DNA from: Thermoanaerobaculia bacterium
Lineage (GTDB): Bacteria > Acidobacteriota > Thermoanaerobaculia > Multivoradales > Multivoraceae
Length of the DNA stretch: 64,000 nt
Assembly (NCBI GenBank): GCA_963666565.1
Contig: OY762911.1
Span: 2,400,001-2,464,000 of the forward strand
Direction of reading: 5' to 3'
Position numbers and translations under genes: made by a program. The notes under the pieces were generated by a model. The model searched no databases. It saw only the letters and a program-made list of their open reading frames with translations, and was not told where the DNA came from. Below are positions 1 to 64,000 of the stretch, one piece after another. The stretch's first letter is position 1. Every line of letters begins with the position of its first letter.

Positions 1-135
1 TCGGGAACCAGGGCGACCCGGCGCTCTCCCGGGTGCGTCTCGCGTACGACTCCGGCTCTCATGTTCGCGCGCGAAGGTTATGTCCGGGAGGCGTCGCGTG
101 CAAACGGGAGGGGAAGCTCGAACGCGCCGGAGGGC

Positions 136-1392
136 TCAGGGGGTTCCGAAGCCCGCGTCCTGGACGGCCGCCCTGAGGGCCGCGGCGGGCGCCGCGCCCC
201 AGACCGTCGCCGTGCCGCCGGATAGGTCGACGCGGGCGGCCTCCACCCCCGGCGAGGCGAGCAGCGCGGACTCGACGGTCTCCACGCAGTGGCCGCAGGT
301 CATGCCGGTCACCGCGATCTCCACCGCCCGGCCGCCCGGCTCGCCGGCGGCGACCTGCTCGGCGGCCCAGCGGTCCGCCCGCGCGTTCCGCCGCCAGCGG
401 CCGAACTCCTGGGCGGCGAACCAGGCGAAGAGCGCGACGAGCAGGACGGCGGAGAGCGTGGCCCACCAGGCGTCCCCGTGTTCGTGCGTGCCGCTTCCCC
501 CGAGCGTCGCGCCGCCGATCAGCCACTCGAAGAGCAGCGCGAAAAGGATGCTGCCGAGGATGACCGTCGAGAGATAGACCGCCGTCGTCTTGCGGCCGAA
601 CGCCCGGTAGACGGCGCCGACGGTGGCGACGTTCGTCGCCGGGCCGGCCATCAGGAAGACGAGGGCGGCGCCCAGGGGCAGCCCGTTCGCGACGAGCGCG
701 GCGGCGATGGGGACCGAGGCGGTCGCGCAGACGTAGAGCGGCAGGGACACGACGAGCGCGGCCGTGGCGGCGCCGAGCGTTCCCAGGGCGGCGAGATCGA
801 GCCATGCCTGCTGCGGCAGGAGCATCTCGATGGCCGCCGAGACGAGCACGCCGACCGCCAGCCACCGCCAGATGCTCTGCAGCAGCTCGGTGCCGTGGGC
901 GGTCATGTCCGAGATCTTCCGCAGGATCGGGTTGCCGGACCCGCCGTCGTCCTCGGCGTCGTCGTCGGCGGCGTCCGCTTCCTCCGCCGGGACCTCGTCC
1001 TTCATGCGCTCGACCCACCAGCCGCCGGCCACGCCGGTGACCGCCGCCGCGGCCACCTTGAACAGGGCGAACGGCCAGCCGAGGAAGGTCGCGCTGACCA
1101 GGATCGAGTCGACGCCCGTCTGCGGCGTGCTGATGAGGAAGCCCATCGCGGCGCCGTTGCTGGCGCCCGTGCGCTTCAGGCCGATTCCGGCCGGGATCAC
1201 GCCGCAGGAGCAGAGCGGCAGCGGCACGCCGAGAACGACCGCCTTCAGCGTCCCGCCGTAGCCGCTGAGCTGGCGGCGGATCAGGTTCTTCGGCAGGAGG
1301 ACGTGGAGGAGGGCGGCGAGCAGCGTGCCGAACAGGAGCCAGGGCGCAAGCTCGATGAGCACGTCCCACGTCGCGTGTCCGAAGTTCAGCAT
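136..1392 (-). CDS. Metal permease (DUF318/SO_0444-like) with C-terminal heavy-metal-associated (HMA) domain
   Basis: Multi-TM protein with PLCSCGVIP and PLYVCATASVP motifs; C-terminal GMTCGHC HMA motif. Confidence 0.85.
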   Translation of the reverse strand: MLNFGHATWDVLIELAPWLLFGTLLAALLHVLLPKNLIRRQLSGYGGTLKAVVLGVPLPLCSCGVIPAGIGLKRTGASNGAAMGFLISTPQTGVDSILVSATFLGWPFALFKVAAAAVTGVAGGWWVERMKDEVPAEEADAADDDAEDDGGSGNPILRKISDMTAHGTELLQSIWRWLAVGVLVSAAIEMLLPQQAWLDLAALGTLGAATAALVVSLPLYVCATASVPIAAALVANGLPLGAALVFLMAGPATNVATVGAVYRAFGRKTTAVYLSTVILGSILFALLFEWLIGGATLGGSGTHEHGDAWWATLSAVLLVALFAWFAAQEFGRWRRNARADRWAAEQVAAGEPGGRAVEIAVTGMTCGHCVETVESALLASPGVEAARVDLSGGTATVWGAAPAAALRAAVQDAGFGTP

Positions 1393-1430
1393 GGTTCCGA
1401 TACCTTATCGCCACTTGGTTGCGCCGATTC

Positions 1431-1444
1431 TTAGTGTAGACTAA
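1431..1444. promoter_or_regulatory. Putative DtxR/MntR/SirR-type operator
   Basis: Palindrome TTAG-TGTAGA-CTAA between the divergent permease and dtxR-like genes. Confidence 0.6.
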
Positions 1445-1500
1445 AACTCTGATTCGCGGCGGCGAATGCCCGATCCGCCGTCCGCGCCCGTCGAAGCGAC

Positions 1501-2547
1501 ATGAACCCCCTGCTCGCCCTCCTCGTCCTGGCCGCGGTCGTCGCGCTGGCCGTCCTCGTGGCGCGGCCCGACGACGGCTGGCTCTGGCGCTGGCGCCTCG
1601 GCTGGCGGACGCTCCAGCGCGCCCGCACCGAGGACGCCCTGAAGCACCTCTTCGACTGCGAGTACCAGGGGCGGCTGGCGACGCACCAGAGCCTCGTCGG
1701 CGTGCTGCGGCTGGGCGGCCGGCGCGGCGCCGAGCTGATCGCCCGCATGGAGGCGCTGGGGCTCCTGGTGTCGGCCGAGGGGGGCTTCCGTCTGACCGAC
1801 GAGGGCCGCGGCGAGGCGTTGCGGGTCATCCGCATCCACCGGCTGTGGGAACGCTACTTCGCCGACGAGACGGGGCTCGAACCGCGGCGCTGGCACCCGG
1901 AGGCCGAGCGCCGCGAGCACCTGACCTCGCCCGCCCAGGCGGACGATCTGTCCGTGCGCCTCGGCCATCCCCGCTTCGACCCGCACGGCGACCCGATTCC
2001 CACGCCGGAGGGCGAGCTGCCGCCGCCGGCCGGACGAGCCTTGACGGACTTCGCGGCGGGCGACGAAGTCGAGGTGGTCCACGTCGAGGACGAACCGGAC
2101 GCGGTCTACGCCCAACTCGTCGCCGAGGGGATTCACCCCGGCATGAGGCTGCGGGTCGTTTCGGTGGCGCCGGAGCGCATCCGCTTCGTGGCGGACTTCG
2201 ACGAGGTGGTGCTGGCCCCGGTCATTGCGGCCAACGTCTTCGGGGCGCCGGTCGCGGAGGCGGCGGACGACGAGGCGACGCGGGACGAAGTCGGCGCGGT
2301 TCCGCTCTCGAGCGTCGGCGTCGGCGAGCGGGCGCAGGTGCTCGGCTTCTCGCGCTTCTGCCGCGGTATGGAGCGCCGCCGGCTGCTCGATCTGGGCCTG
2401 CTTCCGGGCACGCTGGTGGAGGCGAAGATGACCAGCCCGTCGGGCGATCCGATCGCCTACCGGGTGCGCGGCGCAGTGATCGCCCTGCGCCGTTCGCAGG
2501 CCGAGCAGATCCGCGTCGAACAGGTTGCCCAGGAGGTTACGGCATGA
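1501..2547 (+). CDS. DtxR/MntR-family metal-dependent regulator with two FeoA domains
   Basis: [36 protein letters not shown] motifs; C-terminal FeoA signature [11 protein letters not shown]...SPSGDP...IALRR. Confidence 0.88.
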
Positions 2548-4994
2548 CCCAGCCCGCGCTTGCCCACGACTGCTCCAACTGCCCGGCGCACCATTCCGGC
2601 AACCTCGTCCGGCTCGGCGTCGACATGAGCGACTGGGACTACGTCGTCGCGCTGGCCGGCAATCCGAACACCGGCAAGAGCACGGTGTTCAACGCGCTGA
2701 CCGGCCTGCGCCAGCACACCGGCAACTGGCCCGGCAAGACGGTGACCCGCGCCGAGGGCGGCTTCGAGGTCGGCGGCGACCGCTTCAAGCTGGTCGACCT
2801 GCCGGGCACCTACTCGCTGCTCTCGTCCAGCCTCGACGAGGAGACGGCGCGCGACTTCATCCTCTTCGGACGGCCGGACGTGACTGTGATCGTCGTCGAC
2901 GCGACGCGGCTGGAGCGGAACCTGAACCTGGCGCTCCAGGTGCTGGAGATCACGGACCGGGCCGTCGTCTGCCTCAACCTGATGGACGAGGCGCGGCGCC
3001 AGGGCCTGGACGTCGACGCGCGGCGTCTGGCGCGGGATCTGGGCGTGCCGGTGGTGGCGACGGCGGCCCGCTCGGGCGAGGGGCTGGACGAGCTGAACCG
3101 GACGATCGCCGAAGTCGCTTCCGGCGCCTACCGCTGCCGGCCGCGGCGGGTCGGCGGCCGGTCGCCGGCGCTGCGCGAAGCGACCCGCAGCCTGTCGGGC
3201 GCGATCCAGGACGCGTTTCCGACGCTGCCGAACCCGCAGTGGGTGGCGCTTCGGCTGCTGGACGGGGACCCGACCTTGGCCGCGGCCGTGGAGAGCGGTT
3301 CGCTCGCCGAACTCGTCGATCCGGAAGTGCCGGAGGATGCGGGCGGCGAGGCGATCCCGGTTGGTGGCGACCCGCTCCTGGCTGCCGGCGAGGCGTTCCG
3401 GGCTGGCGGGAAGGGGCTCTCGGAAGGCGGCGAGGTGTTCCGGCCCGGTGGCGAGGCGTTCCCGGTTGATGGGGAGGCGCTAACGACCGGTGGCGAGGCC
3501 GCCGCTCGCTCGGTTACGGAACCGCGGGCGACCCGGGCGGCCGCCATCGAGATCGCCGAGTCGCAAGCCGCAGCGGATCCCGCGGCTCGCGCCGCGGTGC
3601 TCGAACTGGCCGGCCAGCTCCGCTGGCGGGTGGGCCGCAACTTCCACCAGGCGCTGACCGAGGCCGTCTTCGCCGAGGCAGCCCGCATCGCCGACCGCGC
3701 CGTGACGCGGGACGGCGAGCGCGGCCGCTTCGACTTCGACGCCCGGCTCGACCGGCTCGTGACGAGCCGCGTGTTCGGCTTCCCGCTCATGCTGCTCATG
3801 CTGACCGTCGTCTTCTGGCTCACGATCGCCGGTGCCAACGTGCCGTCGTCGATGCTCGCGACGCTCCTGATCGACACCGTGCATCCGCTGCTCAAGCAGG
3901 TGGCTTCCGCCTTCGGCCTGGTCTGGTGGCTCGACGGATTGCTGATCGACGGCGTGTACCTGGCCACTGCCTGGGTCGTGGCGGTGATGCTGCCGCCGAT
4001 GGCCATCTTCTTCCCGCTGTTCACGCTGCTGGAGGACTTCGGCTACCTGCCGCGGGTGGCGTTCAACCTCGACCGGATGTTCCACCGCGTCGGCGCCCAC
4101 GGCAAGCAGGCGCTGACGATGGCGATGGGCTGGGGCTGCAACGCGGCGGCGATCGTCTCGACCCGGATCATCGACAGCCCGCGCGAGCGCCTGATCGCGA
4201 TCGTCACGAACAACTTCTCGCTCTGCAACGGCCGCTGGCCGACGCAGATCCTGATCGCCTCCATCTTCATCGGCGGCCTCGTGCCGGCCCACCTCGCCGG
4301 CGCCGTCTCGGCCCTGTCGGTCGTGGGCGTCGCGGTGCTCGGCGTGTTCCTGACCTTCGCCGTGTCCTGGCTGCTGTCGCGCACCGTCCTGCGCGGCGAG
4401 GCGTCCGCGTTCTCGCTGGAACTGCCGCCCTACCGCCCGCCGCGGGTGCTGCAGACGATCTACACCTCGATCATCGACCGGACGCTGATCGTCCTCTGGC
4501 GCGCCGTCATCTTCGCGGCGCCGGCCGGGGCGGTCATCTGGCTGCTCAGCAACATCCAGGCGGGCGACGGATCCTTGGCTGCGTGGCTGATCGGCGCTCT
4601 CGACCCGTTCGGTTTCGCCCTCGGCCTGTCCGGGATCATCCTCGTCGCCTACATCATCGCCGTGCCGGCGAACGAGATCGTCATCCCGACGATCCTCATG
4701 CTGACCGTGCTGGTGGCCGGGGTGCCCGGCGTCGGCGCCGGGGCCGGCGTGATGTTCGAGCTGGACTCCGAGGTCGCCACCGCCCGCGTGCTGGAGGCCG
4801 GCGGCTTCACCCTGCTCACCGCCGTCTGCCTGATGCTCTTCTCCCTCGTCCACAACCCCTGCTCGACGACGCTGTACACGATCTGGAAGGAGACCCGCAG
4901 CGTCCGCTGGACCGCGGTCTCGGCCCTGCTGCCGGTGGCGATGGGCCTGCTGCTCTGCTTCGTCGTGGCGCAGGTCTGGAGAGCGCTGAGCTAG
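2544..4994 (+). CDS. feoB: Ferrous iron transporter B
   Basis: G1 [28 protein letters not shown]; TM domain LEDFGYLPR and GCN; ATG overlaps upstream TGA. Confidence 0.95.
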
Positions 4995-5125
4995 CGGCGG
5001 AACGCTGGAGCCGCCAACCTGTCGCAGGCCTCGTTCTGCCAGGGTGCCGACGTCCAGCCCTGACCCAAGACGGGCGGGTGCGTCCGACGCCGCTTCGACG
5101 CGGTCGGAGCCCTGCGGGACGAGCG

Positions 5126-5368
5126 CTACTTGCGGCCGTACCGGCGCTGGAACTTCTCGATCTGGCCGGCGCTGTCGACGAAGTGCTGGCGGCCCGTGTA
5201 GAACGGGTGCGACGCCGACGAGATCTCGAGCCGGATCTCGTAGTGCTCGACGCCGTCGATGTCCCGGGTCTTGTCGCTCGTCATCGTCGACTGGGAGATG
5301 AACTCCGCGTTGGCCGACGGATCGATGAACACGACCGGGTGGAGCTCGGGGTGCATGTCGCTCTTCAT
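5126..5368 (-). CDS. rpmE2: 50S ribosomal protein L31 type B
   Basis: MKSDMHP...[12 protein letters not shown]...[10 protein letters not shown]; no CxxC zinc motifs. Confidence 0.93.
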
Positions 5369-5455
5369 GGTGGTCTCGCTGGTGTTGGGCTCGGAGGGCG
5401 GATGCGGTTCTACGCCGCCGAGGGCGGGCGATGATAACCGACTTCTCGTCTGGCT

Positions 5456-5604
5456 GGGTGCGCGGGCCTTCCGACCCGCCGGGTGCGCGGGTCTTCCGAC
5501 CCGCCGGGTGCGCGGGTCTTCCGACCCGCCGGGTGCGCGGGTCTTCCGACCCGCCGGGTGCGCGGGTCTTCCGACCCGCCGGGTGCGCGGGTCTTCTGAC
5601 CCGC
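5456..5604 (+). repeat. Six tandem copies of the REP-like unit GGGTGCGCGGGTCTTCCGACCCGC(C)
   Basis: 25-bp period, no spacers; internal hairpin GCGGGTC-TTCC-GACCCGC. Confidence 0.95.
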
Positions 5605-5653
5605 TGCCGGCGCAGCCGGCCTGAAAACGCGCCGGCCGTCAGGCCGGCTCCGT

Positions 5654-8329
5654 TCACACCACGATGTTCACCAGCCTCCCCGGCACCACGATCACCTTGC
5701 GCGGTTCCTTGCCGTCCATGAAGCGCCGCGCGTTCCCGGACGCCAGGGCCAGCTCCTCCAGGGTCTCCCGGTCCGCGTCGGCCGCGACCTGAAGCACGTC
5801 CCGCTTCTTGCCCATCACCTGAACCACGACGTTGATCGTCTCGTCGACCACCAGGGCCGGGTCGTAGGCGGGCCACTCCTGGTGGCAGACGAGGCCCTCG
5901 CCGCCGAGACGGGACCACAGTTCCTCGGCGAGGTGCGGCGCGAACGGCGACAGGATGCGCAGGAACGCGTCGAGCGACCGGCGCGGCACGCTCTCGGCGG
6001 CGGTCGCCGCGTTGACCCAGATCATCATCTGCGAGATGGCGGTGTTCATGTCGAGCGAGTCGATGTCCTCGCCGACCTTGCGGATCGTCTTGTGGAGCAG
6101 GCGGTCCAGCTCGCTTGCGGGCGCCGGCTCGTCGCCGCCGGTCCGCTCCCGGCCGTCCTCGGCCTGCTGGCTGCCCGTCCGCTCGCCGCTGCCTTGGGTG
6201 CCGCCGCCCGTGCGCTCGTCCGCGACCTTTCCGGCGACGCCGCCGGTCCGCTCGTCGACCACAAGGCGCCAGGTCCGGCTCAGGAACCGGTGGACGCCGT
6301 CGACGTCCTTCGTCTGCCACGGCTTCTGCTGGTGGAGCGGCCCCATGAACAGCTCGTGCAGGCGCAGCGAGTCGGCGCCCCAGCGTTCGATGATGTCGTC
6401 CGGGTTGGCGACGTTCAGCTTCGACTTGGACATCTTCTCGACCCGCGCTTCGAGCGGCTCGTCGCTGCCGGCGAGGAACGCCCGGTCGCCGCGCCAGTCC
6501 ACGCTGTCGGGGTGGTGGTACTTGCCGCCCCGGTCGCGGTAGCTGTAGGCCAGGATCATCCCCTGGTTGAACAGGCGGGCGAACGGCTCGGAGGTCGAGA
6601 CCAGGCCCGCGTCGTACAGCACCTTCTGCCAGAAGCGCGCGTAGAGCAGGTGCAGCACCGCGTGCTCGACGCCGCCGATGTAGAGGTCCACCGGCATCCA
6701 GTAGCGCTCCAGCTCCGGCGACCACGGCGCCTCCGCGTTCTTCGGGTCGATGTAGCGCAGGAAGTACCAGCAGGAGCCGGCCCACTGGGGCATCGTGTTC
6801 GTCTCGCGCCGCGCCTTGCGGCCGTCCGGCAGGCTGACGACGAGCCAGTCGTCGCCGGCGCGGGCGAGCGGCGGCCGGCCGTCGGCGGTGGGCTTGAACT
6901 CGTCGACCTCGGGCAGCGCGACCGGCAGGTCCTCGCGCGGCACCGGCAGGATCTCGCCGGTCGGCTCGCCGTCGTCGTCGAGCACGTGGAGCACCGGGAA
7001 GGGCTCGCCCCAGTAGCGCTGGCGTGAGAACAGCCAGTCCCGCAGCCGGTACTCGACCCGGCGGTCGCCGTGGCCGGTCTCGACCAGCCACTCGATCATC
7101 CGCTCCTTCGCGTCGGCGACGCCGAGGCCGTTGAGGAAGCCGCTGTTGATCGCGGGGCCGTCCTCCAGGTACGCGTCGCCCTCCCAGCCGTCCGGCGGCG
7201 CCACCGTGCGGACGATCGGCAGCCCGAACTCCACGGCGAAGTCCCAGTCGCGCTGGTCCTGGCCGGGGACGCCCATGATCGCGCCCGAGCCGTAGCTCAT
7301 CAGCACGTAGTCGGCGACCCAGATCGGGATCGGCTCGCCGGTGGCCGGGTTCGTGGCGTGGGCGCCGGTGAACACGCCGGTCTTGCTCTTGGCCAGGTCG
7401 GTCCGCTGCAGTTCGCTCTTGTTGACCGCTTCCTGGACGTAGGCGTCTACCGCGTCGCGCTGCGCGGCGGTGGTGATCGCCGCAACGAGCGGATGCTCCG
7501 GCGCCAGCACGCAGTAGGTCGCCCCGAACAGCGTGTCGGGCCGCGTCGTGAACACGGGGAAGCTCTCGTCCGCGCCGGCAATGGGCATCCGGATCTCGGC
7601 GCCGTGGGACTTGCCGATCCAGTTGCGCTGCATCTCCTTGACGTACTCCGGCCAGTCGACTTGGTCGAGGTCGTCGAGCAGGCGCTCGGCGTAGGCGGTG
7701 ATCCGGAGCATCCACTGCCGCATCGTCCGCCGCTCGACCGCGTCGCCGGTGTCGACGTAGGCGCCGTCCTTGACCTCCTCGTTGGCCAGCACCGTGCCCA
7801 GCGCCGGGCACCACCACACCGGAACGTCCTCCAGGTAGGCGAGGCCGCGCCGGTGGAGCTCGAGGAAGATCCACTGCGTCCAGCGGTAGTAGTCCGCCGA
7901 CGACGTGTCGACCTCGCGCTCCCAGTCGTACGAGAAGCCGAGGCGCTCGATCTGGCGGCGGAAGTTGGCGATGTTGCGCCGCGTGATGAGCCGCGGATGC
8001 TGGTTCTCGCGCACCGCCGCGCGCTCGGCCGGCAGGCCGAAGGCGTCCCAGCCCATCGGGTGGAGCACGTTGTAGCCCTCCATCCGCCGCTTGCGCGCCA
8101 CCACGTCGGTCGCCGTGTACCCCTCCGGGTGGCCGATGTGCAGCCCCGCGCCCGACGGGTACGGGAACATGTCGAGGACGTAGTACTTCGGCCGGCTCTT
8201 CAGGAGTTCCGGGTCGTCCGGCGTGCGGAAAGCGGTCCTCTCGCGCCAGATCCGCTGCCATTTCGGCTCGATCTCGGCGGCGTCGTAGAGGTGCCTGCGG
8301 GGCCTGGATGGCTGGTCGTTCGTCGTCAT
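5654..8329 (-). CDS. leuS: Leucine--tRNA ligase
   Basis: MFPYPSGAGLHIGH, DWLFSRQRYWG, KMSKS; start chosen at MTTNDQ. Confidence 0.97.
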   Translation of the reverse strand: MTTNDQPSRPRRHLYDAAEIEPKWQRIWRERTAFRTPDDPELLKSRPKYYVLDMFPYPSGAGLHIGHPEGYTATDVVARKRRMEGYNVLHPMGWDAFGLPAERAAVRENQHPRLITRRNIANFRRQIERLGFSYDWEREVDTSSADYYRWTQWIFLELHRRGLAYLEDVPVWWCPALGTVLANEEVKDGAYVDTGDAVERRTMRQWMLRITAYAERLLDDLDQVDWPEYVKEMQRNWIGKSHGAEIRMPIAGADESFPVFTTRPDTLFGATYCVLAPEHPLVAAITTAAQRDAVDAYVQEAVNKSELQRTDLAKSKTGVFTGAHATNPATGEPIPIWVADYVLMSYGSGAIMGVPGQDQRDWDFAVEFGLPIVRTVAPPDGWEGDAYLEDGPAINSGFLNGLGVADAKERMIEWLVETGHGDRRVEYRLRDWLFSRQRYWGEPFPVLHVLDDDGEPTGEILPVPREDLPVALPEVDEFKPTADGRPPLARAGDDWLVVSLPDGRKARRETNTMPQWAGSCWYFLRYIDPKNAEAPWSPELERYWMPVDLYIGGVEHAVLHLLYARFWQKVLYDAGLVSTSEPFARLFNQGMILAYSYRDRGGKYHHPDSVDWRGDRAFLAGSDEPLEARVEKMSKSKLNVANPDDIIERWGADSLRLHELFMGPLHQQKPWQTKDVDGVHRFLSRTWRLVVDERTGGVAGKVADERTGGGTQGSGERTGSQQAEDGRERTGGDEPAPASELDRLLHKTIRKVGEDIDSLDMNTAISQMMIWVNAATAAESVPRRSLDAFLRILSPFAPHLAEELWSRLGGEGLVCHQEWPAYDPALVVDETINVVVQVMGKKRDVLQVAADADRETLEELALASGNARRFMDGKEPRKVIVVPGRLVNIVV

Positions 8330-8389
8330 CGTCGTTACCGCCGCACGGCAGCAAAGTGTACCGGCTGCTTCCGCTACCATCCCTGGGCG

Positions 8390-9526
8390 ATGGATTCGCT
8401 GCACGAACAGATGACCTCCTGGCGCCGGGACCTCCACCGCCACCCGGAACTCGCCTTCGAGGAGAAGGAGACGAGCCGCAAGGTGGCCGCGCTGCTCGAG
8501 TCCTTCGGCGGCATCGAGGTTCACCGCGGCCTCGCCGGCACCGGGGTCGTCGGCGTGCTGAAGTCCGGCTCGTCGGACCGCAGCATCGCGCTCCGCGCGG
8601 ACATGGACGCGCTGCCGATCGAGGAGGAGAACGAGTTCGAGCACCGCTCGCAAAACCCCGGCAAGATGCACGCCTGCGGCCACGACGGCCACACGGCGAT
8701 GCTGCTGGGCGCCGCGAAGCACCTCACCGAGAACCGCTCCTTCGACGGCACGGTCTACTTCTTCTTCCAGCCGGCGGAGGAGAAAGACGGCGGCGCCCGC
8801 GTGATGATCGAGGAAGGGCTGTTCGAGCAGTTCCCCGCCGGGGAGGTCTACGGCGTCCACAACTATCCGGGGATGGAAGTGGGCAACTTCGGCCTCTGCG
8901 CCGGCCCGATGATGGCCGCCATCGACGTCTTCGAGTTCGCCGTCACCAGTGCCGGCGGCCACGCCGCGTTCCCTCACGGCACGGTGGATCCCATCCCGAT
9001 CGGCGCCGAGATCGTCCTCGCCCTGCAGACGATCGTGGCCCGCAACGTGGACCCGCTCCACAGCGCGGTGATCACGGTGGCCCGCGTCCACGGCGGCCAC
9101 GCGGACAACGTGATCCCGAGCCGCGTCGTCCACGGCGGTTGCGTCCGGGCGTTCCTGCCCGAGGTGCAGAAGCTCGTCGAACGACGGATGCGCCAGATCG
9201 GCCGCGGCATCTGCACCGCCCACGGCGCCGGCTTCGAGTTCCAGTATCGCCACTACTACCCGGCTACCGTCAACCACGCCGAGCAGACCGAGAAGGCCGC
9301 CAACGCCGCCCGCGAAGTCGGCCGGGAAGTCACCACCAGCCTCGCCCCCGTGATGGGCTCCGAAGACTTCGCCTACATGCTCCAGGAACGCCCCGGCGCC
9401 TTCATGTTCCTCGGCAACGGCGACAGCGCCGGCCTCCACACCCCCCGCTACGACTTCAACGACGACATCCTGCCCGTCGGCATGCGCTACTGGACCACGC
9501 TGGTCGAGACGCAGTTGTGGGCGTAG
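8390..9526 (+). CDS. M20 amidohydrolase (hippurate hydrolase-like)
   Basis: RRDLHRHPEL, LRADMDALP, MHACGHDGH, FQPAEE, SEDF. Confidence 0.92.
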   Translation: MDSLHEQMTSWRRDLHRHPELAFEEKETSRKVAALLESFGGIEVHRGLAGTGVVGVLKSGSSDRSIALRADMDALPIEEENEFEHRSQNPGKMHACGHDGHTAMLLGAAKHLTENRSFDGTVYFFFQPAEEKDGGARVMIEEGLFEQFPAGEVYGVHNYPGMEVGNFGLCAGPMMAAIDVFEFAVTSAGGHAAFPHGTVDPIPIGAEIVLALQTIVARNVDPLHSAVITVARVHGGHADNVIPSRVVHGGCVRAFLPEVQKLVERRMRQIGRGICTAHGAGFEFQYRHYYPATVNHAEQTEKAANAAREVGREVTTSLAPVMGSEDFAYMLQERPGAFMFLGNGDSAGLHTPRYDFNDDILPVGMRYWTTLVETQLWA

Positions 9527-10016
9527 CGACGTCGGTATCACCCGCCCGGCTTGGGGCCGCAGGGGAGGGGTTCCCAGCGGCCGCTCGCGTTCTCTCGGAG
9601 GAGGGGAAGCTGACGCTCGCTTCACTCCGCTCGCTTCGGATGGTCGGTGCGTGCGGTCAGGTCGTCGGGAGTCGCTCGCTTCGAGCCCGCGGGGAACCCC
9701 TCCCCTGCGGCCCCGCAACGGGCTAGACCTCGTCGGACCTCGCGGAACCTGAACACTGGTCGATCCCGCGCGGTACGTTCTCCCGACGACGACCAGACTG
9801 TGGTGGAGTCCGGGGAGAGGGTCCCTGGGGGCTGGAGGCAAGTGACTCCCGACAACGTTGCCGGAACCGATGCCGACGTGAAACGCAGCCGACCGAAGCG
9901 AGCGCTCACTTCTCATTCATCGGGAAAGCGCGAGCGGCCCCAGGGACCCTCTCCCCGGACTCCGCCGCAGGCGGGTGTACCCGCAGCGCTCCGCTGCGCC
10001 GCCGACGTCGCTACGC
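9521..10016. repeat. Nested inverted-repeat element (MITE/REPIN-like) between convergent genes
   Basis: Inverted repeats 9521-9535/10002-10016 (15 bp), 9539-9546/9970-9977, 9553-9575/9692-9714 (23 bp), 9805-9830/9938-9963 (26 bp). Confidence 0.8.
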
Positions 10017-10916
10017 GCAGTTGCAGAGTTCGATGAAGAAGGCGCGGACGGTGTCGGTGAACTCCGGATTCGTCAGGGTGTTCATGTGGTTCGCGCCTTC
10101 GATGACGTGGAGGCGGTGCTCCTTCATGACGCCGACCAAGGCGTCGGCGTTGGGCTTGAGGGGATCGTCGCTGCCTATGATGTTGAGGGTCGGCACCTTG
10201 TTGACGCGGAGGAGTTCGGCGCTCACGTCGAGGCCGGCCATGCCGCGGACGACGGCGGCCAGGGCCTTCTGGTCGTTCGAGGCGACCATCGCCTGGCCGA
10301 TCGGCTGAACCTGTTCGGGCGTCGGCGGGTCGTCGCCGGGCCAGAGGAACTCGACGAGGGGGCCGCCGCCCTTGCCCGCTTCGAGGGAGGCGGCGAGCGC
10401 GTCGAACATCGCTTCGTCGCGCAGTTCGGGGCTCGGCCAGCCGGCGCCGCCGATCACGGCGGACATCAGCCGGTCGGGCGCCAGGGCGATGAGCTTCATC
10501 GCGATGAAGCCGCCCATCGAGTAGCCGACCACGTTCGCCTGCTGCAGCCGCAGATGATCCAGCAGGTCGACGACGTCGAGGGCCATGCGCTCGCCGTAGC
10601 TCTCGGCGTCGTGCGGCTTGCCGCTCTTGCCGTGGCCGCGCTGGTCGACGGCGATGACCTGGAACTCCTCGGCCAGGCGGCCGACGATGCCCGCCGCGCC
10701 CCAGTTCGAGGCGGCGGTGCCGGTGATGCCGTGGAGCAGCACGACCGGGTCGCCGCGGCCTTCGACCTGGTAGTGGATCTCGACGCCGTCGGTGGCCGTG
10801 AAGGACCGGGTTGCGGCTTCGCCCTGGGCCCAGGCGCCGGCGAAGGCGGCGAGCGCGAGCAGAGCCGTCAGGACGGCCCGGAACATCGGTCGTCGACACG
10901 TCGTACTTGTTCTCAT
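10011..10916 (-). CDS. Secreted alpha/beta hydrolase
   Basis: Signal peptide, LLHG, DQRGHG, GYSMG nucleophile elbow, catalytic His in GANH; AAGGAA RBS. Confidence 0.9.
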   Translation of the reverse strand: MRTSTTCRRPMFRAVLTALLALAAFAGAWAQGEAATRSFTATDGVEIHYQVEGRGDPVVLLHGITGTAASNWGAAGIVGRLAEEFQVIAVDQRGHGKSGKPHDAESYGERMALDVVDLLDHLRLQQANVVGYSMGGFIAMKLIALAPDRLMSAVIGGAGWPSPELRDEAMFDALAASLEAGKGGGPLVEFLWPGDDPPTPEQVQPIGQAMVASNDQKALAAVVRGMAGLDVSAELLRVNKVPTLNIIGSDDPLKPNADALVGVMKEHRLHVIEGANHMNTLTNPEFTDTVRAFFIELCNCA

Positions 10917-11091
10917 GGGGTTCCTTCGCAGGGAGCGAGGCTGGCGCCTCGGAGGTTGTCGTCCACAGGCCGGAAGACTCGCGGCTGCGGGTCGGCGAAG
11001 GCTACCAACCCGACTTGCGCCGGCCGGCGCGACCCGGCCGCTTTGCTACGCTGCCCCGCGTCGCCGATCGGATCACTGCCCGGACAAGACC

Positions 11092-11871
11092 ATGGACATC
11101 GAGAGCGCAGCACGCCGCGTCCGCGAGGACGGCTACACCGTCGAACCCGACTTCCTGGGCGAAGAGACTCTGGAGCGCCTGCGCCGCGACCTCGCCCCGG
11201 TCTTCGACGCCATCGGCAGCCGGATGACCGACGACTACGGCCAGCAGACGATCCACACGCACAACCTGCTGGCCAAGACGCGGGCCGTCGACGAACTCCT
11301 CATGGACGACCGCCTCCTGGGCCTGGTGGAGGCGGTGCTCGGCCCGGACTTCCAGGTCTCCGGCGTCGCCGCGATGCGGCCGGGACCGGGCGACCGTCAC
11401 CAGCGGATGCACCAGGACGACGGCCACTATCCGCTTCCGCGCCCGCACGTTCCGCTGATCGCCAATACGCTGGTCGCGCTGGATCCGTTCACGGCGGAGA
11501 ACGGGGCGACCGAGATCGTTCCCGGCAGCCACCGCTCGGCCGATCCGGTCGATCCCGATGTCCCCACCAGGACGGTGGAGATGCCGGCCGGGGCGCTCTT
11601 CCTGTGGGACGGCGCCGTCTGGCACCGCGGCGGCGGCAACTCGACGGAGAGCGGCTACCGCCGCTCCCTCAACTTCAACTTCAACCTGGCATGGCTCAAG
11701 CAGCGGGAGAACCAGTTCGTCGGTGTGCCGTGGGAAGTCGTGGTGGGAATGCCCGAGAAGCTGCAGGCGTTGATCGGTTACAAGCTGACGAACCGCGGCC
11801 TCGGCACGGTGGACTACCGCAATCCCATCGAGACCGTGAAGCGGCGGGTCGCCGGGGCCGGGGGTTCCTGA
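11092..11871 (+). CDS. Phytanoyl-CoA dioxygenase (PhyH) family 2OG-Fe(II) oxygenase
   Basis: HQD, NGATEIVPGSH, WHRGGGN motifs. Confidence 0.88.
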   Translation: MDIESAARRVREDGYTVEPDFLGEETLERLRRDLAPVFDAIGSRMTDDYGQQTIHTHNLLAKTRAVDELLMDDRLLGLVEAVLGPDFQVSGVAAMRPGPGDRHQRMHQDDGHYPLPRPHVPLIANTLVALDPFTAENGATEIVPGSHRSADPVDPDVPTRTVEMPAGALFLWDGAVWHRGGGNSTESGYRRSLNFNFNLAWLKQRENQFVGVPWEVVVGMPEKLQALIGYKLTNRGLGTVDYRNPIETVKRRVAGAGGS

Positions 11872-11923
11872 CGCGACCGCGGACCGCGCCGCGCGAAGAC
11901 GCAAAGACAAGGGGAGAATCCAG

Positions 11924-12391
11924 ATGACGGCAGCATCCGCGGCGGAAACCGGGAACAGCGACGCAAGAGCGCGGTCGGCGGTGGAATCCGCCGTCGACAA
12001 GGCCCACAAGGTGGCGCTTGCCGGAGTCGGCGCGGCGAGCGAGGCGGCCGATGCTGGGGCCAAGGTCTTCGACCGGCTGGTCGCGCGCGGCGAGAAGGTG
12101 GAGAGCCAGGGCCGGGAGTCCCTGAGCGGCTGGCGGGACAAGGCCGAGGAGAAGGTCCAGCAGGTGCGAGCCGCGGCCGGGAAGGGCTTCGTGCAGACCC
12201 GGGCCAAGGCGCAGGCCGGGATCGACGGCGAGCTGGAACGGCGGCTGGAGCGGCTGGGAGTGCTTGGCAAGGCGGACCTGGAGGCCGTGATCGAACGGTT
12301 GAGCGCGATCGAGGCGCGGCTCGAGGCGCTGGAGAAGCCGAAGCCGCCGCGCCGGCGCACGGCCAGGAAGGCGTCACCGAAGGCCGGCTAG
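11924..12391 (+). CDS. Phasin / PHA granule-associated protein (PhaI/PhaF-like)
   Basis: KVALAGVGA, GAKVFDRLVARGEKVE, LERLGV...KADLEA; basic C-terminal tail. Confidence 0.75.
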   Translation: MTAASAAETGNSDARARSAVESAVDKAHKVALAGVGAASEAADAGAKVFDRLVARGEKVESQGRESLSGWRDKAEEKVQQVRAAAGKGFVQTRAKAQAGIDGELERRLERLGVLGKADLEAVIERLSAIEARLEALEKPKPPRRRTARKASPKAG

Positions 12392-12466
12392 CGCGGCAGA
12401 AGGCCCGGAAGCCGGCGCTTCGCGCCGGATGCCGGCGCACCCGGTTGCTGCCGCGCAGGCTCCTGG

Positions 12467-15379
12467 TTAGGCCGAGCGTCGGCGTCTCGCTCGTCGTTCC
12501 GTCCTGACGGCGCGCAGGCACTCGCGCACCGTAGCTGGCCGGGCGCCCTCTCGAATGCGCTCGTCCGCCAGTTCGAAGGCCATCCGCCACTGTCGCCGCA
12601 GGATCGTGTGGGCGGCGAAGAAGCCGTAGCGGGGGTCGTACATGTGGGTCGCCTCCGATGTCACGCCGTTCACTTCCAGCACTCGGAGACCTTCGCCGCA
12701 CTGGAGCGCCTCGGCGCTCGGGACACGCACGTCGAAGCGGCCGAAGTCGAAGCCGTCGTACGTGGCGCAGATCGCGTTCATAGCCCGTTCCAGTTCGGGC
12801 GTGTGCAGCTCGTTCGCGTCGAGGAAGATCGTCCCGCGGGAGTGCGCGCCGACTTCGGTCAGCTCGACTTCTTCGCCGCCGGCGGGGACGCGCGTCGCCG
12901 CCTCGGGGTGTTCCCGCCGGTAGGTGTGCGCGATGGCGACCGCGCGCGGGTCGTCCAGGATCAACCGTTCGAGGGTGCTGGTTCCGTCGCCGGTCACGAT
13001 CGGCCGGACCTTGTGCGCGATCGAGAAGACGTGCCCGTCGCGTCGGCCCGGATGGCGGGCCCAGAACACGCCGTACTCCTCGCCGTCGACGTACTCCTGC
13101 GCGAGCGCGGCCCCGGGGGTCGCCTCGAAGAACGCCGCCGCGTCCGCCTCGGAGCGCGCGACGGCGACGCCGCGGCCGCGCTCGCCGGTGTTCGGCTTGA
13201 GCACGACCGGCCAGTCCAGTTTCTCCTCTTCCAGGAGTCGCCGCAGCACCGCCACGCGTTCCTCGGGGCCGCCCGGCGGCAGCCGCCGCCACGCCGGCAG
13301 CGCCTCGCCGATGCCGGCCAGCCCTTCCAGGATGTCGCTCTTGGACTCGCCCACCAGGCCGCCGAGCGGCATGGCGGGGTTGATCGCGGTGAACGCCGTC
13401 AGGCTGCCGCGCCGCAGGCCCTGCCAGAGGATGTAGAGCGCGAGCGGCGGGTAGAACGCCCACATCGGCCAGAACTCCCAGCGGCGGACCCGCAGCACCC
13501 GGCCGCGCCAAGCCCGGCGGCCCCGCCAGGTGAACAGCGGTACGACGACGGTGCGGACGGCGACGATCGCGAGCGCCAGCGCCAGCACGGCGCCGGGAAG
13601 GCCGCCCGGCAGGCGGCCGCCGAAGCGCTCGACCGCCTCGCGCCCGACGAGCGCGTTGACGCCGACGAACAGGGGAGTCCAGATCGCCGCGGCGACGGCG
13701 AAACAGAAGGTGAACTTGAGCAGGCTGGTGCGGAGGATGCCGGCGGCGAGGCACGTCGCCAGGCGCGTTCCGGGCAGGAAGCGGCTGACCAGGACGACGA
13801 CCAGCGCCCGCCGCCGCAGCCACGCGGACGCCTCCTCGACCGCGGCCTCCTTGACCCACCACCTGAAGGGCGGAATGCGCAGTGCCGGCCGTCCCAGGAC
13901 GCGGGCGAGCCAGGCGATGAACACATCGCCGCTCAGCAGGCCGACGTAGCAGGCGGCGACGGCGACGGTGAAGTCGAGGCGGCCCTGGGCCACGAGCAGG
14001 CCGGCCGTGACGCAGGTCAGATCCTCGGTGACGTACGCCGCGAACACGAGGAGCAGGAAGACGATCAGCAACGCGGGCCCGACAAACGGCGGCAGGTCCA
14101 TGTCGTCGAACGGCAGCGCGGCGCGCGGCCGGCGTTCCGGCTCGGCGTCGCCGCGGCGGACGGCGGTTCCGTTCTCGACCCGGCTCAGGAAGTCGTCGAT
14201 GCGAGCGGCGAGGTCGGGCCTCGGAGGTTCGTTCCCCGCGTCCCGCGTCGAGTATGCGGTTTCGCCGCCGCCGAAGATGAAGAAGTGGCTGTCCGGCCGC
14301 ATCCACAACTCGCTGTGGGGCACGATCCGGTGGTGCTCGAGCGCCGCCGCCGCCGGCACCAGCGGATCCCGCTCCCCGTGGATGATGAACACGGGCGCTT
14401 CGAGCGCCTCCAGGATGCCGCGCAAGGGCCGCTGGTCCGTGTCGTAGAAGTTGCGGGCGTAGGAGCGGGCGGAAGAGCTGTCGAACAGGCCGAAGTGGGG
14501 AACCAGGTTCCGCATCGTCCAGAGCAGGCCGAGCTGCAGTCCATGCAGGGCGTGGTTCACCGTGTAGTCCCCGAGCAGTTCGAGCTCCTGCACGCCGACC
14601 GACGACACCAGGACGACGGATGCGACTCGGTCGGGCGCGTGGTCCACGAGATGCAGGGCGACCGCGCCGCCCATGCTGAAACCGAGGACGTGGAACCGGT
14701 CGACGGCCAGCCGGTCGAGCAGCTTCAGCGTCGAGTCCGCGTGGCCGCGGGCCGAGTAGTCGGCGACCCCGCGCTCCGAGGCGCCGAAACCCGGCAGGTC
14801 GGGCGCGATGGTCCGCCGTTCGCGGTCAGGGACTCTGAGGTAGAGGCGAACGTCGCTTCGTCGTTCGTCGGCGTCGTCCGGCTGGAGTCGCTGTGCCGCC
14901 AGGGACTCGAGCCGGCGGCTCATGGGCGATCCCTCGAAGACGATCGCGTCGCCGGGGGATCGGCCGTCGACCCGCGCGTCGGGCGCCGCGGGACGTGGGT
15001 CTCGTCCGGCGCCGCTGTCCGCCTGACCGCTCTGGAGCTCGTTGCCAGCCTGCTCGACGAATGCTCGAAGCGTCCAGGCGGCCTGTAGCCGGTTGAAGTT
15101 GTCGGCGGTGCCGGGAGAACCGTGGAGCAACACGAGCGGCAACCTGGCCTCCTCGGTTCCCTGCGTCTCCTTCCACGCGATGCGGAGCGTGCCGTCTCCG
15201 CTCGGCGTCGGGATCTCCATCGTTTGCCGGTTGGGCGGAAGCGGGGCCTCGGGCGCGGCGATCCGCGCCGCCGTCGAGACGACGAGCGCGGAGGCGTAGA
15301 CGGCGAGCAGGACGCGCAGCCAGCGGCGGCCGTGGGACGCGGCCGGTTGGAGCGGTTCCGAAGCGGCCCGTTCAGCCAC
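12467..15379 (-). CDS. Fusion of alpha/beta hydrolase, DedA/VTT and ATP-grasp domains
   Basis: LLHGSPG and GFSMGG; SRFLPGTR (DedA); WEFWP, VLKPNTGERGRGV, GRFDVR, LEVNG (ATP-grasp). Confidence 0.8.
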   Translation of the reverse strand: MAERAASEPLQPAASHGRRWLRVLLAVYASALVVSTAARIAAPEAPLPPNRQTMEIPTPSGDGTLRIAWKETQGTEEARLPLVLLHGSPGTADNFNRLQAAWTLRAFVEQAGNELQSGQADSGAGRDPRPAAPDARVDGRSPGDAIVFEGSPMSRRLESLAAQRLQPDDADERRSDVRLYLRVPDRERRTIAPDLPGFGASERGVADYSARGHADSTLKLLDRLAVDRFHVLGFSMGGAVALHLVDHAPDRVASVVLVSSVGVQELELLGDYTVNHALHGLQLGLLWTMRNLVPHFGLFDSSSARSYARNFYDTDQRPLRGILEALEAPVFIIHGERDPLVPAAAALEHHRIVPHSELWMRPDSHFFIFGGGETAYSTRDAGNEPPRPDLAARIDDFLSRVENGTAVRRGDAEPERRPRAALPFDDMDLPPFVGPALLIVFLLLVFAAYVTEDLTCVTAGLLVAQGRLDFTVAVAACYVGLLSGDVFIAWLARVLGRPALRIPPFRWWVKEAAVEEASAWLRRRALVVVLVSRFLPGTRLATCLAAGILRTSLLKFTFCFAVAAAIWTPLFVGVNALVGREAVERFGGRLPGGLPGAVLALALAIVAVRTVVVPLFTWRGRRAWRGRVLRVRRWEFWPMWAFYPPLALYILWQGLRRGSLTAFTAINPAMPLGGLVGESKSDILEGLAGIGEALPAWRRLPPGGPEERVAVLRRLLEEEKLDWPVVLKPNTGERGRGVAVARSEADAAAFFEATPGAALAQEYVDGEEYGVFWARHPGRRDGHVFSIAHKVRPIVTGDGTSTLERLILDDPRAVAIAHTYRREHPEAATRVPAGGEEVELTEVGAHSRGTIFLDANELHTPELERAMNAICATYDGFDFGRFDVRVPSAEALQCGEGLRVLEVNGVTSEATHMYDPRYGFFAAHTILRRQWRMAFELADERIREGARPATVRECLRAVRTERRARRRRSA

Positions 15380-15478
15380 CGACGCCCTCGACGGTTCGGG
15401 CGGGCGGGCCGGTTGCCGGCCGTGCGACGTCGCCCGCCGCGGGTCCGCTGCGCGATGGCTGCCGCATCGTTCCGGGGA

Positions 15479-16324
15479 TCAGTCGCGCGGGATCTCGGCG
15501 CGGCCGTACGCGTCGCCGACGGCCGCAAGTTCTTCGCTCGTCACCATAGGCCGGAAGGCGTCCGTCATCCGCTCGTGCAGGCGCCGGGCGAGGTCCTTAC
15601 GGTCGGCGCCGCGGAGCGGTTCGCTCCCGAAGGCGATCTCGGCGTCGATGCGGCGAAGTTGGAGCAGTTCGGGGGCGTGGGGCGTCAGCGCCATGTTGCC
15701 CCACCAGGCGATGCTGAGGAAGGCGGGCCGTTCGTCCTCCGGCGTCTCGTACCGGAGCACGGCCCAGTCGACCGGGACGCCGGCTGCGGCGGCCGGCGCC
15801 AGCAGCGACGGCTTGAGCGTCGCCACGGCGTCGCCGGGCGTCGACGTGCCCTCGGGGAACAGGATCACGGAGTCGCCGCCCGCGAGCGCCTCGGCGATCT
15901 GGCTTCCTACCCGGGTCACATCGCGGCGTCGGCCCCGGTCGACGAAGATGATGTCCACGGTACGGCACATCGCGCCGGCCAGCGGCCAGTCCCGGATCTC
16001 CGCCTTCGAGACGAAGCGCCCCGGAGCGAACGCGGAGAGCAGGAGAATGTCGACGTAGGAGAGGTGGTTCGAGACCAGCAGGAACGGCCCGCTCGGCGGT
16101 GCGCCGCGCACCGTCGCCCGGCAGCCGAGGATGGCGAGACTGGCGCGGCCCCAGCGCCGCAGTACCGCGCGCCGGAACCTCCGCCAGGCCCCGGGCGATC
16201 GGCGGAGCAGGAAGGGACGGAGGATCAGCAGGGGGAACCAGGCGGCCAGCGCCGCCAGCAGCAGCGCCGTTGCCCGCCAGATCATCCGGCCGAGCCGGAC
16301 GGTCCTGCTGCCTCGAGGCGTCAT
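15479..16324 (-). CDS. Lysophospholipid acyltransferase (PlsC/OlsA-like)
   Basis: NHLSYVD and FPEGT motifs. Confidence 0.9.
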   Translation of the reverse strand: MTPRGSRTVRLGRMIWRATALLLAALAAWFPLLILRPFLLRRSPGAWRRFRRAVLRRWGRASLAILGCRATVRGAPPSGPFLLVSNHLSYVDILLLSAFAPGRFVSKAEIRDWPLAGAMCRTVDIIFVDRGRRRDVTRVGSQIAEALAGGDSVILFPEGTSTPGDAVATLKPSLLAPAAAAGVPVDWAVLRYETPEDERPAFLSIAWWGNMALTPHAPELLQLRRIDAEIAFGSEPLRGADRKDLARRLHERMTDAFRPMVTSEELAAVGDAYGRAEIPRD

Positions 16325-17352
16325 CCTCGGCGCGGCGCCGCGGCCTCGCTCACGGCTGCCGCCGTCCGGTTCGCGTCCGCGGGCTTCGTGGCCTTGCCTG
16401 CCGGCACCGCCGCTTCGTCAGCCGGCCCGGCCGTTCGCGCCGGCGGTTCGTGCGCCGTCGCTCCGTCGTCCAGGCCGAAGATCAACCGGGTCCTGCGGCT
16501 GAGAGTGGCCGTGTCCATCAGCACCAGGTAGTCGATCGTCTTGAAGTCGCGGTCGATCGCCGGCTGGCTGCAGACGAGGGCGCCGTAGCGGAGGTAGGTC
16601 GCGAACAGCGGCGGAATTTCTACCTTGGGACCGCCGTAGGCCAGATCCGACCCGCACTGGGTGCGCGGGTCTTCCGACCCGCTGCCGCCGAAGGCGGCCT
16701 CCGGCTCTGGCGGCACCTCGCAGCGGGCGTGCTCAAGGACCGGCACGTCGAGATCCGGGCGGACCTTGCCAGCCTCGACGAGTTGCCGGTAGAGGCGGAC
16801 GCCCGCCGCTTGGTCCTGGCTGGTCAGCGAGCAGCAGCCGAACAGATAGCGGAGCCGGTTGTGGACCACGTAGCGGGCCAGGCCCTGCCAGAGCAGGAAG
16901 AGGACCGTCCGCTTCCGGTGCCGGCGATGGATGCAGGCGCGGCCGATCTCGACCGACCGGTCGAGTACGCCGCGCGGCAGGGCGTCCAGGTCGTACTCGA
17001 TGGCCGAGTAGAAGCCGGCGCCGCGCACCGCCATCGCGGCCGTCTGCATCCGGTAGGTGCCGATCGTCGTGCCGTCCGTCCGCTCGACCAGCATGTGGTG
17101 GCAGCTTGCGTCGAACTCGTCCGTGTCGCGGCCGGCTTCCCAGGACTCGTCAAGTCCCTCGCCCAGCTCGCGATTGAAGACCTCGAAGCGGAGCTGGAGC
17201 AGCCGGTCGATGTCGGCGGCGGTGCGGGCGAAGCGGAGCCGGTAGCTGCCGGCCTGGATCCGGCCTTCGGGCAGGCACTCGGGGCTGGGGATGGCGTGGC
17301 CGCTCAGACCGGCTGCCGCCGCGTTGTCGCGCACTGGCTCAGTCATTGCCAC
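16321..17352 (-). CDS. GNAT N-acyltransferase (OlsB-like)
   Basis: LRFEVFNREL, DEFD, GTYRM, EIGRACI, LFGCCS, IPPLFATYLRYGA, DRDF. Confidence 0.85.
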   Translation of the reverse strand: MAMTEPVRDNAAAAGLSGHAIPSPECLPEGRIQAGSYRLRFARTAADIDRLLQLRFEVFNRELGEGLDESWEAGRDTDEFDASCHHMLVERTDGTTIGTYRMQTAAMAVRGAGFYSAIEYDLDALPRGVLDRSVEIGRACIHRRHRKRTVLFLLWQGLARYVVHNRLRYLFGCCSLTSQDQAAGVRLYRQLVEAGKVRPDLDVPVLEHARCEVPPEPEAAFGGSGSEDPRTQCGSDLAYGGPKVEIPPLFATYLRYGALVCSQPAIDRDFKTIDYLVLMDTATLSRRTRLIFGLDDGATAHEPPARTAGPADEAAVPAGKATKPADANRTAAAVSEAAAPRRG

Positions 17353-18301
17353 TCGCAGCCGTGGACGGATTCGCTGGATTGGAGACGATGAAGGATGGGG
17401 ACGTGGCGCGTGTCGGCTTGATGAGGAACGTCCGCAGGAAGAGGCGATTGTCGCGTCGCCTCAGGTTTCCCCACACTTCGATCGGTTCGCCCACCCACTC
17501 GAGAACCTCGTGTCCCAAGGGTTGCCCCTGCAGATTCAGTAGATGAACCAGGCTTCGCTCACCGCTTTCCGTCCCCACCAGGAGCGCGGCCGGAATGCCG
17601 CCGCGGATGCAGAGCGAGGCGCAGTCCCGGTGGGGCTTGCCGCGGCCCGGCTTCATGGCGCCGAGATAGCACTTCGTGTCGACGATTTCACCCACAAGCC
17701 TGTGTCCGCTCATGCGAATGACGTTGGTTGCCGCGCCGGGCAGGGGATTCGCTTCGGACCCGGCACCGACGTTCTCGTCGTCGAGGGGCGGCGCCCAGGT
17801 CGCCGGGCCGGCCGGAGCATCCGGCTCGACGGCGGGTCCAGGTTCGGCGGCTCCTTCGGGAAGCTCAAGGGAATGCACTTCGAGCATGGCCGCTTCCGGG
17901 TTCCGGATCGACGTGCCTGAGAGCGCGGTCTCTCTGGACGGCGACGGCGTCCAGGGCGGGCTGGACTCGCTCCGGACGTCGAGTCCGTGCTTGCCGGTGC
18001 CGACCAGCAGATAGCCCTCGGCCGGTCCGTCCGCCGTGATCAGCCGGGGATGGGGATCGACGAGCAGTTCGCCTTCGTAGTCCCGTACGGTTCCGTACTC
18101 GAACACGCCCTCGTCGAACCGCTCCAGTAGCAGGGCCAAGCCGAGGCCGACCGCCGCCGCCAGGACCACTAGGCCGACGGCCGGCCGGCGTACGAACCGG
18201 CGGATGCCAGGGGCCGTCTCGTCGACGTAGCCGACGTAGAAGTCGTGTGGCGCGTTTCGCGCCACACGCGACCCGGTCCGTGTGCGAGTCAGCGAGCGCA
18301 C
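17339..18301 (-). CDS. Hypothetical membrane-anchored protein with a Cys/His cluster
   Basis: One TM segment; DTKCYLGAMKPG...HRDCASLCIRGGIP; start uncertain. Confidence 0.65.
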   Translation of the reverse strand: MRSLTRTRTGSRVARNAPHDFYVGYVDETAPGIRRFVRRPAVGLVVLAAAVGLGLALLLERFDEGVFEYGTVRDYEGELLVDPHPRLITADGPAEGYLLVGTGKHGLDVRSESSPPWTPSPSRETALSGTSIRNPEAAMLEVHSLELPEGAAEPGPAVEPDAPAGPATWAPPLDDENVGAGSEANPLPGAATNVIRMSGHRLVGEIVDTKCYLGAMKPGRGKPHRDCASLCIRGGIPAALLVGTESGERSLVHLLNLQGQPLGHEVLEWVGEPIEVWGNLRRRDNRLFLRTFLIKPTRATSPSFIVSNPANPSTAASGND

Positions 18302-18329
18302 GGATCACACTCGTCCTGGCGGCCGCCAG

Positions 18330-19394
18330 TCACGAAGGCTCCTCGGCGGCGGCGGCGGCGGCGGCGGCGGCGTCGACGCGGGCCGGCTCGGCGGGGGTTC
18401 CCGGCGGATTGGGCCGCGGATCGACCAGCACCCGGCCGTCCGCGACGCGTACGTTGAAGGTTGGAATCGTCTCGGTGAAGGGCGGCGGCGAGCAGCCGTC
18501 CTCGGGACGGTACTGGTAGCCGTGCCACGGGCAGGTGATGCAGCCGTCGATGACCCGGCCTTCCCCCAGCGGGCCGTTCTGGTGCTGGCAGACGTTGGAG
18601 ACGGCCGCGATCCTCTCGCTGTCCTCGGTCCGGTAGCGGAAGACGGCCACGCGTTCGCCGCCCAGCACGAAGATGCGGGCGCGGTCGAGCGGGATGTCCG
18701 CGGCCGCGCAGACGAAGACGGCGGCGGCCTCCGGGGCGCGTTCGCGCCAGCCGGCCAGGAGGTGCAACGAGGAGATGCCGGCGAAGCCGATGCCCAGCAG
18801 AACGGCGAGCGCCGGCGGTCGCTCCGGGGCCTGCAGGCTGCCCAGCGCAACGTGCACGAGGATCAGTCCGTACGCGACGTAGACCAGCATGTGGAGCGAC
18901 TTCCAGACCGGCGCAGTGAGGTTCGCCAACCAGAAGTCGTGCGAGGTCGCCGCCATCAGGAACAGGATGACCAGCGCCGCGAGGCCGAGCGCCTGGAAGG
19001 GAAACTGCGACAGGCTGTCGTAGTTCCCGTTGCTCGCCAGCACGCTGACCAGGGGGTTCAGGACCCCGAGGCCGTGGAACTGGACGATCGCGAAGCCGCC
19101 GTGCGCGAGCGCCAGCAGGAACGTGCAGACGCCGAGGTGGCGGCGGTTGTAGAGCAAGGGAAGGAAGCGCCGGTCCAGCCGGCAGAGCGGTCCGATGGCG
19201 AGTACGACGTGGAGCAGCAACAGGGCGGCCGCGCCAAAGCCGCGGATCAGCAGCGTCTCGATCGTCGCCTGGGGCCGGGTCGCCATCCCGACGGCGACGA
19301 AGAGGCCGAGGAACGCCAGGACGCCGGCCGCGACCGTCAGGTCGTACAGCTTCTTGTTGCGGTTCCAGAGGACCGCCTGGTAGCCGGCGCTCAT
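18330..19394 (-). CDS. Ferric reductase-like (MsrQ-type) transmembrane domain fused to a Rieske [2Fe-2S] domain
   Basis: NRRHLGV, AATSHD, WKSLH..VY; Rieske motifs CQHQ and CPWHG. Confidence 0.88.
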   Translation of the reverse strand: MSAGYQAVLWNRNKKLYDLTVAAGVLAFLGLFVAVGMATRPQATIETLLIRGFGAAALLLLHVVLAIGPLCRLDRRFLPLLYNRRHLGVCTFLLALAHGGFAIVQFHGLGVLNPLVSVLASNGNYDSLSQFPFQALGLAALVILFLMAATSHDFWLANLTAPVWKSLHMLVYVAYGLILVHVALGSLQAPERPPALAVLLGIGFAGISSLHLLAGWRERAPEAAAVFVCAAADIPLDRARIFVLGGERVAVFRYRTEDSERIAAVSNVCQHQNGPLGEGRVIDGCITCPWHGYQYRPEDGCSPPPFTETIPTFNVRVADGRVLVDPRPNPPGTPAEPARVDAAAAAAAAAEEPS

Positions 19395-19654
19395 GGATCG
19401 GCGCGTTCCTGGCCGGTTTCGGCGTCTCTGGCGGCGTCTGAAGGGGGCGGTGCTCCGGACCCTCGCGCTTCGTTCCGCGGCGGCTGATCGTCGGGATCGT
19501 TGGCCGGCGTCTCCGCGGCTCTGCGTGGCTCGGGCAACTCGTCCATGAGCGGCGGCTCGGGCCTGGACAGCAGGGCGAGCGCCAGCAGGATCGCCACGAT
19601 CGGAGACAGCACCGCCCACGCGAGGCGGTGGCGGCGCCGCAGACGGCGGATCAC
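19391..19654 (-). CDS. Small membrane protein
   Basis: GTG start, LRRRHRLAW plus one TM; overlaps both neighbours by 4 bp. Confidence 0.6.
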   Translation of the reverse strand: MIRRLRRRHRLAWAVLSPIVAILLALALLSRPEPPLMDELPEPRRAAETPANDPDDQPPRNEARGSGAPPPSDAARDAETGQERADP

Positions 19655-19929
19655 CCGGAACTCCGTTCGGCGCCGCCGCCGGCCGCGTCGCGATGCGCGT
19701 TGCGCTCCACCGGCGGCGGGCGGCCGGCGATCCACCGCCGCAGCAGCACGGGCCACAACGCCGCGACGCCGGGAAGAACGATCAGCCGGAAGCCCCATCC
19801 GGCCGATCGCGCGGCGGGATCGACCCGGCCGGCGCCGCGCCAGACGAAGAAGAGCGAGAAGGCCAGCCCGCAGGCGATGTACACGGTGCAGAGCAGCACG
19901 ACGACCTCGGCGGCGCGCACGATGGACAT
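19651..19929 (-). CDS. Small membrane protein
   Basis: Two TM segments; VDPAARSAGWGFRLIVLPG...WPVLLRRW; first gene of the operon. Confidence 0.7.
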   Translation of the reverse strand: MSIVRAAEVVVLLCTVYIACGLAFSLFFVWRGAGRVDPAARSAGWGFRLIVLPGVAALWPVLLRRWIAGRPPPVERNAHRDAAGGGAERSSG

Positions 19930-20065
19930 CGCCGCGAGTATACGCGGGCATCGCGCCGGGTCGTCGTCGCGGACTGGGTGCGCGGGTCTTCCGACCCGCT
20001 CTGCCGTAGACTCCGCATCCGTGCGCATCTCCGACGATGTACGACTGGACCCCGAGGACGACGAC

Positions 20066-21232
20066 ATGCCCAGACCGATTCACGCTACGGCGACGACGCG
20101 CGAAGGAGCGCCGGGTTTGCCGCTGCTTCGCTGCGACTGGATCGCCGCACTCGCCACCCTGACGTTGGCCTTCGCGCTGCCGGCGGCCGGCCAGGACGCG
20201 GAGAACATGACCGTCGAGGCCTACGAGCCGCGCTCGACGCTCAAGGTGCCGGGCGGCCCGGTGACGCGCGCGAAGTTCCCCTTCGTCGACGCTCACGGCC
20301 ACATGCGCGGCAGCGACCCGGCCCGGGTCGACCGGATGGTCCAGGTCATGGACGAGCTGAACATGGCCGTGTTCGTCAACCTGAGCGGCGGCTCGGGCGA
20401 GCGTCTCAAGGCGAACATCGCGGCGACGAACGGCCGGTATCCGGGACGGTTCGTCGTCTACGCGAACGTCGACTTTTCGGGCATCGGCCAACCCGGCTGG
20501 GGTAAGAAGGCGGCGGCGCAGCTCGAAGCCGACGTTGCGGCCGGCGCGCAGGGCCTCAAGATCTACAAGAACCTCAGCATGTTCCAGACCGACAGCGCGG
20601 GGAAGAGGGTGGCGGCGGACGACCCACGGATCGCGCCGGTGTGGGAGAAGGCGGGCGAACTGGGAATTCCGGTGCTCATTCACGTCGGCGAACCGTCGGC
20701 GTTCTGGGACCCGTGGGACGAGCGCAACGAGCGCTGGCTCGAACTCAAGATGTTCCCGAACCGCCGCCGCGACGACCCCAAGCGCTTCGCATCGTTCGAG
20801 CAGACGATGGGCGAGCAGCACAACCTGTTCCGCAACCACCCGAACACGACGTTCATCAACGCCCACCTCGGCTGGTTCGGCAACGACCTGGCGCGGCTGG
20901 GCAAACTGCTCGACGAGCTGCCGAACGTCTACACCGAACTCGGCGCCGTCCTCGCCGAACTGGGCCGGCAGCCGATCACGGGCGCCGCCTTCCTGGAGAA
21001 GTACCAGGACCGCGTCCTGATGGGGAAGGACTCATGGGATCCGATCGAGGGCTACCACGTCTACTTCCGGGTGCTCGAGACGCGGGACGAGTACTTCGAC
21101 TACTACCGCAAGCGCCACGCCCACTGGAAGATGTACGGGCTCGGCGTGTCCGACGAGGCGCTCGAGAAGATCTACTTCCGCAACGCGCTGAAGATCATCC
21201 CCGGCCTCGACCGGAGCCTCTTCCCGGAGTAG
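20066..21232 (+). CDS. Secreted amidohydrolase (amidohydro_2 family)
   Basis: DAHGH, GLK, PVLIH, NAH, DRVLMGKD. Confidence 0.88.
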   Translation: MPRPIHATATTREGAPGLPLLRCDWIAALATLTLAFALPAAGQDAENMTVEAYEPRSTLKVPGGPVTRAKFPFVDAHGHMRGSDPARVDRMVQVMDELNMAVFVNLSGGSGERLKANIAATNGRYPGRFVVYANVDFSGIGQPGWGKKAAAQLEADVAAGAQGLKIYKNLSMFQTDSAGKRVAADDPRIAPVWEKAGELGIPVLIHVGEPSAFWDPWDERNERWLELKMFPNRRRDDPKRFASFEQTMGEQHNLFRNHPNTTFINAHLGWFGNDLARLGKLLDELPNVYTELGAVLAELGRQPITGAAFLEKYQDRVLMGKDSWDPIEGYHVYFRVLETRDEYFDYYRKRHAHWKMYGLGVSDEALEKIYFRNALKIIPGLDRSLFPE

Positions 21233-21237
21233 CAACT

Positions 21238-21375
21238 GGGTGCGCGGGTCTTCCGACCCGCTCACGGGCGTAGCCGCGAAGCGGTGAAGCCCGGACAAGA
21301 GGGCCGCCGGCCGAAGGCCGGCGACAATGCTGGAGGCCGCCTTTGGCGGCAGCGGGTCGGAAGACCCGCGCACCC
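21238..21375. repeat. Inverted pair of REP-like units between convergent genes
   Basis: Copies at 21238-21261 (+) and 21352-21375 (-). Confidence 0.85.
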
Positions 21376-21391
21376 GGCGGTCGGCCGGTCG

Positions 21392-22588
21392 TCAGGGCCC
21401 GGTCGCTTCGCCGGCCTCCGCGGCTTCCGGCTCCGGCGAACCGGTGCATTCGCCGCAGTGGACGTCTGCGACCGCTTCGCCGGCGGCGAGCTGTGCCACC
21501 CAGTCGCGGATCTTCACCCCGTCCGACTCGTACGTGTAGAACTGGGGCCGCAGCATGATCGTGTGCAGCTCGCCCGCCGCGATGTAGCTCCGGTAGTTGT
21601 CCTGGCCTTCGAGCGCGGCGTCGATGTCCGCCTCGTTCGCGTCGAGCAGCGGCTGCAGGCCGCCGCTGACGTCGGTGCCGGCGATCTCCAGGAACTGAAT
21701 CTGGACGTCGTCCTCCGCGGTGTCGTAGCGCGTGAACGTCGCCTCGGGGTGGGCCTTGGCGGCCTGGACGTACAGCGCCTCGAACGAGAAGTTGTCGCCG
21801 TCCACTTCGTTCATGTTCTCGAAGTGCGAGAGAGCGGCCAGCGTTCCCCAGGAGTCGTGCGGCCGGCTGTCGGTGAGGTTGCGGTAACCGCCGGCGCCGT
21901 CGCCGAGGGCGGTGACGCGCGCGGCCGGGTAGTTCTCGGCGAAGTGCCGGGCGTAGACCGGCGATGGGATCGAGCCGGCGCTCGAACCGGTGACGAACAC
22001 CGCCTTCGGGCCGAGGAAGTGCTCGTAGGTCCAGTCGAGAGCCGCCCGGCCGTTCGTGTAGCCGCGGTGGTGGATGGTGAACTCGCGCGCCGGCGCATCC
22101 TCGGTGGCCGCCGCCTCGTAGACCGCGTCGCGGTCGCCGATGTGGACGTCGCCCGTGCAGTAGGGCACGAAGACGAAGCTGTGATCGGCGAACGGGTTCT
22201 CGGGATGGTTGAAGGCGGCGATGCCGTGGGCCGCACCTTCTTCGGGTTCCGTGCCGCTCGGAGAGCGCATCTCCTCGATCGCGGTCGTCGTGTAGGTCGG
22301 CCGTCCCCGCGGGTCGCAGGTCTCGGCGGTCCAGCAGCCGCCTCCGCCCTGGAGGTAGAAGACGAGTTGCGTCGGATCGGCCTTGCGGACGAAGAACCGG
22401 AACGGCGAGCCGTCCGAGCAGGTCGTGCTGCCGCCCGGCTCGATCGTGTTCCAGCCTTCCGCGAGGTCGGCGAGGGGCGCCTCGAGGTCGACCGGTTCCG
22501 GGGCTTCCTCGGCGGGAGTGCAGGCGAACGCCGCCAGAGCGGCAAGGGCCGCGACGGCGGCGAGACGGTGGGGATGTCGGTTCTTCAT
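21392..22588 (-). CDS. Pectin acetylesterase/Notum-family esterase lipoprotein
   Basis: Lipobox AFAC; CSDGSP, QGGGGCW, PYCTGD, GSSAG. Confidence 0.85.
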   Translation of the reverse strand: MKNRHPHRLAAVAALAALAAFACTPAEEAPEPVDLEAPLADLAEGWNTIEPGGSTTCSDGSPFRFFVRKADPTQLVFYLQGGGGCWTAETCDPRGRPTYTTTAIEEMRSPSGTEPEEGAAHGIAAFNHPENPFADHSFVFVPYCTGDVHIGDRDAVYEAAATEDAPAREFTIHHRGYTNGRAALDWTYEHFLGPKAVFVTGSSAGSIPSPVYARHFAENYPAARVTALGDGAGGYRNLTDSRPHDSWGTLAALSHFENMNEVDGDNFSFEALYVQAAKAHPEATFTRYDTAEDDVQIQFLEIAGTDVSGGLQPLLDANEADIDAALEGQDNYRSYIAAGELHTIMLRPQFYTYESDGVKIRDWVAQLAAGEAVADVHCGECTGSPEPEAAEAGEATGP

Positions 22589-22616
22589 GTCGTTCTCCTT
22601 CGTGCGATTGCCGGCG

Positions 22617-23510
22617 TCAGCGCCCCGGGGCGAGGGTCGCGAGCGCGTCGACGTCGGCGCCCGGCTTGCCGTCGGGCCGGAACGCCTGGATGCAGACGTG
22701 GTCGGCGCCGGCGTCCCAGTGGGCCTGGATCCGCTCGCGGACCTGGTCCTCCGTGCCCCAGGCGACCAGGGCGTCGACCAGCCGGTCGCTGGCCTGGAAC
22801 TCCTCCCAGTCGTCCTCGTCGTAGCCCAGTTCCAGGAGGCTGTTCTGGTAGTTCGGGGCGCGCAGGTAGACGTAGAGGTTGGCGCGGCCGATCTTGCGGG
22901 CCGCCTCGGCGTCCGTGGTCAGGACGACCTTCTGTTCAGGGCAGAGCAGCGGACCTTCGCCCATGATCTCGCGCGCCCGCCGCGTGTGCTCGGGCGTCAC
23001 CAGGTAGGGATGAGCGCCGTCGGCGCCGGTCGCGGCGAGTTTCAGCATGAGCGGCCGCAGCGCGGCGATCACGATCGGCGCTTCCCGCTCGGGCTCGGGG
23101 CCGCGGTAGAACGCCTTGCCGACCGCCTCCAGGTACTCGCGCATCTTCGGCACGGGCGGCTTGTACTCGTGCCCGCGCAGGTGGGTGACGAGATGCGGAT
23201 GGGAGACCCCGAGGCCGAGGACGAACCGGCCCGGCAGCATCTCGGACAGCGTCTTGTGGACCGCCTTCGTCGTCATCGCGTCGCGGGCGTAGATGTTCGC
23301 GATGCCGGTCGCGTGAACGATGCGCTCGGTGCGCGCGCCGAGATAGGCGACGAGCGCGAACGGGTCCCGGCCGATCGCCTCCGGCGTCCACAGCGCGCCG
23401 TAGCCCTGGGCCTCGATCACGCGGGCGAACTCGGCCGCCTGCGGCGCCGAGAGGCCGTCGAGGCCGGCCCAGACGCCCAGCCGGCCGAGGTTGTGTGCCG
23501 AGTCCGTCAT
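22617..23510 (-). CDS. LLM-class, probably F420-dependent, oxidoreductase
   Basis: ATGIANIYAR, LGLGVSH, GAHPYLVTPEHT, AGADHVCIQ. Confidence 0.88.
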   Translation of the reverse strand: MTDSAHNLGRLGVWAGLDGLSAPQAAEFARVIEAQGYGALWTPEAIGRDPFALVAYLGARTERIVHATGIANIYARDAMTTKAVHKTLSEMLPGRFVLGLGVSHPHLVTHLRGHEYKPPVPKMREYLEAVGKAFYRGPEPEREAPIVIAALRPLMLKLAATGADGAHPYLVTPEHTRRAREIMGEGPLLCPEQKVVLTTDAEAARKIGRANLYVYLRAPNYQNSLLELGYDEDDWEEFQASDRLVDALVAWGTEDQVRERIQAHWDAGADHVCIQAFRPDGKPGADVDALATLAPGR

Positions 23511-23686
23511 CTTCGCCAAGGCTCCTCCGTCGCTGAAACGAGCGCCGACCGTATCAATTGCGCGGATCAATTGCGCGGAGCGCCGCCGCCTCAGCGCGTC
23601 GCCATGAAGGCGGCGACAGCCTGAGGGCCGGCGCGGTTCCAGGCCGGCTGCGCCGGCAAGCGGGTCGGAAGACCGCGCACCCAGCC

Positions 23687-23956
23687 TCAGTTCGGGATGA
23701 AGGTCCTGATCAGAGCGGCCAGGATCGAGATGCCGGCGCCGGCGATGACGCCTATCAGCCAGCGCGCCGTCCTGGCTTCCCGTTCAGCGATCGCCGTCAT
23801 GACCTTCTGGATGTCCTCCTTGGTCGCGAGACTCTCGAATCGCGCCTCAAGGGCCGCCAAACGCCCCTCGACCCCGCGCAGCCGCGAGTCGATATCGCCG
23901 GGACCGCCATCGCTCGGACCCTGAACGGCTTTCGGGAAGCGTCTCCCGTTACTCAT
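23687..23956 (-). CDS. Small coiled-coil protein with C-terminal TM
   Basis: LATKEDI motif followed by a hydrophobic tail. Confidence 0.6.
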   Translation of the reverse strand: MSNGRRFPKAVQGPSDGGPGDIDSRLRGVEGRLAALEARFESLATKEDIQKVMTAIAEREARTARWLIGVIAGAGISILAALIRTFIPN

Positions 23957-24230
23957 CCTTGGCCCTGGCCCAATCGTCCAGCTTCTCCCACAGCTCCCCG
24001 TCTTCGTAACCGCTGTAGGCCCCGACCCGGACCACGACCCCGGCGCGCTCCGCGCCTCCCCGCGGCCCTATTCCGACCGCCTCGCAGACCTCGTTGCAGG
24101 TCTTGTGGTCGCCGGCTACGAACCAGACGCGCTCCGGGACGACCTCGATGTGCCGATCCGGAAACGCCATCGGCACGGCCGTCGGTGGCAGATCGCTGTC
24201 CGGCGTCCTGACAATGACGAAACGTCTCAC
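23949..24230 (-). CDS. Hypothetical protein
   Basis: 93-aa globular-looking ORF overlapping the next gene. Confidence 0.5.
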   Translation of the reverse strand: MRRFVIVRTPDSDLPPTAVPMAFPDRHIEVVPERVWFVAGDHKTCNEVCEAVGIGPRGGAERAGVVVRVGAYSGYEDGELWEKLDDWARAKDE

Positions 24231-24399
24231 GGGCGAAGTCTCCGGTCCAGAGCGGGCGAGTGCGTCATGCTCTCGATACTAGCCACCGAAGCCCGCCGTT
24301 GGGAAGGAGACGAGGCACGTCGACTAGCCGGCATGTCTCGCCGCGGTCCGTGACGAGGCCGGCGCCGCCTTGAACCAGCGGTGCTAACGTCCCCGGCCA

Positions 24400-25146
24400 A
24401 TGAGAACCGCCGACCGATCCCCCACGACTCGGGCAGCCGCGCTTTCTCCAGCGCCACCGGGAACCTGGGCCTGGGAACACTGGTTCGGCCTCGCCGGCCT
24501 CGTCCTGCTCGTGGCGGGCGTCTACGTCGGCCTGTTCGTGGCGCCCACCGAGCGCTTCATGGGCGAGGTCTACCGCATCCTCTACGTCCACGTGCCGCTG
24601 CAGTGGAACGCACTGCTCTGCTTCTTCGGCGCCGGCTTTGTGGGCGCCGCGTCGCTGTGGAAGCGCAAGGACTGGATCGACGGCATGCTCGTCGGCGTGA
24701 TCGAGGTCGGCGTCGTGCTGGAGACGGCGGGGCTGCTCTCCGGCATCGTCTGGGCCAAGCCGACCTGGGGCGTCTACTGGGCTTGGGACCCGCGCCTGAC
24801 CTTCACCTTCGTCATGTGGCTTACGTTCCTCGGCGTGCTGGCGCTGCGGCGGCTCGCCGAAGAGCACCGGCGGGCGCCCTGGACGGCGGCGGCGAGCATC
24901 GTCGCCTCGGTCAACGCGCCGCTCGTCTACTACTCCGTGAACTGGTGGCGGAGCATCCACCAGATGCAGTCGTCGCCCGAGACGGTCCATACGACGATGA
25001 TCCTGCCGCTCCGCATGAACGCGATCGCCCTGCTGCTCGTCTGCGTCTGGTTCGTGGCGCGCCGCGCCCGGATCTCGCTGGCGCGGCGGGAGGCCGAGGC
25101 GATCCCGGCGCCGGCGCGCATCGCGCCGGTTCTGGAGGGCGCTTGA
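24400..25146 (+). CDS. ccmC: Cytochrome c biogenesis heme transfer protein
   Basis: ILYVHVP, WAKPTWGVYWAWDPRLT (WWD domain), SVNWWRSIHQ. Confidence 0.9.
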   Translation: MRTADRSPTTRAAALSPAPPGTWAWEHWFGLAGLVLLVAGVYVGLFVAPTERFMGEVYRILYVHVPLQWNALLCFFGAGFVGAASLWKRKDWIDGMLVGVIEVGVVLETAGLLSGIVWAKPTWGVYWAWDPRLTFTFVMWLTFLGVLALRRLAEEHRRAPWTAAASIVASVNAPLVYYSVNWWRSIHQMQSSPETVHTTMILPLRMNAIALLLVCVWFVARRARISLARREAEAIPAPARIAPVLEGA

Positions 25147-25260
25147 GCGTTCCCGGAGCGCCGCATTCCACTACAAGCCCGACCGCACGAACCTGACTTC
25201 ACGAACCGGCTTCACGAGCCAGACTGCACGAACCTGACTGCCAGATCGAGGAGACCGTCC

Positions 25261-26037
25261 ATGACCGCCCCGAACTACGAGCAGATCCTGGTCGAGGACC
25301 GGGACGGTACCCGCATCCTCACTCTGAACCGGCCGGACAAGCTGAACGCCTGGACCCGGCAGATGAACTTCGAGCTGGTGGACGCGATCGAAGCCGCCAA
25401 CGCGGACCCCGGGCTGTCGGCCATCGTCGTCACCGGGGCGGGACGCGGGTTCTGCGCCGGCGCCGACATCGGGGCCCAGTTCAAGGCCCGGCTCGACGGC
25501 GGCGAGGCCGGAGCGGAGGCCGACCGCACGCCCCCGCGCCCGTGGGTGGAACTGGTGCGGGAGTCGAAGCCGATGATCGCCGCGATCAACGGCGTCGCCG
25601 TGGGCGTCGGGATCACGCTGGCCCTGCCTTTCGACGTCATCGTGCTCTCGGAACGCGCCCGCGTCGGCATGTTCTTCGTGCGGATGGGGCTGGTGCCTGA
25701 ACTCTGCTCCTCCCACTTCCTCGTGCAGCGCGTCGGCTGGGCGAAGGCGAGCGAGATGTGCCTGACCGGAGCCCTCTACGACGCCGCCGAACTCGAGGCG
25801 ATGGGCTTCGCGAACGCCGTCGTGCCGCACGACGAGACGCTGGGTCGCGCGCTCGAACTCGCGGCCCGGATCGGCAAGAACGCCGACAGTTCCCTGCGCG
25901 CCGTCAAGCGGCTGCTGACGAAGAACGGCTCATCGCACGATCTCGGCGAGGTCCACCGCCGCGAATCGGAGGAACTCCGGGCGGCCTACCAGAGCGACGC
26001 TCACCGCGAAGCCGTCGCCGCCTTCATGAAGCGCTGA
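25261..26037 (+). CDS. Enoyl-CoA hydratase/isomerase family protein
   Basis: LNRPDKLNA, FCAGAD, AAINGVAVG, GLVPE. Confidence 0.92.
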   Translation: MTAPNYEQILVEDRDGTRILTLNRPDKLNAWTRQMNFELVDAIEAANADPGLSAIVVTGAGRGFCAGADIGAQFKARLDGGEAGAEADRTPPRPWVELVRESKPMIAAINGVAVGVGITLALPFDVIVLSERARVGMFFVRMGLVPELCSSHFLVQRVGWAKASEMCLTGALYDAAELEAMGFANAVVPHDETLGRALELAARIGKNADSSLRAVKRLLTKNGSSHDLGEVHRRESEELRAAYQSDAHREAVAAFMKR

Positions 26038-26051
26038 CCCGCTGGCTGGCT

Positions 26052-26104
26052 GGGTGCGCGGGTCTCCCGACCCGCCTGCTGGGTGCGCGGGTCTTCTGAC
26101 CCGC
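26052..26104 (+). repeat. Two REP-like units
   Basis: Variants of GGGTGCGCGGGTCTTCCGACCCGC. Confidence 0.85.
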
Positions 26105-26152
26105 TTGCCGGCGTAGCTGGCCAGAAACCGCGCCGGCCGTCAGGCCGGCTCC

Positions 26153-26953
26153 CTACCCGTCATGCACCGTCAGCCTGCAAAGCAGCGTGTTCTGCGTCTC
26201 CAGGTCCGCCGACCAGATCAGGCGCGCTCCGCCCCGCCAGTCGATCGCGTCGTAGCCGCCCTTCGGCCTGACCGCCGCCGAGCTGTGCTCGACCGCCGCC
26301 GGCCACTCGCTGTCGTCGAATCCGGGCGCCCGCCAGCCTTCGGGCTCCGCCGTTGCCGTGAACCCGCACGGGCCGACGCCGGCCTCCGGATCGGCCTCGT
26401 CCTCGCAGGCGCGGTCGAGCGGCGCCTCGTGGATCACGAGGCAACGCCAGTCGTCGTTCGTCACGGCGACCGTCTCGCCAGTGGCGGCGTCGGTGAACTG
26501 CGCGATGAGTCCGCCGTCGCCCATCTGCTGGTTGCCGCGGCCGATGTACTCGAGGCCCGTGTCGTTCTCCTTGAAGTCCTTGGCGACGAAGTTCAGTTGC
26601 AGCGGGTAGTCCGCGTTGAAGACGAAGGCCTCGGCGTTGAACGACCGTTCCGTCCCGATCGACACGGAGTCTTCGATGATCGGGCGGTCGCCCAAGTAGA
26701 AGGCGAACCAGTTGTCGGCCCAGACCTCGCCCCTGATGGACGAGGCGCCCGGTCCCTCGACGACGATGGTCTCGGGCGGCGCGCCGCCGCCGCCTCCGCC
26801 GCAACCGAGAAGGAGCGCGGCCAGGATCGCCACGCCGAACGTCGCGATTCGCGTAGCGACGTACTCTGGGGTTGGGAGTTCGGGCTCGCGGCTTCGCGGC
26901 TTCGCGCCCGGTGCCGGCCTGAAGGCCGGCGCACCGACATTGGGGCTCTTCAT
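26153..26953 (-). CDS. Hypothetical lipoprotein, possibly beta-sandwich/lectin-like
   Basis: Lipobox LLGC; WADNWF, GDGGLIAQF, FDDSEW; start uncertain. Confidence 0.6.
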   Translation of the reverse strand: MKSPNVGAPAFRPAPGAKPRSREPELPTPEYVATRIATFGVAILAALLLGCGGGGGGAPPETIVVEGPGASSIRGEVWADNWFAFYLGDRPIIEDSVSIGTERSFNAEAFVFNADYPLQLNFVAKDFKENDTGLEYIGRGNQQMGDGGLIAQFTDAATGETVAVTNDDWRCLVIHEAPLDRACEDEADPEAGVGPCGFTATAEPEGWRAPGFDDSEWPAAVEHSSAAVRPKGGYDAIDWRGGARLIWSADLETQNTLLCRLTVHDG

Positions 26954-27028
26954 GGCGTGCCTTTCGTACAGTCTGGTGGCCGTTGGGTTCGGTTTCCGCG
27001 AGTCAGAACGCCGACGCCGGCCGGAAGG

Positions 27029-29095
27029 TTACGGCAGCGCGAAAGCGAGCAGTTCCGGCACGCCGTCCGTCTCGCGCCTACCGGCGACGGTCAGGGCGAT
27101 GTACTGCCGGCCCTCCCAGAGGTAGGTCATCGGCGTGCCGAGGCCGCGCGCCGGCAGCGGCACCTCGGCGATCACGTCGCCGGTCCGCTTGTTCCGCGCC
27201 ACCAGCCGGTTGCCGCCGTCGTCGTCCGGGGCGTGCTGGCCGTGGATCAGCAGCGTCTTCGTCAGCAGCGGCCCGGTGTAGGTGTCGCCGCCAAGCGGCG
27301 GCAGGTCGAGGTGCGCGAGGCGCGGGTGGTTGCGGAGCGTGTCGTTGTTGCCCAGCGGCTTCATCCACACGTGCTCGCCGGTGACGAGATCGATCGCGGT
27401 CATCCGCGTGTACGGCGGCTTGAACAGCGGCAGGCCCTCCGGCATCTCGGGCCGCCGGCCGCGGCCGCCGTGGGTGTAGCGGAGCGTGCCGCCTTCCAGC
27501 GGATCCGGCGTGTAGAACGTGACCATGCTGAACGCGTTGCGCGACGGCACGTAGAGCCAGCCGGTCTCCGGATCGACCGCGGCGCCGTACCAGTTCGCGC
27601 CGCCCCCGGCCGACGGCCGGAAGATCGTCCCCCGCTTGCCGCCGGGTTCGGGCAGGGACGGCGGCGTGTAGAGCGGGCCGATCCGGTAGTCCTTGACGAC
27701 GTCGAGCGCCATCTGCCTGATCTCGGGCGTGAAGTCGGCCAGGTCGTCTTCGGCGACGCCCTGGTACTCGAAGGGCGCCGGCTTCGTCGGGAACGGCTGG
27801 GTCGGCGCCGCGGTGTCGCCGGGCATCGTCGCCGGCGGCACCGGCCGGTCCTCGATCGGCCAGACCGGCTGGCCCGTCACGCGGTCGAAGACGTAGAGGA
27901 ACCCCTGCTTGCTGACCTGGGCGACGATTTGCCGGGGTTCGCCGCCGTCGCCGCCCGGCAGATCGATCAGCGTCGGCGCGGCGGGGAAGTCGTAGTCCCA
28001 GAGGCCGTGGCGGACGGCCTGGAAGTGCCAGAGCTTCTCGCCGGTCTCGACGTCCACCGCCACGAGGCTCTCGGAGTACAGGTTGTCGCCCGGCCGGTGT
28101 CCGCCGTAGAAGTCGTTGGTCGCCGTACCGATCGGCAGGTAGACGATGCCGTGCTCGTTGTCGCCCGACAGCATCGTCCAGACGTTCGCGTTGCCCGAGT
28201 AGCGCCACGACTCGTCCTCCCAGGTCTCGACCCCTTCGTCCCCTTCCCGGGGCACCGTGCGAAAGACCCAGCGGAGCTCGCCCGTGCGCGCGTCCCAGCC
28301 GCGTACCCAGCCCGGGATGGACTCCTTCGTGATCCGCCGGTCGGCGATCGAGGCGCCGGTGACGACCACGTCCCGGACCACGACCGGCGGCGACTGCATC
28401 GAGTAGAGCAGCGCGTTCAGGTAGTCCCGCTCGCCGCGGTTGGCGCGCGGCAGGCCCTCCATCAGGTCGACCCGGCCGCCGTCGCCGAAGTCCTCGTTCG
28501 GGCGGCCCGTGCGGGCGTCCACCGAGAGCAGGTAGCCGTCGCCGGTGCCCCAGTAGACGCGGCTGTCGGCGTCGCCGCCCTCCTCGCCGTTCGTCCAGTA
28601 CGCGACCCCGCGCTGGTTCCAGACGACTGTCATCGTCGTCGTGCCGCTTTCGTAGCTCTTCGGGTTGTACGCCCAGACCGTCCGGCCGGTGCCGGGGTCG
28701 ATCGCGGCTCCGATCGAGATCGGCGTGTTCAGGAACAGCAGGCCCTCCTGCATCAGCGGCGTCGCCTTCAGGTTGCGGATGAAGGGAGCGCGGCCGGCGC
28801 GCCAGAGCAGCGGATCGTCGTCCTTCAGCCGGCGGAAGACGACGTCGCGGTCGGCGTACCACTCGCCGCCCGCCTCCGACTTGCTTAGGAAGCCGTCCAC
28901 CGACCGCCAGCGCCAGGCGACCTCGAGGTCGCCGAAGTTGCCGGCGTCGATCCGGTCGAGCGGCGAGTACTTGGTCGAACCGACGTCGCCGCCGTAGCTC
29001 GGCCACTCGCCGGCCGGGGCGCCGCGCTGGGCGATCGCGGGCGCAGCGAGCAGCAGGGCGACCAGGCCGCCGGCGGCAATCGTCGTTCTGGGCAT
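27029..29095 (-). CDS. PQQ-dependent dehydrogenase (quinoprotein glucose dehydrogenase-like)
   Basis: YSPLDRID..N...L..AW, HGLWDYD, PIEDRPVP, PTQPFP, GGANW, TPMTY. Confidence 0.9.
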   Translation of the reverse strand: MPRTTIAAGGLVALLLAAPAIAQRGAPAGEWPSYGGDVGSTKYSPLDRIDAGNFGDLEVAWRWRSVDGFLSKSEAGGEWYADRDVVFRRLKDDDPLLWRAGRAPFIRNLKATPLMQEGLLFLNTPISIGAAIDPGTGRTVWAYNPKSYESGTTTMTVVWNQRGVAYWTNGEEGGDADSRVYWGTGDGYLLSVDARTGRPNEDFGDGGRVDLMEGLPRANRGERDYLNALLYSMQSPPVVVRDVVVTGASIADRRITKESIPGWVRGWDARTGELRWVFRTVPREGDEGVETWEDESWRYSGNANVWTMLSGDNEHGIVYLPIGTATNDFYGGHRPGDNLYSESLVAVDVETGEKLWHFQAVRHGLWDYDFPAAPTLIDLPGGDGGEPRQIVAQVSKQGFLYVFDRVTGQPVWPIEDRPVPPATMPGDTAAPTQPFPTKPAPFEYQGVAEDDLADFTPEIRQMALDVVKDYRIGPLYTPPSLPEPGGKRGTIFRPSAGGGANWYGAAVDPETGWLYVPSRNAFSMVTFYTPDPLEGGTLRYTHGGRGRRPEMPEGLPLFKPPYTRMTAIDLVTGEHVWMKPLGNNDTLRNHPRLAHLDLPPLGGDTYTGPLLTKTLLIHGQHAPDDDGGNRLVARNKRTGDVIAEVPLPARGLGTPMTYLWEGRQYIALTVAGRRETDGVPELLAFALP

Positions 29096-29205
29096 GTCGG
29101 CCGCCAATCGTACCCGTCGATCCAGTCGGTGCGCCGGCCTCCTGGCCGGCATCCGCCGCAGGCGGAATCGGGAGCGCGACCAGGCGGCTATGCTCCCGCG
29201 AATCG

Positions 29206-30399
29206 ATGGGGACGTCGAAGCAGTTGCGCGTAGGCATCGTCGGCGCGGGATTCCTCGCGGAAACCAGGGCGCGCTGCTGGAGACAGGTCGTCTCGGCCCA
29301 GGTCGCCGGCGTCGCGTCGCGCCGGCGCGAGCGGGCGGAGGAGTACGCACGGAGCTTCGGCGTGCCGGCCGTGTTCGACGACCTCGACGCCATGCTGGCG
29401 AGCCCCGACATCGACGTCGTCGACCTCTGTGTCCCGAACAGCCTCCATCGGGAGATGACCGAAGCCGCGGCCGCGGCCGGCAAGCACGTCATCTGCACGA
29501 AGCCCCTGACCGCGTACACCGGCCAGGATCTGCCGGCGGACGCGAGCGACGGGGAGGTCGCGGCTCGCGACCGTCGCGAGATGCTGCGGGTCGCCGAGGC
29601 CGACGCACGGGCCATGGTCGTCGCCGCCGCACGCGCCGGCGTACAACTTCTCTACGGCGAGAACTGGATTTACGCCCCGGCCTTTCGCCGCGCCCTCGGC
29701 CTGCTCGAGAAGGCCGACGCCGTGCTGCTCGAGATGCGCGGCGGCGAGTGCCACAGCGGCTCGCACTCGCCGTACTCGCGGGTCTGGCGGCATACCGGCG
29801 GCGGCGCCCTGATCCGGCTCGCGGCGCACCCGGTCGGCGCCATGCTGCACCTGAAGCGCGCCGAGGGCCTCCGCCGCACCGGCGCGCCGGTCCGCCCGGC
29901 CTGGGTCAGCGCCGACACCGCCGACCTGAGCGCCGTCGCCGGCGTGCCGGCGGACGAACTCCGCATCGCCGGGGAATGGGGCGAGGTCGAGAACTGGGGC
30001 TGCCTCACGATCGGCTTCGACGACGGTTCCCGCGCCGTCGCCTGGGGCGGCGACCACGTCCTCGGCGGCATGGAGAGCAGCCTCGACCTGTTCGCCAGCA
30101 ACTGCCGCTTGCGCCTCTCCCTGAGCCCGAACGACATGCTCCGCGCCTACGCCCCCGACGGCGGCGTCTTCGGCGACGCCTACATCATGGAGAAGATCGA
30201 CTCCGGCGCCGGCTGGACGACTCCGATGCCGGACGAGGACTGGACCTCGGGCCAACTCGGCATGTGCCAGGCGTTCGCGGCGAACCTGCTTGGCGGCGAG
30301 ACGGCCGAGTCGGACGGAGAACTCGGCCTGGAGGTCGTGCGGGCGCTGTACGGCGCCTACGTCGCGGCGGCGGAGGGCGGGAGGTTCCCGCTGGCTTGA
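29206..30399 (+). CDS. Gfo/Idh/MocA oxidoreductase
   Basis: VGIVGAG, GKHVICTKPL, GGGAL. Confidence 0.9.
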   Translation: MGTSKQLRVGIVGAGFLAETRARCWRQVVSAQVAGVASRRRERAEEYARSFGVPAVFDDLDAMLASPDIDVVDLCVPNSLHREMTEAAAAAGKHVICTKPLTAYTGQDLPADASDGEVAARDRREMLRVAEADARAMVVAAARAGVQLLYGENWIYAPAFRRALGLLEKADAVLLEMRGGECHSGSHSPYSRVWRHTGGGALIRLAAHPVGAMLHLKRAEGLRRTGAPVRPAWVSADTADLSAVAGVPADELRIAGEWGEVENWGCLTIGFDDGSRAVAWGGDHVLGGMESSLDLFASNCRLRLSLSPNDMLRAYAPDGGVFGDAYIMEKIDSGAGWTTPMPDEDWTSGQLGMCQAFAANLLGGETAESDGELGLEVVRALYGAYVAAAEGGRFPLA

Positions 30400-30409
30400 C
30401 CCGTGGGGG

Positions 30410-30739
30410 CTACGCCAGCAGCAGCCGGTCCAGCGCCGTCGCGGCAGCCAACAAGGCGCCCACCACCAGCAGCATGCGCCAGGTCAGGTCCGCGCGGAGC
30501 TTCTCCATGTCGGCGCGAATCTCGCCGCGGAGTTCGCCCATCTCGGCGCGCAGGTCGCCGCGCAGCTCGCCCATCTCGGCGCGCAGGTCGCCGCGCAGTT
30601 CGCTCATCTCGGCGCGCAGTTCGGCGTGGTCCCGCGCGCGCTCGGCGCGCATCTCGCGCCGGATCGCTTCGAGCCGCACTGCTGCGTCCGATTCGGTCAA
30701 GAAAGAGGTGCTCCCGGTCTTCGATTCCGTTGCCGTCAT
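30410..30739 (-). CDS. Coiled-coil protein with 11-aa repeats and C-terminal TM (DUF1640-like)
   Basis: LRAEMGELRGD repeats (33-bp period) then a hydrophobic tail. Confidence 0.65.
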   Translation of the reverse strand: MTATESKTGSTSFLTESDAAVRLEAIRREMRAERARDHAELRAEMSELRGDLRAEMGELRGDLRAEMGELRGEIRADMEKLRADLTWRMLLVVGALLAAATALDRLLLA

Positions 30740-31104
30740 TCCGTTTCTCCCGTCGGTGATCGCCCCGCGCAGCGAAACCGCGGCAACGGGGCGATGGTAC
30801 ATGAGACACCGGCCGCGCGGCGTCGCGCGGACCGTCGCGAGCCGACCATTCGGCTCTATGGATCAAGACGGATTCCGGCCGAGTTCCCCGGCGACACGAG
30901 GGCGACGCCGTTGTCGCGTTGCGCCGGAGTCCGCTCGGCGGTCGTCGAAAGACGGTTCCGTCTGGCTTGACCCCGTCGGGAACCTAGCCATAGTCTTGGC
31001 TAGATCGACACGGTGCGGTTCGGCGCATGCCGCTCTCCGCAACGCCTGCCGCGCTGCGCTCGACCGAGTTCGCCGTCGAGTCGAACTCGCTGGAGGGTGC
31101 TCGA

Positions 31105-31335
31105 ATGACAGTCGTCAACGTTCATGAAGCCAAGACCCAACTCTCGCGGCTGCTGGCTCAGGTCGAGGCCGGGGAGGACGTCGTGATTGCGCGCCGCGGC
31201 GAACCTGTCGTGCGTCTCGTCCGTTGCCGGCCCAAGGTGCGGCGTCAGCCCGACACTCTCAAGGGCCGGGTCGTCGTTCCGGACAGCTTCTTCGATCCTC
31301 TGCCGGACGAAGAGCTTTCCGCCTGGGAACGGTAG
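31105..31335 (+). CDS. Phd/YefM-family antitoxin
   Basis: VNVHEAKTQLSRLL...GEDVVIARRGEPV. Confidence 0.9.
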   Translation: MTVVNVHEAKTQLSRLLAQVEAGEDVVIARRGEPVVRLVRCRPKVRRQPDTLKGRVVVPDSFFDPLPDEELSAWER

Positions 31336-31341
31336 GTCGGC

Positions 31342-31728
31342 GTGAGGGCGCTGCTGGACACCCACGCGCTTCTCTGGTGGGTGGCGGACAGCGCGCGTCT
31401 CTCGGAGACCGCTCGCGGCCTGATTGCCGACGACTCGAACGAGATCCTGGTCAGTGCGGCCTCGGCCTGGGAGATCGCGACGAAGTACCGGCTGGGCAAG
31501 TTGCCGGGAGGCGAAACCGTGGCGGCCGATGTCGTAGGCAGCATCCGGGCACAGGGGTTCACGGAACTCCAGATAAGCGTCGCCGATGCCGAACGCGCCG
31601 GACGCTTGCCCGGGCCGCACCGGGACCCGTTCGACCGGATGCTCATCGCGCAAGCCCTGGCGCGGGACCTGCCGGTCGTGTCGGTGGACGCGATGTTCGA
31701 CCGCTACGCCGTCAACCGGGTTTGGTGA
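31342..31728 (+). CDS. vapC: PIN-domain toxin
   Basis: LLDTHALLW, SAWEI, HRDPFDRMLIAQA. Confidence 0.93.
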   Translation: MRALLDTHALLWWVADSARLSETARGLIADDSNEILVSAASAWEIATKYRLGKLPGGETVAADVVGSIRAQGFTELQISVADAERAGRLPGPHRDPFDRMLIAQALARDLPVVSVDAMFDRYAVNRVW

Positions 31729-31736
31729 GTGTCGGC

Positions 31737-31827
31737 CGGTTCATCCCCGCGTGTGCGGGGAAATGCGGGAGGGCAGAGAGGCAGCTTGTTCCGCGAGCGG
31801 ATCATGACCGTGCCGTTGCGGGGGCGG
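31737..31827 (-). CRISPR. Orphan type I-E-like repeat plus a highly degenerate second copy 61 bp away
   Basis: CGGTTCATCCCCGCGTGTGCGGGGAA at 31737; CGGATCAT...GCGGGG at 31798. Confidence 0.6.
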
Positions 31828-32149
31828 TTCGATGCGTTTGGAGTTGGGCCGTCGTTGCGCCTCGTGCGGTTGCTCGCGAGCGCCGCGCCTGCGCCAAGTC
31901 GTAGCTGGCCTGCATCCGCATCCAATGAACGGCGGTTCCCCAACCGATGTCCTCCAGCGCCAGCGCCATCTTCGCGGAGACGCCGGCCCTGCCGTTCAAC
32001 AGCCGCGACAGAGTTCCGCGTTCGCAGCCGAGGCGCGCCGCCGTCTCGGTCACGCTCCATCCGACGTCGTCCACGTTCTCGCGGACGAGTTCGCCCAGAT
32101 GCGGTGGATCCAACATCGTGCCGACGCGGTCGCTCTCGCGATTGCTCAT
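31802..32149 (-). CDS. higA: HigA-family antitoxin (Xre HTH)
   Basis: PPHLGELVRE, AARLG...TLSRLLNG, MALAL, WMRMQASYDL; GGAGGAGG RBS. Confidence 0.9.
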   Translation of the reverse strand: MSNRESDRVGTMLDPPHLGELVRENVDDVGWSVTETAARLGCERGTLSRLLNGRAGVSAKMALALEDIGWGTAVHWMRMQASYDLAQARRSRATARGATTAQLQTHRTAPATARS

Positions 32150-32165
32150 GGTCCTCCTCCTGCTC

Positions 32166-34032
32166 TAGACTCCTTGAACAAGGGGCGTCTTAACAGTTGA
32201 GTCAAGTTTGGTTCGGGGTGTCCGTGTCGATTCGGCGTGACGGAGGTCGGCCTCAGGCTGCGAGTCGCTGTCCTCGCCAGGCTCGTTGGACGTCGCGGTC
32301 GTAGTTGGCGACGGTTCTTCGTAGCCGGGCGTTGGCTTCCGGGTCGAGGGTGGCGGACATGACGGGGCCGAGCACTCGGGCGTGGGTCCGGTGGTAGGCG
32401 AACGCTACGCGCAGTCCCCAGTCGGTGATCCGGTAGCGGTGGGTGCGGGGGATCCGCTCGATGATTCCCCGCAGTCGCAGCCGGCGCAGGTCGTAGGTCA
32501 TGCGGGAAGGGCCGTAGCGTTCCGGCGGGAGTCCGCACAAAGCGGCGACCGCGGGCCGCAGATCGCGGTTGCGGAAGCCGTTGGGCAGGAGGCTGAAGCG
32601 CAGCAGGGCGGCGAAGAGACTCTGCACCCTGCGGTCTCCGAAGCGAAGCGCCGAAGCGCGCTGACCCGAGATGCACCGCGGACGGTGCAGATCGTCGAGC
32701 GTTTCGGCTCCGAGCAGACAGTCGTGGCTGAGAGTTTGGACGCCGAGCAGGCGTCGGTTGGCGGCGAAGCCGACCTTCTTGAGGTCATCGAGGTTTCTCA
32801 GCAAACGACCGACATCGAAGTCGTAGGTGTCGTTGATCACCGTCTCGGTGCGCAGGGCGCGCCCTTCCTTGTGGTACTGCTTGATGCGCGAGTGCTTGTA
32901 GTCGACGTGCAGCGACGGGGAGACCCCGTCGGTAATGACGCGGGTGCGATACCGCGAGGGGGTGCGTCGCGTGACGCGGCGCTTGAAGATCAACTGCACG
33001 TGCTCGGGCCGTCCCATGTCGAGGTGCTCGCGCAGCACCTCCTCGAAGAAGACCCGACCCTGCACCGGGCGGTCGAAGACCTGGGTCAGGGCGAATTCGG
33101 CCTGGAGGATCGAGACGGCGTAGCGGATGCCCCGCCGCCGGTCGCCGGCGGAGAACGGATGCGGCAGGCGAGCCAGCCACTTGCGCAGCAGCGCGTCGAT
33201 CTTGTCCGCGCCGAACCCGTCGGCGAGCCGCTGCATCGCCTCCGGGTCCGAGCAGCGCAGGATGCCGTTGTCCAGCGACTCGTACTCGATCCCCCGCTTG
33301 CTCAACTGGCGCTTGAGGTACTCGTGTCCGTTGATGCACAGCTTGGCGTTGTAGGGGAAGTACGAGCAGAACTTCAGGAAGAACGGACCGAAGTCGTCGT
33401 CGAACACGTAGAAGTAGTACTGGTTGACCATCGCCGTCGAGTGCACCAGCCACGGATAGCCCGCGTCGGTCGCCGAGTCGTAACGACGCTCGGTACGCAG
33501 CACCCGAGCCTTCTCCTGCGCCTTGCCGACGTACAGCACCCCCTCGCCTCCATGCCACCGGCGAAGGTACTCGCGGGTGCGGTCGTCCTTGCGCTCGCCG
33601 CGCCGAAACGGGACGATGTCGGTCCGATGCTGCCGCGCGTAGCCCTTGATCGCGGCCACGAACCGCCTCGTCATCGGCGCCATCAGCACCGACGACGGCA
33701 CCTGCGCGCCCCGCACCTCCCGGAAGAACCAGGCCGCGCCCGCGCCACGCTGAAGCACCGGTACGTAGACGTTGAGGTACATCCGATCGACGCACTCCAG
33801 CGTCAACGACACATGCTCCTCAAGAACCTCGGCTGCCGTGCGTGCTACCTTCATCAGCGGACTCCGGTCGATGGGCTTCTCACCGGCCAGCTTAAGGCCA
33901 CCTTCGCCGCAGAGCGACAATACGGCGGATTCACTCCGCAGCTGAAGCAGCGACCGGAGTCCGATCGACGCCAAGGCCGACGCCGACCACCGCCGCGAAC
34001 ATGCTCGTCGGTCTGAGGCGAAGCCTCGTTAG
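32166..34032 (-). mobile_element. TIR-less insertion element of about 1.86 kb inserted in the higB stop codon
   Basis: CTA at both junctions (32166-32168, 34030-34032); removal restores DYH-TAG, RBS and higA; hairpins near both ends. Confidence 0.8.
32253..33854 (-). CDS. Putative transposase of an uncharacterised family with C-terminal winged HTH
   Basis: Only large ORF in the element; IKQYHKEGRALRTETVIN; YDLRRLRLRGIIERIPRTHRY wHTH. Confidence 0.7.
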   Translation of the reverse strand: MKVARTAAEVLEEHVSLTLECVDRMYLNVYVPVLQRGAGAAWFFREVRGAQVPSSVLMAPMTRRFVAAIKGYARQHRTDIVPFRRGERKDDRTREYLRRWHGGEGVLYVGKAQEKARVLRTERRYDSATDAGYPWLVHSTAMVNQYYFYVFDDDFGPFFLKFCSYFPYNAKLCINGHEYLKRQLSKRGIEYESLDNGILRCSDPEAMQRLADGFGADKIDALLRKWLARLPHPFSAGDRRRGIRYAVSILQAEFALTQVFDRPVQGRVFFEEVLREHLDMGRPEHVQLIFKRRVTRRTPSRYRTRVITDGVSPSLHVDYKHSRIKQYHKEGRALRTETVINDTYDFDVGRLLRNLDDLKKVGFAANRRLLGVQTLSHDCLLGAETLDDLHRPRCISGQRASALRFGDRRVQSLFAALLRFSLLPNGFRNRDLRPAVAALCGLPPERYGPSRMTYDLRRLRLRGIIERIPRTHRYRITDWGLRVAFAYHRTHARVLGPVMSATLDPEANARLRRTVANYDRDVQRAWRGQRLAA

Positions 34033-34076
34033 TGGTAGTCGATCAGGTCCACGTCCACGGCATCCTCGAATCGGAA
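34029..34076 (-). pseudogene. higB: C-terminal remnant of a HigB/RelE toxin
   Basis: FRFEDAVDVDLIDYH-stop is typical of HigB C-termini; in-frame stop upstream and no start. Confidence 0.75.
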
Positions 34077-34100
34077 CGCGTGCCGAGCAGGTGTCCGGAG

Positions 34101-34289
34101 TCAGCGGAGGAACGAGAGAACCAAGCCCAGGCCGCCCCAGATGAAGTACCCGGCGATCAGGACGACGGCGGCGCCGAAGGCGATGTCGGGGAAGCTGGTC
34201 ACGAAGGAGTGCAGCGCGTACAGGACCGCGCCCAGAGCGACGGCGAGCGCCGCGATGGTCGCAACGACGATGTAGGTCGCCTGCCTCAT
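34101..34289 (-). CDS. Small two-TM membrane protein
   Basis: 62-aa hydrophobic ORF at the array trailer. Confidence 0.5.
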   Translation of the reverse strand: MRQATYIVVATIAALAVALGAVLYALHSFVTSFPDIAFGAAVVLIAGYFIWGGLGLVLSFLR

Positions 34290-34415
34290 GAGGGGACCCT
34301 AGCAGGGCCACCGGTGCGCTGGACCGCACCAATGTGGATGCTGCGGGACGGGGCCGAGGTTCGCTCACTTTCTGAGCGACGTTTGGTTCAGTTTCTGAGC
34401 GATGCCAGCACCGGG

Positions 34416-37005
34416 GGTCTATCCCCGCGGGTGCGGGGGAACCCGCCCGATGGACACCGGCAAGCTGGCGGAGTCGGGTCTATCCCCGCGGGTGCGGGGG
34501 AACCAGGCCGGCCAGCCGATCGGCCACGTTCGCCGGGGGTCTATCCCCGCGGGTGCGGGGGAACCGAGTTCTTCCGGCGCGTGCTGGACGAGGGACTGGG
34601 TCTATCCCCGCGGGTGCGGGGGAACCGTGTACGCGCCGATCACGGGCTCGGAGCCGTCGGGTCTATCCCCGCGGGTGCGGGGGAACCAACCCCGGCGGCG
34701 CCGTCGCCGACGGCAAGGAGGGTCTATCCCCGCGGGTGCGGGGGAACCCCCGCGGCCGTCAGCGCCGTGCCGACCCGCTTGGGTCTATCCCCGCGGGTGC
34801 GGGGGAACCGGCCCGGCCGACGGCCTCTGGTGGGCCGACGTGGGTCTATCCCCGCGGGTGCGGGGGAACCGCAGGATGCGATCAACGCCTGCCGCAAGGC
34901 GGAGGTCTATCCCCGCGGGTGCGGGGGAACCGGCGATCGTTCTGTGCGCCGGAGATCGTCAGCAGGTCTATCCCCGCGGGTGCGGGGGAACCCGCGGATG
35001 GGACGGGCGGTCCGATGCCGTGCTGGGTCTATCCCCGCGGGTGCGGGGGAACCGGACGCCCCGATCGACTACGTCCGGGAGGATCGGGTCTATCCCCGCG
35101 GGTGCGGGGGAACCCTCCCGCAAGTTCCAGAAGGCAGGGGTACGGGGGGTCTATCCCCGCGGGTGCGGGGGAACCGAGGAGCGGCCCGACCTCCCGCGAC
35201 AGCCACTCGGTCTATCCCCGCGGGTGCGGGGGAACCACCGTCGACCTCGAGGGCATCCTGACCATCGAGGGTCTATCCCCGCGGGTGCGGGGGAACCGAG
35301 CGCCCTCACTTCCTCGCCTCCACGGCGTGAGGTCTATCCCCGCGGGTGCGGGGGAACCTACGAGCAGGAGCATGAGAACCGCACGATCGAGGGTCTATCC
35401 CCGCGGGTGCGGGGGAACCGTGGCCTTGGCCAGGTCGCGGGCGAGGTCGTGGGGTCTATCCCCGCGGGTGCGGGGGAACCGCCCCCCTGGCGGAGCCTCA
35501 GGCCCCAGATCAGGGTCTATCCCCGCGGGTGCGGGGGAACCGCCCCGGAACCGATCGGCCGCGTCCTCGCCCTGGGTCTATCCCCGCGGGTGCGGGGGAA
35601 CCGTCTACCAGGGCGCGAACGACGTGACGGACGAGGGTCTATCCCCGCGGGTGCGGGGGAACCCAGGTCGGCGAGGCCATCGACACGGGCGAACGGGGTC
35701 TATCCCCGCGGGTGCGGGGGAACCTGGCGACGACCGACTCCAGCGCGAACATCCCGAGGTCTATCCCCGCGGGTGCGGGGGAACCGAGCGCGCCCAGGGC
35801 GACGCGCCGACGGTCACGGGTCTATCCCCGCGGGTGCGGGGGAACCCTCCTCGCCCCGGAACACGCCGCCGGAGAAGGCGGTCTATCCCCGCGGGTGCGG
35901 GGGAACCACCTTGCACCGGCAGCCCCAGCCGTTCGGAGGGGGTCTATCCCCGCGGGTGCGGGGGAACCTCGCCGGCCTTGATGGCGGCGGCAAGCGCCTT
36001 GGGTCTATCCCCGCGGGTGCGGGGGAACCACGCGGCACCGATGAAGCGAGGAGGAACGATGAGGTCTATCCCCGCGGGTGCGGGGGAACCCGCCGGGCCG
36101 CCATCCTCCGCGACGTACTCGAGGGTCTATCCCCGCGGGTGCGGGGGAACCGGCAGCGACTGGGCGGCGACGGACCGGCTGTTGGGTCTATCCCCGCGGG
36201 TGCGGGGGAACCCGCCTGTTCCTCCACCTCCACGTCGTAGGTCGAGGTCTATCCCCGCGGGTGCGGGGGAACCCAGTCCGTCTGGCCGGCCTGATCCGGC
36301 GGCAGGGGTCTATCCCCGCGGGTGCGGGGGAACCACCAGGGAGCTCGCGTAGCTGGAGAACAGATCGGGTCTATCCCCGCGGGTGCGGGGGAACCCTCGG
36401 CGGGAGCGGCCGGCGTCTCGGACATGGCGGTCTATCCCCGCGGGTGCGGGGGAACCGTGACCTGCCGTTTCCGGCGTCGCAGGGCAACGGGTCTATCCCC
36501 GCGGGTGCGGGGGAACCTAGGCGGGACATACATACATACAACCGCACGGCGGTCTATCCCCGCGGGTGCGGGGGAACCCATCAAAAGGTAAGAGTCAAAG
36601 GATCCAGCAAGGGTCTATCCCCGCGGGTGCGGGGGAACCTGGAGCGATCAGCACGTCGCGTGGTTGCTCGGGGGTCTATCCCCGCGGGTGCGGGGGAACC
36701 GGTGTCGCATGTGGGTCTGGACATCGATCGCGGGGTCTATCCCCGCGGGTGCGGGGGAACCCTGAACGACGCGACTCGCGCGCCGGAGGAGCGGGGTCTA
36801 TCCCCGCGGGTGCGGGGGAACCATGTTCCGGCAGGGAGAGGATCAGGCGCGGAACGGTCTATCCCCGCGGGTGCGGGGGAACCAGCCGCGCCGATTGGTG
36901 GATCGAGCAGGAAGAGGGTCTATCCCCGCGGGTGCGGGGGAACCCTGGTCTTGATCGTCGCAGCGTCGCAAGCGTTGGGTCTATCCCCGCGGGTGCGGGG
37001 GAACC
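34416..37005 (-). CRISPR. Type I-E CRISPR array, 43 repeats and 42 spacers
   Basis: Repeat GGTCTATCCCCGCGGGTGCGGGGGAACC (+ strand), exact 61-bp period; orientation inferred from cas2 and leader. Confidence 0.99.
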
Positions 37006-37121
37006 TCTGGCCATTTTGGCCGATTCGCCGCGAAGAGTCGAGGCTCTGGCCAGTGCATGGAAGACGAAACCGTAGTTCCGTGTCTCGCTTCAGTTGTCAA
37101 AGAGCGGGAACTCCGGCGCGA
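37006..37121 (-). promoter_or_regulatory. CRISPR leader
   Basis: Non-coding region between cas2 and first repeat; contains CTCTTTGACAA on the minus strand. Confidence 0.75.
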
Positions 37122-37415
37122 TCACGACTTCTTGACGAGCAGGACGCCGTCGGCGTCCCAGATGTCCTTCGGGGGGTCGCCAAGGTGGCGAAGCGCCAGA
37201 CCTCCGGCGGCCGTGCCGTCGCGCCAGATCATGGCGATGGCACCGTTGCCGAGAGTGGTGAACCAGTCCTCGACCACTGTCCAGATCCGCTCCCGTACGC
37301 CGGCCGAGAGATCGGGGGACACGTACACGCCTGGCGCCACTTCGAGCATCGCGGACGCGAGAAAGCCCCGATACCTGGCTTCGACGTCCCGCGTCACGAT
37401 CACCGTCATGGGCAC
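37122..37415 (-). CDS. cas2: Type I-E Cas2
   Basis: RYRGFL...LEVAPGVYVS...VRERIW. Confidence 0.95.
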   Translation of the reverse strand: MPMTVIVTRDVEARYRGFLASAMLEVAPGVYVSPDLSAGVRERIWTVVEDWFTTLGNGAIAMIWRDGTAAGGLALRHLGDPPKDIWDADGVLLVKKS

Positions 37416-37418
37416 GGT

Positions 37419-38321
37419 CTACGAACTCCGTAGCGGGGGACTCTCCGCGTCGTCAAAGAGCGCCTTGATGCGGTCGATCATCTTCGGGATGGTCCGTTCT
37501 CGTTGGAGGGTTCGCCCGCACTCCCGGCGGGTAACCCGTTCGATGTTCTGACGGCCCCCGCTCTCCGAGACCTTTCGGGCTGAGCGGAACGCCACCGGTA
37601 TCGTGACCGAGTCGCGGAACAGATCGGCGATGTCGAGCACGAAGGACTGTCCGGAATCTTCGTGGATGAAGCCGAGTTGCGGGAGCGTTGCCGTCGCGGA
37701 CACGGCGATAGCGGCTGCCGCTTCCACGGCGCTCACGGCATGGTTCAGAGCCTGATTGGGGAGGTCGGCGGCGCCCGGTCGCGCCCTGTCGTAGCGGCGC
37801 CCTCGCCAGTCGATTCCGGCCTGGATGGCTGCCAGGCGATAGCTTTCCTTCATCCGGGCGCCCTCCATGCCGCGAAGGACGGCGATCTTCTCGTTGGGCA
37901 GGACTTCCCCCAACCGCCATGCGTACATGCGACGAGCGAGGTGAAGACGGATGCTCGGGTCTGCCCACGCTCGAGCCTGCCGTCGGGCAAGGCCCGAACG
38001 GTTGGCGATGAGTGGCGGCGCCGTGTAGCACCGCACGCCGTCTTCGCCGACCGCCGCCAGCGCCGTACCGTGCCTCGCCAACAGTCGCAGCGCATCGTGA
38101 CTCACGGTGGAGCCGGGACCGAGCAGGATCATCGACACACCCTGAAGCGGTATGCCGTAGCGGCCAGGGTCGAGCGGGTCGTTCTCCCTCGTTTTCGGCC
38201 CGCGCTCGAAGGACAGCGTGCCGTCGCGAGCTGTCAACGCGCCCCGGGAGAGCCATAGGAGGCCCGCACGGTCGGCATGAGGAATCCGGGCCGTTTCGAG
38301 GCCGAGGCGACCCTTGAACAT
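37419..38321 (-). CDS. cas1: Type I-E Cas1
   Basis: LGPGSTVSHDA, LRGMEGARM, LGFIH, FVLDIADL. Confidence 0.97.
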   Translation of the reverse strand: MFKGRLGLETARIPHADRAGLLWLSRGALTARDGTLSFERGPKTRENDPLDPGRYGIPLQGVSMILLGPGSTVSHDALRLLARHGTALAAVGEDGVRCYTAPPLIANRSGLARRQARAWADPSIRLHLARRMYAWRLGEVLPNEKIAVLRGMEGARMKESYRLAAIQAGIDWRGRRYDRARPGAADLPNQALNHAVSAVEAAAAIAVSATATLPQLGFIHEDSGQSFVLDIADLFRDSVTIPVAFRSARKVSESGGRQNIERVTRRECGRTLQRERTIPKMIDRIKALFDDAESPPLRSS

Positions 38322-39107
38322 CTAGCGTTCCGGCGCAGGTTGGCCCGGCGGTCGAAGCAGCAGCATGCCGTAGCCGTAGGCGCGATGGCGCCCGACGCCC
38401 TTGCGGAGCATGTGGGCGAACCTGTCCGCGTCGTTGACCGTCATGGTGCCGTGGAGGATCGCATCGGGTCCCTCGGGGCCCCCGTTCTCGCCGCGGACTA
38501 TCCGGGTTCGTTGGAACCCGGCCAACTTGCACTGATCCACCGCAACCACATCGTCGAATCGTTCGGCAAGCCAATCCCGGTAGACGGATTCGCGCGTGAT
38601 GCTGGCTCGTTCGGTCGAAGCGTCCCGCCCGCGCGGCGTCCCAGGGCAAGTTCGGAGCAACGCCAATCGGTACGCATCCACTTCGCTGCCCTTGGACAGC
38701 GAGGAGCCGAGTTGCGGGTCGGGCAAGTCGTTCCTCAGACGACGAACGGGCCGGAGTCGAAGGTCGAAACCGAGACGCTCGCCCTGCTCGAAGGCTGAAG
38801 GCATCGGTTTCGACCTCAGCCGTTGGGGCGCGATGACCTCTTCGCAGTCGGGCGGAGCGACGCCGGCCGCCCTCAGCCGCAAGCTGGCTTCATCTCCGTC
38901 GGAGTAGCCATAGAGTGCCGCGCTGCGCCGGCGTTCCGAGGCGAACAAACGAAAGGGCTGGAGTGCCCCCTTGCCGAACATGGCGGACAGGAGAACGTGA
39001 AGGGCGTAGCCCGCATCGAAGGCGCCGCGCCGAATCAGACCGCGGCGGCCTGCCCACCGGTTGAACCTCCTCATGTCGAGAGGAGCATGTACGAGGTGCA
39101 GCTTCAT
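38322..39107 (-). CDS. cas6e: Cas6e (Cse3)
   Basis: C-terminal GVGRHRAYGYGML glycine-rich loop. Confidence 0.92.
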   Translation of the reverse strand: MKLHLVHAPLDMRRFNRWAGRRGLIRRGAFDAGYALHVLLSAMFGKGALQPFRLFASERRRSAALYGYSDGDEASLRLRAAGVAPPDCEEVIAPQRLRSKPMPSAFEQGERLGFDLRLRPVRRLRNDLPDPQLGSSLSKGSEVDAYRLALLRTCPGTPRGRDASTERASITRESVYRDWLAERFDDVVAVDQCKLAGFQRTRIVRGENGGPEGPDAILHGTMTVNDADRFAHMLRKGVGRHRAYGYGMLLLRPPGQPAPER

Positions 39108-39817
39108 TCCGCGCTCCGTGAGGACGCGATGTAGCCCGTGCAGACCTGCCTTGCTCCGCCGTGAAGTCCGCTGACCCAGTTTCGCTCGTCGGTCACGCTC
39201 GCAACACGGTCGGCGCCAGCCGTCCCTTCCGCCGCCGGCCAAGTCGCAAGCAGGCCGTTCGAGTTCGGGAGCGCGACTGCTTCCAACGCCTCTCGTGCCG
39301 CGGGCGCGTCCACCCACCCCTCGAAGATAGGCGACGAAGGCAGACAGCTCTTGCGCCCTATGAACAACGGCCGTGCCGGCTGCTCAAGGGCAGCCTGCAG
39401 CGCATCAAGCGTGGGATGAGCCTCTGCGGGTTCCAGCTTCAGCACAACGCTCATTCGCAAGTCGGCGTGATACTCGCGCCAACGTTGGTGTCTGCCCTCG
39501 TAGGTCTTCGCCCCGCCGTGTCTGCCTGCGGGGGTGCCGCGAGTGGTCCACGCACGGTCGTTCTTGCCCAGTTGCGCTGTCTGGTAGTCCGTCATGCGAT
39601 TCAAGCCGATGTCCCTCTCCCATACGGCACCGAAGACGACTCGCTCCTGCAGCGCCTGGTGCTCGGCCCGCATCGACCGCGACCATCCCAGAGCGTTCGC
39701 GAGCAGGCCGGTCAACATGGACTGGGCCGGGACATCTCGAATCACGCCATGCGCGTCGACGGTCTCCCCGCCGAACGCGCCTATGGGGGCACGAAGACGC
39801 AGGTGCATCCAGCGCAT
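39104..39817 (-). CDS. cas5e: Cas5e
   Basis: LTGLLANALG, DYQTA, REYHAD, LFIGRKSC. Confidence 0.93.
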   Translation of the reverse strand: MRWMHLRLRAPIGAFGGETVDAHGVIRDVPAQSMLTGLLANALGWSRSMRAEHQALQERVVFGAVWERDIGLNRMTDYQTAQLGKNDRAWTTRGTPAGRHGGAKTYEGRHQRWREYHADLRMSVVLKLEPAEAHPTLDALQAALEQPARPLFIGRKSCLPSSPIFEGWVDAPAAREALEAVALPNSNGLLATWPAAEGTAGADRVASVTDERNWVSGLHGGARQVCTGYIASSRSAE

Positions 39818-40947
39818 CAGGCCCTGCCGTCCCTCACGACGGTGCTGGCCCACGAAGCGAGCTCCCGCAACGTCGACGACCGCTCCGCTCCCGGTACTTG
39901 GGTCTCTTCGAGACCGATGAACCGGCGTTCTTCGCCGGTCTCGTAAAGGGCGTCGACGTTGTTCAGGAACTGGGCAGCCTTCTCTTGGGCGACCAGCCTG
40001 TTGGGTCTGCAGGGCTCCCGGTACGCCTCGGCGAGGCTCCGCGGCTGCCGGTCGCCAGCCTCTACCAGCATCCAGCTCGCGTAGCCGTAGGGTGCTGTCG
40101 GTCCCAACTTGGCGCCGGGCGTCACCGTGGCGATGAGATGAATCAGCCTGCGCGCCACCTCGCCGGCCATCTCGGCGTCACCGCCCAGGTTGCGGACAAG
40201 ACCGTTTCGATCCAGGACCACGTAGCCGTAGAACAGCCCCGAAGTCAGCTCGGTCTCTCCGATGTGATCGGCGCCTGAGTCGTCCTCCGCTCCTCGGAGA
40301 TCGTCGACGACGGTGAAGTAGTCACTCTCGCTTTCTTCCCGGTGAACGGTGAAGGCGTGTGCGACATGGACAGCGGCGTCGATGTTCGCCTCCACGTCCG
40401 ATGTGACCATGCGTCCGAACAGGGCGGCGGCGATGCCGCCGGGGAGGGAGCAATTCTCTCGGAGCGCCTTCATGTTGGCCTTTGAGTTCTTCTGCCAGCT
40501 TTCCGCCGCCTCTGCCGCTGCCTTGACGTCGGTTCCGTGTTCCTGCGCGATCTTGAGTGCTTCGGCTGCCAGGTACTCGATCTCGGGTTCGCCGAGCAAC
40601 AGGGGCTGGCGACTCTCGTCGCCTTTTTCGCCGTACACGGCCTTCTGGAATGCGGTCGAGATGGCCTTGACGACCTCTGCGTCATGGTCGGCATCGCGGA
40701 GGGGTTGAATCACTTGGCGGCTCACCGTCTCGCGGGACCGAACGCTCGCAGCAGCGCCGTCGATCCGTTGGAGCGCGTGTGGACTCTCGGTCACCCGCCA
40801 ATGGCGCTTGAGGCACTGAGACGAAACGCGCGTGCGCATGGCGTCGCCATAGAGAATCCTCTTGGCAAGGCCGGAGTCGTCGCGGTTCAACAGCACGGCC
40901 GAGTAGCCGTGCAGGCTGTGAATCTGGAGAAAGCGGGCGTCAGGCAT
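39817..40947 (-). CDS. cas7e: Cas7 (Cse4)
   Basis: LNRDDSG, RVSSQCLKRHWR, ALFGRM, DYFTVVDDL. Confidence 0.96.
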   Translation of the reverse strand: MPDARFLQIHSLHGYSAVLLNRDDSGLAKRILYGDAMRTRVSSQCLKRHWRVTESPHALQRIDGAAASVRSRETVSRQVIQPLRDADHDAEVVKAISTAFQKAVYGEKGDESRQPLLLGEPEIEYLAAEALKIAQEHGTDVKAAAEAAESWQKNSKANMKALRENCSLPGGIAAALFGRMVTSDVEANIDAAVHVAHAFTVHREESESDYFTVVDDLRGAEDDSGADHIGETELTSGLFYGYVVLDRNGLVRNLGGDAEMAGEVARRLIHLIATVTPGAKLGPTAPYGYASWMLVEAGDRQPRSLAEAYREPCRPNRLVAQEKAAQFLNNVDALYETGEERRFIGLEETQVPGAERSSTLRELASWASTVVRDGRA

Positions 40948-41515
40948 CGGTATGCGTCTCCTTGGCTCCTGGGTTTAGCGTGGCTTCAAGATCGGCGCGG
41001 TAGTACTCGCGGGCGATCCGTCGACATGCCCGCCGGGCTGCGGGGGTGTTGTCGCCGGCCAGCACGAACTGGCCTAGCCCGAGCAGATTGAAGCGCTTGA
41101 AGTCGGTGCGAGCCAGTCGCCGGCAAATGCGGACCACGAGGTCGGACCGCTGGTCCGACGGTGCTGCGAGTAGCCGCGCAAGGCGTAGTTCCGACACGCC
41201 GGCCTGGAAGAGGGCCTTGCCCATGGACAACTCCTGTTGGTGCGCGGAGGCATTGTCCTTTCTCCGCCCCTTCGGTGTCAGGATCGCGACGGCCTGAATC
41301 ATCGCCGCCCATCTCTGTTCGTCGCCATCGGCACTGTAGCGGGTCAGTAGCCTCCAGAAGGCCGCCGCGCCGGCACCGCTCAGGGGGTCGTGGCGAAGAG
41401 CGGCGGCCGACCCCGGGTCGAGACGCGCGATCTCCGCCGCCAAACTCGGGATCACGTTCCCGAGATTCCCCGAACCTTGCGCCGTCCTCGCTGTTTCGGT
41501 GTCGCTACTCGACAT
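40940..41515 (-). CDS. cse2: Cas11 (Cse2)
   Basis: Small helical protein between cas8e and cas7; SELRLARLL, IAREYY. Confidence 0.88.
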   Translation of the reverse strand: MSSSDTETARTAQGSGNLGNVIPSLAAEIARLDPGSAAALRHDPLSGAGAAAFWRLLTRYSADGDEQRWAAMIQAVAILTPKGRRKDNASAHQQELSMGKALFQAGVSELRLARLLAAPSDQRSDLVVRICRRLARTDFKRFNLLGLGQFVLAGDNTPAARRACRRIAREYYRADLEATLNPGAKETHTDA

Positions 41516-43088
41516 TGGCAGGCTCCCGTGCGGTGAAGATCTCCGGCTGATCGGCGAACACGCTCCTGTTGCCGCGGAGACTTCCATAGAAGGCGCTAAA
41601 GGCACGCGCTCGCGCCCGGTGTCGCCGGATCGCTGGGCAGGGCACAGATTCGACAGCGTCTACGAGGAGCGCGTCCGCGGCGGCCACCATGCCCCGGGCG
41701 AAGTTCGCGCGCTCCCCGTGGGTGCCGGCTTGCCGGCTGGCGGCGAACCGCTTCTCGACCGCATCGAAGAACCGCGAGTCGACCCACGCGTCCAGCCGGC
41801 GGGCGTACGGCCTGGCGAACGTTCGGTCGTTCTTGCTCAGGTCGCCCAGCATCTTGCCGCCACTTGCGGCGACAGCTACTCCGAGCCGCAATGCGCGCGA
41901 GACCTCTGCGATCTCCTCAAGAAGATCGCCGCTAATGGCCGCCAGTTCGTCGCGTTCTTCTTTCCGGCCGAAGGCTGCGGCGACTCCCGGGGCGAAGACG
42001 ATGTCCTTCCGCTCGTGGTAGCCATCGGTCTTGCCTTGGCCGCCTGCCATGCCTCGGGCCACTACTCGCCACCGTTCCTTGCTAGCTGCGGAGACGATCA
42101 TCGCTGGCGGAAGATCGTAGGCGGCCTTATCGAAGAGGAGCCTGTTCAGGCGGTCGTACCGGAATCCGGCGCTAGACAGCGACAGCGCTTTGGCATCGCC
42201 CGTGCTGACGGGCGTCCAGAAGTCGCCGACGTTGCCGCGGGCGGCCTTGGCGGCGACCCGGCTCGTCTTTGACCCAGCCGTCTTCGCCACGATTCGCCGA
42301 TTCTCGACACGCAGGCGCACGCGCCGACAGATCTCGATGAAGTAGGGGTCCAGGTCGCCCAGGTCGAGCGACGTTTCGCCGTCCCACGGGACGGTCCAGA
42401 GAAGAGCCGTTCCGTTCTCCGGGCGGTAGTAGTCCGGGAGGCGGTTCAGTAGTTGCGGGCGATCCTCCAGCATCTGCTGGATGTCGTGAAGGAGGTGTGC
42501 GCCGAAACCACCGCCAGCAGGCGCGAGCCCAAGGCAGGGTCGAGCCGAGAACCCGCCGTTCATGCGGGCGATCCCGTAGTTGCCGGCGCCGAGAAATCCA
42601 GCCATCGTCTGCAGGTCGATCAAGGCAAACACCCAGTCGTCCGGTGCATTCGCCCGGGCGACGTCCTGCTTGACGTCGTGGTTCTTGGACGTCACGAGGA
42701 GATCGAGGTCATCGGGCGTGGCAACTCGCCGGCGATACTGGCTGAGCGTGTCGCCCGCCGGGCACTGCATGAAGGCTGGCTTTGCAGGGTCGTTGACGAC
42801 CAACTGCCACGGTTCGTCGCCGTCGAACTCCGGCGTCAGCCTGCGTATTACCGAGCGCCACTCGGCTGCGGCGCTGGGAAGAGCCGTCGCCTCAGCCCGT
42901 TGGACGGCGAGTGTGCCGAGCTGGGCGACAAAGGCGTGCCAGGCGTGTCTTTGGTGGGGCCGCAAGGCCGGGAACGCGGCGACTGTATCGGCCGATGCCT
43001 TCTCGAAGACGTCCGGCAGCGACATCGCCTCGGAGTGGTCGTGGGCGAGACGAACTCGAATTAGTGGATCAGTGAGGAGGTTGTACAT
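41505..43088 (-). CDS. cse1: Cas8e (Cse1)
   Basis: YNLLTDPLI, AFMQ, GAGNYGIARMNGG, EICRRVRL. Confidence 0.92.
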   Translation of the reverse strand: MYNLLTDPLIRVRLAHDHSEAMSLPDVFEKASADTVAAFPALRPHQRHAWHAFVAQLGTLAVQRAEATALPSAAAEWRSVIRRLTPEFDGDEPWQLVVNDPAKPAFMQCPAGDTLSQYRRRVATPDDLDLLVTSKNHDVKQDVARANAPDDWVFALIDLQTMAGFLGAGNYGIARMNGGFSARPCLGLAPAGGGFGAHLLHDIQQMLEDRPQLLNRLPDYYRPENGTALLWTVPWDGETSLDLGDLDPYFIEICRRVRLRVENRRIVAKTAGSKTSRVAAKAARGNVGDFWTPVSTGDAKALSLSSAGFRYDRLNRLLFDKAAYDLPPAMIVSAASKERWRVVARGMAGGQGKTDGYHERKDIVFAPGVAAAFGRKEERDELAAISGDLLEEIAEVSRALRLGVAVAASGGKMLGDLSKNDRTFARPYARRLDAWVDSRFFDAVEKRFAASRQAGTHGERANFARGMVAAADALLVDAVESVPCPAIRRHRARARAFSAFYGSLRGNRSVFADQPEIFTAREPANVE

Positions 43089-43100
43089 GGTTGTGGCCTC

Positions 43101-43190
43101 GCGCTCTCCCCGCTATGGCGGGGTCGCGATTTCATCAAGCGCTTCCGTTGCTCCGCGTACGGGTCAATCTCCGATGAGGTCGGAGGGGTT
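43101..43190 (-). ncRNA. Degenerate mini-CRISPR (crRNA-like regulatory RNA, CreA/CreR-like)
   Basis: Two pseudo-repeats starting at 43101 and 43162 (61-bp period) keep a 6-bp stem; spacer matches 43537-43558. Confidence 0.85.
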
Positions 43191-43257
43191 GGCGCGATTC
43201 TTGGCTGCTACGATTCGGAGCATCGTCGATGAGCAACCAAGTCGGTGATGGTCGTAG

Positions 43258-43330
43258 CGGTCCCGGCCGGAGTCGAAACCGGCATCTCGCCTTTGTTCTT
43301 CGGCGCGTCTTGACCTTAGACGACAGGACC
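43258..43330 (-). ncRNA. tRNA-like cloverleaf with aberrant anticodon and T loops
   Basis: Acceptor GGTCCTG/CGGGACC, D stem GTCT/AGAC with GG in loop, stem CGCC/GGCG, T arm GCCGG-TTTCGACT-CCGGC; ends G-CTA, not CCA. Confidence 0.7.
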
Positions 43331-43513
43331 GCTACGGGTTGGCCCGCCGGGGTGTCTCCCCGGCGGGCGCTGTTGTTCAGGGGACGACGCGCGAAGACCA
43401 ACGGGTCGGTACTTCGGCAGCGAGGGCTCGGTGTAGCGAGTGGCAGTTCAAGGGGATTCCGCATGTCGTCCTTCCTCAGAGCGGTCATTGCGCCCGGTCA
43501 GGGCGCGTCGCCA

Positions 43514-43561
43514 ACCATAGCACAAGACAGACTGTCGCGCCTCCGTTGCTCCTCGTACGCT
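43514..43561 (-). promoter_or_regulatory. Predicted promoter with mini-CRISPR target site
   Basis: Extended -10 TGcTATGGT (43522-43514); protospacer 43558-43537 preceded by AGC. Confidence 0.65.
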
Positions 43562-43690
43562 ACAGATGAGGACTCGATGCAGCGTTCAGCCGTCGGCGGC
43601 AAGTTGACGACTGCCCGGGCGAGCTTACGGCTCGCCCGTTTTGAGCGAGCGGTACTCCGCCACGCCCTCGCCCCACCGCGTCGGTCTGTC

Positions 43691-46306
43691 TCACCAAGCA
43701 GTGACTGAAGAAGCCGAGGATTCCTCAGGTCGGACTCCGGTCCGATCGTAGGTCAGTCGAGCGTCGCCGACCGTCAGAACGAGGGTGCTGGCCGCGGTAG
43801 GTTCGGCTCGTGCGGCCTCGATGTCCTCCTTCCTGGGCAGGCCGCGCCGGAACATGTGAGCCGGGAGGTTGAAGGTACGGACCTCACTGCCGAACGGTCC
43901 GGCTAGCGGGGACGGGAGTTCGATTCGCGGGCCGTCTTCGCCCAGTCGGGTTCGGACTTTGGAGTCCAGGTCCGCGAAGACGAGGTCCCCGTCGAAGGGC
44001 TCTTCCCGCGTCAGCGCGTGGTTCCTCGCCGCGACGGCCTCGGCGGAGTTTCTTCCGACCACCTTGCTCAGGTGAGAGAGCCAGTCTTCGCCGAGCGTCT
44101 CAGCCGACTCGCGCAGCACCTGTGGGTGAGTCCCGCGCTCGACCAGCGTCCTGTTCATCTCCGGGACGGTCCAGGCCGGGTGGTCCTCGATGAGCCTCCG
44201 CGTTGCCTCGATTCCGACGAGGTTCGTGTAGATCCCGCCGCGGTCCGAAACGCCGAGCCCGTGTTGCAGGAGCGAGCCGTCGAGCCCTGCCGCCAGCCCC
44301 GAATCCGGCACGAGAACGAGGCAGCGGGCATCCTTGAACGCTGCCGGGCGTTCGTTCGGTGCGTGGCGATGCAGTCGCCCGAGCCGCTGCAGCAGGACGT
44401 CTACGGGGCAGATGTCCGTGATCAGGTAGTCGGCGTCGATGTCGAGCGACTGCTCCAGCGTCTGCGTGCCGATGACGATTGTGCCGCCCGGTGGACGACT
44501 CTCCTTCCCCAATTCCCGTTCGACGGCGGCGTCCAGCAGTCTTCGGTCCTCGGCGGCGAACCGGCTGTGGTGTAGCGCCGGTCCGCCTGCGACCGCAAGC
44601 GCCAGATCGCTGCCGCCCTGGTCCACCAGCGCGGCGAAGACGGCCCGTGCGCTGTCCACGGTGTTGCGAACGACGAGCACCTTGGCATCGTTCTGCGCCG
44701 CACGGAGCGCTTTGCGGGCGATTGCTCCTGGTTCGCCCAGGAACGCCGCCGTGGACATTGCGACCGGCTTGGACGTGCCCGTCGTCCGGATAGGGGTCAC
44801 CCGGAACTCGCCGCGGCCGTCCGCGAGCGTCATGGCGGGGTAGGGGACGGCCTCGGCATCGCTTGGCGATGGCGTGGCGTAGCGGTTGGTCTTCGAGACG
44901 AACTTGGAACTCGCCGCCGAACCCAGGGTGGCCGACATGAGCAGGGCGTGGCCTCCCAGCGTGAGGTGTCCCCGCAGGACGCCGCGCAGTACCTGCGTCA
45001 TGTAGCCGTCGCTGGCGTGGACTTCGTCCACAACGAGCAGGCTGCCGGCAAGGCCAGCCGCCCGGAAGTGCGCCCACTTCACTTGCAGACCTGCGAGGAG
45101 CGCCTGGTCGACCGTCCCGACCGCCGCTGGGGCCGTCAAGTACTTGCGGGCACTCTCGGCCGACCAACGGGCAAGCCGCTTCGCTTCGTCGGGCTCGTCC
45201 TCCCAGTAGACCTCGAACTTCTCTGCTCGGCGTCCTTCGGAATCTCCGGCCCGGAGGTAGCCCGGCACCGCCAAAACCGTCTCTGCGTTGGCAGTCGACG
45301 GGAAGAGCCGGTCCAGCGCCCGATGGACGCGCGCGTGCAGTTGTTTCGCTGCGGACCGAGTCGGAACGGCGAAGTAGAGACCGTCTACGACTCCTGCGCG
45401 CCACAGGGACGCGAATCGCAAGATGGCCGCTTCCGTCTTGCCGGACCCGGTCTCGCTCTCCAGAATCAGGAGAGGGCTGTCGAGCGGCGCCGAAGCCACG
45501 GCGGTCTGCAGAGGCCGCGGCTCGGCGTAGTTGAACAACCTCCTCACATCGGCGACCGGTGCGCCCTTCGGCCAAGCAGACCGGGCGAACCCCTTGCTCG
45601 CGACTGTCCCTGCGGCGATGCGGCGAGCGCGCTCGATGTAGGACGGGTCCGGGTCCGGCTCGTGCTTGAAGGCATCTTCGTCCGAGCCCAATTGATCGGC
45701 AATGGCGACGACGCCGGCGAAGAGGTGGGCCAACGCCGGCACGTCGGGGACCGGAGGTCCAGACTTGAAGGAGTCGGGGAACCACGCCCGTCCCCGCTCG
45801 TAGAGCAGCTTCGCGGTGGCTCGTGGTTCGTAGCCTCCGAAGGGCTGCCACAGCTCGGCCGGGCCTCTTCCCGTGCGCGATGGCCGCCGAGCCGGTCGGC
45901 CGTGATGGGCGAGCGCCGCGTAGAGAAGAGGCTCGACGCCGCCGCCCCACTCGTCGGCGATGCGATGGAGTCCCAGGAGTTCGCAGAGTCCGGGCTGCGC
46001 GAAGCTCAGCAGCGCCTCTCCGATGTGTCCGGCTGGCCGCGGGCCTCGCCGAACCGCTCCGCCGGATCGCGGCACCTTGAACTGAAAGCCGGCGTTGAGC
46101 TTGCCGAAATCGTGCAGGTAGGCGAGGTACGTCAGTCGGGCGGCGAGCGTGTCGTCGAGAACCGGCGCGCCCGCGGCTCGGGCGAAGCGGGCGCGTAGCA
46201 CGGGTTCGCCGATCAGTGCTTCAAAGCAGGCCGCTACGTCGGCACAGTGATGCTCCAGCCGATGGAAGCGTCCCGTTGCTTCGTCGAACTTCCCCCATGC
46301 GTCCAC
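43691..46306 (-). CDS. cas3: Cas3 HD nuclease-helicase
   Basis: HDFGK, ETGSGKTE, DEVH, SAT, HSRF, QRLGRLHRH. Confidence 0.97.
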   Translation of the reverse strand: MDAWGKFDEATGRFHRLEHHCADVAACFEALIGEPVLRARFARAAGAPVLDDTLAARLTYLAYLHDFGKLNAGFQFKVPRSGGAVRRGPRPAGHIGEALLSFAQPGLCELLGLHRIADEWGGGVEPLLYAALAHHGRPARRPSRTGRGPAELWQPFGGYEPRATAKLLYERGRAWFPDSFKSGPPVPDVPALAHLFAGVVAIADQLGSDEDAFKHEPDPDPSYIERARRIAAGTVASKGFARSAWPKGAPVADVRRLFNYAEPRPLQTAVASAPLDSPLLILESETGSGKTEAAILRFASLWRAGVVDGLYFAVPTRSAAKQLHARVHRALDRLFPSTANAETVLAVPGYLRAGDSEGRRAEKFEVYWEDEPDEAKRLARWSAESARKYLTAPAAVGTVDQALLAGLQVKWAHFRAAGLAGSLLVVDEVHASDGYMTQVLRGVLRGHLTLGGHALLMSATLGSAASSKFVSKTNRYATPSPSDAEAVPYPAMTLADGRGEFRVTPIRTTGTSKPVAMSTAAFLGEPGAIARKALRAAQNDAKVLVVRNTVDSARAVFAALVDQGGSDLALAVAGGPALHHSRFAAEDRRLLDAAVERELGKESRPPGGTIVIGTQTLEQSLDIDADYLITDICPVDVLLQRLGRLHRHAPNERPAAFKDARCLVLVPDSGLAAGLDGSLLQHGLGVSDRGGIYTNLVGIEATRRLIEDHPAWTVPEMNRTLVERGTHPQVLRESAETLGEDWLSHLSKVVGRNSAEAVAARNHALTREEPFDGDLVFADLDSKVRTRLGEDGPRIELPSPLAGPFGSEVRTFNLPAHMFRRGLPRKEDIEAARAEPTAASTLVLTVGDARLTYDRTGVRPEESSASSVTAW

Positions 46307-46383
46307 GCCAAGGTCCTCGCTTCCACGCTGGAGCGCACCCGTCGCGCGCCACTAGCATCGGCCCTGGCATGGTACGCGACCCG

Positions 46384-46887
46384 ATGGACCCCTTCGTGGC
46401 GATCGACTTCGAGATAGCCAACGCACGCCACGACAGCGCCTGCGCGGTCGGGCTTGCCGCTTGCAGCGGCGGCCACGTGGTGCAGTCGCGCAGCTATCTC
46501 ATCCGGCCTCCCGGCAGGCGGTTCACTTTCACTGGAGTCCACGGCCTGAGTTGGGACGATGTGCGCGAGGCGCCGACGTTCGCCGACCTCTGGCCGACGC
46601 TGCGGGAGTGGCTCGCTCCGGCGCGGTTCGTTGCCGCTCACAACGCGAAGTTCGACCGCAGGGTGCTGCAGGCCGGCTGCGCTCGCAACGGTTTGCGGGC
46701 GCCACGGAAGCGCTTCGTCTGCACCGTGGAACTGGCCTGGGCCCAATGGGATGTCTCGTCGGCCAGATTGCCCGACGTCTGCCGTCGACTGGACATCCCT
46801 CTCCGGCACCACGACGCGGGCTCGGACGCTCTGGCTTGCGCTCGGATTGTCCTTGCCGCGCAGGCGGCTGGCTGGAGGCTCCGGTAG
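46384..46887 (+). CDS. DEDDh 3'-5' exonuclease (DnaQ-like)
   Basis: IDFE, AHNAKFD, HHDAGSDA. Confidence 0.9.
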   Translation: MDPFVAIDFEIANARHDSACAVGLAACSGGHVVQSRSYLIRPPGRRFTFTGVHGLSWDDVREAPTFADLWPTLREWLAPARFVAAHNAKFDRRVLQAGCARNGLRAPRKRFVCTVELAWAQWDVSSARLPDVCRRLDIPLRHHDAGSDALACARIVLAAQAAGWRLR

Positions 46888-46925
46888 ACCGAGGAGGCGA
46901 TCGATCATGGTACCGTTGTACGGCC

Positions 46926-47132
46926 ATGACTCAAGTGACCCTCTCGCCCAAGTACCAGGTCGTCATCCCGCTCGAGATCCGCACCGCTCTGCGACTCGAG
47001 CCAGGCCAGAAGATCCAGGCGATTCGCGTCGGCCGCTGCATCGAACTGGTCCCGGTCAAGCCGATGAGGGAGTACCGGGGATTCGCGAAGGGCATCGACA
47101 CCGCGGTCGCTCGCGAAGCCGATCGACTGTGA
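46926..47132 (+). CDS. AbrB/MazE-family antitoxin
   Basis: LSPKYQVVIPLEIR...L.PGQ. Confidence 0.9.
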   Translation: MTQVTLSPKYQVVIPLEIRTALRLEPGQKIQAIRVGRCIELVPVKPMREYRGFAKGIDTAVAREADRL

Positions 47133-47500
47133 ACGTCGTCGACTCGTCGGCGTGGATCGAGTACTTCGCCGATTCCGAGCGCGCGGATCTGTACGAGGCG
47201 CCCATCCTGGACACGGGGGAGCTTCTCGTGCCGGCGATCTGCCTCTACGAGGTGTTCAGGGTCATGTCCAGGCAGCGCTCCGAAGTCGAAGCCCTCGAGG
47301 CCGTTGCGGCCATGCGGCAAGGCAGGGTCGTCGAGTTCACGGCCGATCTGGCGGTTCTCGCCGCAAGGCTCTCCCTCGAGCACTCGCTGCCGATGGCCGA
47401 CGCCTCGATCCTCGCAACCGCCTACTCCGAGGAGGCGGAGCTGTGGACCCAGGACGCGGACTTCGAGGGGCTGCCGGGCGTACGCTACTTCCCCAGGTAG
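47129..47500 (+). CDS. vapC: PIN-domain toxin
   Basis: VVDSSAWIEY, LYEV, MADASILATA, WTQDADF; GTGA overlap with the antitoxin. Confidence 0.92.
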   Translation: MNVVDSSAWIEYFADSERADLYEAPILDTGELLVPAICLYEVFRVMSRQRSEVEALEAVAAMRQGRVVEFTADLAVLAARLSLEHSLPMADASILATAYSEEAELWTQDADFEGLPGVRYFPR

Positions 47501-47541
47501 GCGCCGGTGGTACTGTCCGCCGCCACGGAGGAGTCCCGCGT

Positions 47542-48444
47542 ATGCGATTCAGCTACTGGCCCGCCCCCACGATGCCCTGGCCCGACCTTCTGGAGATGTC
47601 GCGGCACGTCGAGGGCACCGGCTGGGACGGCATCTGGTACGCCGATCACTTCATGCCGAACGCCGAGGACACCTCGGCGCCGTGGGCCGAGTGCTGGACG
47701 ACGATCGCGGCCCTCGCGGCGGCGGTTCCGCGCGTTCGCCTGGGTCCGCTCGTCACCGGCAACACGTACCGGCACCCGGCGGTGCTGGCGAAGATCGCGG
47801 CGACGATCGACCACATCTCCGGCGGCCGGGTCGTGCTGGGGCTGGGCGCCGGCTGGCAGGAGAACGAGCACCTCGCCTACGGCATTCCGTTCTACACGAC
47901 GGGCGAGCGGCTCCGCCGGCTGGACGAGGCGTGCCGCGTGATCAAGGCCCTCTACGGCCAGCGGAGCGCGAACTTCAAGGGCGACGCCTACGAGCTGATC
48001 GGGGCGCCGCTCGAGCCGAAGCCGGTCCAGGAACCGCTGCCGCTGATGATCGGTGGCGGCGGCGAGAAGGTGACGCTGCGCATCGCCGCCCAGCACGCCG
48101 ACGAGTGGAACGTCTGGGGCACCGTGGACATCCTGAAGCACAAGATGTCCGTGCTCGACGCCCACTGCGGGAACGTGGGGCGCGACCCGGCGGAGATCGA
48201 GCGGTCGGCGGTGGCGCTCCTGTTCCTGAGCGACGACGAGGCGTTCCTGGCCAAGGTGCGGGCGCGCGGCACGGGAATGCCGTCGAACATCGGCGGCGTC
48301 TCCGAAATCGCCGACGCGGTCGGCGCCTACCGCGACGCCGGAGTGCATGAGTTCATCGTGCCGGCGTTCAACCTGGGCGGCAAGGATCGCCAGAAGGACG
48401 TGCTCGACCGGTTCATCGAGGAGGTCGCGCCCGCGGTTCGGTAA
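47542..48444 (+). CDS. LLM-class, probably F420-dependent, oxidoreductase
   Basis: DHFMP, GNTYRHPAVLAK, DHISGGR, IGGGGEK. Confidence 0.9.
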   Translation: MRFSYWPAPTMPWPDLLEMSRHVEGTGWDGIWYADHFMPNAEDTSAPWAECWTTIAALAAAVPRVRLGPLVTGNTYRHPAVLAKIAATIDHISGGRVVLGLGAGWQENEHLAYGIPFYTTGERLRRLDEACRVIKALYGQRSANFKGDAYELIGAPLEPKPVQEPLPLMIGGGGEKVTLRIAAQHADEWNVWGTVDILKHKMSVLDAHCGNVGRDPAEIERSAVALLFLSDDEAFLAKVRARGTGMPSNIGGVSEIADAVGAYRDAGVHEFIVPAFNLGGKDRQKDVLDRFIEEVAPAVR

Positions 48445-48484
48445 TGCAGAGGAATCGTGTCGTTTGGGGACAAGGTCCATAACC

Positions 48485-49972
48485 ATGGTGCAATCCGAAG
48501 AATCGGGGAAGGGCGGAGAAGATCTGCCGGCTGTCCAGGAGGGCGCGCGCCCCGGCCACTCCGACCTCGGGATGTCGCACGAAGACATGTTGGCCTTGGC
48601 CGGGAAGGCCGCGGAGCTCGCGGTGGCGCGAATCGAGAATCTGCCCCGCGAGAACGCCTGGGACGGAGAGTTCAAGGAGGGTCTCGAGCGAATGCTGCTT
48701 GAGGATCCGCCGGAGGACGGCCGCCCCGCCGAGGAGGTTCTGCGGCGGGCCGTAGGGGACATCCTGCCGATGACGACCCGGCTGGACCACCCCCGTTGCT
48801 TCGGGTTCGTTCCGTCGGAACCGACGTGGCCCGGCGTCGTCGCCGACTTCCTGGCCTCCGCATGGAACGTGAACGCCTGCACCTGGCTGGTCGCCAGCGG
48901 TCCGAGCCAGGTCGAACTCGTCGTCCTGGACTGGTTTCGCCGCTGGATCGGCTATCCGGACGGCGCCGGCGGGTTGCTGACGAGCGGCGGTTCCGCCGCC
49001 AGCGTCGATGCATTCGTGGCGGCCAGGGAGGCGGCCGGCAATCCCGAGCGCCCGACGGTGTACATGAGCGACCAGAGCCACAGCGCGCAGGCGCGAGCCG
49101 CGCTGATCGTCGGCGTCGGGCGGGACGCCGTGCGCGAGGTCCCGACGGACGGCGCCTTCCGCCTGGACATGGAGGCTCTCGCGCACGCCGTCGCGGAGGA
49201 CCGCGCCAGGGGTCTCAGGCCCATGGCGGTCTGCGCCAACGCCGGGGCGTCGAGCACGGGGGCGATCGATCCGCTCCGGGCGATGGCGGACTTCTGCCGG
49301 GAGGAGGACATCTGGTTCCACGTGGACGCCGCCTACGGCGGCTTCGCGGCGATCACGGAGAAGGGCCGCGAGCTCCTCGGCGGAGTCGAGCGAGCCGACT
49401 CGGTCGGGCTGGACCCGCACAAGTGGCTGTTTCAGCCGTACGACGTGGGCTGCCTGCTGGTGAAGGACGCTCGCACGCTCGAGAGCGCCTTCTCCATGCG
49501 CGCGCCGGTGCTCCAGGACACGGTTTGGGGAGCGAACCATCCGAACCTCGACGACCGCGGCCTTCAACTGAGCCGGTCGTTCCGCGCCCTGAAGATCTGG
49601 ATGTCGATTCAGACCTTCGGCATGTCCGCGTTCCGGCGGGCCGTCTCGAAGGGGATGGAACTCGCGAAGCGGGCCGAGGAGTACGTTCGCGAGAGCCGGA
49701 CCCTGGAACTGACGGCGGCGGCGTCGCTCGGCATCGTCTGCATGAGGGTCAACCCCGAAGGCGCCGGTCCGGACGACGGCAGGCTGGACGACGCCAATCG
49801 GGAGGTTCTCGCCCGCCTGTTCTGGGAGGACCGCGCGTTCGTTTCCTCGACCTCGCTCCATGGGGTCTTCTCGCTGCGGCTCTGCATTATCAACCACTCG
49901 ACTAGCTGGGACGACGTCCGGGAGACCCTGGAGGCGATGGAGCGGTTCGGCGCCGAGGCGCTCGCCGGCTGA
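48485..49972 (+). CDS. PLP-dependent group II decarboxylase
   Basis: HVDAAYGG, DPHKWL, LSRSFRALK; start may instead be 48572. Confidence 0.9.
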   Translation: MVQSEESGKGGEDLPAVQEGARPGHSDLGMSHEDMLALAGKAAELAVARIENLPRENAWDGEFKEGLERMLLEDPPEDGRPAEEVLRRAVGDILPMTTRLDHPRCFGFVPSEPTWPGVVADFLASAWNVNACTWLVASGPSQVELVVLDWFRRWIGYPDGAGGLLTSGGSAASVDAFVAAREAAGNPERPTVYMSDQSHSAQARAALIVGVGRDAVREVPTDGAFRLDMEALAHAVAEDRARGLRPMAVCANAGASSTGAIDPLRAMADFCREEDIWFHVDAAYGGFAAITEKGRELLGGVERADSVGLDPHKWLFQPYDVGCLLVKDARTLESAFSMRAPVLQDTVWGANHPNLDDRGLQLSRSFRALKIWMSIQTFGMSAFRRAVSKGMELAKRAEEYVRESRTLELTAAASLGIVCMRVNPEGAGPDDGRLDDANREVLARLFWEDRAFVSSTSLHGVFSLRLCIINHSTSWDDVRETLEAMERFGAEALAG

Positions 49973-49982
49973 CGGCCCCGGC

Positions 49983-52523
49983 TTACGGGTAGTACCCCGA
50001 CATCGTCCGCACCTCGGCGTCGCGGGCGTCGACTTCCACCCGCACCACCCGGAACTCGCTCTCGGGCTTGCCGCTGGTCGACTGGTAGGTCAGCAGGTAG
50101 CGGTTCCGCAGTTCCCGTTCGATCAGGGCGTAGATCGAGTCGAGTTCGCCGACCGTGTCGATGAAGAAGGCCTGGCCGCCCGTCTCCTCCGCGATGCGCT
50201 CGAGCACGCGCCGCGTGGTCCTGTCCGCGGCGGCCTGCCGGAGGCCGATGGCGTAGATCGTCACGCCCGAACGCTGCGCGTTCTCCAGCGCGCTCTCGAA
50301 GGTGAACGAGCTGTTCTCGTCCTTGCCGTCGGACAGGAGGAGCAGGGCCTTCTGGCCGCTGATGCCGTCGAAGTAGCTGAGCGCGTAGACGAGGCTGTCG
50401 TAGAGCGACGTCGTGCCGGTCGCGCGGAGGCTCGAGAGCGCCCGCGCGAGCTGGCCCCGGTCCTTGGTGAACCGGCTCTCGACCTCGACGCGGTTGGCGA
50501 AGGAGAGAACGGCCATTCGGTCCCTGGGCTGGAGCGTGTCGTCCACGAAGCGCTGGGCCGCGGCCCGGACCTGGCCGATCGAGTCCTGCATGGAAGCCGA
50601 GGTGTCGATCAGGAGGCCGGCGTGGAAGGGCGTGTCGTCGACCCACTCGAAGCGGCGCACCGCCTGGGGAACGCCGTCCTCGGTCACCGCGAAGCGGTCC
50701 TGCTCCAGCCCGGGGACCGGCCGCCCGCGCGCGTCGACGACGCTGGCGAAGAGCTCGACGTACTGCACCTCGATCCGCTCGATCGGGTTCGGGCTGTTGA
50801 TGAAGACGACGTCCTCCGTGCTGCTGCCGTCGGCGAGGAAGGCGGCGGCGCGCAGGTAGGTCAGGTCCGGGCCGTCGAGCACGACCGGCTGCACCCAGGG
50901 CGGCTGGTAGAGCGTCGCGATCCGTTCCTCGCCGAGGAACAGTTCGAGGCGCTCGATCTCCTCGCCGTCCGGCGCCGCGATCTCGACGACCGCCCGCGCG
51001 CTCTGCAGGTACTGCTCGCCGGACCGCGGTTCGATGAACCGGGCGCGGAAGCGCTGGCCGCCGCGGTTGACCGACATCTCGTCCGAGGCGACGACCTTGC
51101 CGTCCTTGATGCCCTCCACGCGGATCCGGTGCTCGGTCGGGTGCGAACCCAGGTTCAGCTCCACGCCGAACGGCGGCCGGCGCTTGCGCAGGATCTCGCG
51201 GCCGTCGAGGGAGAAGGCGACGGCGTCGAAGTCGCCGATCGCGTGGGTGGAGAAGCGGACCATGCCGACCCGCAGGCGCTCGTCCCGCGGCGGCACCAGG
51301 CGCAGCAGCCGTTCGCCGCGGGCCGCCGCCCGGTTGGCCTCGGCCAGCGCGGGGAAGGTCTCCAGGATGGTCTTCCGCAGCGATTGCGCCTCCTCGAGGT
51401 TCGGCACGTCGAGCGTCTCGCTGGCGACCGCGAACTGCTGGCCGAAGACGTCCTCGATCTTGAGCCGGATCTGGACCTCGCCGGGCCGCAGGTAGCGGGT
51501 GAAGACGAGCGGGACGGCGTTCTCCGGGTTGCCGCTCGCGGGCAGCTCGAAGCGGTAGCGGAAGGTCTCGAACAGGCGGTCGCCGCGGATGACCTCGCCG
51601 ATCATCTGGAAGCTGTGGTACTCGCGTTCCTGGAAGGTCCGGCGGCCCGCGCCCGGCCCGGGCACCATGACCAGCCCGTGCGTGACGGTGCGCATCTGGT
51701 TGCGGCCGGGGAAGTCCCACTGGAGGTCCACGTCGAAGCGGGGCGCGCCCTCCGGGACGTCGGTGTTGAAGGCGGCGAAGGTCGCGAGCCATTCGGCGGG
51801 CGGCTCGGGCGGAGCGGACACCGTCTCGATGACGCCGCTGCCGGCGAGTTCCCGCTGGATCGCCTGGGCGGCCCATCCGAACCACTCGTCGGCGCAGAGC
51901 ACGGCGATGTTCGTGGTGGGCAGGCCGCGGCGCGAGATCGGACGGCGGACGGCGCTCTCGTGCCAGAACGCGTAAGGCTTGCCGCGGACCGTGGCCAGGA
52001 AGATGACGACGAAGTGGCGCGGCGTGCGGTCGCTGCCGCCGTAGAACCAGATCTCCAGTTCGCTCGTCCGCGACAGGCAGTAGGCGGCGGTCCGTCCGTC
52101 CGGGAGGACGAAGCGGCCCGGCGGGCCGTTCAGCAGGTAGAACAGGGCGCGCGCGTCGTCGAGCGTGCCCCACTGGGTGAGTGCCGCGTCGACTCGATCC
52201 TCCCACAGGACCTGGAGTTCGTTGAGCGGCGTCCTGGGATCGGGGTCGCGGGCCTTCCAGAAGGCCTGGATGAAGGCGTCGCGGCGGTAGTCCTCGGGCA
52301 GGTTGACGAAGAACTCGCGCTCCTCGTCGCTGATCAGCGGGCCGACCCGTTCCAGCCAGCGGACGAAGCGGGCGTCCAGGGGCCGCGGCGGCGCGGCTTC
52401 GCCCGCGGCCGCCGGCCGGCCCTGCTCGTCGGGCCGCTTCTCTTCGGCATCCGAAGGCCCGCCGGCTGCAGACAGCAGCAGGGGCGCGGCAAGCGCGGCG
52501 GCGATCCTGAGACGAGGGCGCAT
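49983..52523 (-). CDS. GWxTD-domain / VWA-domain protein
   Basis: FIQAFWKARDPDP...NE, EIWFY; MIDAS DTSASM, TSLYD, LSDG. Confidence 0.85.
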   Translation of the reverse strand: MRPRLRIAAALAAPLLLSAAGGPSDAEEKRPDEQGRPAAAGEAAPPRPLDARFVRWLERVGPLISDEEREFFVNLPEDYRRDAFIQAFWKARDPDPRTPLNELQVLWEDRVDAALTQWGTLDDARALFYLLNGPPGRFVLPDGRTAAYCLSRTSELEIWFYGGSDRTPRHFVVIFLATVRGKPYAFWHESAVRRPISRRGLPTTNIAVLCADEWFGWAAQAIQRELAGSGVIETVSAPPEPPAEWLATFAAFNTDVPEGAPRFDVDLQWDFPGRNQMRTVTHGLVMVPGPGAGRRTFQEREYHSFQMIGEVIRGDRLFETFRYRFELPASGNPENAVPLVFTRYLRPGEVQIRLKIEDVFGQQFAVASETLDVPNLEEAQSLRKTILETFPALAEANRAAARGERLLRLVPPRDERLRVGMVRFSTHAIGDFDAVAFSLDGREILRKRRPPFGVELNLGSHPTEHRIRVEGIKDGKVVASDEMSVNRGGQRFRARFIEPRSGEQYLQSARAVVEIAAPDGEEIERLELFLGEERIATLYQPPWVQPVVLDGPDLTYLRAAAFLADGSSTEDVVFINSPNPIERIEVQYVELFASVVDARGRPVPGLEQDRFAVTEDGVPQAVRRFEWVDDTPFHAGLLIDTSASMQDSIGQVRAAAQRFVDDTLQPRDRMAVLSFANRVEVESRFTKDRGQLARALSSLRATGTTSLYDSLVYALSYFDGISGQKALLLLSDGKDENSSFTFESALENAQRSGVTIYAIGLRQAAADRTTRRVLERIAEETGGQAFFIDTVGELDSIYALIERELRNRYLLTYQSTSGKPESEFRVVRVEVDARDAEVRTMSGYYP

Positions 52524-52567
52524 CGGCGGTTCGTCTCCGATTCTGCACCGAATCGGCGCCGAACGCC

Positions 52568-52768
52568 GGGTGCGCGGGTCTGCCGACCCGCATGGGTGCG
52601 CGGGTCTTCCGACCCGCATGGGTGCGCGGGTCTTCCGACCCGCATGGGTGCGCGGGTCTTCCGACCCGCTGCCGCCGCAGGCGGCCAGGTATTCGCGCCG
52701 CGAAGCGGCTCCGCCGGGCGACCTCCAGCGCGGTTTCGCCGGAAGCGGGTCAGAAGACCCGCGCACCC
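52568..52768. repeat. REP-like cluster: four tandem copies and one inverted copy
   Basis: Copies start at 52568, 52594, 52620, 52646; inverted copy at 52745-52768. Confidence 0.92.
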
Positions 52769-52781
52769 AGGTCGGCGACGT

Positions 52782-53525
52782 CTAGTGCCCCGAACCTCCC
52801 CGCTTGCGCGCCTGTCGCGCGAGGGAAACCAGCGCCATCAGCCCGAGGACTCCCGCCACGAGGCCGAGATCCTGCGTCAGCCACGCTCTCGGGCCCAGTC
52901 CGCCGACGACGACCTGGTCGACCATCCGCAGGAACAGAAACGTCGAGGCGATGAGCAGCGGCGAGTTGTACTCCCGGAGAAAGACGGTCCGCCAACTGAA
53001 GCTGGTCTCCGGCGGCGCCCACGGGCCGGGCCGGGGCCAGAACGCCGGCGTCCGCTCCGCCCAGCGGCGATGGACGGCGCCGAAGCGCTCGCCGAGGAAC
53101 CGCTCCTCCGCCGCGATCACCCGCCGATAGAGCAGCCAATAGACGAGCGCCGCCGCCGGCACGAACCACCAGGACTTCAGCGCGAGCGCGAAGCCCATCA
53201 GCACGAAGAGGTTGCCGAGATAGACCGGGTGCCGGCAGAGCGAGTACATGCCGGTGACGTTCAGGCGGCTGGCGCTCGGCGCCCTGCGGCTCCGGGTGGA
53301 AGCGCCAGGAGGCGCCGAGCCCAGCGCCGCCCACCGCACCGCGAGTCCGAGCAGGGACACGGCGAGGCATAGCGCGAGCCAGCCGAGTCCCGGGTCCGCC
53401 GCCGGCGCCGCCGACCGGCGCTCGAGCACCGCCAGCGCCGCGGCGGGCAGCAGGAACACGACGAACAGGCTGCGGTGCCGGAAGAGGAAGAGGCCCTGGT
53501 CGGCGAGCCGCCGGCTGTCGTTCAT
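52782..53525 (-). CDS. ICMT-family methyltransferase (LmtA-like lipid A phosphate methyltransferase)
   Basis: LFRHRS, LNVTGMYSLCRHPVYLGN, EERFL, TPAFWP, FSWRTVFLREY. Confidence 0.75.
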   Translation of the reverse strand: MNDSRRLADQGLFLFRHRSLFVVFLLPAAALAVLERRSAAPAADPGLGWLALCLAVSLLGLAVRWAALGSAPPGASTRSRRAPSASRLNVTGMYSLCRHPVYLGNLFVLMGFALALKSWWFVPAAALVYWLLYRRVIAAEERFLGERFGAVHRRWAERTPAFWPRPGPWAPPETSFSWRTVFLREYNSPLLIASTFLFLRMVDQVVVGGLGPRAWLTQDLGLVAGVLGLMALVSLARQARKRGGSGH

Positions 53526-55336
53526 CGCTCGGTCCTGGAGGAGGCGGCGACGCGGGCGGCCGCTTCCGGAGTCGTCAGCAGGACGTGCCCCTGCTCGGGA
53601 TCGCGGTCGCGCGCGACCTCGACCAGGTCGAGCGGAGGCGAAAGACGCTCCAGGTTGTCCCGTTCGATGAGAAGCCAGACGGGCCGGTCCGCGCGGGCGG
53701 CGAATCGCCGCAGGGCCTTCTCGTCGCCCTGGTCGTGCTCCTGCGTGCCGCCGTGAAGGTCCACCGCGAACCGGCGGGTGTAGAAGAGGAAGGCCGCGTC
53801 GGGAACGGGATAGATCGCGTACGGCTCGCCGGGCTCGGCCCACCGCACCAGGTCGCTTGAGAGGGCGCGGGCCGACTTGAAGGCGTCGCCCAGCGGCAGC
53901 AGGCGCACGGCGGTCGCCGACATGGTGAGTCCGAGGCCGGTCGCCAGGCTGGCGACCAGCAGGTCGGGCCGCCGCCGGGCAGCCAGGTACAGGCCGATCA
54001 GGCCCGCGGCGAGGGGGATGGCGGCGACGGCCTGCAGCGAGGCGACGGCGCCTTCCGGCAGCGAACCGGCGGGAAGGTCCCGCGCCGCGACCGGCGCCGC
54101 GGCGACGATGGCGCCGAAGAGAAGCGGCACGGCGGCGGCCGAGACGAGGAACGCGGCCCGGTAGCGCGGCCACCCGTCGCGGATCGCCAGAACGCCGCGG
54201 GCCGTCAGCATCGCGAGCGGCGCGGCGAGCGCCAGCAGGTACACGGTCCGCTTGCCGCCGGACACGCTGAAGAAGACGAAGGTGCTGGCGATCCAGATCA
54301 GCAGGAAGCGGACCGCCCGCGCCTCTCGGCTCGCCGGCTCGCTGCGCGAACTTCGCCAGGCGGCGTAGACGGCGACCGGGGCGAGCAGGGTCCAGGGCGC
54401 GAAGGTGCCGGGCAGCGTCCGGAAGTAGTAGTGCCAGGGCCGGGGGTGGTACGTCGCCTCGGCGTAGCGCGACACGGTCTGGTCGAGGATCAGCGCGTCG
54501 AAGTAGGACCAGCCGGCGAGCCAGACCGCCGGTCCGAACCACGCCAGGACGATCGCCGTCCAGACCAGCAGGCCCCGCCCCAGCCGGAGGTCGGCGACGC
54601 CGGCCCGGTCCCGCTCGAACGCCAGGTACGCGACGACCGCGAGCAGCGGCACGATCAGCCCGACCGGCCCCTTCGCCAGGGTGGCCAGGCCCAGGCAGGC
54701 GAAGAGCGCGAGATTCCCGAGGTTGCCGGCGTTGCCGCCAGGCGCCCCGGCCGGGCCCGGGTCGTCCGCGGCCCAGCGCCGCCCCCAGGCCCAGAACAGG
54801 ATGGCGAGCAACTCCAGGAACGTCAGGGTCATGTCGATCTGGCCCACTCGCCCGTTCCACATGACCAGGGCCGAGGTCAGGAAGACCGGCGCCGCCAGCC
54901 GGGCGGTCCTCCGGTCGAACAGCCGGCCGGCGAGCGCGAACACGACGAGCACCGAGCCGAGGCCCGCGAGGAACGACGGCAGCCGGGCGGCCACCTCGTC
55001 GACGCCGCCGCGCAGGGTGCCGAACAGGGCGATGTTCCAGAAGTGGAGCGGCGGCTTGTGGTCGTACCGTTCGCCGTTCAGGCGCGGCACCAGGAAGTGC
55101 TCGATCGCCCGCGGCTCGAGCAGCATCTCCCGCGCGACCTCGGCGTAGCGCGGTTCGTCCGGGTTCCAGAGGTCGCGGCTGCCGATGCCGGGCAGCAGCA
55201 CGGCCGTGGCTGCAACGGCGAGGACGAGGCAGGGAAGCAGGCGACCTCGCACGGGCGCATCCTGCCACAGGGAATCGGCGCCGGCCGCGGGCGGCGGCGC
55301 GGGCGGCGATAGGGTAGCGGCTTCCCGTTCATGCAT
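53522..55336 (-). CDS. ArnT/GT39-like glycosyltransferase
   Basis: DEPRYAEVAREM, KPPL, RLPS, LAKGPVG, HPRPWHYY. Confidence 0.88.
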   Translation of the reverse strand: MHEREAATLSPPAPPPAAGADSLWQDAPVRGRLLPCLVLAVAATAVLLPGIGSRDLWNPDEPRYAEVAREMLLEPRAIEHFLVPRLNGERYDHKPPLHFWNIALFGTLRGGVDEVAARLPSFLAGLGSVLVVFALAGRLFDRRTARLAAPVFLTSALVMWNGRVGQIDMTLTFLELLAILFWAWGRRWAADDPGPAGAPGGNAGNLGNLALFACLGLATLAKGPVGLIVPLLAVVAYLAFERDRAGVADLRLGRGLLVWTAIVLAWFGPAVWLAGWSYFDALILDQTVSRYAEATYHPRPWHYYFRTLPGTFAPWTLLAPVAVYAAWRSSRSEPASREARAVRFLLIWIASTFVFFSVSGGKRTVYLLALAAPLAMLTARGVLAIRDGWPRYRAAFLVSAAAVPLLFGAIVAAAPVAARDLPAGSLPEGAVASLQAVAAIPLAAGLIGLYLAARRRPDLLVASLATGLGLTMSATAVRLLPLGDAFKSARALSSDLVRWAEPGEPYAIYPVPDAAFLFYTRRFAVDLHGGTQEHDQGDEKALRRFAARADRPVWLLIERDNLERLSPPLDLVEVARDRDPEQGHVLLTTPEAAARVAASSRTER

Positions 55337-55360
55337 CGCCGAGGCGAGGAGGGGGAGGCT

Positions 55361-55422
55361 GCCGGCCGGAAGGCCGGCGCACCGGCAAGGAGAGTGGATG
55401 CCGGCCCACGGGCCGGCGCACC
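55361..55422 (-). repeat. Second REP-like family (GGTGCGCCGGCC-N-GGCCGGC), two copies
   Basis: Also seen at 26913-26935 and 29128-29150. Confidence 0.7.
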
Positions 55423-55445
55423 GGCAAGGAAAGGGGATTCGAGCG

Positions 55446-56534
55446 ATGGGCCAGCTACCGAAGTCCGTGACGATCACGGACGACACGATGAGGGAGGGTC
55501 TTCAGATCGAGAGCGCGGACATCCCGGTCGAGGACAAGCTGCGGCTGCTCGACGCCCTGGGCGAGACCGGCGCCAGGGTGATCTCGATCGGCTCCTACGC
55601 CCACCCCAAGTGGACGCCGCAGATGGCCTGCATCGACGAGATCGCCGAGCGCTTCGTGCCGAAGCCGGGCGTGCGTTACACCGCCGCGATCTTCAACAAG
55701 ATCGGTTTCGACCGCGCCGACCGCTGGTACCCGAAGCTCGACGTCCGGCAGCGCAGGTTCGGCACCCACGTCGAGCTCTGCGACACCTTCGCCCGCCGCA
55801 ACTACAACGCGACCCAGGCGCAGCAGATCGAGCGCATCCCGGGGGTGATCGAACAGGCCCGCGCCCGCGGGGCCGAGACGGGCGCGGTGGCGATCGGCAA
55901 TCCGTTCGGGTCGAACTTCGAGGGGGCGTTCACGCTCGAGCAGCGGATGGACCTGCTGGCGCTGATGATCGACCGCTGGCATGAGGCCGGCTTCCGGGTC
56001 ACCCGCTGCGCGATCGTCGAGGCGATGGGCTGGAACATGCCGCACACCGTGCGCGAGACGCTCCTCGCCATCCGCGAGCGCTGGCCCGAGATCGTGGACT
56101 TCCACTGCCACCTGCACAACACCCGCGGGGCGGCCATGGTCAGCTACTACGAGGCGCTCAAGCTCGGCGTGCGCGAGTTCGACACGTCCATCGGCGGCAT
56201 GGGGGGTTGCCCGTACTGCGGCAACGGCCGCGCCGCGGGTCACGTGCCGACGGAGGACTTCGTCGACTTCTGCCACGAACTGGGGATCGAGACCGGCTAC
56301 AAGCTCGACAAGCTGATCGAGGCGGCGCACATCGCGGAGGAAGTCGTCGGCCATCCGCTCTGGGGCCACGTCTCCAAGGCCGGGCCGCGGCCGCGGGGCG
56401 ACGGCGAGCTCTACCCGCCCCGGATGCCGTTCGTCGAGACGCTCGACGAGGCTTCCCACTTCCGCAACGGACCTCCGGTCTACGACGGCCAGCGGTCGCC
56501 CTGGCGGTCCGACGCGGCGCTCTACCAGGCATGA
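55446..56534 (+). CDS. HMG-CoA lyase-like DRE-TIM metallolyase
   Basis: MREGLQ, HLHNTRG, GGMGGCPY, TED. Confidence 0.85.
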   Translation: MGQLPKSVTITDDTMREGLQIESADIPVEDKLRLLDALGETGARVISIGSYAHPKWTPQMACIDEIAERFVPKPGVRYTAAIFNKIGFDRADRWYPKLDVRQRRFGTHVELCDTFARRNYNATQAQQIERIPGVIEQARARGAETGAVAIGNPFGSNFEGAFTLEQRMDLLALMIDRWHEAGFRVTRCAIVEAMGWNMPHTVRETLLAIRERWPEIVDFHCHLHNTRGAAMVSYYEALKLGVREFDTSIGGMGGCPYCGNGRAAGHVPTEDFVDFCHELGIETGYKLDKLIEAAHIAEEVVGHPLWGHVSKAGPRPRGDGELYPPRMPFVETLDEASHFRNGPPVYDGQRSPWRSDAALYQA

Positions 56535-58306
56535 CGGCCGCGGCGAAGAGTCCGGGCACGGGCGTCCGCTACGAGCCGGACGGCCGGCCGCCGGCGCTGC
56601 TTGCCGCCACGATGGGCCTGCAGTACGCGACCCTGTGCGTCGCCGGCATCGTGCTGACGCCCGCGATCATCGTCCGCGCCGCCGGCGGCAGCGACGAGTA
56701 CCTCGCCTGGGCCGTGTTCGCGGCCATCTTCGTGAGCGGGATCACCACCATCCTGCAGGCGGTTCGGCTGTGGCGGATCGGCGCCGGCTTCATCCTGCTG
56801 ATGGGCACTTCCGGGGCGTTCATCGCCGTCAGCATCGCCGCCCTCAGCCAGGGCGGCCCCATGCTGCTGGCGAAGCTCGTCATCGTCTCGTCGCTCTTCC
56901 AGTTCCTGCTCTCGACGCGGCTGCTGCTGCTGCGGAGGCTGTTCACGACGACCGTCACCGGCACGGTCATCATGCTGATCTCGGTCACCGTGATGCCGAT
57001 CGTCTTCGATCAACTGACCCAGGTTCCCGAGAACGCGCCCGGCGTCGCGGGTCCGATCACGTTCGTCGTGGCCATCGCGGTCATGGCCGGCTTCGGCCTT
57101 CGGGCCAGGGGGATCGGGCGCCTGTGGGCGCCGGTCGCGGGCGTCGTGGCCGGTTCGATCGTCGCCGCGTTCTTCGGGCTCTACGACTTCGAGCAGGTGG
57201 CCGCGGCCGCCTGGCTCGGCGCTCCCGCCGGCGGTTGGCCGGGCTTCGACCTGACCTTCGGTCCGGCCTTCTGGGCGCTGCTGCCGGGCTTCGTCATCGT
57301 GACCCTGATCGGCGCGGTCGAGACGATCGGCGACGCCGTCGGCATCCAGCGCGTCTCCTGGCGCGCGCCGCGGGCGCCCGACTACCGGGCGGTGCAGGGC
57401 GCCGTCGCCGCCGACGGACTCGGCAACCTGCTCTCGGGCATCGCCGGCACCGTGCCGAACACGACGTACTCGAGCAGCATCTCCGTCACCGAACTCACGG
57501 GCGTGGCCTCGCGCCGGGTCGGGGTGTGGATCGGGATCATCTTCATCGGCCTGGCCTTCCTGCCCAAGGCCCTCGCCCTGATCCTGGCGATTCCCGGCCC
57601 GGTCGCCGGCGCCTACCTTCTGGTGCTGATCGCCATCCTGTTCGTGCTCGGCGCCCGCATCGCCGGCCACGGCGGGATCGACTACCGGAAGGCGCTCGTG
57701 ATCGGCGTCTCCTTCTGGATCGGCGTGGGCTTCGAGAACGACCTGATCTTCAGCGACCGGATGGGCGATTGGGCGGCCTCCGTCCTTGGCAACGGAATGA
57801 CCGCGGGCGGCCTGACCGCGATCGTGCTGACCGCGTTCCTCGAATCGACCGGGGCGCGCCGCCGCCGGCTGCAAGTCGAGGTCAGCGCGGCATCGGCCGC
57901 CCGGATCGGCGGGTTCCTGCGGAGTCTGGCCGAGAAGGCGCGCTGGGCGCCCGAGGCCTGCGACCGGATCTGGTCGGCGGGCGAGGAGGCGGTGCTCAGC
58001 CTGGTCGGCCTGGACGAGGAGGAGGGCGGCAGGAAGCGCGGCCTGCTGGTGACCGCGAGGGTCGATCGCCAGACGGCGGAACTCGAGTTCGTCGCGGCGC
58101 CGGGCGGGCGCAACATCGAGGACCGGCTGGTCGTCATGGCGCCCGACGCTCCCGGCCCGGTCGAGCACGAGCTGTCGCTGCGGCTGCTGCGGCACGTGTC
58201 GAGTTCGGTGCAGCACCAGCAGTACCACGACACGGACGTGCTCACGGTCACCGTCAACAGCGACGGCCAGGAATCGGCCGGTCACGTGGACTCGGCGGGA
58301 ATCTGA
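56531..58306 (+). CDS. NCS2 (xanthine/uracil) permease with C-terminal soluble domain
   Basis: ETIGD, ADGLG, PNTTYS, LTGVASR; extra C-terminal domain of about 150 aa. Confidence 0.82.
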   Translation: MTAAAKSPGTGVRYEPDGRPPALLAATMGLQYATLCVAGIVLTPAIIVRAAGGSDEYLAWAVFAAIFVSGITTILQAVRLWRIGAGFILLMGTSGAFIAVSIAALSQGGPMLLAKLVIVSSLFQFLLSTRLLLLRRLFTTTVTGTVIMLISVTVMPIVFDQLTQVPENAPGVAGPITFVVAIAVMAGFGLRARGIGRLWAPVAGVVAGSIVAAFFGLYDFEQVAAAAWLGAPAGGWPGFDLTFGPAFWALLPGFVIVTLIGAVETIGDAVGIQRVSWRAPRAPDYRAVQGAVAADGLGNLLSGIAGTVPNTTYSSSISVTELTGVASRRVGVWIGIIFIGLAFLPKALALILAIPGPVAGAYLLVLIAILFVLGARIAGHGGIDYRKALVIGVSFWIGVGFENDLIFSDRMGDWAASVLGNGMTAGGLTAIVLTAFLESTGARRRRLQVEVSAASAARIGGFLRSLAEKARWAPEACDRIWSAGEEAVLSLVGLDEEEGGRKRGLLVTARVDRQTAELEFVAAPGGRNIEDRLVVMAPDAPGPVEHELSLRLLRHVSSSVQHQQYHDTDVLTVTVNSDGQESAGHVDSAGI

Positions 58307-58432
58307 GCGCCGGATGCCGGCGGGGCGCCGGCGCACCCGGTTTCCGCCGCGCCGGTTGCCTCGCTCGCTCTTCCTGTAGGATCCGCTCCCGATGCCGTTC
58401 CTCCCTGAACGACCTGCGAGTGCCGACCGCGC

Positions 58433-59110
58433 GTGAGCGAGAGTCCCCACCTGACCTTCGTGGAGGAGATTCTCCTTCTCCTCCTGGACGACGAGACCGG
58501 CACGATGAAGCGGGTCGCGCCGAACGTGATGGAGTTGCTGGTCGCCGGCGCGGTCCTGATGGACCTCGCGTTGCGCGGACGGCTGGACTGCGATCTCCAG
58601 CGCCTCGTGGTCGTCGATTCGACGCCGGTGGGCGAGGAGATACTGGACGGACCGCTGGCGGAGATCGTGGAGGCCGGCGACGAAGCCGACGCGCGCACCT
58701 GGGTGGTGCGGCTCTCGGCCCGCAGCAAGGAACTCCAGGAAGCCGCCCTGGCGCGGTTGGTCGAACGCGGGATTCTCCGGGTCCAGGACCGGAGCTTCCT
58801 CTGGGTGTTCGGCAGCCGCCGCTACCCCGCGGTCTCCGACCGGGAGGAACGCGAGGTCAAGCTGCGGATCCTCGACGTGCTGCTGAGCGACCGGATTCCG
58901 GCGCCCAGGGACGTGGCGCTGATCTGCCTGGCCGACGCGTCGAACGCCTTCCAGGTCATCCTGAGCGCCCAGGAGCTGCGGCACGCCGCGGCCCGGATCG
59001 AGCTGGTGCGCGGCTTCGACCTGATCGGCCAGGCGATGGGCCGGGCGATCCAGAAATCCGTTCAGGACATTGCCGCCGCGACCGCGACGGCCCATCATCC
59101 GTTCTACTGA
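58433..59110 (+). CDS. GPP34 / GOLPH3-like protein
   Basis: LTFVEEILLLLLDDETG, AGAVLMDLALRGR, LVERGIL, RRYP. Confidence 0.85.
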   Translation: MSESPHLTFVEEILLLLLDDETGTMKRVAPNVMELLVAGAVLMDLALRGRLDCDLQRLVVVDSTPVGEEILDGPLAEIVEAGDEADARTWVVRLSARSKELQEAALARLVERGILRVQDRSFLWVFGSRRYPAVSDREEREVKLRILDVLLSDRIPAPRDVALICLADASNAFQVILSAQELRHAAARIELVRGFDLIGQAMGRAIQKSVQDIAAATATAHHPFY

Positions 59111-59138
59111 GTCCAACCGGACGCGAAGAGGTGTATAC

Positions 59139-59510
59139 GTGATCGAGAGCATCAAGATCGGCAAGTCGACGATCGAGGGCGAGACGGTTGGCGGCGTGAC
59201 CGTCTGGGTGCCGGAGGGGCGGGTCGACGCCTCGAGCGCGCCCGACCTGGAGAAGGCGATGATGGACGAGATCGCGGAAGGCAGCGAGGCCGTCGTCCTC
59301 GACCTGGGCCTCACCCGCTACATGAGCAGCGCCGGGTTGCGCGTCGTGCTGGTCGTGGCGCGCGAACTCCAGGCGCGCGAGGGGCGGTTCGCCGTTTGCA
59401 GCCTGAACGACGAGGTGAAGGAGCTGTTCGAGGTCTCGGGCTTCAGCCTGATCGTGGGCATCGAGCCGGACCGGGACGCCGCGGTGGCGGCGGTGCGGCG
59501 CTCGGACTGA
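59139..59510 (+). CDS. STAS-domain anti-sigma factor antagonist
   Basis: GRVD, YMSSAGLRV phosphoacceptor motif, FEVSGF. Confidence 0.9.
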   Translation: MIESIKIGKSTIEGETVGGVTVWVPEGRVDASSAPDLEKAMMDEIAEGSEAVVLDLGLTRYMSSAGLRVVLVVARELQAREGRFAVCSLNDEVKELFEVSGFSLIVGIEPDRDAAVAAVRRSD

Positions 59511-59513
59511 GCG

Positions 59514-60848
59514 CTACAGCGTCCAGCCGTCCCGGTAGGTCGGCTGGATGTACTCCTTCGGCACCTCGACGCCGTTCGTCACCTTCAGCTTCTTCGGGTT
59601 CCAGACGATCTCCTGCTGGGTGCGGACCGCCAGGTTGCCGAGCAGCGCCGTCTCGGTCATCGGACCGGCGTGGTCGGCGAAGTTCGAGCCGTCGGGGTTC
59701 GTCGTGCCCGCCTTGATCGCGTCGAGCCACTGCTTGTAGTGGCCCTCGGTGCGCTCGTAGACCTGGGGCAGCGGGTTCTTCGCGATCTTCTCGTGCAGCT
59801 TCGACGGGTAGATCGTCGGCCTGCCGGAGTAGATGTCGGCGACGATCGCGCCCTTCGTGCCGACGAAGAGCTGGCCGCTGTTGCGCGGCGGCCACTTGCC
59901 TTCCCACACCTTGGGCATGGCCGGCGTCAGGTTGCCGTCGCGCCAGACGACCGTCATCTTCGGCCGGGTGCCGCGCGCCGGATACTCGAAGGTGATCCGC
60001 GTGGCCGCCGGGGCCGACTCCCTGAACAGCGGCGTCGATTCGGCGTACACGGACGACGGATCCCGCAGGTCGAAGATCCAGAACGCCGCGTCCATCGCGT
60101 GGCAGGCGATGTCGCCGATGGCGCCGGTCCCGAAGTCCCACCAGCCGCGCCAGGCGAACGGGTGGTAGTAGTCGGGGTGGTAGGGCCGCTCCGGCGCGGG
60201 GCCGAGCCAGAGGTCCCACTTGACGTGGTCCGGCACCTCGTGGACTTCCTCGGGCCGCTCGATCGCCTGGGGCCAGATCGGCCGGTTGGTCCAGTACTCG
60301 ATCCGGTTGACCTCGCCGATGACGCCGCCCTCGATCCACTCGCGGATCAGGCGGGCGCCTTCGGCGGCGTGGCCCTGGTTGCCCATCTGGGTCGCCGTCC
60401 CGGCCTTGCGGGCGGCCTTGCCGATCATCCGCGCCTCCCAGATCGTGCGCGTCAGCGGCTTCTGGGTGAAGACGTGGAGGCCGCGTTCGAGCGCCGCCGC
60501 GGTGATCACGGCGTGGGTGTGGTCGGCAGTCGAGACGAGGACCGCGTCCAGGTCGTCGTGGGCGTCCAGCAGTTCGCGGTAGTCGTGGTAGCGCTTCGCG
60601 TCCGGGTGGGCGGCGACGGTCTGCTCGGCGCGCTGCCAGTCGATGTCGCAGAGCGCCACGATGTTCTCGCTGGCGACGCCCTCGACGTCGCTGCGGCCCT
60701 TGCCGCCGGCGCCGATGGCCGCGATGTTCAGCTTGTCGCTGGGCGCTTCCTCGCCGCGACCGAGGACGTGGCGGGGAACGATCATCAGGCCGGCGCCGGC
60801 CGCTGCGGCGCCGAGCACGCTGCGGCGGCTCAGGTCTTGTTCGGGCAT
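59514..60848 (-). CDS. Tat-exported Gfo/Idh/MocA oxidoreductase
   Basis: SRRSVL Tat signal, QKPL, TQMGNQ, WRGWWDFGTGAIGD.ACH. Confidence 0.9.
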   Translation of the reverse strand: MPEQDLSRRSVLGAAAAGAGLMIVPRHVLGRGEEAPSDKLNIAAIGAGGKGRSDVEGVASENIVALCDIDWQRAEQTVAAHPDAKRYHDYRELLDAHDDLDAVLVSTADHTHAVITAAALERGLHVFTQKPLTRTIWEARMIGKAARKAGTATQMGNQGHAAEGARLIREWIEGGVIGEVNRIEYWTNRPIWPQAIERPEEVHEVPDHVKWDLWLGPAPERPYHPDYYHPFAWRGWWDFGTGAIGDIACHAMDAAFWIFDLRDPSSVYAESTPLFRESAPAATRITFEYPARGTRPKMTVVWRDGNLTPAMPKVWEGKWPPRNSGQLFVGTKGAIVADIYSGRPTIYPSKLHEKIAKNPLPQVYERTEGHYKQWLDAIKAGTTNPDGSNFADHAGPMTETALLGNLAVRTQQEIVWNPKKLKVTNGVEVPKEYIQPTYRDGWTL

Positions 60849-60915
60849 TGGGGAAGTGCCTTTCTTCGTCGAGGTCGGTGTGCGGTAGGTTAGCGCACTC
60901 GGAGGAACACGGAGG

Positions 60916-63117
60916 ATGTCGAGAACCGCCAGCAGTCTGCCGGGTCCGCGCCGTCTGCCGGGTGCGCGGGTCTTCCGACCCGCCCTGGGTGCGCGGGTCT
61001 TCCGACCCGCTGCCGCCGAAGGCGGCCATGGAACGCGCCGGCCGCTGGGTGCGCGGGTCTTCCGACCCGCTGCCGCCGAAGGCGGCCATCGAACGTGCCG
61101 GCCGGAGGCCGGCTCCGCTCTCCTCCCCGGCGCCTCCGCCGTGCTGGCCGTACTCTTCGGTCTAGCCGCAGCCGCCGCCGTGGCCGAAACCGGCGAGCAG
61201 GGCCGCTCCGCCCACGGCGAGTGGCGGCACCACGGCGGCGACCACGCCTCCAGCCGATACTCGCCGCTCGCCCAGATCGACGGTTCGAACTTCGGCCGGC
61301 TCGAAATCGCCTGGCGCTGGCGCACGGCGGATCACGACGTGCCGCTGGACGTGCTGCCCGGCTACGACACCGGCTTCTACCGCTCCGTGCCGCTGATGAT
61401 CGGCGGCCGCCTGTTCGCGCCGACCAGCCTGGGCCAGGTCGCCCTGCTCGAGCCGGCGACCGGCGAGCAGAAATGGGTCTACAACCCGAAGACCTGGGAA
61501 CGCGGCGGCACCACGATGCGGCCGGTCGGCGCTCGCGGCATCGAGTACTGGTCGGACGGCGAGAAGGAGCGCCTGTTCGTCGCCACGATCGGCCGCCAGC
61601 TCGTCTCCATCGACGCCGCCACCGGCTTGGCCGACCGAGCCTTCGGCGAGGACGGCACGGTGGACCTGGCCCGGGATCTCGGCCCCGGCGACTACGCGAT
61701 TCGCCACATCACCCACGGAGCGCCGCCGATCGTCGTCGGCACGAGCGTGATCGTCGGCTCGAAGATCTTCGACTACTCGATCCGGAGCGACGCGCCGCCC
61801 GGCCACGTCCGCGCCTACGACGTCCACACGGGCGAGTTCAAGTGGCGCTTCAACACGATCCCGCGCGACGACGAGTACGGGGTCGAGACCTGGGAGAACG
61901 AGTCCTGGCGCACGGCCGGCAACGCGAACGTGTGGACGTCGATGAGCGCGGACCACGAACTGGGCTACGTCTACCTGCCGACCAGCACGCCCTCGAACGA
62001 CTACTACGGCGCCGACCGGCCCGGCGACAACCTGTTCGCCGAGAGCCTCGTCTGCGTCGACGCGGAGACGGGCGAGCGCGTCTGGCACTTCCAGACCGTC
62101 CGCCACGGCATCTGGGACTACGACATCGCCTCGGCCCCGAACCTGCTCGACATCGTCGTCGACGGCAAGCTGGTCAAGGCGGTCGCCCAGGTCTCGAAGA
62201 CCGGTTTCACCTACGTCTTCGACCGGGCCACCGGCGAGCCGGTGTGGCCGATCGAGGACCGGCCGGTGAACCACGAATCGACCGTGCCGGGCGAGAAGCT
62301 GGCGGAGACACAGCCGTTTCCGACGAAGCCGCCGGCGTTCGAGAAGCAGGGAGTCAGCGAGGACGACCTGATCGACTGGACGCCGGAACTGCGGGAGGAG
62401 GCGCTCGAGATCGCCGGGAAGCTGATCCTGGCGCCGATGTTCCCGCCCCTGATCGTCCAGGGCGAAGGGGGCAAGGAGGGCGTCGTGGTCGTGCCCGGCG
62501 CGGCCGGCGGTGCGAACCACCCCGGAGCCTCCGTGGACCCGGCGACCGGCGTGCTCTTCGTCGAGTCGCAGAACCGGCCGGTCGGCATGTCCCTGATCGA
62601 GCCGGACGCGGCCCGCCGGCCGGACTGGCGCTACGTGATCGACTACGTCGACACCGGGGGCCCTCGCGGCCTGCCGCTGTTCAAGCCGCCGTACCGGACG
62701 ATCACCGCGATCGACCTGAACCGCGGCGAGCACCTCTGGCGGATCCCGGTCGGCCCCGGCCCCAGGGACCACCCGGCGATCGCGCATCTGAACCTCGGCG
62801 ACATGGGCACCCGCTACATCGGCATGCCGGCCGACGGCGGCCTGCTCGTCACCCGCACGCTCCTGATCGGCTTCCTGGCCCTGCCCGACGAGGAGAACCC
62901 CCGCACCAGCCGCGGCGGCCTCCTGCGCGCCTACGACAAGGCGACCGGCGAGGTGCTTGCGGAACTCGAGACCGACGTCTGGCTCCACGGCCCGCCGATG
63001 ACCTACATGCACGAAGGCCGACAGTACATCGTCATCGCCGGCGGCGGCGCCCGCAACCGCCGGATACCGGACGAGTTGATCGCCTTCGCCCTACCGGATT
63101 CCGAGATGGGAGGATAG
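60916..63117 (+). CDS. PQQ-dependent dehydrogenase
   Basis: YSPLAQID, HGIWDYD, PIEDRPV, PMTY; REP copies in the N-terminus so start uncertain. Confidence 0.88.
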   Translation: MSRTASSLPGPRRLPGARVFRPALGARVFRPAAAEGGHGTRRPLGARVFRPAAAEGGHRTCRPEAGSALLPGASAVLAVLFGLAAAAAVAETGEQGRSAHGEWRHHGGDHASSRYSPLAQIDGSNFGRLEIAWRWRTADHDVPLDVLPGYDTGFYRSVPLMIGGRLFAPTSLGQVALLEPATGEQKWVYNPKTWERGGTTMRPVGARGIEYWSDGEKERLFVATIGRQLVSIDAATGLADRAFGEDGTVDLARDLGPGDYAIRHITHGAPPIVVGTSVIVGSKIFDYSIRSDAPPGHVRAYDVHTGEFKWRFNTIPRDDEYGVETWENESWRTAGNANVWTSMSADHELGYVYLPTSTPSNDYYGADRPGDNLFAESLVCVDAETGERVWHFQTVRHGIWDYDIASAPNLLDIVVDGKLVKAVAQVSKTGFTYVFDRATGEPVWPIEDRPVNHESTVPGEKLAETQPFPTKPPAFEKQGVSEDDLIDWTPELREEALEIAGKLILAPMFPPLIVQGEGGKEGVVVVPGAAGGANHPGASVDPATGVLFVESQNRPVGMSLIEPDAARRPDWRYVIDYVDTGGPRGLPLFKPPYRTITAIDLNRGEHLWRIPVGPGPRDHPAIAHLNLGDMGTRYIGMPADGGLLVTRTLLIGFLALPDEENPRTSRGGLLRAYDKATGEVLAELETDVWLHGPPMTYMHEGRQYIVIAGGGARNRRIPDELIAFALPDSEMGG
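60960..61087 (+). repeat. Three REP-like units
   Basis: Copies at 60960, 60987, 61047; two carry a TGCCGCCGAAGGCGGC tail. Confidence 0.9.
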
Positions 63118-63121
63118 GACC

Positions 63122-63991
63122 ATGCTTCGACGATTCTGGGATCACTGGGTGCGCGGGTCTTCTGACCCGCATCTGTCGGTGTGCGGGTCTGTCATGCGGA
63201 CGCCCGCTGACGGGCATCCGCATGGTTCGCGGCTGGCGCTCGGAGCGCGCCAGCCGGGTGCCGACCCGCACCCGGCGCAAAGCGCCGGCCTCCGGACACT
63301 GTTCGCAGTCGCCGCGCTCACGCTGCTCGCCGCTCCGCCCGCATCCGCCGCCGACTGCACCCCCCTCGAGTCCGAAGGCGGCGTCACCGTCGAGTCCTGC
63401 CCCGTCGACAACGCCGACTACCCGACCGTGCGCGCCCGAACCGTCGTCAGGGGCGCAATGCCCGCCGTGATCGCGCTGCTCGACGACGCCGGCGCCTGTC
63501 CCGAGTGGCAAGCCATGTGCGAAGAAGAGACGGCGACGCCGCTGGACGCCCCGTTCCGGACTCTCCGGCAGCGCGTGTCGGGCAAGGGCATCAGCCGCCG
63601 CATCTCGATGAACACCTCGGCCTGGTGGCGGACCGCCGACGGCCGGGTCATCGGCGACATGGCCGGCACCGACGACCGGACGCCGGCCTTCAAGGGCAAG
63701 CGGGTCCTCTGCATGCACGCCCGCTGGTTCCTCTCTCCGGGCGAGCAGGAAGGCACGGTCGAGGTCGTCCAGGAGAGCGTCAGCGACCCGCAGCCGCCGT
63801 TCGGCATGGGGCAGAGGGTAGTGACGCCGCGCACCGCGAAGACGATGCTGGAGACCTTCACGAACCTCGGCGCCCGGATCGCCGGCGGCCGGCACGGCGC
63901 CGGCCCCGCCGTCGAGTCGCTGCCGCCGCTGGAAGGCGACCTCCCCGGCATCGGCGAAGAGTTCGCTCGCTGCCAGGCCGCCCGCAAGTAA
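63122..63991 (+). CDS. Secreted START/SRPBCC-like protein
   Basis: VRARTVV, LLDD...PEW, W.L.P...TVEV...SDP; start uncertain. Confidence 0.55.
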   Translation: MLRRFWDHWVRGSSDPHLSVCGSVMRTPADGHPHGSRLALGARQPGADPHPAQSAGLRTLFAVAALTLLAAPPASAADCTPLESEGGVTVESCPVDNADYPTVRARTVVRGAMPAVIALLDDAGACPEWQAMCEEETATPLDAPFRTLRQRVSGKGISRRISMNTSAWWRTADGRVIGDMAGTDDRTPAFKGKRVLCMHARWFLSPGEQEGTVEVVQESVSDPQPPFGMGQRVVTPRTAKTMLETFTNLGARIAGGRHGAGPAVESLPPLEGDLPGIGEEFARCQAARK

Positions 63992-64000
63992 CGCCCCCTG

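Follow-up and report, generated by a model that had tools for sequence, protein, structure and literature searches.

A putative insertion-sequence family that occupies CTAG sites and encodes a predicted Rep_trans-like tyrosine nickase

Results

An element between higA and a remnant of higB

The window, by which we mean the whole stretch of DNA that was analysed, consists of 64,000 nucleotides of contig OY762911.1 from a Thermoanaerobaculia bacterium (assembly GCA_963666565.1, positions 2,400,001 to 2,464,000). It contains an insertion sequence of 1864 bp (1.86 kb) at window positions 32167-34030, with its gene on the minus strand, and the limits are backed by six copies with identical ends and by empty sites in relatives. 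The insertion has parted the higA antitoxin gene (31802-32149, minus strand; TIGR02607, E 1.9e-18) from higB, of which 23 codons are left (34032-34100, minus strand). Relatives keep the full higB gene, and the remainder of it was lost here through a separate deletion. The first-pass annotation had stated that removal of the element restores the end of higB, a ribosome-binding site and the start of higA, and this junction was recovered on removal; the restored sequence matches, although what is joined at the higB side is only the 23-codon remnant. Also borne out was the statement that insertion at CTA|G left a TAA stop: the higB frame ends in TAA at 34029-34031, within the tetranucleotide CTAA of the gene-proximal junction (LE; 34029-34032, minus strand), the proposed nick site CT^AA. 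A TAG stop at the target remains a stop because CTA is kept at both junctions, and in the higB remnant it became TAA.

On the strand of the gene, the layout is flank-CT^AACGAGGC...GGAGTCT^AG-flank, and the element therefore sits in the centre of CTAG. This target tetranucleotide is found at the gene-distal junction (RE side; 32165-32168), is present in 6/6 copies and stands as a single CTAG at the empty sites L013 and L014. In this genome no tetranucleotide is under-represented more strongly than CTAG (observed/expected 0.234, 1299 sites). In window orientation the ends of all six copies read ...C-TAG-ACTCCTTGAACAAGG... on the left, the TAG being preceded by C in 6/6, and ...GAGGCGAAGCCTCGT-TAG-N on the right. 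The limits 32167-34030 presume that the strand of the gene is nicked at CT^A. Since both junctions carry the repeat CTA/TAG, the two limits could just as well be moved together by as much as 3 nt, and the boundaries have several equivalent notations, each of which gives a length of 1864 bp. The ends are exact, as had been described, and identical in six copies. The same junction pattern is compatible equally with a 2-nt (TA) or a 3-nt duplication. Comparison of the two end sequences showed no inverted-repeat similarity, as had been noted before.

Copies, empty sites and mobility

A DNA search of the element's own genome yielded six full-length copies with 98.7-100% identity, and the reading frame is open in all six. 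Copies are carried by 4 of the 42 genomes of the genus. Six higA loci of the same genus were examined: in L013 and L014, higA and higB are contiguous with a single CTAG at the position of the element, in L015 six nucleotides are duplicated in tandem there (CTAGTG CTAGTG), L019 and L020 read TTAG and CCAG, and L016 is without higB. The additional copies with the same ends and the uninterrupted sites, for which the first-pass annotation had proposed a search, were thus found, and with six copies, empty sites in relatives and a presence in only 4/42 genomes the element is mobile.

The contigs assembled from four sequencing runs contained neither a circle junction nor a true empty site of the window locus. 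A joint that bridges the element, linking position 32134 to position 34031 through 36 other letters, was set aside as a paralogous or related higBA locus. The orientation of the copies relative to replication was evaluated using the skew, which is lowest near 0.72 Mb and highest near 3.2-3.36 Mb: three copies were co-directional and three head-on, a sample of n=6 in which one copy lies near the terminus. This lack of bias speaks against an IS608-like mode in which insertion is strictly confined to the lagging-strand template.

A single gene of a large, unannotated family

The only gene of the element (32253-33854, minus strand) has 533 codons plus a stop, starts with MKVART and is preceded by GGAG 9 nt before the ATG. 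The open reading frame list extends it to a TTG at 33974; the family members begin at the ATG of MKVART. Searches of Pfam, NCBIfam and PHROGs with the 533-aa protein gave no family match, with only weak winged-helix matches, and no DDE, HUH, DEDD or serine-recombinase model of Pfam or NCBIfam was matched, in agreement with the absence of such motifs reported from the first inspection. When 28 family members were searched against Pfam at E <= 0.1, 16 families were listed, among which PF02486 was absent and no transposase, recombinase or replication family occurred. Searches of PDB sequences with the protein and with a profile returned matches at chance level only, to CD8 beta, to ribosomal protein S2 and, in the C-terminal part, to regulators of the MarR type; RepDE and RepSTK1 were not listed by the profile search. 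A search of positions 31700-34500 against Rfam found no RNA family, giving two chance-level hits (E 0.11 and 0.2), and the possibility that the element encodes a guide RNA like that of IS110 was dropped.

The family comprises 11,012 representative clusters with "hypothetical protein" as the only label, and all 8000 of 8000 scored candidates had E <= 1e-3. A search for related loci, with a 12-sequence alignment as the query, confirmed 577 stretches in species genomes, of which the 80 that were kept span many phyla. The longest contig of many members is, at about 1.8-2.0 kb, about as long as the element itself. A distant plasmid relative, H17 (24.6% identity), is annotated as an ArsR family regulator, and in one Atlas cluster 12% of the members carry HTH_5. 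Searches of full-text papers turned up no description of this family or of a Rep_trans-like transposase. The element is best explained as an autonomous insertion sequence that belongs to a very large and unannotated family.

Conserved end structures and miniature derivatives

Hairpins had been proposed near both ends, and both are present, but only the gene-proximal one is conserved across the family. The LE hairpin, GAGGC-TTC-GCCTC (34015-34027, minus strand), retains its pairing in 42 distinct LE sequences, with 210/210 cells paired compared to 21-57% in slid controls; in 3 sequences one pair shows a compensatory change from A-U to G-C, the loop is variable, and the folding energy by itself is not significant (z -1.6). 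Immediately inside the hairpin is a box, AGACCGACGAG (34004-34014, minus strand), which is nearly invariant in the 42 LE sequences from many phyla and may be a protein-binding site. At the other end, the RE box ACTTGACTCA (32198-32207, minus strand) shows little or no variation among 31 RE sequences and spans 43 nt together with the terminal CTAG, a spacing that is the same in 30/31, with a 1-nt insertion in the remaining one. Of the RE hairpin CCTTG-TT-CAAGG (32172-32183, minus strand; z +0.7 for the fold in the window), the CAAG half alone is conserved in the family, and the RE consensus fold is reduced to four base pairs, CTTG/CAAG, which are invariant and do not covary (-0.3 kcal/mol).

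The LE motif was found in 64 of 75 related loci, and in 62/64 the tetranucleotide directly 5' of the hairpin motif was CTAA (35) or CTAG (27). This CTA[A/G] stands 2 nt before the 5-bp hairpin, and the ends fold no better than shuffled sequences. In 12 multi-copy groups, the block of sequence shared among copies begins exactly at CTA[A/G] in 7/12 and ends at CTAG, or 1-3 nt past it, in 10/12. The flanks 3' of the distal CTAG prefer C/T (42/59) and then G (34/59), a preference similar to the CG found after CTA[A/G] in the LE.

Miniature elements of 93-130 bp, made up of an LE and an RE, were found head-to-tail with full copies, one CTA[A/G] being held in common, in three genomes (L034, L041/L042 and L094). 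When the natural RE-LE junctions of L034, L041 and L094 were folded as single-stranded DNA, nothing significant was obtained (z -0.2 to +0.9). A 4-bp outer stem, GTCT/AGAC, across the joined RE-LE junction was not kept in other lineages and was dropped.

Predicted structure of the protein

The AlphaFold models of the protein had pLDDT values of 87-91. Residues 1-380 (32715-33854, minus strand) were predicted to form a double domain resembling the TATA-binding protein (TBP) fold, with a model pLDDT of 90.6, and residues ~382-510 (32325-32711, minus strand) a winged-helix DNA-binding domain of the PadR/MarR/HxlR type (VIA-align Z 8-9.3, with weak Pfam matches), followed by C-terminal helices.

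The N-domain model was compared with 48,161 chains using VIA-align. The whole-domain matches were five TBPs (Z 7.4-9.0; 1mp9_B, Z 9.0, with 182/189 aligned), RepDE (4cwc_A; Z 7.0, rmsd 4.9, 180 aligned) and RepSTK1 (4cij_A; Z 7.0, rmsd 4.5, 186 aligned). These scores are middling, Z 7-8 being the typical best score of models without a clear match, and the TBPs, which are not enzymes, outscore the Rep proteins. A shared fold does not by itself establish a function. In the full-length structure comparison 4cij was outside the 50 best, and Foldseek ranked it second to fifth with a probability of 0.60-0.92. The Foldseek top PDB match, the ARO/CYC di-domain 4xrw (E 1.8e-4 to 5e-4, TM ~0.2, rmsd ~22 Å), was set aside as a match of a helix-grip sheet without functional sense. 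The BFVD matches were viral TBPs and inovirus replication proteins, among them A0A345MNV4, which is named as a PF02486 protein in PMC13107129.

Twelve residues of the N-domain (D23, E114, Y147, Y149, D152, Q251, E253, K325, Y327, K329, R335 and E337) are conserved in 131-135 of the 135 full-length members; the individual counts include 131 for D23, 134 for K325, 133 for Y327, 131 for K329, 134 for R335 and 133 for E337. The segment K325-Q-Y327-H-K329 lies on a predicted strand. The motifs K325-x-Y327-x-K329 and R335-x-E337 parallel R189-x-Y191-x-K193 and R212-x-E214 of RepC, residues whose roles are given in PMC4797284. The aligned ranges begin at model residue 16 with RepDE residue 39 and at model residue 15 with RepSTK1 residue 1, so that, without a gap in the first strand, D23 would fall on RepDE D46 and RepSTK1 D9. 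RepDE binds its metal through three carboxylates on separate strands, D46, D142 and E214. In their order, their motifs and the ranges aligned, D23 and R335-x-E337 parallel D46 and R212-x-E214; E253 or D152 are the candidate counterparts of D142. The suggestion in the first-pass annotation that the KQYHK...LRTE segment recalls Rep_trans initiators is thus supported by the predicted fold (Z 7.0) and the motifs, but not by the sequence-profile tests, which were negative. A Tn5-like DDE site formed by D23, D152 and E337 was also considered. It was rejected because the model is a long antiparallel TBP-like sheet and there was no RNase H-like fold among the structure matches listed.

Sequence tests for a link to Rep_trans proteins

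PF02486 was absent from the Pfam hits of the protein at E <= 1, and across the whole genome the model gave 0 matches at E <= 0.01, while a B. subtilis control was matched. An hhalign comparison of 28 family sequences with a RepC-family alignment gave a probability of 0.12, using a narrow template of 12 sequences with 81-93% identity. PF25227 likewise gave no match to the protein at E <= 1.

Discussion

Proposed mechanism

On balance we favour the interpretation that the element represents a new insertion-sequence family which moves as a strand, by way of a circle and with no target duplication, using a Rep_trans-like tyrosine nickase whose chemistry we infer. The 533-aa protein is the putative transposase and would join a tyrosine nickase with the TBP-like fold of Rep_trans initiators to a winged-helix DNA-binding domain. 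Movement is probably of a single-strand or rolling-circle kind, through a circle and without target duplication.

In the model that we propose, the enzyme would nick the gene's strand within CT^A[A/G] at the gene-proximal end and within CT^AG at the distal end, with Tyr327 becoming linked to the 5' A and a metal being held by Asp23, Glu337 and a third acidic residue. The strand would be released, or else displaced by replication primed from the 3' OH of the flank, and would close to a single-strand circle. In the circle junction, one CTA[A/G] would lie between ...TCAAGGAGT and CGAGGC..., and the resulting ...TCT^AACG... would rebuild a CT'AA nick site. The circle would then be inserted into the middle of a further CT^AG without duplicating the target, and the second strand would be made by the host. 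Glu114, Tyr147/Tyr149 and Asp152 are on the pseudo-symmetric half of the modelled domain and could form a putative second active site, which could let one chain handle both ends, in analogy to the two tyrosines of the IS91/Helitron enzymes.

We see an even chance that this amounts to a new mechanistic class of prokaryotic transposon, defined by a TBP-fold nickase, a cut at CT^A, a circle that rebuilds a rolling-circle origin and duplication-free insertion in the centre of CTAG; the enzyme would then be unrelated to the DDE, DEDD, HUH, serine, tyrosine-recombinase and Cas1 enzymes.

Alternative explanations

A double-stranded mode of movement, in which staggered cuts in CTAG (C^TAG on both strands) are followed by gap repair that duplicates TA or TAG, by an enzyme unrelated to rolling-circle initiators, seems to us unlikely. 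Duplication of TA is the known outcome for IS630/Tc1-mariner elements, and the junctions C-TA-[element]-TA-G match a TA duplication in CTAG exactly; the copies have no replication-orientation bias, no circle junction was seen in the assembled contigs, and a Rep_trans link is missing at the sequence level. Against it, the two ends form no inverted repeats and are unlike in both sequence and arrangement throughout the family, which is unusual for enzymes that cut two ends symmetrically, and neither a DDE model nor a DDE fold, RNase H-like or other, was matched. It would also need the element to end in C and start with A or G in nearly every lineage, mimicking CTA[A/G] (62/64), whereas a nick-site requirement explains CTA[A/G] at both junctions directly.

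The resemblance of the fold and motifs to replication initiators would suit a tiny integrative rolling-circle replicon as well, consisting of an initiator protein and a free circle that is occasionally integrated at CTAG by nicking and joining. RepSNJ2, a proven initiator, has the same domain order according to PMC13107129, and the longest contig of many family members is about 1.8-2.0 kb. However, contigs of ~1.8 kb are also expected from repeats collapsed in short-read assemblies, all copies seen are chromosomal and flanked by host DNA (6 here, and up to 7 per genome among the 80 loci), a closed junction was absent from the contigs assembled from the four sequencing runs, and miniature LE+RE derivatives are typical of transposons. 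We regard a replicon as improbable, more so than the double-stranded mode. The least credible explanation, to which we give very little weight, is that the protein is merely a DNA-binding regulator or passenger and that an unlinked enzyme moves the element. The C-terminal PadR/MarR-type winged helix would accord with such a role, as would the 'ArsR/MarR regulator' labels on distant members (H17 and the HTH_5 cluster), but the protein is encoded by the sole gene of a 1.86-kb element, without any further shared gene at its side, it is found together with the same ends across phyla (LE motif found in 64/75 related loci), and the near-invariant Asp/Glu/Tyr/Lys/Arg set on β-strands of the N-domain is typical of a catalytic site.

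Relationship to known systems

The system nearest to the favoured strand-transfer reading is the Rep_trans group (pT181 RepC/RepD, RepSTK1 and inovirus gpII-type proteins), compared here together with the MOBT enzymes ICEBs1 NicK, ICESt3 RelSt3 and Tn916 Orf20 (PF02486). The element protein shares with them a predicted TBP-like, two-lobed catalytic domain, the motif order of a first-strand Asp, [R/K]-x-Y-x-K and R-x-E, and a separate DNA-binding part of the helix-turn-helix type. According to PMC9371924, Rep_trans and MOBT enzymes nick a conserved CT'AA and become attached to the 5' side; the junctions of the element are CT-A[A/G], and a GC-rich hairpin adjoins the site. In contrast, there is no detectable sequence homology, the Pfam model has ~200 positions compared to a catalytic domain of ~380 residues in the element protein, and their nick is in the loop of a strong hairpin (z -5.3 for the pT181 control), whereas the motif of the element stands beside its hairpin. 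The known members replicate plasmids or phages or start conjugative transfer, and in the literature searched none is reported to drive transposition.

A second parallel is Rep-Arvir/RepSNJ2 (DUF7845, PF25227) of archaeal pleolipoviruses and plasmids, of which RepSNJ2 is the proven replication initiator of an archaeal virus. As described in PMC13107129, these proteins have a TBP-like catalytic domain, a MarR-like winged helix, a C-terminal part and a conserved Tyr with acidic residues, and they were recognised through structure matches to TBPs and A0A345MNV4 and not through sequence, which is the same route by which the element protein was recognised. They differ in their tyrosine motif (KHYYM instead of KQYHK) and in not being known as an insertion sequence.

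The IS200/IS605 elements (TnpA; IS608, ISDra2) resemble the element in having no inverted repeats, unlike ends and a subterminal hairpin, in inserting beside a specific tetranucleotide that is also required at the element's own end, and in the absence of duplication and a single-strand circle, both of which are proposed here. They are distinguished by the absence of a Y1_Tnp/HUH match (Pfam, NCBIfam) to the element protein, by a transposase of ~150 aa compared to 533 aa, by the conservation of a hairpin at only one end (LE) in our element, and by the replication-orientation bias, which is absent among the six copies.

IS91/ISCR elements and the eukaryotic Helitrons have no inverted repeats, no target duplication, a short specific target, unlike ends and one hairpin. 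Helitrons insert between A and T, whereas the element inserts between T and A of CTAG. The tandem head-to-tail arrangements found here would fit a rolling-circle read-through, but the element is without an HUH/Y2 domain (Pfam, NCBIfam) and without a helicase, and the fold differs. The IS630/Tc1-mariner elements use a DDE enzyme and duplicate TA, IS630 doing so in CTAG. The element is similar to them in its CTAG target and in junctions that can be read as a TA duplication, and differs in having no terminal inverted repeats, DDE domain or RNase H-like fold. It differs from IS110 in that no DEDD model (Pfam, NCBIfam) matched its protein.

Implications

If our interpretation is correct, a very abundant jumping gene has gone unannotated, whose thousands of clusters in many bacterial phyla carry the label "hypothetical protein" or "regulator". 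Such elements escape annotation pipelines, and therefore the repeats, gene disruptions and assembly breaks that result from them stay unexplained. One more enzyme superfamily would join the short list of those that move DNA within genomes, and insertion sequences would share a line of descent with rolling-circle plasmids, with filamentous phages and with conjugative relaxases. With its short palindromic target and its junctions that preserve stop codons, the element would make a clean system in which to study nickase-driven DNA integration, and a small, single-protein, CTAG-specific integrase is a possible tool.

The protein ends in LAA, as do 96 of the 135 full-length members, and 121 of the 135 end in AA; the C-terminal LAA could place the enzyme under the control of ClpXP.

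The element at the higA locus and its copies

The region 32166-34032, flanked by higA on one side and a higB remnant on the other, holds a single long gene on the minus strand (from the ORF list). A DNA search found six full-length copies of the element in the 4.79-Mb genome; the other five match the copy in the window at 98.7% identity across 1868-1872 bp, and the reading frame is open in all six. In the orientation of the window, every copy starts ...C-TAG-ACTCCTTGAACAAGG and ends ...GAGGCGAAGCCTCGT-TAG-N, and the DNA beyond these end points is unrelated between copies. This is a genuine, active-looking insertion sequence from a very large unannotated family; it is very likely an autonomous mobile element with a new family of transposase.

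The first-pass annotation had restored a higA-higB junction by removing the element, and had suggested a search for further copies and empty sites. Six higA loci of the same genus were compared, and in two of them (L013 and L014) it was found that higA and higB are contiguous, with one CTAG exactly at the position of the element in the window. The restored junction was therefore correct, and both empty sites and copies with the same ends exist; the annotation was also right that insertion turned the stop of the higB frame into TAA (34029-34031). At the corresponding place L019 has TTAG and L020 has CCAG, and L016 lacks higB. In L015, a 6-nt tandem duplication, CTAGTG CTAGTG, is present around 1785 at the empty higA-higB site (CTAGTGCTAGTGG), which could be a scar that such an element left on a previous occasion, or chance.

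In the window, higA (31802-32149, minus strand; TIGR02607, E 1.9e-18) is accompanied by a remnant of higB only, the last 23 codons (34032-34100), which borders the element and, at its other side, directly adjoins the stop codon of an ORF for a predicted membrane protein of 62 aa (34101-34289), whereas the relatives read on into a full gene. The higB deletion is separate from the insertion, and higA is left as an orphan antitoxin.

Size and spread of the protein family

Homologues of the protein place its start codon at the ATG of position 33854, for a length of 533 aa. The protein has no NCBIfam or PHROGs match, and Pfam gives weak winged-helix matches only. At least 8000 relatives were found at E 1e-3 in a set of 5.8 billion proteins (every scored candidate passed), and among the 120 matches listed none has a Pfam domain and the four that are named are each a "hypothetical protein". 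An exhaustive search of cluster representatives returned 11,012 at E <= 1e-3 and 1,225 at E <= 1e-30, and the Atlas clusters of the family are likewise labelled "hypothetical protein". Relatives are present in 27 plasmid records, labelled hypothetical, uncharacterized or not at all, apart from one called an ArsR family regulator. A search of species genomes gave 577 stretches coding for a relative, of which 80, at 57-92% identity, were retained; these represent Acidobacteriota, several proteobacterial classes, Chloroflexota, Planctomycetota, Gemmatimonadota, Verrucomicrobiota and Actinomycetota. Within the window's genus the element is confined to 4 of the 42 genomes, which fits a recent horizontal arrival. 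Searches of full-text articles turned up neither a paper on the family nor one on any transposase of Rep_trans type.

The ends of the element

Ends were compared between copies within 12 multi-copy genomes, with loci oriented so that the gene lies on the plus strand. At the gene-proximal end (LE), the block common to the copies begins exactly at CTA[A/G] in 7 of the 12 groups and about 10 nt earlier in two; in two others the copies have more than 1.3 kb upstream in common, and one group has a different start, ACAG/CCAG. At the gene-distal end (RE), the block ends at CTAG or 1-3 nt beyond it in 10 of 12 groups, the exceptions being a block 28 nt longer and a group with a copy that duplicates its last 13 nt (in tandem, at L095:3127-3186).

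The LE consensus is CTA[A/G]-CG-[A/G]GGC-NNN-GCC[T/C]C-AG[A/C]CCGACGAG. Among the 75 loci in which 230 nt or more lie upstream, 64 have its hairpin motif, and CTAA (35) or CTAG (27) stands immediately 5' of it in 62 of these 64, using a search pattern that did not demand either tetranucleotide. All 210 cells of the hairpin pair across 42 distinct sequences, compared to 21-57% in slid controls. The loop is variable, and one pair changes on both sides, from A-U to G-C, in three sequences; the other four of the five pairs are invariant and are therefore uninformative on pairing. The folding energy of the LE hairpin was not significant (z -1.6). In four loci of one lineage, a second, inverted LE hairpin box lies about 72 nt inside the element (L096:551/623, L097:1310/1384, L098:442/514 and L106:96/169).

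The RE consists of an invariant box, ACTTGACTCA, about 21 variable bases, CAAG, 3-4 bases and CTAG; the stretch from the box through CTAG measures 43 nt in 30 sequences out of 31, the remaining one having a 1-nt insertion. The hairpin previously noted at this end exists in the window and in a few relatives but is not conserved in the family: the consensus fold retains only an invariant 4-bp pairing (-0.3 kcal/mol). LE and RE are unlike each other and both are conserved across phyla, and the absence of terminal inverted repeats noted earlier holds, since the two ends have no inverted-repeat similarity.

The target and the solitary ends

Read along the strand of the gene, the filled site in the window is flank-CT-AACGAGG...GGAGTCT-AG-flank, and the empty site is CTAG. 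These junctions fit equally well an insertion into the middle of CT^AG without duplication, a TA duplication within CTAG, or a 3-nt duplication. Of the 256 tetranucleotides, CTAG is the one most depleted in the element's own genome (1299 sites, observed/expected 0.234), so the element targets a scarce site; TTAG and CTAA are also among the lowest there. Flanks were examined at 71 distinct LE and 59 distinct RE sites (L001-L006 and L027-L106), and they show a preference that reaches past the CTAG itself. An A is found four bases 5' of CTA in 50 of the 71, and the distal CTAG is followed by C or T in 42 of the 59 and then by G in 34, which resembles, in sequence, the CG after CTA[A/G] in LE. At some copies a long frame (of 405 and 244 codons, for example) runs up to the junction stop, which may hint at insertion into stop codons.

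Three genomes contain miniature elements of 93-130 bp in which LE is joined to RE, and these stand head-to-tail with a full copy, with one CTA[A/G] in common (L034:1207-1340; L041:1240-1340, for L041/L042; L094:1192-1330). At L045:3140-3170 an LE directly follows an RE. The miniatures and their arrangement indicate that the ends are the cis-acting parts and that the RE junction is itself a target.

Seven solitary LE-like sequences were also seen in the element's own genome, at 989218, 1750020, 1761758, 3774143, 3924027, 4377816 and 4451247, each with 0-5 mismatches in 24 nt and ending exactly at the element's terminus, with 70-155 bp of another repeat in common on the inner side. Three of them continue with ACT, like the start of RE, and one solitary RE-like end lies at 1814965. 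These may be decayed miniature elements or remnants.

Predicted structure and motifs of the protein

AlphaFold2 modelling from a 28-sequence alignment reached a pLDDT of 87.2 over the full length and of 90.6 for residues 1-380, which are modelled as long antiparallel strands and helices; residues ~382-510 form a predicted PadR/MarR/HxlR-type winged helix (Z 8-9.3). Among 48,161 PDB representatives, the whole-domain matches were five TATA-binding proteins (TBPs; Z 7.4-9.0, the best being 1mp9_B with 182 of 189 residues aligned) and the two solved Rep_trans initiators, RepDE (4cwc_A; Z 7.0, rmsd 4.9, 180 aligned) and RepSTK1 (4cij_A; Z 7.0, rmsd 4.5, 186 aligned, 13% identity). Foldseek placed the four 4cij chains at ranks 2-5 (E 1e-3 to 7.5e-3, probability 0.60-0.92). 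A viral structure library gave TBPs and TBP-like transcription factors of giant viruses, as well as inovirus replication proteins, of which A0A345MNV4 (probability 0.96) is a PF02486 protein; Rep_trans enzymes have the TBP fold (PMC13107129). By a warning of the search tool itself such scores are middling, the Rep proteins rank below TBPs, and a fold does not by itself reveal function.

Nineteen residues are kept in 131-135 of 135 full-length members (D23, R24, E114, Y147, Y149, D152, N175, H177, N196, Q251, E253, K320, K325, Y327, K329, R335, E337, N341 and D345), and most of them lie on predicted strands, often at i and i+2. In Rep_trans proteins of the RepC/RepDE kind, Y191 works with R189 and K193, and the metal is bound by D46, D142 and E214, which sit on three separate strands (PMC4797284); the RepC family motifs are SFD46AM, R140-L-D142, R189-I-Y191-N-K193 and R212-V-E214. 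The element's family shows motifs in a matching order: V-D23-R-M, Q251-A-E253 (with D152 as the alternative), K325-Q-Y327-H-K329 and R335-T-E337. The structural alignments begin at model residue 16 on RepDE 39 and at 15 on RepSTK1 1, which, if the first strand is ungapped, would set D23 on RepDE D46 and RepSTK1 D9. From the motif order and these alignment starts, we infer that the family motifs may map onto the Rep_trans active-site residues. No sequence test supports homology to Rep_trans: PF02486 matched neither the protein nor family members, nor anything in the element's own genome (a B. subtilis control was positive), hhalign gave a probability of 0.12 against a RepC alignment that is narrow, and Pfam gave no match of the protein to PF25227 (Rep-Arvir).

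The C-terminus is AA in 121 of the 135 members and LAA in 96, including the window protein (32253-32261). An LAA-type C-terminus resembles the ssrA degradation tag recognised by ClpX, an analogy that suggests proteolytic control or remodelling of the enzyme.

A possible mechanism of transposition

The nick site of Rep_trans initiators and of MOBT relaxases is a conserved CT'AA within a GC-rich hairpin; these enzymes become covalently bound to the 5' side, and RelSt3 has strand-transfer activity (PMC9371924). In the element, the LE junction CTA[A/G] is followed 2 nt later by a GC-rich hairpin, and RE junction and target are both CTAG. In the simplest reading, the enzyme would nick the strand of the gene at CT^A, at each of the two junctions, and join the element's 3' T to its own 5' A. 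CT^A[A/G] would be re-formed where the ends of the resulting single-strand circle meet; the circle would then exchange strands with a CT^AG target, and the donor strand would be peeled off, or displaced by replication from the 3' OH of the flank. Such a pathway would explain why the ends are unlike and not inverted, why CTA is kept at both junctions in nearly every lineage, why further copies are drawn to the RE junction, why LE+RE miniatures persist and why a TAG stop at the target remains a stop. The junction sequence also fits a TA duplication within CTAG produced by an unrelated double-strand mechanism. Against the nickase reading, CTA[A/G] lies beside the hairpin and not in its loop, and the ends of the element fold much less well than the pT181 origin does (z -5.3 for pT181). 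No circle junction was seen in the assembled contigs. Replication-orientation bias was absent among the six copies of the genome (three co-directional and three head-on; skew minimum near 0.72 Mb, maximum near 3.2-3.36 Mb), which speaks against IS608-style targeting of the lagging-strand template. On balance, the enzyme is probably a Rep_trans-like tyrosine nickase, and the specific single-strand circle pathway without duplication is advanced tentatively, as falling a little short of an even prospect.

The transposase belongs to no known transposase class. In its mode of action the element would come closest to IS200/IS605, IS91/ISCR and Helitrons, the transposons that move by single-strand or rolling-circle routes, but without any of their HUH enzymes. 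In its predicted appearance the enzyme is most similar to Rep_trans/MOBT proteins, and the archaeal Rep-Arvir initiator RepSNJ2 has the closest domain order (PMC13107129), yet no sequence-based test of membership links the protein to these families. The target is similar to that of IS630, but inverted repeats and a DDE fold are lacking.

Surroundings of the element

A second toxin-antitoxin pair adjoins higA at 31027-31728 (Phd/YefM antitoxin, E 1.9e-10; PIN-domain toxin, E 6.7e-18), and a solitary repeat-like sequence between the PIN gene and higA (31733-31763) gave matches to CRISPR arrays in related genomes. Some 385 bp away from the element begins a CRISPR array (34415-36900) with a period of 61 bp and at least 41 repeats. 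Opposite the transposase gene, the plus strand carries an antisense open frame of 544 codons (32382-34016), probably a shadow frame of a kind common in 70% G+C DNA.

Follow-up and report, generated by a model that had tools for sequence, protein, structure and literature searches.

A probable Cascade regulator of a known kind, carrying a new, unexplained RNA domain, in the cas3-cas8e spacer of a type I-E CRISPR locus

What is encoded in the 602 nt that separate cas3 from cas8e in this type I-E locus? The locus lies within a stretch of 64,000 nucleotides (the window), and a sequence-only reading of it had proposed, in order along the minus strand, a protospacer over a predicted promoter, a strong hairpin, a tRNA-shaped cloverleaf and a degenerate one-spacer array, followed by the ATG of cas8e. 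Promoter aside, all of these features sit where that reading had placed them, the start of cas8e among them (Table 1). Our analysis indicates that the locus is a known kind of regulator which carries a new, unexplained RNA domain.

Table 1. Features of the cas3-cas8e region, with their positions in the window and the observations on which each assignment is based.
Feature	Position	Strand	Evidence or remark
cas3 (871 aa), gene upstream of the leader	43691-46306	minus	Pfam Cas3_HD and Cas3-like_C_2; NCBIfam Cas3
PAM-like trinucleotide AGC beside the target	43559-43561	minus	Comparison of 8 loci
Target (protospacer) pairing with psiS positions 1-22	43537-43558	minus	Direct repeat, genome-unique, co-variation with the guide
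Alternative predicted -10 element TATGGT (promoter of the sequence-only reading)	43514-43519	minus	Recurs as CTATGGT; not called by the scan
Poorly conserved leader	43369-43536	minus	Mean pairwise identity 0.37
11-bp GC hairpin with A-rich 5' flank	43342-43368	minus	-26.8 kcal/mol, z -5.6
tRNA-Gln-derived cloverleaf, 82 nt, with 12-bp closing stem	43254-43335	minus	Folding, covariance model, comparison
Cloverleaf D arm	43322-43306	minus	
Cloverleaf 4-bp stem and 10-nt loop	43305-43288 (loop 43301-43292)	minus	
Cloverleaf T arm	43283-43266	minus	
Small linker hairpin ACGAT/ATCGT	43210-43226	minus	5/7 loci; paired change AGGAT/ATCCT in G013 and G036
psiR1, degenerate repeat	43161-43190	minus	Compensated Cas6e-type stem CUCCGA/UCGGAG and 5' handle
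psiS, guide spacer	43129-43160	minus	Positions 1-22 conserved (0.74); positions 23-32, 0.37
psiR2, degenerate repeat	43101-43128	minus	Cas6e hairpin, stem CCCCGC/GCGGGG; mean pairwise identity 0.94 in 7 loci
cas8e, ATG at 43088	41505-43088	minus	Product is Cse1/CasA by Pfam/NCBIfam
Canonical CRISPR array	34416-37005	minus	43 repeats, each 28 nt and a variable base, with 42 spacers

The effector genes appear intact in the seven genomes in which cloverleaf and guide were found together (hereafter the module loci). The Cas8e reading frame is unbroken in all seven, Cas7 is unbroken in the six other module genomes searched, and the Cas7 ORF of the window gives a full-length Pfam match. No Pfam match was obtained for the plus-strand ORFs 43229-43708, 42580-43248 and 43339-43569. 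A protein-coding leader was also considered and rejected: the ORF 43135-43488 has no Pfam match, suffers a frameshift in G033 and an interruption in G036, and between G013 and G036 the leader ORF shows 2 synonymous and 11 non-synonymous differences (alignment read by eye). An ORF with a PIN domain upstream of cas3 suggested a VapC decoy; among the seven loci compared (G027 and G010 included, G036 left out) the PIN part is confined to the window locus and G013, and the idea was therefore dropped.

The mini-CRISPR consists of two degenerate repeats round one spacer inside the cas locus, and the proposed one-spacer array could be resolved into psiR1, psiS and psiR2. Both the handle and the Cas6 hairpin are kept; the 5' handle of psiR1 reads ATTGACC followed by C, against ATAGACC and a variable base in the 43 array repeats. 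Taking 43160 as position 1 of the guide and 43558 as position 1 of the target, the match between them in the window spans 22 nt with mismatches at positions 6 and 18 only. It can be read directly as a repeat (43161-43139 against 43559-43537) with 21 of 23 bases identical, the target lying 398 nt upstream of the guide on the same strand. In the whole 4.79-Mb genome a 17-nt degenerate guide pattern matches exactly only at the guide and the target, and its two-mismatch counts equal those of a reversed-pattern control. A candidate second target, matching at 16 of 17 positions (G000, 4608315), falls within a long ORF and was judged to be due to chance.

Guide and target co-vary across eight loci, that is the seven module loci and G010, the variants being GTACG..GGAGCAAC, GTGTG..GGCGCAGC, GTTCG.. 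and GTATG.. In these loci positions 6, 12 and 18 hold 19 of the 24 guide-target mismatches found within positions 1-20; counted as cells, 19 of 24 are mismatched there against 5 of 136 elsewhere in the same range (Fisher p 7e-16, a value that is overstated because the eight loci are related). The pairing ends near position 22 in every one of them, and the remainder of psiS, which is not conserved, never matches the target; the guide is exactly 12 nt shorter in three loci. The three bases flanking the target (positions -3 to -1) are AGC, ATT, AGT (in five loci) or AAT, with the A at -3 invariant in all eight, and the C or T at -1 is consistent with the variable 29th base of the repeats (C 31, T 6, G 5, A 0; n=42). 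A search for the PAM with two 24-nt spacer pieces gave no matches among viral contigs, and BLAST of the 42 spacers against their own genome and the compared loci returned chance pieces of 17-26 nt only. The CreR-like guide of the earlier reading is thus upheld by the 22-nt match, the co-variation and the mismatch rhythm, and from these comparisons the mini-CRISPR with its target is very probably a Cascade guide of the CreR/CreA type with the signature of binding without cleavage.

The promoter is less clearly defined. A protospacer over a predicted promoter had been claimed, and the protospacer is confirmed by the repeat and the co-variation; the promoter was not recovered, as a sigma-70 consensus scan of 43800-42900 called no sites. 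Since the scan called none, the promoter elements given here rest on the reading of homologous loci. The predicted -10 element TAGCGT (43562-43557) overlaps the PAM and the seed, and the homologous TAGTGT sits 18-19 nt past TTGAC(A/G) in G009, G004, G013, G036 and G010; a good -35 element is absent from the window locus and from G033. The alternative -10 element recurs as CTATGGT downstream of the targets in G062 and G010. No separate guide promoter was found within the linker, either by eye or by the consensus scan.

We infer from this arrangement that the spacer serves the Cascade operon as a regulated 5' leader. A promoter at or near 43562-43514 would give a transcript that takes in the loose leader, GC hairpin, cloverleaf and mini-CRISPR before passing through cas8e to cas2, and from which Cas6e would release a crRNA-like guide of the CreR/CreA type by cleaving psiR1 and psiR2. 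Cascade loaded with this guide would bind the PAM-flanked target at 43558-43537, with positions 1-22 paired save for the flipped-out 6 and 18. Because the pairing stops too early, Cas3 would not be licensed, and Cascade would stay on the promoter, so that its guide and its genes would be transcribed less; such negative feedback would be lifted when crRNAs titrate Cascade or when Cascade is blocked. The mini-CRISPR locus is in all likelihood such an autorepression unit, and the cloverleaf is quite likely to be co-transcribed with the guide. Of five sequencing runs on record, four contain most of the window and none is recorded as RNA.

Two structured elements distinguish this leader. The strong hairpin seen in the earlier reading has 11 G-C pairs, and none of 200 shuffles folds equally well; it is present in 6 of the 7 module loci, its two sides having changed in step (GGGG/CCCC, GAGG/CCTC and GAGC/GCTC). 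On the minus strand it is followed by no U tract and does not have the form of an intrinsic terminator; a scan called it terminator-like on the plus strand only (1 found, 0.5 expected).

The tRNA-shaped cloverleaf proposed downstream of it also holds up. Its 73-nt core (43330-43258) folds with -31.3 kcal/mol (z -2.4; 3/200 shuffles as good), and with the 12-bp stem (folded over 43340-43250) the energy reaches -44.9 kcal/mol (z -4.3; 0/200). Pairing is kept in 91.7% of 180 cells, where slid controls reach 28-44%; among the seven CRISPR copies four pairs have both partners changed, and RNAalifold gives the same fold. Once three full-length relatives, described below, join the alignment, both-sided changes are seen in 17 of 26 pairs, a figure that leans toward the model because the alignment is fitted to it. 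The depth of the comparison is 7 + 3 full-length sequences, all related (a truncated B copy in G018 stands outside every alignment), because the family was found in one genus only. It had been stated in advance that absence of the cloverleaf from homologous loci, or lack of covariation, would speak against the proposal; it is present, with compensatory changes, in seven genomes of one genus. The elements of a tRNA-like elbow can be recognized in the four-way junction, the GG of the D loop and a UUCRANY-type T loop. A single C-to-U change (G009) is the only departure from AAGGUCA in the D loop, and the T loop takes its canonical 7-nt form in G013, G036 and the three full-length relatives, with an extra U (8 nt) in 5 of the 7 CRISPR copies. 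Judged by comparison, the cloverleaf is a real conserved RNA, and we hold it highly probable that it functions as RNA on the cas strand.

On pairing alone the preference for one strand is modest (91.7% on the minus strand, 86.1% on the plus strand). The hairpin could be the intrinsic terminator of an antisense RNA running over the mini-array and the cloverleaf, with the antisense RNA as the product; besides the one-sided call of the scan, the plus-strand tail of the hairpin is T-rich in 6/6 loci having it, and the G004 variant pairs better on that strand. We consider this very improbable. The D arm and T loop resemble those of tRNAs in the minus orientation only, and it is in sense that the covariance model of the cloverleaf matches true tRNAs; read on the plus strand, 14 G-U cells would turn into A-C mismatches, and neither a promoter nor a gene is evident on that strand.

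The likeness to tRNA extends beyond shape. The D arm is almost identical to that of tRNA-Gln, and a 4-nt variable region and a canonical or near-canonical T loop are held in common with tRNA-Gln(CUG) and tRNA-Glu. Unlike these, the cloverleaf has a closed stem of 12 bp instead of a 7-bp acceptor, CUN in place of CCA, and a 4-bp stem with a 10-nt loop, which is purine-rich, in place of the anticodon arm; with the stem closed, no CCA and such a loop, it cannot decode. The element is not a tRNA gene: ARAGORN called none in the window, and Rfam gave no match, whether at its gathering score or with E relaxed to 10; tmRNA, YrlA and the other tRNA-like families of Rfam matched neither the window nor the locus of the relative. 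The covariance model scores the cloverleaf at 107 bits and also scores true tRNAs, at 29-33 bits. The true tRNAs that it matches are Cys, Glu and Thr in the same genome and Gln(CTG) elsewhere, and true tRNA-Gln is cross-matched at 34-43 bits. Plain alignment was also tried in search of one particular tRNA of the genome as the source, with a weak result: the best local score was 28, with only the T arm aligned, against shuffles of mean 20.2, sd 2.5 and maximum 31, and the covariance model is the more informative of the two. Sequence likeness points clearly to a derivation from tRNA-Gln.

A clear derivation of this kind would also be expected of a decaying tRNA-Gln pseudogene, for example an integration leftover with no present function, and other degenerate tRNA-Gln-like sequences do occur in the genus (L064, with a 6-nt loop, is one). 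This explanation is disfavoured and the least probable of those weighed here: compensatory changes maintain all four helices in the 7 + 3 sequences, the mean column identity of the cloverleaf is 88% against 0.37 in the flanking leader, and the derived 12-bp stem and 10-nt loop are common to two diverged lineages. The comparisons demonstrate that a hairpin and an 82-nt tRNA-Gln-derived domain, which retains the tRNA elbow, have been built into the putative leader.

The second lineage was revealed by the covariance model, which finds a diverged relative of the cloverleaf elsewhere in the chromosome, at G000:C1:1240282-1240475. This relative is present too in G061 and G018, two genomes in which the queries used detected neither Cas8e nor Cas7, and in G030, whose only Cas7 is 33%-identical. 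It is preceded by a Shine-Dalgarno (SD) sequence, by a start codon and by a mini-ORF whose rare codons are UCA AGA or UCG AUA. Among the 57 genomes of the family, matches were obtained in 9, all of one genus (the 7 CRISPR copies and the relatives in G030 and G061), and 15 genomes of 12 other genera in the family gave none. A sample of the order yielded 16 weaker matches outside the genus, of which the 9 checked are true tRNAs (8 Gln-CTG, 1 Glu), and the 5 matches in a sample of 150 from the phylum are all true tRNAs. A degenerate 37-nt cloverleaf pattern had no match in metagenome contigs, nor had the cloverleaf by blastn in phages and plasmids. In all of these searches the RNA family stayed within a single uncultured genus of Acidobacteriota.

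In the Cas8e tree the module clade (support 97/99) holds seven loci with cloverleaf and guide and two (G027 and L075) without cloverleaf, guide and target, so that within this clade the three occur together or not at all, joint conservation being what the sequence-only reading had proposed to test; this pattern does not extend to G010 and the metagenome locus L076, where the layout of promoter/target, leader, mini-array and cas8e is present without the cloverleaf. Since more distant I-E loci share this layout without the cloverleaf, autoregulation would be the base function, and the hairpin and the cloverleaf an addition.

One form of such an addition would be purely cis-acting, the hairpin and cloverleaf serving as a processing or stability module of the guide-cas8e precursor. 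They might mark where RNase P/Z or RNase E enters or stops, or shield the 5' end by their fold, and would need no partner in trans other than the RNA-processing enzymes. RNase P recognizes the tRNA elbow, which is conserved here; the domain sits in the 5' leader with a 12-bp closing stem that insulates its folding, and the A-rich tract before the GC hairpin resembles an RNase E site with a protective stem behind it. Moreover, in Haloferax engineered crRNAs flanked by t-elements are freed by RNase P and RNase Z (PMC6546412). The stems diverge between the CRISPR copies and the distant relative, every one of them having changed, whereas the D arm, 10-nt loop, AGAU linker and T loop are unchanged; recognition by RNase P does not require the 10-nt loop or the linker. 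The conserved leader-trailer pairing further speaks against ordinary tRNA-type end maturation, the Cas6e sites are already enough for release of the guide, and G010 manages without a cloverleaf. A purely cis-acting module is, in our judgement, on the doubtful side.

A more far-reaching proposal, following the sequence-only reading, is addiction of the CreTA type or abortive infection. On this view the cloverleaf would be an RNA toxin held low by Cascade and its guide, so that loss or inhibition of Cascade would lead to growth arrest, the derepressed tRNA mimic titrating a tRNA-handling factor. The cloverleaf lies inside the Cascade-targeted unit in 7/7 loci bearing it, its loops are conserved beyond the needs of a mere stem, the module clade never keeps the cloverleaf without the guide or the reverse, and the known CreT toxins act, in the text available, on tRNA supply; the SD, start codon and rare-codon mini-ORF of the relative also recall the CreT design. 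Two losses are, however, too few to show coupling, G010 and L076 manage without the cloverleaf, and the relative is found in genomes with no Cas8e or Cas7 detected (G061, G018) or with the 33%-identical Cas7 only (G030). One transcript would, besides, have to carry toxin, antidote and Cascade genes. The toxin-gene design of CreTA was not found in the leader either: it has an SD-like motif, GAGGAAGGA (43477-43469), with an ATG at 43464 and a stable hairpin, but no conserved SD, start or rare-codon mini-ORF, the frame, codons and length being unconserved and the frame broken in 2/7 loci. The toxin reading is unsupported and we think it rather unlikely; that the cloverleaf founds a class of Cascade-controlled RNA effectors, as a growth-stopping tRNA-Gln mimic whose dose would rise on loss of Cascade or its block by an anti-CRISPR, is a shade less likely still. 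Were it true, such an effector would be the first tRNA-shaped CreT, and the unit of SD, rare-codon mini-ORF and cloverleaf at the Sel1 locus its free-standing relative.

Our leading reading of the domain is that, as an embedded tRNA mimic, it would bind a tRNA-recognising partner, with a dose that tracks Cascade occupancy; the effect may be regulatory, concern RNA processing or be an arrest of growth. We give even odds to the cloverleaf being a partner-binding mimic of this sort rather than a mere structural element. The account as a whole, namely a regulated leader of the Cascade operon carrying an added hairpin and a tRNA-Gln-derived domain, we regard as probable.

Cascade autoregulation by degenerate mini-CRISPRs is already established, and to it the locus adds an unusually clean comparative proof in the co-variation of guide and target and the six-base rhythm of mismatches. 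What is new is a conserved tRNA-derived RNA domain placed under putative Cascade control. Should the cloverleaf prove to be a toxin, a further means by which CRISPR systems become indispensable would be added to those known. As a sensor or processing element it would instead parallel, in nature, the cassettes in which tRNA and guide have been joined by engineering. In both cases it represents a new RNA family, absent from Rfam.

The closest known system is the CreR of Salmonella enterica type I-E, a mini-CRISPR known experimentally in the cas3-casA spacer, whose guide pairs at the promoter of the Cascade operon and causes autorepression (bioRxiv 10.1101/2023.03.10.532045). As far as the accessible text of that preprint describes it, the two have in common two degenerate repeats in the cas3-casA/cas8e spacer, with a 5' handle in psiR1 and a 3' hairpin in psiR2, and a guide that partly pairs with a PAM-flanked site at the Cascade promoter, both PAM and promoter being here predicted ones. 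In Salmonella 15 consecutive nt pair beside an AAG PAM and the target lies about 140 bp upstream of casA, whereas here the pairing covers 22 nt with periodic mismatches, the target is far upstream of the guide and the guide lies within the regulated leader. The conserved hairpin and tRNA-like domain between target and guide likewise set this locus apart from the Salmonella unit as described there.

More generally, Shmakov et al. reported that about 19% of the bacterial I-E loci carry a mini-array between cas3 and cas8, whose spacer is complementary in part to the cas8 promoter, a mismatch being tolerated at every sixth position (bioRxiv 10.1101/2023.03.03.530964). In their E. coli-type example the target is downstream of the mini-array, whereas it is upstream here. 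The main text of that preprint mentions no structured RNA cargo, and the word tRNA occurs in it once, in the title of a reference. The statement of the sequence-only reading that no tRNA-shaped cargo has been described in such units accordingly holds within the CRISPR mini-array literature searched: the searched text on CreR, CreTA and mini-arrays contains no tRNA-like cargo, and the supplements may list similar loci.

CreTA joins a Cascade guide to a neighbouring small RNA, whose promoter the guide represses (Haloarcula I-B, PMC8501985; Acinetobacter I-F, PMC10097628). The 6th and 18th positions of the guide-target duplex are unpaired, in Acinetobacter the 6th, 11th and 18th (PMC8501985, PMC10097628), and unpaired 6th and 18th positions are common to CreTA and the present locus. 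CreTA is also found in P. aeruginosa (preprint). The CreT RNAs described in the accessible text of these reports are mini-ORFs furnished with an SD, a start codon and rare or special codons, together with a stem-loop. They tie up a tRNA instead of imitating it, and not one has the shape of a tRNA, which the RNA described here, known from sequence alone, does have.

With the icrRNA of Haloferax (PMC6546412) the locus has in common a tRNA-like structure beside a crRNA in one transcript, the single transcript being inferred here. That system, in the portion of the paper available, is an engineered one, in which the t-elements directly flank the crRNA and RNase P and RNase Z replace Cas6. In the present locus, unlike this, the cloverleaf stands 63 nt upstream of psiR1, which retains its own Cas6e hairpin.

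A complete type I-E locus lies on the minus strand of the window (Pfam and NCBIfam domain calls); its features are collected in the table together with those of the module lying between cas3 and cas8e. The closest named records to its Cas8e come from Acidobacteriota MAGs titled Thermoanaerobaculia bacterium or Candidatus Multivorans. Each repeat of the canonical array has 28 conserved bases followed by a variable 29th base (C in 31, T in 6, G in 5 and A in none of 42), as though this base had been copied from the PAM at spacer uptake. In E. coli the PAM supplies the last base of the repeat and, by analogy, the mostly C 29th base suggests that the last PAM base of this system is mostly C.

Features of the type I-E locus, of the module and of the cloverleaf relative found elsewhere in the same genome (G000)
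Feature	Position	Strand	Remark
cas3	43691-46306	minus	
Target (protospacer)	43558-43537	minus	
GC hairpin	43368-43342	minus	
Cloverleaf	43335-43254	minus	12-bp closing stem, 10-nt loop
psiR1 (degenerate repeat)	43190-43161	minus	
Guide (psiS)	43160-43129	minus	
psiR2 (degenerate repeat)	43128-43101	minus	
cas8e/cse1	41505-43088	minus	
cse2, cas7, cas5, cas6e, cas1, cas2	after cas8e, down to 37122	minus	
Canonical CRISPR array	about 34416-37005	minus	43 repeats, 42 spacers
Upstream frame and cloverleaf relative	G000:C1:1240282-1240475 (fetched locus L024, 1501-1694)	minus	adjoins Sel1-repeat gene

A 224-aa ORF without Pfam or NCBIfam match (46234-46908, minus strand) overlaps the start of cas3 and is kept upstream of this gene, at 35-68% identity, in all seven other fetched loci, those lacking the module included. 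Divergent from cas3 is an ORF (46559-47500, plus strand) with a PIN/VapC domain at residues 193-304; among the fetched loci its PIN part occurs only in the window and in the related genome G013, which indicates that this ORF is probably not linked to the module. A GC-rich palindrome of 25-29 nt (GGGTGCGCGGGTCTTCCGACCCGC-like) is also repeated in tandem, in short arrays, at 5456-5604, 26036-26108, 52568-52669 and 60985-61104 of the window, and looks like a REP-type repeat family.

The sequence-only reading had described a protospacer, a hairpin, a tRNA-shaped fold and a one-spacer array between cas3 and cas8e, and all of these are indeed present. A direct repeat measuring 23 nt links 43161-43139 with 43559-43537, with 21 of 23 bases identical. 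The stem of psiR1 is compensated, CUCCGA/UCGGAG replacing CCCCGC/GCGGGG, and its handle is ATTGACC; psiR2 retains the original CCCCGC/GCGGGG stem. The only exact matches to a 17-nt degenerate guide pattern in the 4.79-Mb genome are the guide and its target. A 16/17 match inside a long ORF outside the window (G000:C1:4608315-4608331) was judged to be due to chance.

Across eight loci the seed co-varies in guide and target (GTACG, GTGTG, GTTCG, GTATG). Positions 1-20 hold 24 mismatches in total, 19 of them at position 6, 12 or 18; counted as cells, 19 of 24 are mismatched at these positions vs 5 of 136 elsewhere in the same stretch (Fisher p 7e-16, which is no true probability as the loci are related). 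In the type I-E effector complex every sixth guide base is left unpaired. The same is described for type I-F1 in bioRxiv 10.1101/2023.03.03.530964, and the unpaired positions of the Acinetobacter CreA are given as the 6th, 11th and 18th in PMC10097628. The guide-target pair appears to be under selection of the Cascade type.

In all eight loci pairing ends by about position 22, and guide positions 23-32 are unconserved (identity 0.37) and never match the target. When pairing stops early Cas3 is not licensed. In this respect the guides are like those of CreA and CreR, crRNA-like RNAs known to bind in the same way without triggering Cas3 (bioRxiv 10.1101/2023.03.10.532045). The guides of three loci, L003 (G009), L004 (G004) and L086 (G010), are exactly 12 nt shorter, with 25 nt from handle to psiR2 stem vs 37 nt in the others, which equals two Cas7 steps fewer; shortened spacers are reportedly tolerated by the E. 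coli Cascade with altered stoichiometry (PMC5159557). In the PAM-like flank position -3 is A in 8/8 loci, position -2 varies between G, T and A, and position -1 is either C or T. CreR-type autorepression of the Cascade operon, by a guide located within the operon's own leader, is very probably the base function of the module.

A consensus scan called no promoter. In five loci (G009, G004, G013, G036 and G010) TTGAC(A/G) is followed 18-19 nt on by TAGTGT, a hexamer that overlaps the PAM-like flank and bases 1-2 of the target. In G062 a TTGACA-N17-TAGAGT lies farther upstream by about 25 nt, and in the window and G033 TAGCGT and TATTGT are present with a poor -35 element. The TATGGT at 43519-43514, considered the promoter element in the sequence-only reading, is also found in G062 and G010. 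Cascade bound to the target would block either of these predicted placements.

Mean pairwise identity over seven loci falls from 0.94 in psiR2 through 0.78 in the PAM plus target, 0.76 in psiR1, 0.74 in guide positions 1-22, 0.64 in the hairpin and 0.59 in the linker to 0.37 in the leader. The GC hairpin (z -5.6; 0/200 shuffles as good) occurs with paired changes in six of the seven loci, G062 having another, weaker hairpin in its place. Read on the minus strand its 5' flank is rich in A and a U tract is lacking, and on the plus strand it is terminator-like. The long ORF that crosses hairpin and cloverleaf does not keep its frame among the seven loci.

The cloverleaf with its full closing stem is also more stable than expected (z -4.3; 0/200 shuffles as good). 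In the seven CRISPR copies 91.7% of 180 cells are paired vs 28-44% with slid partners, four pairs show changes on both sides, and the observed covariation measures were reached by only 1-3 of 500 shuffles. Moreover, RNAalifold independently predicts the same four helices. Neither ARAGORN nor Rfam gave a call, and the element is no tRNA gene but in all likelihood a conserved RNA. Its mean column identity is 88% in its own alignment; its mean pairwise identity, 0.71, is pulled down by an insertion of 56 nt in G036, which has three tandem copies of the 5' strand plus D arm (28 nt; about 1440-1530 in L006). The G036 loci L006 and L021 are identical in sequence and may be one assembly.

Placed beside tRNA-Gln, the cloverleaf has almost the same D arm. 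A covariance model built on the cloverleaf matched tRNA-Gln(CTG) in 8 of 9 checked among the 16 order-level matches listed outside the genus, and tRNA-Gln (3), Glu and Met among five at phylum level; its matches to true tRNAs in the window's own genome, all in sense, were Cys (33.4 bits), Glu (30.2) and Thr (28.9). By correspondence the inner 7 bp of the closing stem represent the acceptor and the next base the discriminator; CUN stands in place of CCA, five extra pairs connect leader with trailer, and a 4-bp stem with a 10-nt loop (consensus RARGARCNAM) substitutes for the anticodon arm. The closed stem and the missing CCA imply that the cloverleaf does not undergo tRNA-type maturation or charging. 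As for the strand, 14 G-U cells vs 4 A-C cells give 91.7% vs 86.1% pairing, which favours the cas strand only modestly; a stronger case for it comes from the D and T motifs, which are tRNA-like, and from the cross-matches in sense orientation. A degenerate tRNA-Gln-like sequence with CUG in a 6-nt anticodon loop (L064, G008:C16:93770-93850), not at the Sel1 locus, was called 'tRNA-???' by ARAGORN.

DNA searches found the stretch from hairpin to cas8e in 7 of the 42 genomes of the genus, the window's own included, and Cas8e relatives in 10. In the Cas8e tree the seven module loci fall in one clade (97/99 support), which also contains G027, where cas3 abuts cas8e and the entire module is absent, and the metagenome locus L075, where psiR2 alone is left before the contig end. 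Outside this clade, G010 has TTGACA, 18 nt, TAGTGT, the target, a 190-nt leader and the mini-array, without hairpin or cloverleaf; the metagenome loci L076 and L077 have a TATAAT box with the target directly after it, a leader of ~230 nt and a mini-array; in G015 (L087) the mini-array is inverted; and L016-L020 have no cas3-cas8e spacer. L022 shows a single repeat-like hairpin ahead of cas8e, and was grouped with L076/L077 and L087 as I-E loci having their own regulatory mini-arrays. The covariance model found no cloverleaf in nine of nine more distant loci (L016-L020, L022, L075-L077), and in the genus-wide scan its sole match in G010 was a true tRNA-Glu, with none in G015. The regulatory layout, present in distant loci that lack the cloverleaf, is probably older and wider than the latter.

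A second copy of the cloverleaf was detected outside the window at G000:C1:1240282-1240364 (52 bits, first cloverleaf model). G030 and G061 have relatives too, G018 has a truncated one, and all four adjoin a Sel1-repeat gene. Every stem differs, with compensation, from the CRISPR copies, and the 12-bp closure, D arm, 10-nt loop motif and AGAU linker are common to both. With the relatives added, 17 of 26 pairs show both-sided change, in an alignment fitted to the model. No Cas8e or Cas7 match was obtained in G061 (88% complete) or G018 with the queries used, and G030 gave a Cas7 match only at 33% identity. The presence of relatives in genomes without a close Cascade match indicates that the family is probably not tied to the window's Cascade. 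It was not found in 15 genomes of the 12 other genera of the taxonomic family, nor outside the genus in an order sample (151 genomes, the window's own and 19 others of the genus included), a phylum sample (150 genomes), a JGI metagenome pattern scan, or phages and plasmids. In G061 a HigA-type antidote gene (dnstrm_HI1420 and HTH_3; L037 628-1092, plus strand) is convergent to the relative, which suggests that small accessory modules tend to gather in the Sel1-side spacer. In the window's genome two local hairpin repeats of 29 nt, 121 nt apart, are situated upstream of the relative.

Ahead of the relative are AAGGAG, then GTG or ATG, then a frame of 8 codons in which codons 2-3 are UCA AGA (UCG AUA in G030); by a rough codon table of the window's genome, AUA, UCA and AGA belong to its 11 rarest sense codons. 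This frame resembles the known design of CreT, the Cascade-repressed RNA toxin of CreTA, but has no mini-CRISPR alongside. It speaks for the proposal of the sequence-only reading that the cloverleaf is a toxin, as do the position of the cloverleaf in the presumably repressed unit and its being kept or lost along with the guide, albeit in only two losses. However, the leader shows no conserved CreT-type design, a single transcript would hold toxin, guide and cas genes, and the relative is also present where no close Cascade was found. We regard a toxin as rather unlikely. What stands of that interpretation is the autorepression guide, upheld by co-variation, and a conserved tRNA-shaped RNA.

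The cloverleaf is in all likelihood a functional RNA domain, its helices being maintained by compensation and its loops kept across two lineages in which all stems have changed. The conservation of the loops beyond the elbow points to a specific partner more than to a fold that serves only processing or stability. For this reason we favour a tRNA mimic that is embedded in the leader, binds a partner and would vary in dose with Cascade occupancy. Depending on that partner, the cloverleaf could be a toxin, could feed regulation into the cas leader or could serve as a signal for processing. A purely cis role seems doubtful, if somewhat less so than the toxin.

In the literature, the CreR of type I-E systems responds to crRNA load and anti-CRISPRs (bioRxiv 10.1101/2023.03.10.532045), regulatory mini-arrays have been surveyed (bioRxiv 10.1101/2023.03.03.530964) and CreT designs have been described (PMC8501985, PMC10097628 and a P. 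aeruginosa preprint). The term 'tRNA-like' is absent from the searched texts on CRISPR mini-arrays, CreTA and RNA anti-CRISPRs, the supplements of which may hold such loci. A further literature search gave, among the papers listed, no natural case of a tRNA-like element with a CRISPR guide, the t-elements of Haloferax being engineered (PMC6546412). Compared with these systems, the regulator is of a familiar type, and what is new in the module is the RNA family that it contains.

What the first reader, a model, noticed from the sequence alone, without database searches (positions are those of the whole stretch)
43101..43190. Hidden mini-CRISPR whose spacer targets a nearby promoter, mismatched only at positions 6 and 18
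Minus strand reads CTCCGA-cctca-TCGGAG-ATTGACC-C, then spacer GTACGCGGAGCAACGGAAGCGCTTGATGAAAT, then CCCCGC-cata-GCGGGG-AGAGCGC. The main repeat is CCCCGC-accc-GCGGGG-ATAGACC and has the same 61-bp period. The first stem differs in sequence but still pairs fully. Target 43558-43537 (GTACGAGGAGCAACGGAGGCGC) matches 20 of the first 22 nt. In I-E Cascade every sixth base is flipped out, so these mismatches should be tolerated. Pairing stops at position 22, which fits binding without Cas3 cleavage. The flank AGC ends in C, as the array bias predicts. The site overlaps the expected -35 region of an extended -10 promoter.
Basis: partly seen in the sequence, partly recalled or inferred. Interest (0 to 1): 0.9.

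Follow-up and report, generated by a model that had tools for sequence, protein, structure and literature searches.

The report
Self-regulating mini-CRISPR in cas operon leader
A degenerate two-repeat mini-CRISPR just upstream of the Cascade genes encodes a guide RNA that partly matches a promoter-region site about 400 bases further upstream, most likely letting the CRISPR complex throttle its own production; such elements have been described since 2023, so this is a clean new example and not a new principle.

Summary
On the minus strand, in the 602-bp gap between cas3 and cse1 (cas8e) of an intact type I-E locus, two hairpins lie exactly 61 nt apart. The first is followed by a near-perfect 5' handle. 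The second has the same stem as the CRISPR repeat. The 32-nt spacer-like sequence matches 43558-43537 at 20 of 22 positions, the best match in the 4.8-Mb genome.

Seven related genomes carry the same element, and two more distant loci carry analogous ones. In these nine loci, over spacer positions 1-20, mismatches fill 21 of 27 cells at positions 6/12/18 but only 7 of 153 cells elsewhere. Spacer and target co-vary at six positions, and pairing is random beyond position 22. This is the footprint expected of Cascade binding.

I read it as a CreR-type regulatory mini-array that represses the Cascade operon's own promoter. This kind is published for type I-E (Salmonella CreR, tested; mini-arrays in about 19% of I-E loci).

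An undescribed extra is a conserved, covarying, tRNA-Glu-derived tRNA-like RNA between target and mini-array. No RNA data or experiments were available.

The parts
43169..43185 (-). PsiR1 hairpin (CTCCGA-CCTCA-TCGGAG), the degenerate first repeat stem
   Evidence: Sequence. Present in the MFE and centroid folds. The stem is invariant and the loop varies (4-5 nt) in 7 genomes.
43161..43168 (-). PsiR1 5' handle ATTGACCC (array handle is ATAGACC plus a variable base)
   Evidence: Five of the 7 homologous loci have ATAGACC, identical to the array handle. The handles in G015 and G010 track their own arrays.
43129..43160 (-). PsiS, the 32-nt spacer-like guide; bases 1-22 pair with the target
43101..43128 (-). 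PsiR2: CGCGA, then the hairpin CCCCGC-CATA-GCGGGG (43123-43108, same stem as the array repeat), then AGAGCGC
   Evidence: It is retained upstream of cse1 even where the rest has decayed (L021, L022).
43108..43168 (-). Predicted 61-nt mature crRNA-like RNA: 8-nt handle, 32-nt guide and 21-nt 3' hairpin part
   Evidence: Inferred from the geometry, which is identical to the array unit. No RNA data.
43537..43558 (-). Target (protospacer-like) site, 20 of 22 identical to PsiS bases 1-22
   Evidence: unique best match in the genome; conserved, covarying.
43559..43561 (-). PAM-position flank AGC
   Evidence: Flanks in the nine loci are AGC, ATT, AGT x5 and AAT x2. The 29th repeat base is mostly C, then T.
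43557..43562 (-). Candidate -10 hexamer TAGCGT, overlapping the PAM flank and protospacer bases 1-2
   Evidence: The TAnnGT hexamer is present in all 7 homologous loci and in G010. It is preceded by TTGAC[AG] at 18-19 nt in L003-L006 and G010, but not in the window.
43514..43522 (-).
   Evidence: Sequence. L017 has TATGGT 5 nt after its target and L002 has TAGGAT 17 nt after. Not found by the consensus scan.
43342..43368 (-). 11-bp GC hairpin in the leader
   Evidence: It covaries in 5 relatives and is absent in L017. The T-rich tail lies on the plus strand only.
43254..43335 (-). tRNA-like cloverleaf, closest to tRNA-Glu, with a 4-bp stem and 10-nt loop in place of the anticodon arm
   Evidence: 92.9% of cells paired, and 13 of 24 pairs show compensatory change.
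43200..43241 (-). Leader hairpin between the tRNA-like element and PsiR1
   Evidence: Fold. My reading of the alignment shows a TTGG/CCAA to TCGG/CCGA compensatory change in L005.
41505..43088 (-). [quoted passage not shown]
   Evidence: Pfam PF09481.
43691..46306 (-). cas3
   Evidence: Pfam Cas3 HD and C-terminal domains.
38322..39317 (-). cas6e ORF as listed (true start probably further downstream), the presumed processing enzyme
   Evidence: Pfam PF08798.
34415..37005 (-). Main CRISPR array: 43 repeats, period 61

Best explanation
This is a CreR-type regulatory mini-array in the 5' leader of the type I-E Cascade operon.

Shown:
- Two degenerate repeats flank a spacer-like sequence with exact crRNA geometry. 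The first repeat keeps the 5' handle. The second keeps the Cas6e-type 3' hairpin.
- The guide's bases 1-22 match one site about 370 bp upstream on the same strand.
- Across nine loci, guide and site co-evolve. All base-pairing positions are kept, while positions 6, 12 and 18 drift freely.

Inferred:
- The leader is transcribed with, or just ahead of, cse1.
- Cas6e cuts at the base of both hairpins and releases a 61-nt crRNA-like RNA that assembles into Cascade.
- Cascade binds the upstream site through a partial R-loop of about 22 bp next to an A-N-Y flank.
- Because the R-loop cannot complete, Cas3 is not licensed, and the bound complex blocks the promoter that drives the leader and the Cascade genes.
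- The result is negative feedback. When Cascade is scarce, titrated by ordinary crRNAs, or blocked by anti-CRISPRs, repression is relieved. This last step follows what was shown for Salmonella CreR, not anything tested here.
For: - Locus context: intact cas3, cse1, cse2, cas7, cas5, cas6e and cas1 plus a 43-repeat array, all on the same strand.
- Geometry and repeat likeness.
- The target is the unique best match in the genome: 20 of 22, next best 19 of 22 (one site), then 17 of 22.
- Conservation: 7 of 42 genus genomes carry the element. That is 7 of the 8 loci whose Cse1 is at least 71% identical; the eighth, G027, has a 19-nt cas3-cse1 gap and no element.
- Analogous mini-arrays occur in G010 (same layout, 20-nt guide) and in G015 (opposite strand, target between a promoter-like site and cse1).
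- Mismatch pattern: 21 of 27 cells at positions 6/12/18 against 7 of 153 elsewhere in 1-20, and 19 of 60 matches at positions 23-32.
- Matched letters differ between genomes at positions 3, 4, 9, 13, 17 and 20.
- PsiR1 handles follow each genome's own array handle.
- Flanks are A-N-Y in 9 of 9 loci, including the independently arranged G015. The array's 29th base is C, then T.
- Four relatives and G010 have TTGAC[AG]-N18/19-TAGTGT overlapping the PAM and protospacer start.
- A metagenomic relative that lost the upstream region has a decayed PsiR1, an indel in the guide, and no target in the 7.2 kb held.
- Published precedent for I-E comes from passages read.
Against: - There is no RNA or protein evidence. 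No run on record as RNA holds the stretch (listed under tried and rejected only).
- The promoter is not established. The consensus scan found no sigma-70-type site in 42900-43900. The window lacks the -35 seen in relatives. The position of the best -10 candidate relative to the target differs between loci.
- The PAM of this system is inferred only from the 29th repeat base. Partial protospacer matches in related genomes (26-28 of 32) are at my rough estimate of chance level and gave other -3 bases.
- The PsiR1 stem differs from the repeat stem at 2 of 6 pairs, and G010 has no clear PsiR1 hairpin, so 5' processing by Cas6e is uncertain.
- In L003 and L004 the 20-nt guide pairs along its whole length, so 'incomplete R-loop' cannot explain Cas3 avoidance there.
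- About 370 nt of conserved structured RNA lies between target and mini-array. The targeted promoter may therefore serve that RNA as well as, or instead of, cse1.
- The nine loci are related, so cell counts overstate the number of independent events.
Confidence: 0.8

Rival explanations
1. CreTA-like guard module. The main job of the guide would be to keep the RNA encoded between target and mini-array silent. That RNA comprises the leader hairpin and the tRNA-Glu-derived tRNA-like element. It would be harmful or otherwise costly when Cascade is lost or inhibited, and cas autoregulation would be secondary. This can coexist with the best explanation.
For: - The tRNA-like element lies directly downstream of the targeted site in all 7 homologous loci and is under structural selection.
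- It is absent from G010, whose mini-array is otherwise laid out the same way, so it behaves as inserted cargo.
- Shmakov et al. report cargo, especially toxin-antitoxin genes, regulated by mini-arrays (passages).
- Mukai et al. report irregular tRNAs next to toxin-antitoxin systems in Acidobacteria, with two tested variants killing E. coli (passages).
- A paralogue in this genome lies beside HigA-like and HicB-like genes.
Against: - No toxicity data exist.
- No separate promoter or terminator sets the tRNA-like element apart from the mini-array and cse1. The hairpin before it has no T-tail on this strand.
- G010 and G015 have mini-arrays without it, so the guide-target pair does not depend on it.
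- A heavily structured leader is also the mundane expectation for a long untranslated 5' region.
Confidence: 0.12
2. The two 22-nt copies are operators for a DNA-binding protein, or relics of a local duplication. The flanking hairpins would then be incidental.
For: Direct repeats of an operator can co-evolve. Both copies lie in one regulatory intergenic region.
Against: - Only one copy is flanked by a repeat-derived handle and hairpin at exact crRNA spacing.
- Divergence is concentrated at every sixth base counted from the handle. No operator model predicts this.
- In G015 the guide and target are on the strand opposite to cse1, yet they keep the same rules and an AAT flank.
- In three loci the non-pairing 3' part of the guide is cleanly missing, as 12 nt.
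Confidence: 0.03
3. A functionless remnant of an old or aborted CRISPR array whose spacer happens to resemble nearby DNA.
For: Solitary repeat-like sequences do occur, for example at 31745-31760 in this window. L021 and L022 show that such elements decay.
Against: The genome-wide uniqueness of the match, conservation across genomes whose Cse1 identity is only 71-80%, covariation, and the position-specific mismatch pattern all argue against neutral decay.
Confidence: 0.02
4. A self-targeting guide used for priming or for cutting the chromosome, not for regulation.
For: The seed is perfect (positions 1-5 and 7-8 match in 9 of 9 loci) and the flank is plausible.
Against: Stable coexistence of guide and target in nine genomes argues against cleavage. 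Pairing ends at about position 22 of 32, and positions 23-32 are random.
Confidence: 0.02

Closest known systems
CreR (Cas-regulating RNA) of the Salmonella enterica type I-E locus (Liu et al., bioRxiv 10.1101/2023.03.10.532045; passages read)
   Same: A degenerate mini-CRISPR in the region upstream of casA/cse1. PsiR1 keeps the 8-nt 5' handle and PsiR2 keeps the 3' part. The spacer is partly complementary to a site upstream of the first Cascade gene. The proposed or shown outcome is autorepression of Cascade.
   Different: - In Salmonella the match is 15 consecutive bases beside the canonical AAG. Here it is about 22 bases interrupted only at sixth positions, beside AGC (AGT, ATT or AAT in relatives).
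- Here the mini-array abuts the cse1 ribosome-binding region, and its target lies about 370 bp upstream, beyond a conserved structured leader that contains a tRNA-like RNA.
- The host is a Thermoanaerobaculia (Acidobacteriota) MAG lineage (record titles).
- Repression was tested in Salmonella/E. coli and not here.
Regulatory mini-arrays between cas3 and cas8 in type I-E loci (Shmakov et al., PMC10120712; passages read)
   Same: The location is the same long cas3-cas8 intergenic region. The architecture is two repeat-like sequences around a spacer. The targets are partial matches in the cas8 promoter region. The authors also remark that sixth-position mismatches do not matter. They report mini-arrays in about 19% of 3,741 I-E loci.
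   Different: - In their E. coli example the target lies downstream of the mini-array. Here it lies upstream, so the guide may be made from the very transcript it represses.
- Their lists are in supplementary files that I could not open, so I cannot say whether this lineage is already included.
CreTA (CRISPR-repressed toxin with CreA guide), type I-B and others (known to me only from passages and the abstract listed)
   Same: A degenerate mini-CRISPR guide with limited complementarity directs Cascade to a promoter. A small RNA gene sits next to the guide gene.
   Different: CreT toxins are described there as small RNAs that sequester rare tRNAs. Here the neighbouring RNA is itself tRNA-like, and nothing shows that it is toxic.
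Long-form tracrRNA autorepression of Cas9 (Workman et al. 2021, seen only as cited in the passage)
   Same: An effector is reprogrammed by a non-canonical guide to repress its own promoter.
   Different: That is a class 2, single-protein effector with a different RNA.
Irregular tRNAs and allo-tRNAs of Acidobacteria (Mukai et al., PMC5389517; passages read)
   Same: Non-canonical cloverleaves in the same phylum, often near toxin-antitoxin genes, possibly acting as regulatory non-coding RNAs.
   Different: Allo-tRNAs have a long variable arm and a normal anticodon loop. This element has a short variable region and a 4-bp stem with a 10-nt loop. No link to CRISPR is mentioned in the passages I read.

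Membership tests
CreR / regulatory mini-array (crRNA-like RNA gene) | Two degenerate repeat-like sequences flank one spacer-like sequence at crRNA spacing. The first keeps the 5' handle and the second keeps the 3' hairpin. | tested here: met
   The handle matches the array handle at 6 of 7 bases (7 of 7 in five relatives). The PsiR2 stem matches the repeat stem at 12 of 12 bases. The unit is 61 nt.
CreR / regulatory mini-array (crRNA-like RNA gene) | Located inside the cas locus, in an intergenic region next to effector genes | tested here: met
   It lies in the cas3-cse1 gap, 12 nt before the cse1 ATG.
CreR / regulatory mini-array (crRNA-like RNA gene) | Partial, seed-anchored complementarity to a site in or beside a cas promoter | tested here: inconclusive
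   Complementarity is met and conserved. That the site is a promoter rests on hexamer patterns in relatives. The consensus scan of the window found none.
CreR / regulatory mini-array (crRNA-like RNA gene) | A functional PAM beside the target | tested here: inconclusive
   Flanks are A-N-Y in 9 of 9 loci. Only PAM position -1 could be inferred (C, then T, then G). Attempts to find protospacers gave chance-level matches.
CreR / regulatory mini-array (crRNA-like RNA gene) | Cas6-dependent maturation and Cascade-dependent repression of the target promoter | not testable with these tools
   No RNA runs and no experiments.
Canonical CRISPR array | Identical repeats with spacers acquired from foreign DNA | tested here: not met
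   The two repeats differ from each other and from the array repeat. The same 'spacer' is inherited across 7 genomes and matches the host's own locus.
CreTA (CRISPR-repressed toxin-antitoxin) | A toxin gene under the promoter that the guide represses | tested here: inconclusive
   A conserved tRNA-like RNA lies downstream of the target. Nothing shows toxicity. G010 and G015 lack it.
tRNA | Cloverleaf with a 5-bp anticodon stem, a 7-nt anticodon loop and a 7-bp acceptor stem ending in a free 3' end | tested here: not met
   ARAGORN with default settings makes no call. Rfam gives no tRNA match at E up to 10. The anticodon arm is replaced by a 4-bp stem and a 10-nt loop, and the closing stem is 9-12 bp. 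The acceptor, D and T arms resemble tRNA-Glu.

The most novel reading that the evidence does not exclude
The tRNA-Glu-derived tRNA-like RNA embedded between the Cascade-targeted promoter and the mini-array is not mere leader structure. It would be a CRISPR-guarded cargo: an RNA that is de-repressed when Cascade is lost or inhibited and then acts on translation. One possibility is that it acts as a decoy for tRNA-Glu or its partners, since its 10-nt loop keeps a Glu codon (GAA or GAG) in all 10 family members seen. That would make this a new kind of CreT-like addiction or alarm module. A milder variant is that it works as a built-in RNase P/Z processing signal that frees the guide and the cas mRNA, a natural counterpart of engineered tRNA-guide arrays.
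Probability: 0.15. Interest if true: 0.75.

Novelty: new member of a known kind. Interest (0 to 1): 0.45.

Why it matters
This extends guide-RNA autoregulation of type I-E CRISPR-Cas to an uncultured Acidobacteriota lineage.

It also supplies unusually clean natural evidence for how Cascade reads DNA. Evolution has kept every base-pairing position of guide and target in step, while every sixth base drifts at about the rate expected for unconstrained sequence. The part of the guide beyond the pairing region has been trimmed by 12 nt in three loci.

For anyone annotating CRISPR loci, it shows that a 602-bp 'empty' cas3-cse1 gap can hold a regulator, its operator and further structured RNA.

The tRNA-like element in the leader is the one piece with no published counterpart that I could find. 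It is worth a direct test.

Tried and rejected
- **RNA evidence.** The look-up of sequencing runs listed 4 runs of one study that hold the stretch. No RNA holder was listed.
- **PAM from protospacers.** The window's array was searched against the 42 genus genomes, and 16 partial hits were fetched. The best were 26-28 of 32. By my rough estimate that is about what chance gives in this search space. Including the 29th base in the BLAST hit also biases the -1 base. I draw no PAM from them.
- **A protein gene in the gap.** The 117-aa ORF at 43488-43135 and the plus-strand ORF at 43229-43708 have no Pfam match. The frame is not kept from the start region in L004, L006 and L017, and the region shows RNA-type compensatory changes. 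I reject coding.
- **An internal promoter between the tRNA-like element and PsiR1.** What looked like -35 and -10 hexamers are the two arms of a hairpin.
- **The GC hairpin at 43368-43342 as a terminator on the cas strand.** Its T-rich tail is on the plus strand only.
- **Known RNA families.** Rfam gave nothing meaningful at E up to 1 over 20 kb or up to 10 over 511 bases.
- **Secondary genomic targets.** The only other site is 19 of 22 at genome position 3,005,182 with flank CGA. I estimate about 0.2 such sites are expected by chance, and I did not follow it.
- **Wider searches.**
  - The genome contigs pattern scan returned only the six relatives already found.
  - The metagenome scan returned three contigs: one decayed copy (L021), one with PsiR2 only (L022), and one in an unrelated-looking AT-richer context (L020, not pursued).
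- **Tools and files that were closed.**
  - I did not try to open supplementary files of papers, which were announced as closed. The mini-array lists of Shmakov et al. and the CreR figures S6/S7 of Liu et al. may already include related loci.
Full report
**Context.** The window carries a complete type I-E CRISPR-Cas locus on the minus strand.
- cas3 lies at 46306-43691.
- A 602-bp gap follows.
- The Cascade and adaptation genes run from cse1 (43088-41505) through cse2, cas7, cas5, cas6e and cas1. All have Pfam matches.
- An open frame with a cas2-like position follows, read by eye and not searched.
- The array has 43 repeats with period 61, at 37005-34415.
- The repeat is 28 invariant bases plus a variable 29th base: C 32, T 6, G 5 of 43.

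Record titles of near-identical relatives name the lineage as Thermoanaerobaculia, 'Candidatus Multivorans'.

**The observation.**
- A 6-bp hairpin CTCCGA-CCTCA-TCGGAG is followed by ATTGACCC. The array handle is ATAGACC plus a variable base.
- A 32-nt spacer-like sequence follows, then CGCGA.
- Next comes CCCCGC-CATA-GCGGGG, whose stem is identical to the repeat stem.
- Then AGAGCGC, and twelve bases later the cse1 ATG.

The two stem ends are 61 nt apart, exactly the array unit. Both hairpins form in the predicted fold of the region.

Bases 1-22 of the spacer-like sequence match 43558-43537 at 20 positions, with mismatches at 6 and 18. A scan of both strands of the whole 4.79-Mb genome found no other site with 20 or more matches. 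It found one with 19, none with 18 and fifteen with 17. A chance match inside the same 602-bp gap is therefore very unlikely.

**Comparative evidence.** The downstream half of the gap is conserved in six other genomes of the genus.
- 7 of 42 genus genomes match, counting the window's own.
- A pattern scan of 185,579 species genomes returned only these six relatives.
- Cse1 homologues occur in 10 of the 42 genomes.
- Of the eight loci with Cse1 at least 71% identical, seven have the element. The eighth (G027) has a 19-nt cas3-cse1 gap.

In every one of the seven, the guide has a same-strand partial match 255-429 nt upstream of the handle.

The two more distant loci have their own versions.
- G010 (Cse1 58% identical) has the same layout with a 20-nt guide.
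- G015 (40% identical) has a mini-array on the opposite strand. Its guide matches a site between a promoter-like TTGACT-N17-TACGGT and the cse1 start.

**Position-specific pattern.** The nine guide-target pairs give this table for positions 1-20.

| Position | Mismatched loci |
|---|---|
| 6 | 8 of 9 |
| 12 | 5 of 9 |
| 18 | 8 of 9 |
| 9 | 3 of 9 |
| 10, 14, 15, 20 | 1 of 9 each |
| the other 12 positions | 0 of 9 |

- That is 21 of 27 cells at positions 6/12/18 against 7 of 153 cells elsewhere.
- The seed positions 1-5, 7 and 8 are perfect in all nine loci.
- Beyond position 22, the six 32-nt guides match their targets in 19 of 60 cells, which is about random for this composition.
- Where letters differ between genomes at pairing positions, guide and target changed together: position 3 (A, G, T), 4 (C, T), 9 (A, C, T), 13 (A, G), 17 (A, C) and 20 (C, T, G).
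- At position 12 the guide shows all four bases while the target stays A, so that base is unconstrained.

The roughly 78% mismatch rate at sixth positions is what free drift would give. The loci are related, so these cells are not independent events, and I give no probability. The several distinct states per position nevertheless show repeated change.

In type I Cascade complexes every sixth guide base is flipped out and does not pair. I take this from established structural work, and Shmakov et al. cite it. The pattern is therefore the evolutionary footprint expected if Cascade loaded with this RNA reads this DNA.

**Further details that fit.**
- Five of the seven homologous loci carry the exact array handle ATAGACC after the first hairpin.
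- G015's first pseudo-repeat carries ATGGACC, like G015's own array. G010's carries ATAGTCC against ATAGGCC in its array.
- In G009, G004 and G010 the guide is 20 nt. It has lost exactly 12 nt of the non-pairing part, which is two six-base steps.
- Short guides are reported as usual for such regulatory RNAs.
- A metagenomic relative (L021), in which cas3 runs up to the element, has a decayed first repeat, an indel in the guide, and no target in the 7.2 kb held. Another (L022) keeps only the second hairpin before cse1.

**PAM.** The three bases before the target are AGC in the window, ATT in L002, AGT in five loci and AAT in two. That is A-N-Y in 9 of 9 loci.

By analogy with E. coli I-E, the 29th repeat base would be copied from the last PAM base. 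That analogy is recalled from memory; I did not read it in any call. The 29th base is C 271, T 25, G 22, A 1 of 319 in eight arrays.

In the eight homologous loci the flank is confounded with a -10-like hexamer, but G015 is free of that confound. I could not determine the full PAM, because protospacer searches gave only chance-level partial matches.

**Which promoter.** The motif and spacing are real, but the would-be -35 bases are unlike a -35 hexamer. The consensus scan found nothing in the region.

In L003-L006 and G010 there is a textbook TTGAC[AG], then 18-19 nt, then TAGTGT. That hexamer is made of the PAM-side flank plus protospacer bases 1-2. Cascade would then sit from -10 across the start site.

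All seven homologous loci and G010 keep TAnnGT there. However, the window, L002 and L017 lack the -35. In the window a roughly 95-bp insertion separates it from the hexamer. These three loci have TATGGT or TAGGAT 5-17 nt after the target instead.

The target always overlaps a plausible core promoter, but its exact identity in the window is open.

**The leader.** Between target and mini-array lie three conserved structured elements.
- An 11-bp GC hairpin at 43368-43342. It covaries in relatives, is absent in L017, and has a T-tail only on the plus strand.
- A tRNA-like cloverleaf at 43335-43254.
- A further hairpin at 43241-43200.

The tRNA-like element is not called by ARAGORN at default settings or by Rfam.

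A covariance model built from the seven copies was searched against the genus.
- It scores 87-106 bits on the seven I-E loci.
- It scores 37-48 bits on a paralogous family in three genomes.
- It scores about 25-30 bits on many further sites. The three I inspected in G000 are ordinary tRNAs (Cys, Glu, Thr).

In a draw of 151 genomes of the class, 12 matched at E up to 1e-6. Of the seven outside the genus, I read five by eye (not run through ARAGORN). All five are ordinary tRNA-Glu genes, with anticodon loops CTTTCAA or CTCTCAA. tRNA-Glu is therefore its nearest relative.

On ten members aligned to the model (the alignment was fitted to the model, which favours it):
- 92.9% of cells are paired, against 23-43% when partners are slid.
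- 13 of 24 pairs show compensatory changes.
- G-U pairs indicate the cas strand as the transcribed one.

In place of an anticodon arm there is a 4-bp stem and a 10-nt loop. The loop contains GAA or GAG in all ten members. G010 and G015 lack the element at their I-E loci, so it is an insertion into the leader of one clade.

**Interpretation.** The best-supported reading is a CreR-type regulatory mini-array. The leader is transcribed toward cse1, and Cas6e releases a 61-nt crRNA-like RNA. Cascade loaded with that RNA forms a partial R-loop of about 22 bp at the upstream promoter-region site. It blocks transcription without licensing Cas3, giving negative feedback on Cascade synthesis.

The anatomy, the uniqueness of the match, the conservation, the covariation and the sixth-position pattern are shown. 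Transcription, processing, binding, lack of cleavage and repression are inferred from the known behaviour of type I-E systems and of published CreR elements.

A weak point is the fully paired 20-nt guide in L003 and L004. There, avoidance of Cas3 would need another explanation, such as a shortened complex or a flank that allows binding only.

**Comparison with what is known.**
- Liu et al. showed experimentally that a degenerate mini-CRISPR upstream of Salmonella casA represses the casA promoter through the E. coli Cascade. Their match was 15 consecutive bases beside AAG. They also noted that the first pseudo-repeat keeps the handle and the second keeps the 3' part (passages).
- Shmakov et al. 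found mini-arrays in about 19% of 3,741 I-E loci, typically in long cas3-cas8 gaps, with partial matches in the cas8 promoter region. They remarked that sixth-position mismatches are expected to be tolerated (passages).

The present element is therefore a new member of a known kind. Three things are particular to it:
- the clean multi-genome sixth-position signature;
- the arrangement in which the guide gene lies downstream of its own target and directly before cse1;
- the tRNA-like cargo in the leader.

**Search for prior description of the tRNA-like cargo.**
- A full-text search for allo-tRNA, Acidobacteria, tRNA-like and CRISPR found 884 papers holding at least two of the terms. I saw 12 listed, none relevant beyond Mukai et al..
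- The term searches inside the two mini-array papers found 'tRNA' only in the CreT context or in the reference list.
- I could not see their supplements.

This is a limited search, not proof of absence.

**Verdict.** I rate interest as moderate, at 0.45.

Noticed in passing
window 43254-43335 (-); paralogue at G000:C1:1240279-1240367 (-) = L035 5980-6068; L030 1287-1375 (-); L031 1501-1589 (+): A family of tRNA-Glu-derived tRNA-like RNAs. Members have a 9-13-bp closing stem, normal-looking D and T arms, and a 4-bp stem with a 10-nt loop containing GAA or GAG in place of the anticodon arm. Outside the CRISPR loci, the three paralogues are each preceded by a strong Shine-Dalgarno sequence and a conserved 8-codon mini-ORF. 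Its third codon is AGA or ATA, and it ends about 10 nt before the cloverleaf. The copy in this genome lies beside HigA-like (PF21716) and HicB-like genes.
   Followed up: partly
window 31737-31767 (-): A solitary repeat-like sequence (…CCCCGCACACGCGGGGATGAACCG) lies 2.7 kb beyond the end of the array, on the array strand. Its handle resembles the repeat of a different array type seen in genome G030 (handle ATGAACCG, 29th base G), not the local repeat.
   Followed up: no
L073 (G015), region upstream of its cse1-like gene: A second, independently arranged mini-array lies on the strand opposite to cse1. It has a 32-nt guide that pairs over positions 1-19 (mismatches at 6, 9 and 18) with a site between a TTGACT-N17-TACGGT promoter-like element and the cse1 start. 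The flank is AAT.
   Followed up: partly
L068 (G027): A closely related I-E locus (Cse1 74% identical, same array repeat) has only 19 nt between cas3 and cse1. It has no mini-array, no PsiR2 and no tRNA-like element, so it is a natural comparison strain.
   Followed up: partly
L006/L028 (G036), 5' half of the tRNA-like element: A 28-nt segment covering the 5' acceptor strand and the D-arm is present in three tandem copies.
   Followed up: no
window 5456-5604, 26036-26108, 52568-52669, 60985-61104: Dispersed short tandem arrays of a 25-29-nt unit built around the hairpin GCGGGTC-TTCC-GACCCGC (REP-like elements).
   Followed up: no
genome position 3,005,182 (-), outside the window: The second-best genomic match to the guide: 19 of 22, with the first 14 bases identical to the real target, and flank CGA. 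I estimate about 0.2 such sites are expected by chance. It was not examined.
   Followed up: no
window 43560-43655 (-): A roughly 95-bp insertion relative to the relatives lies just upstream of the target. It contains a strong hairpin (GGGCGAGC-CGTAA-GCTCGCCC) and separates the ancestral TTGAC-type -35 position from the TAnnGT hexamer.
   Followed up: no
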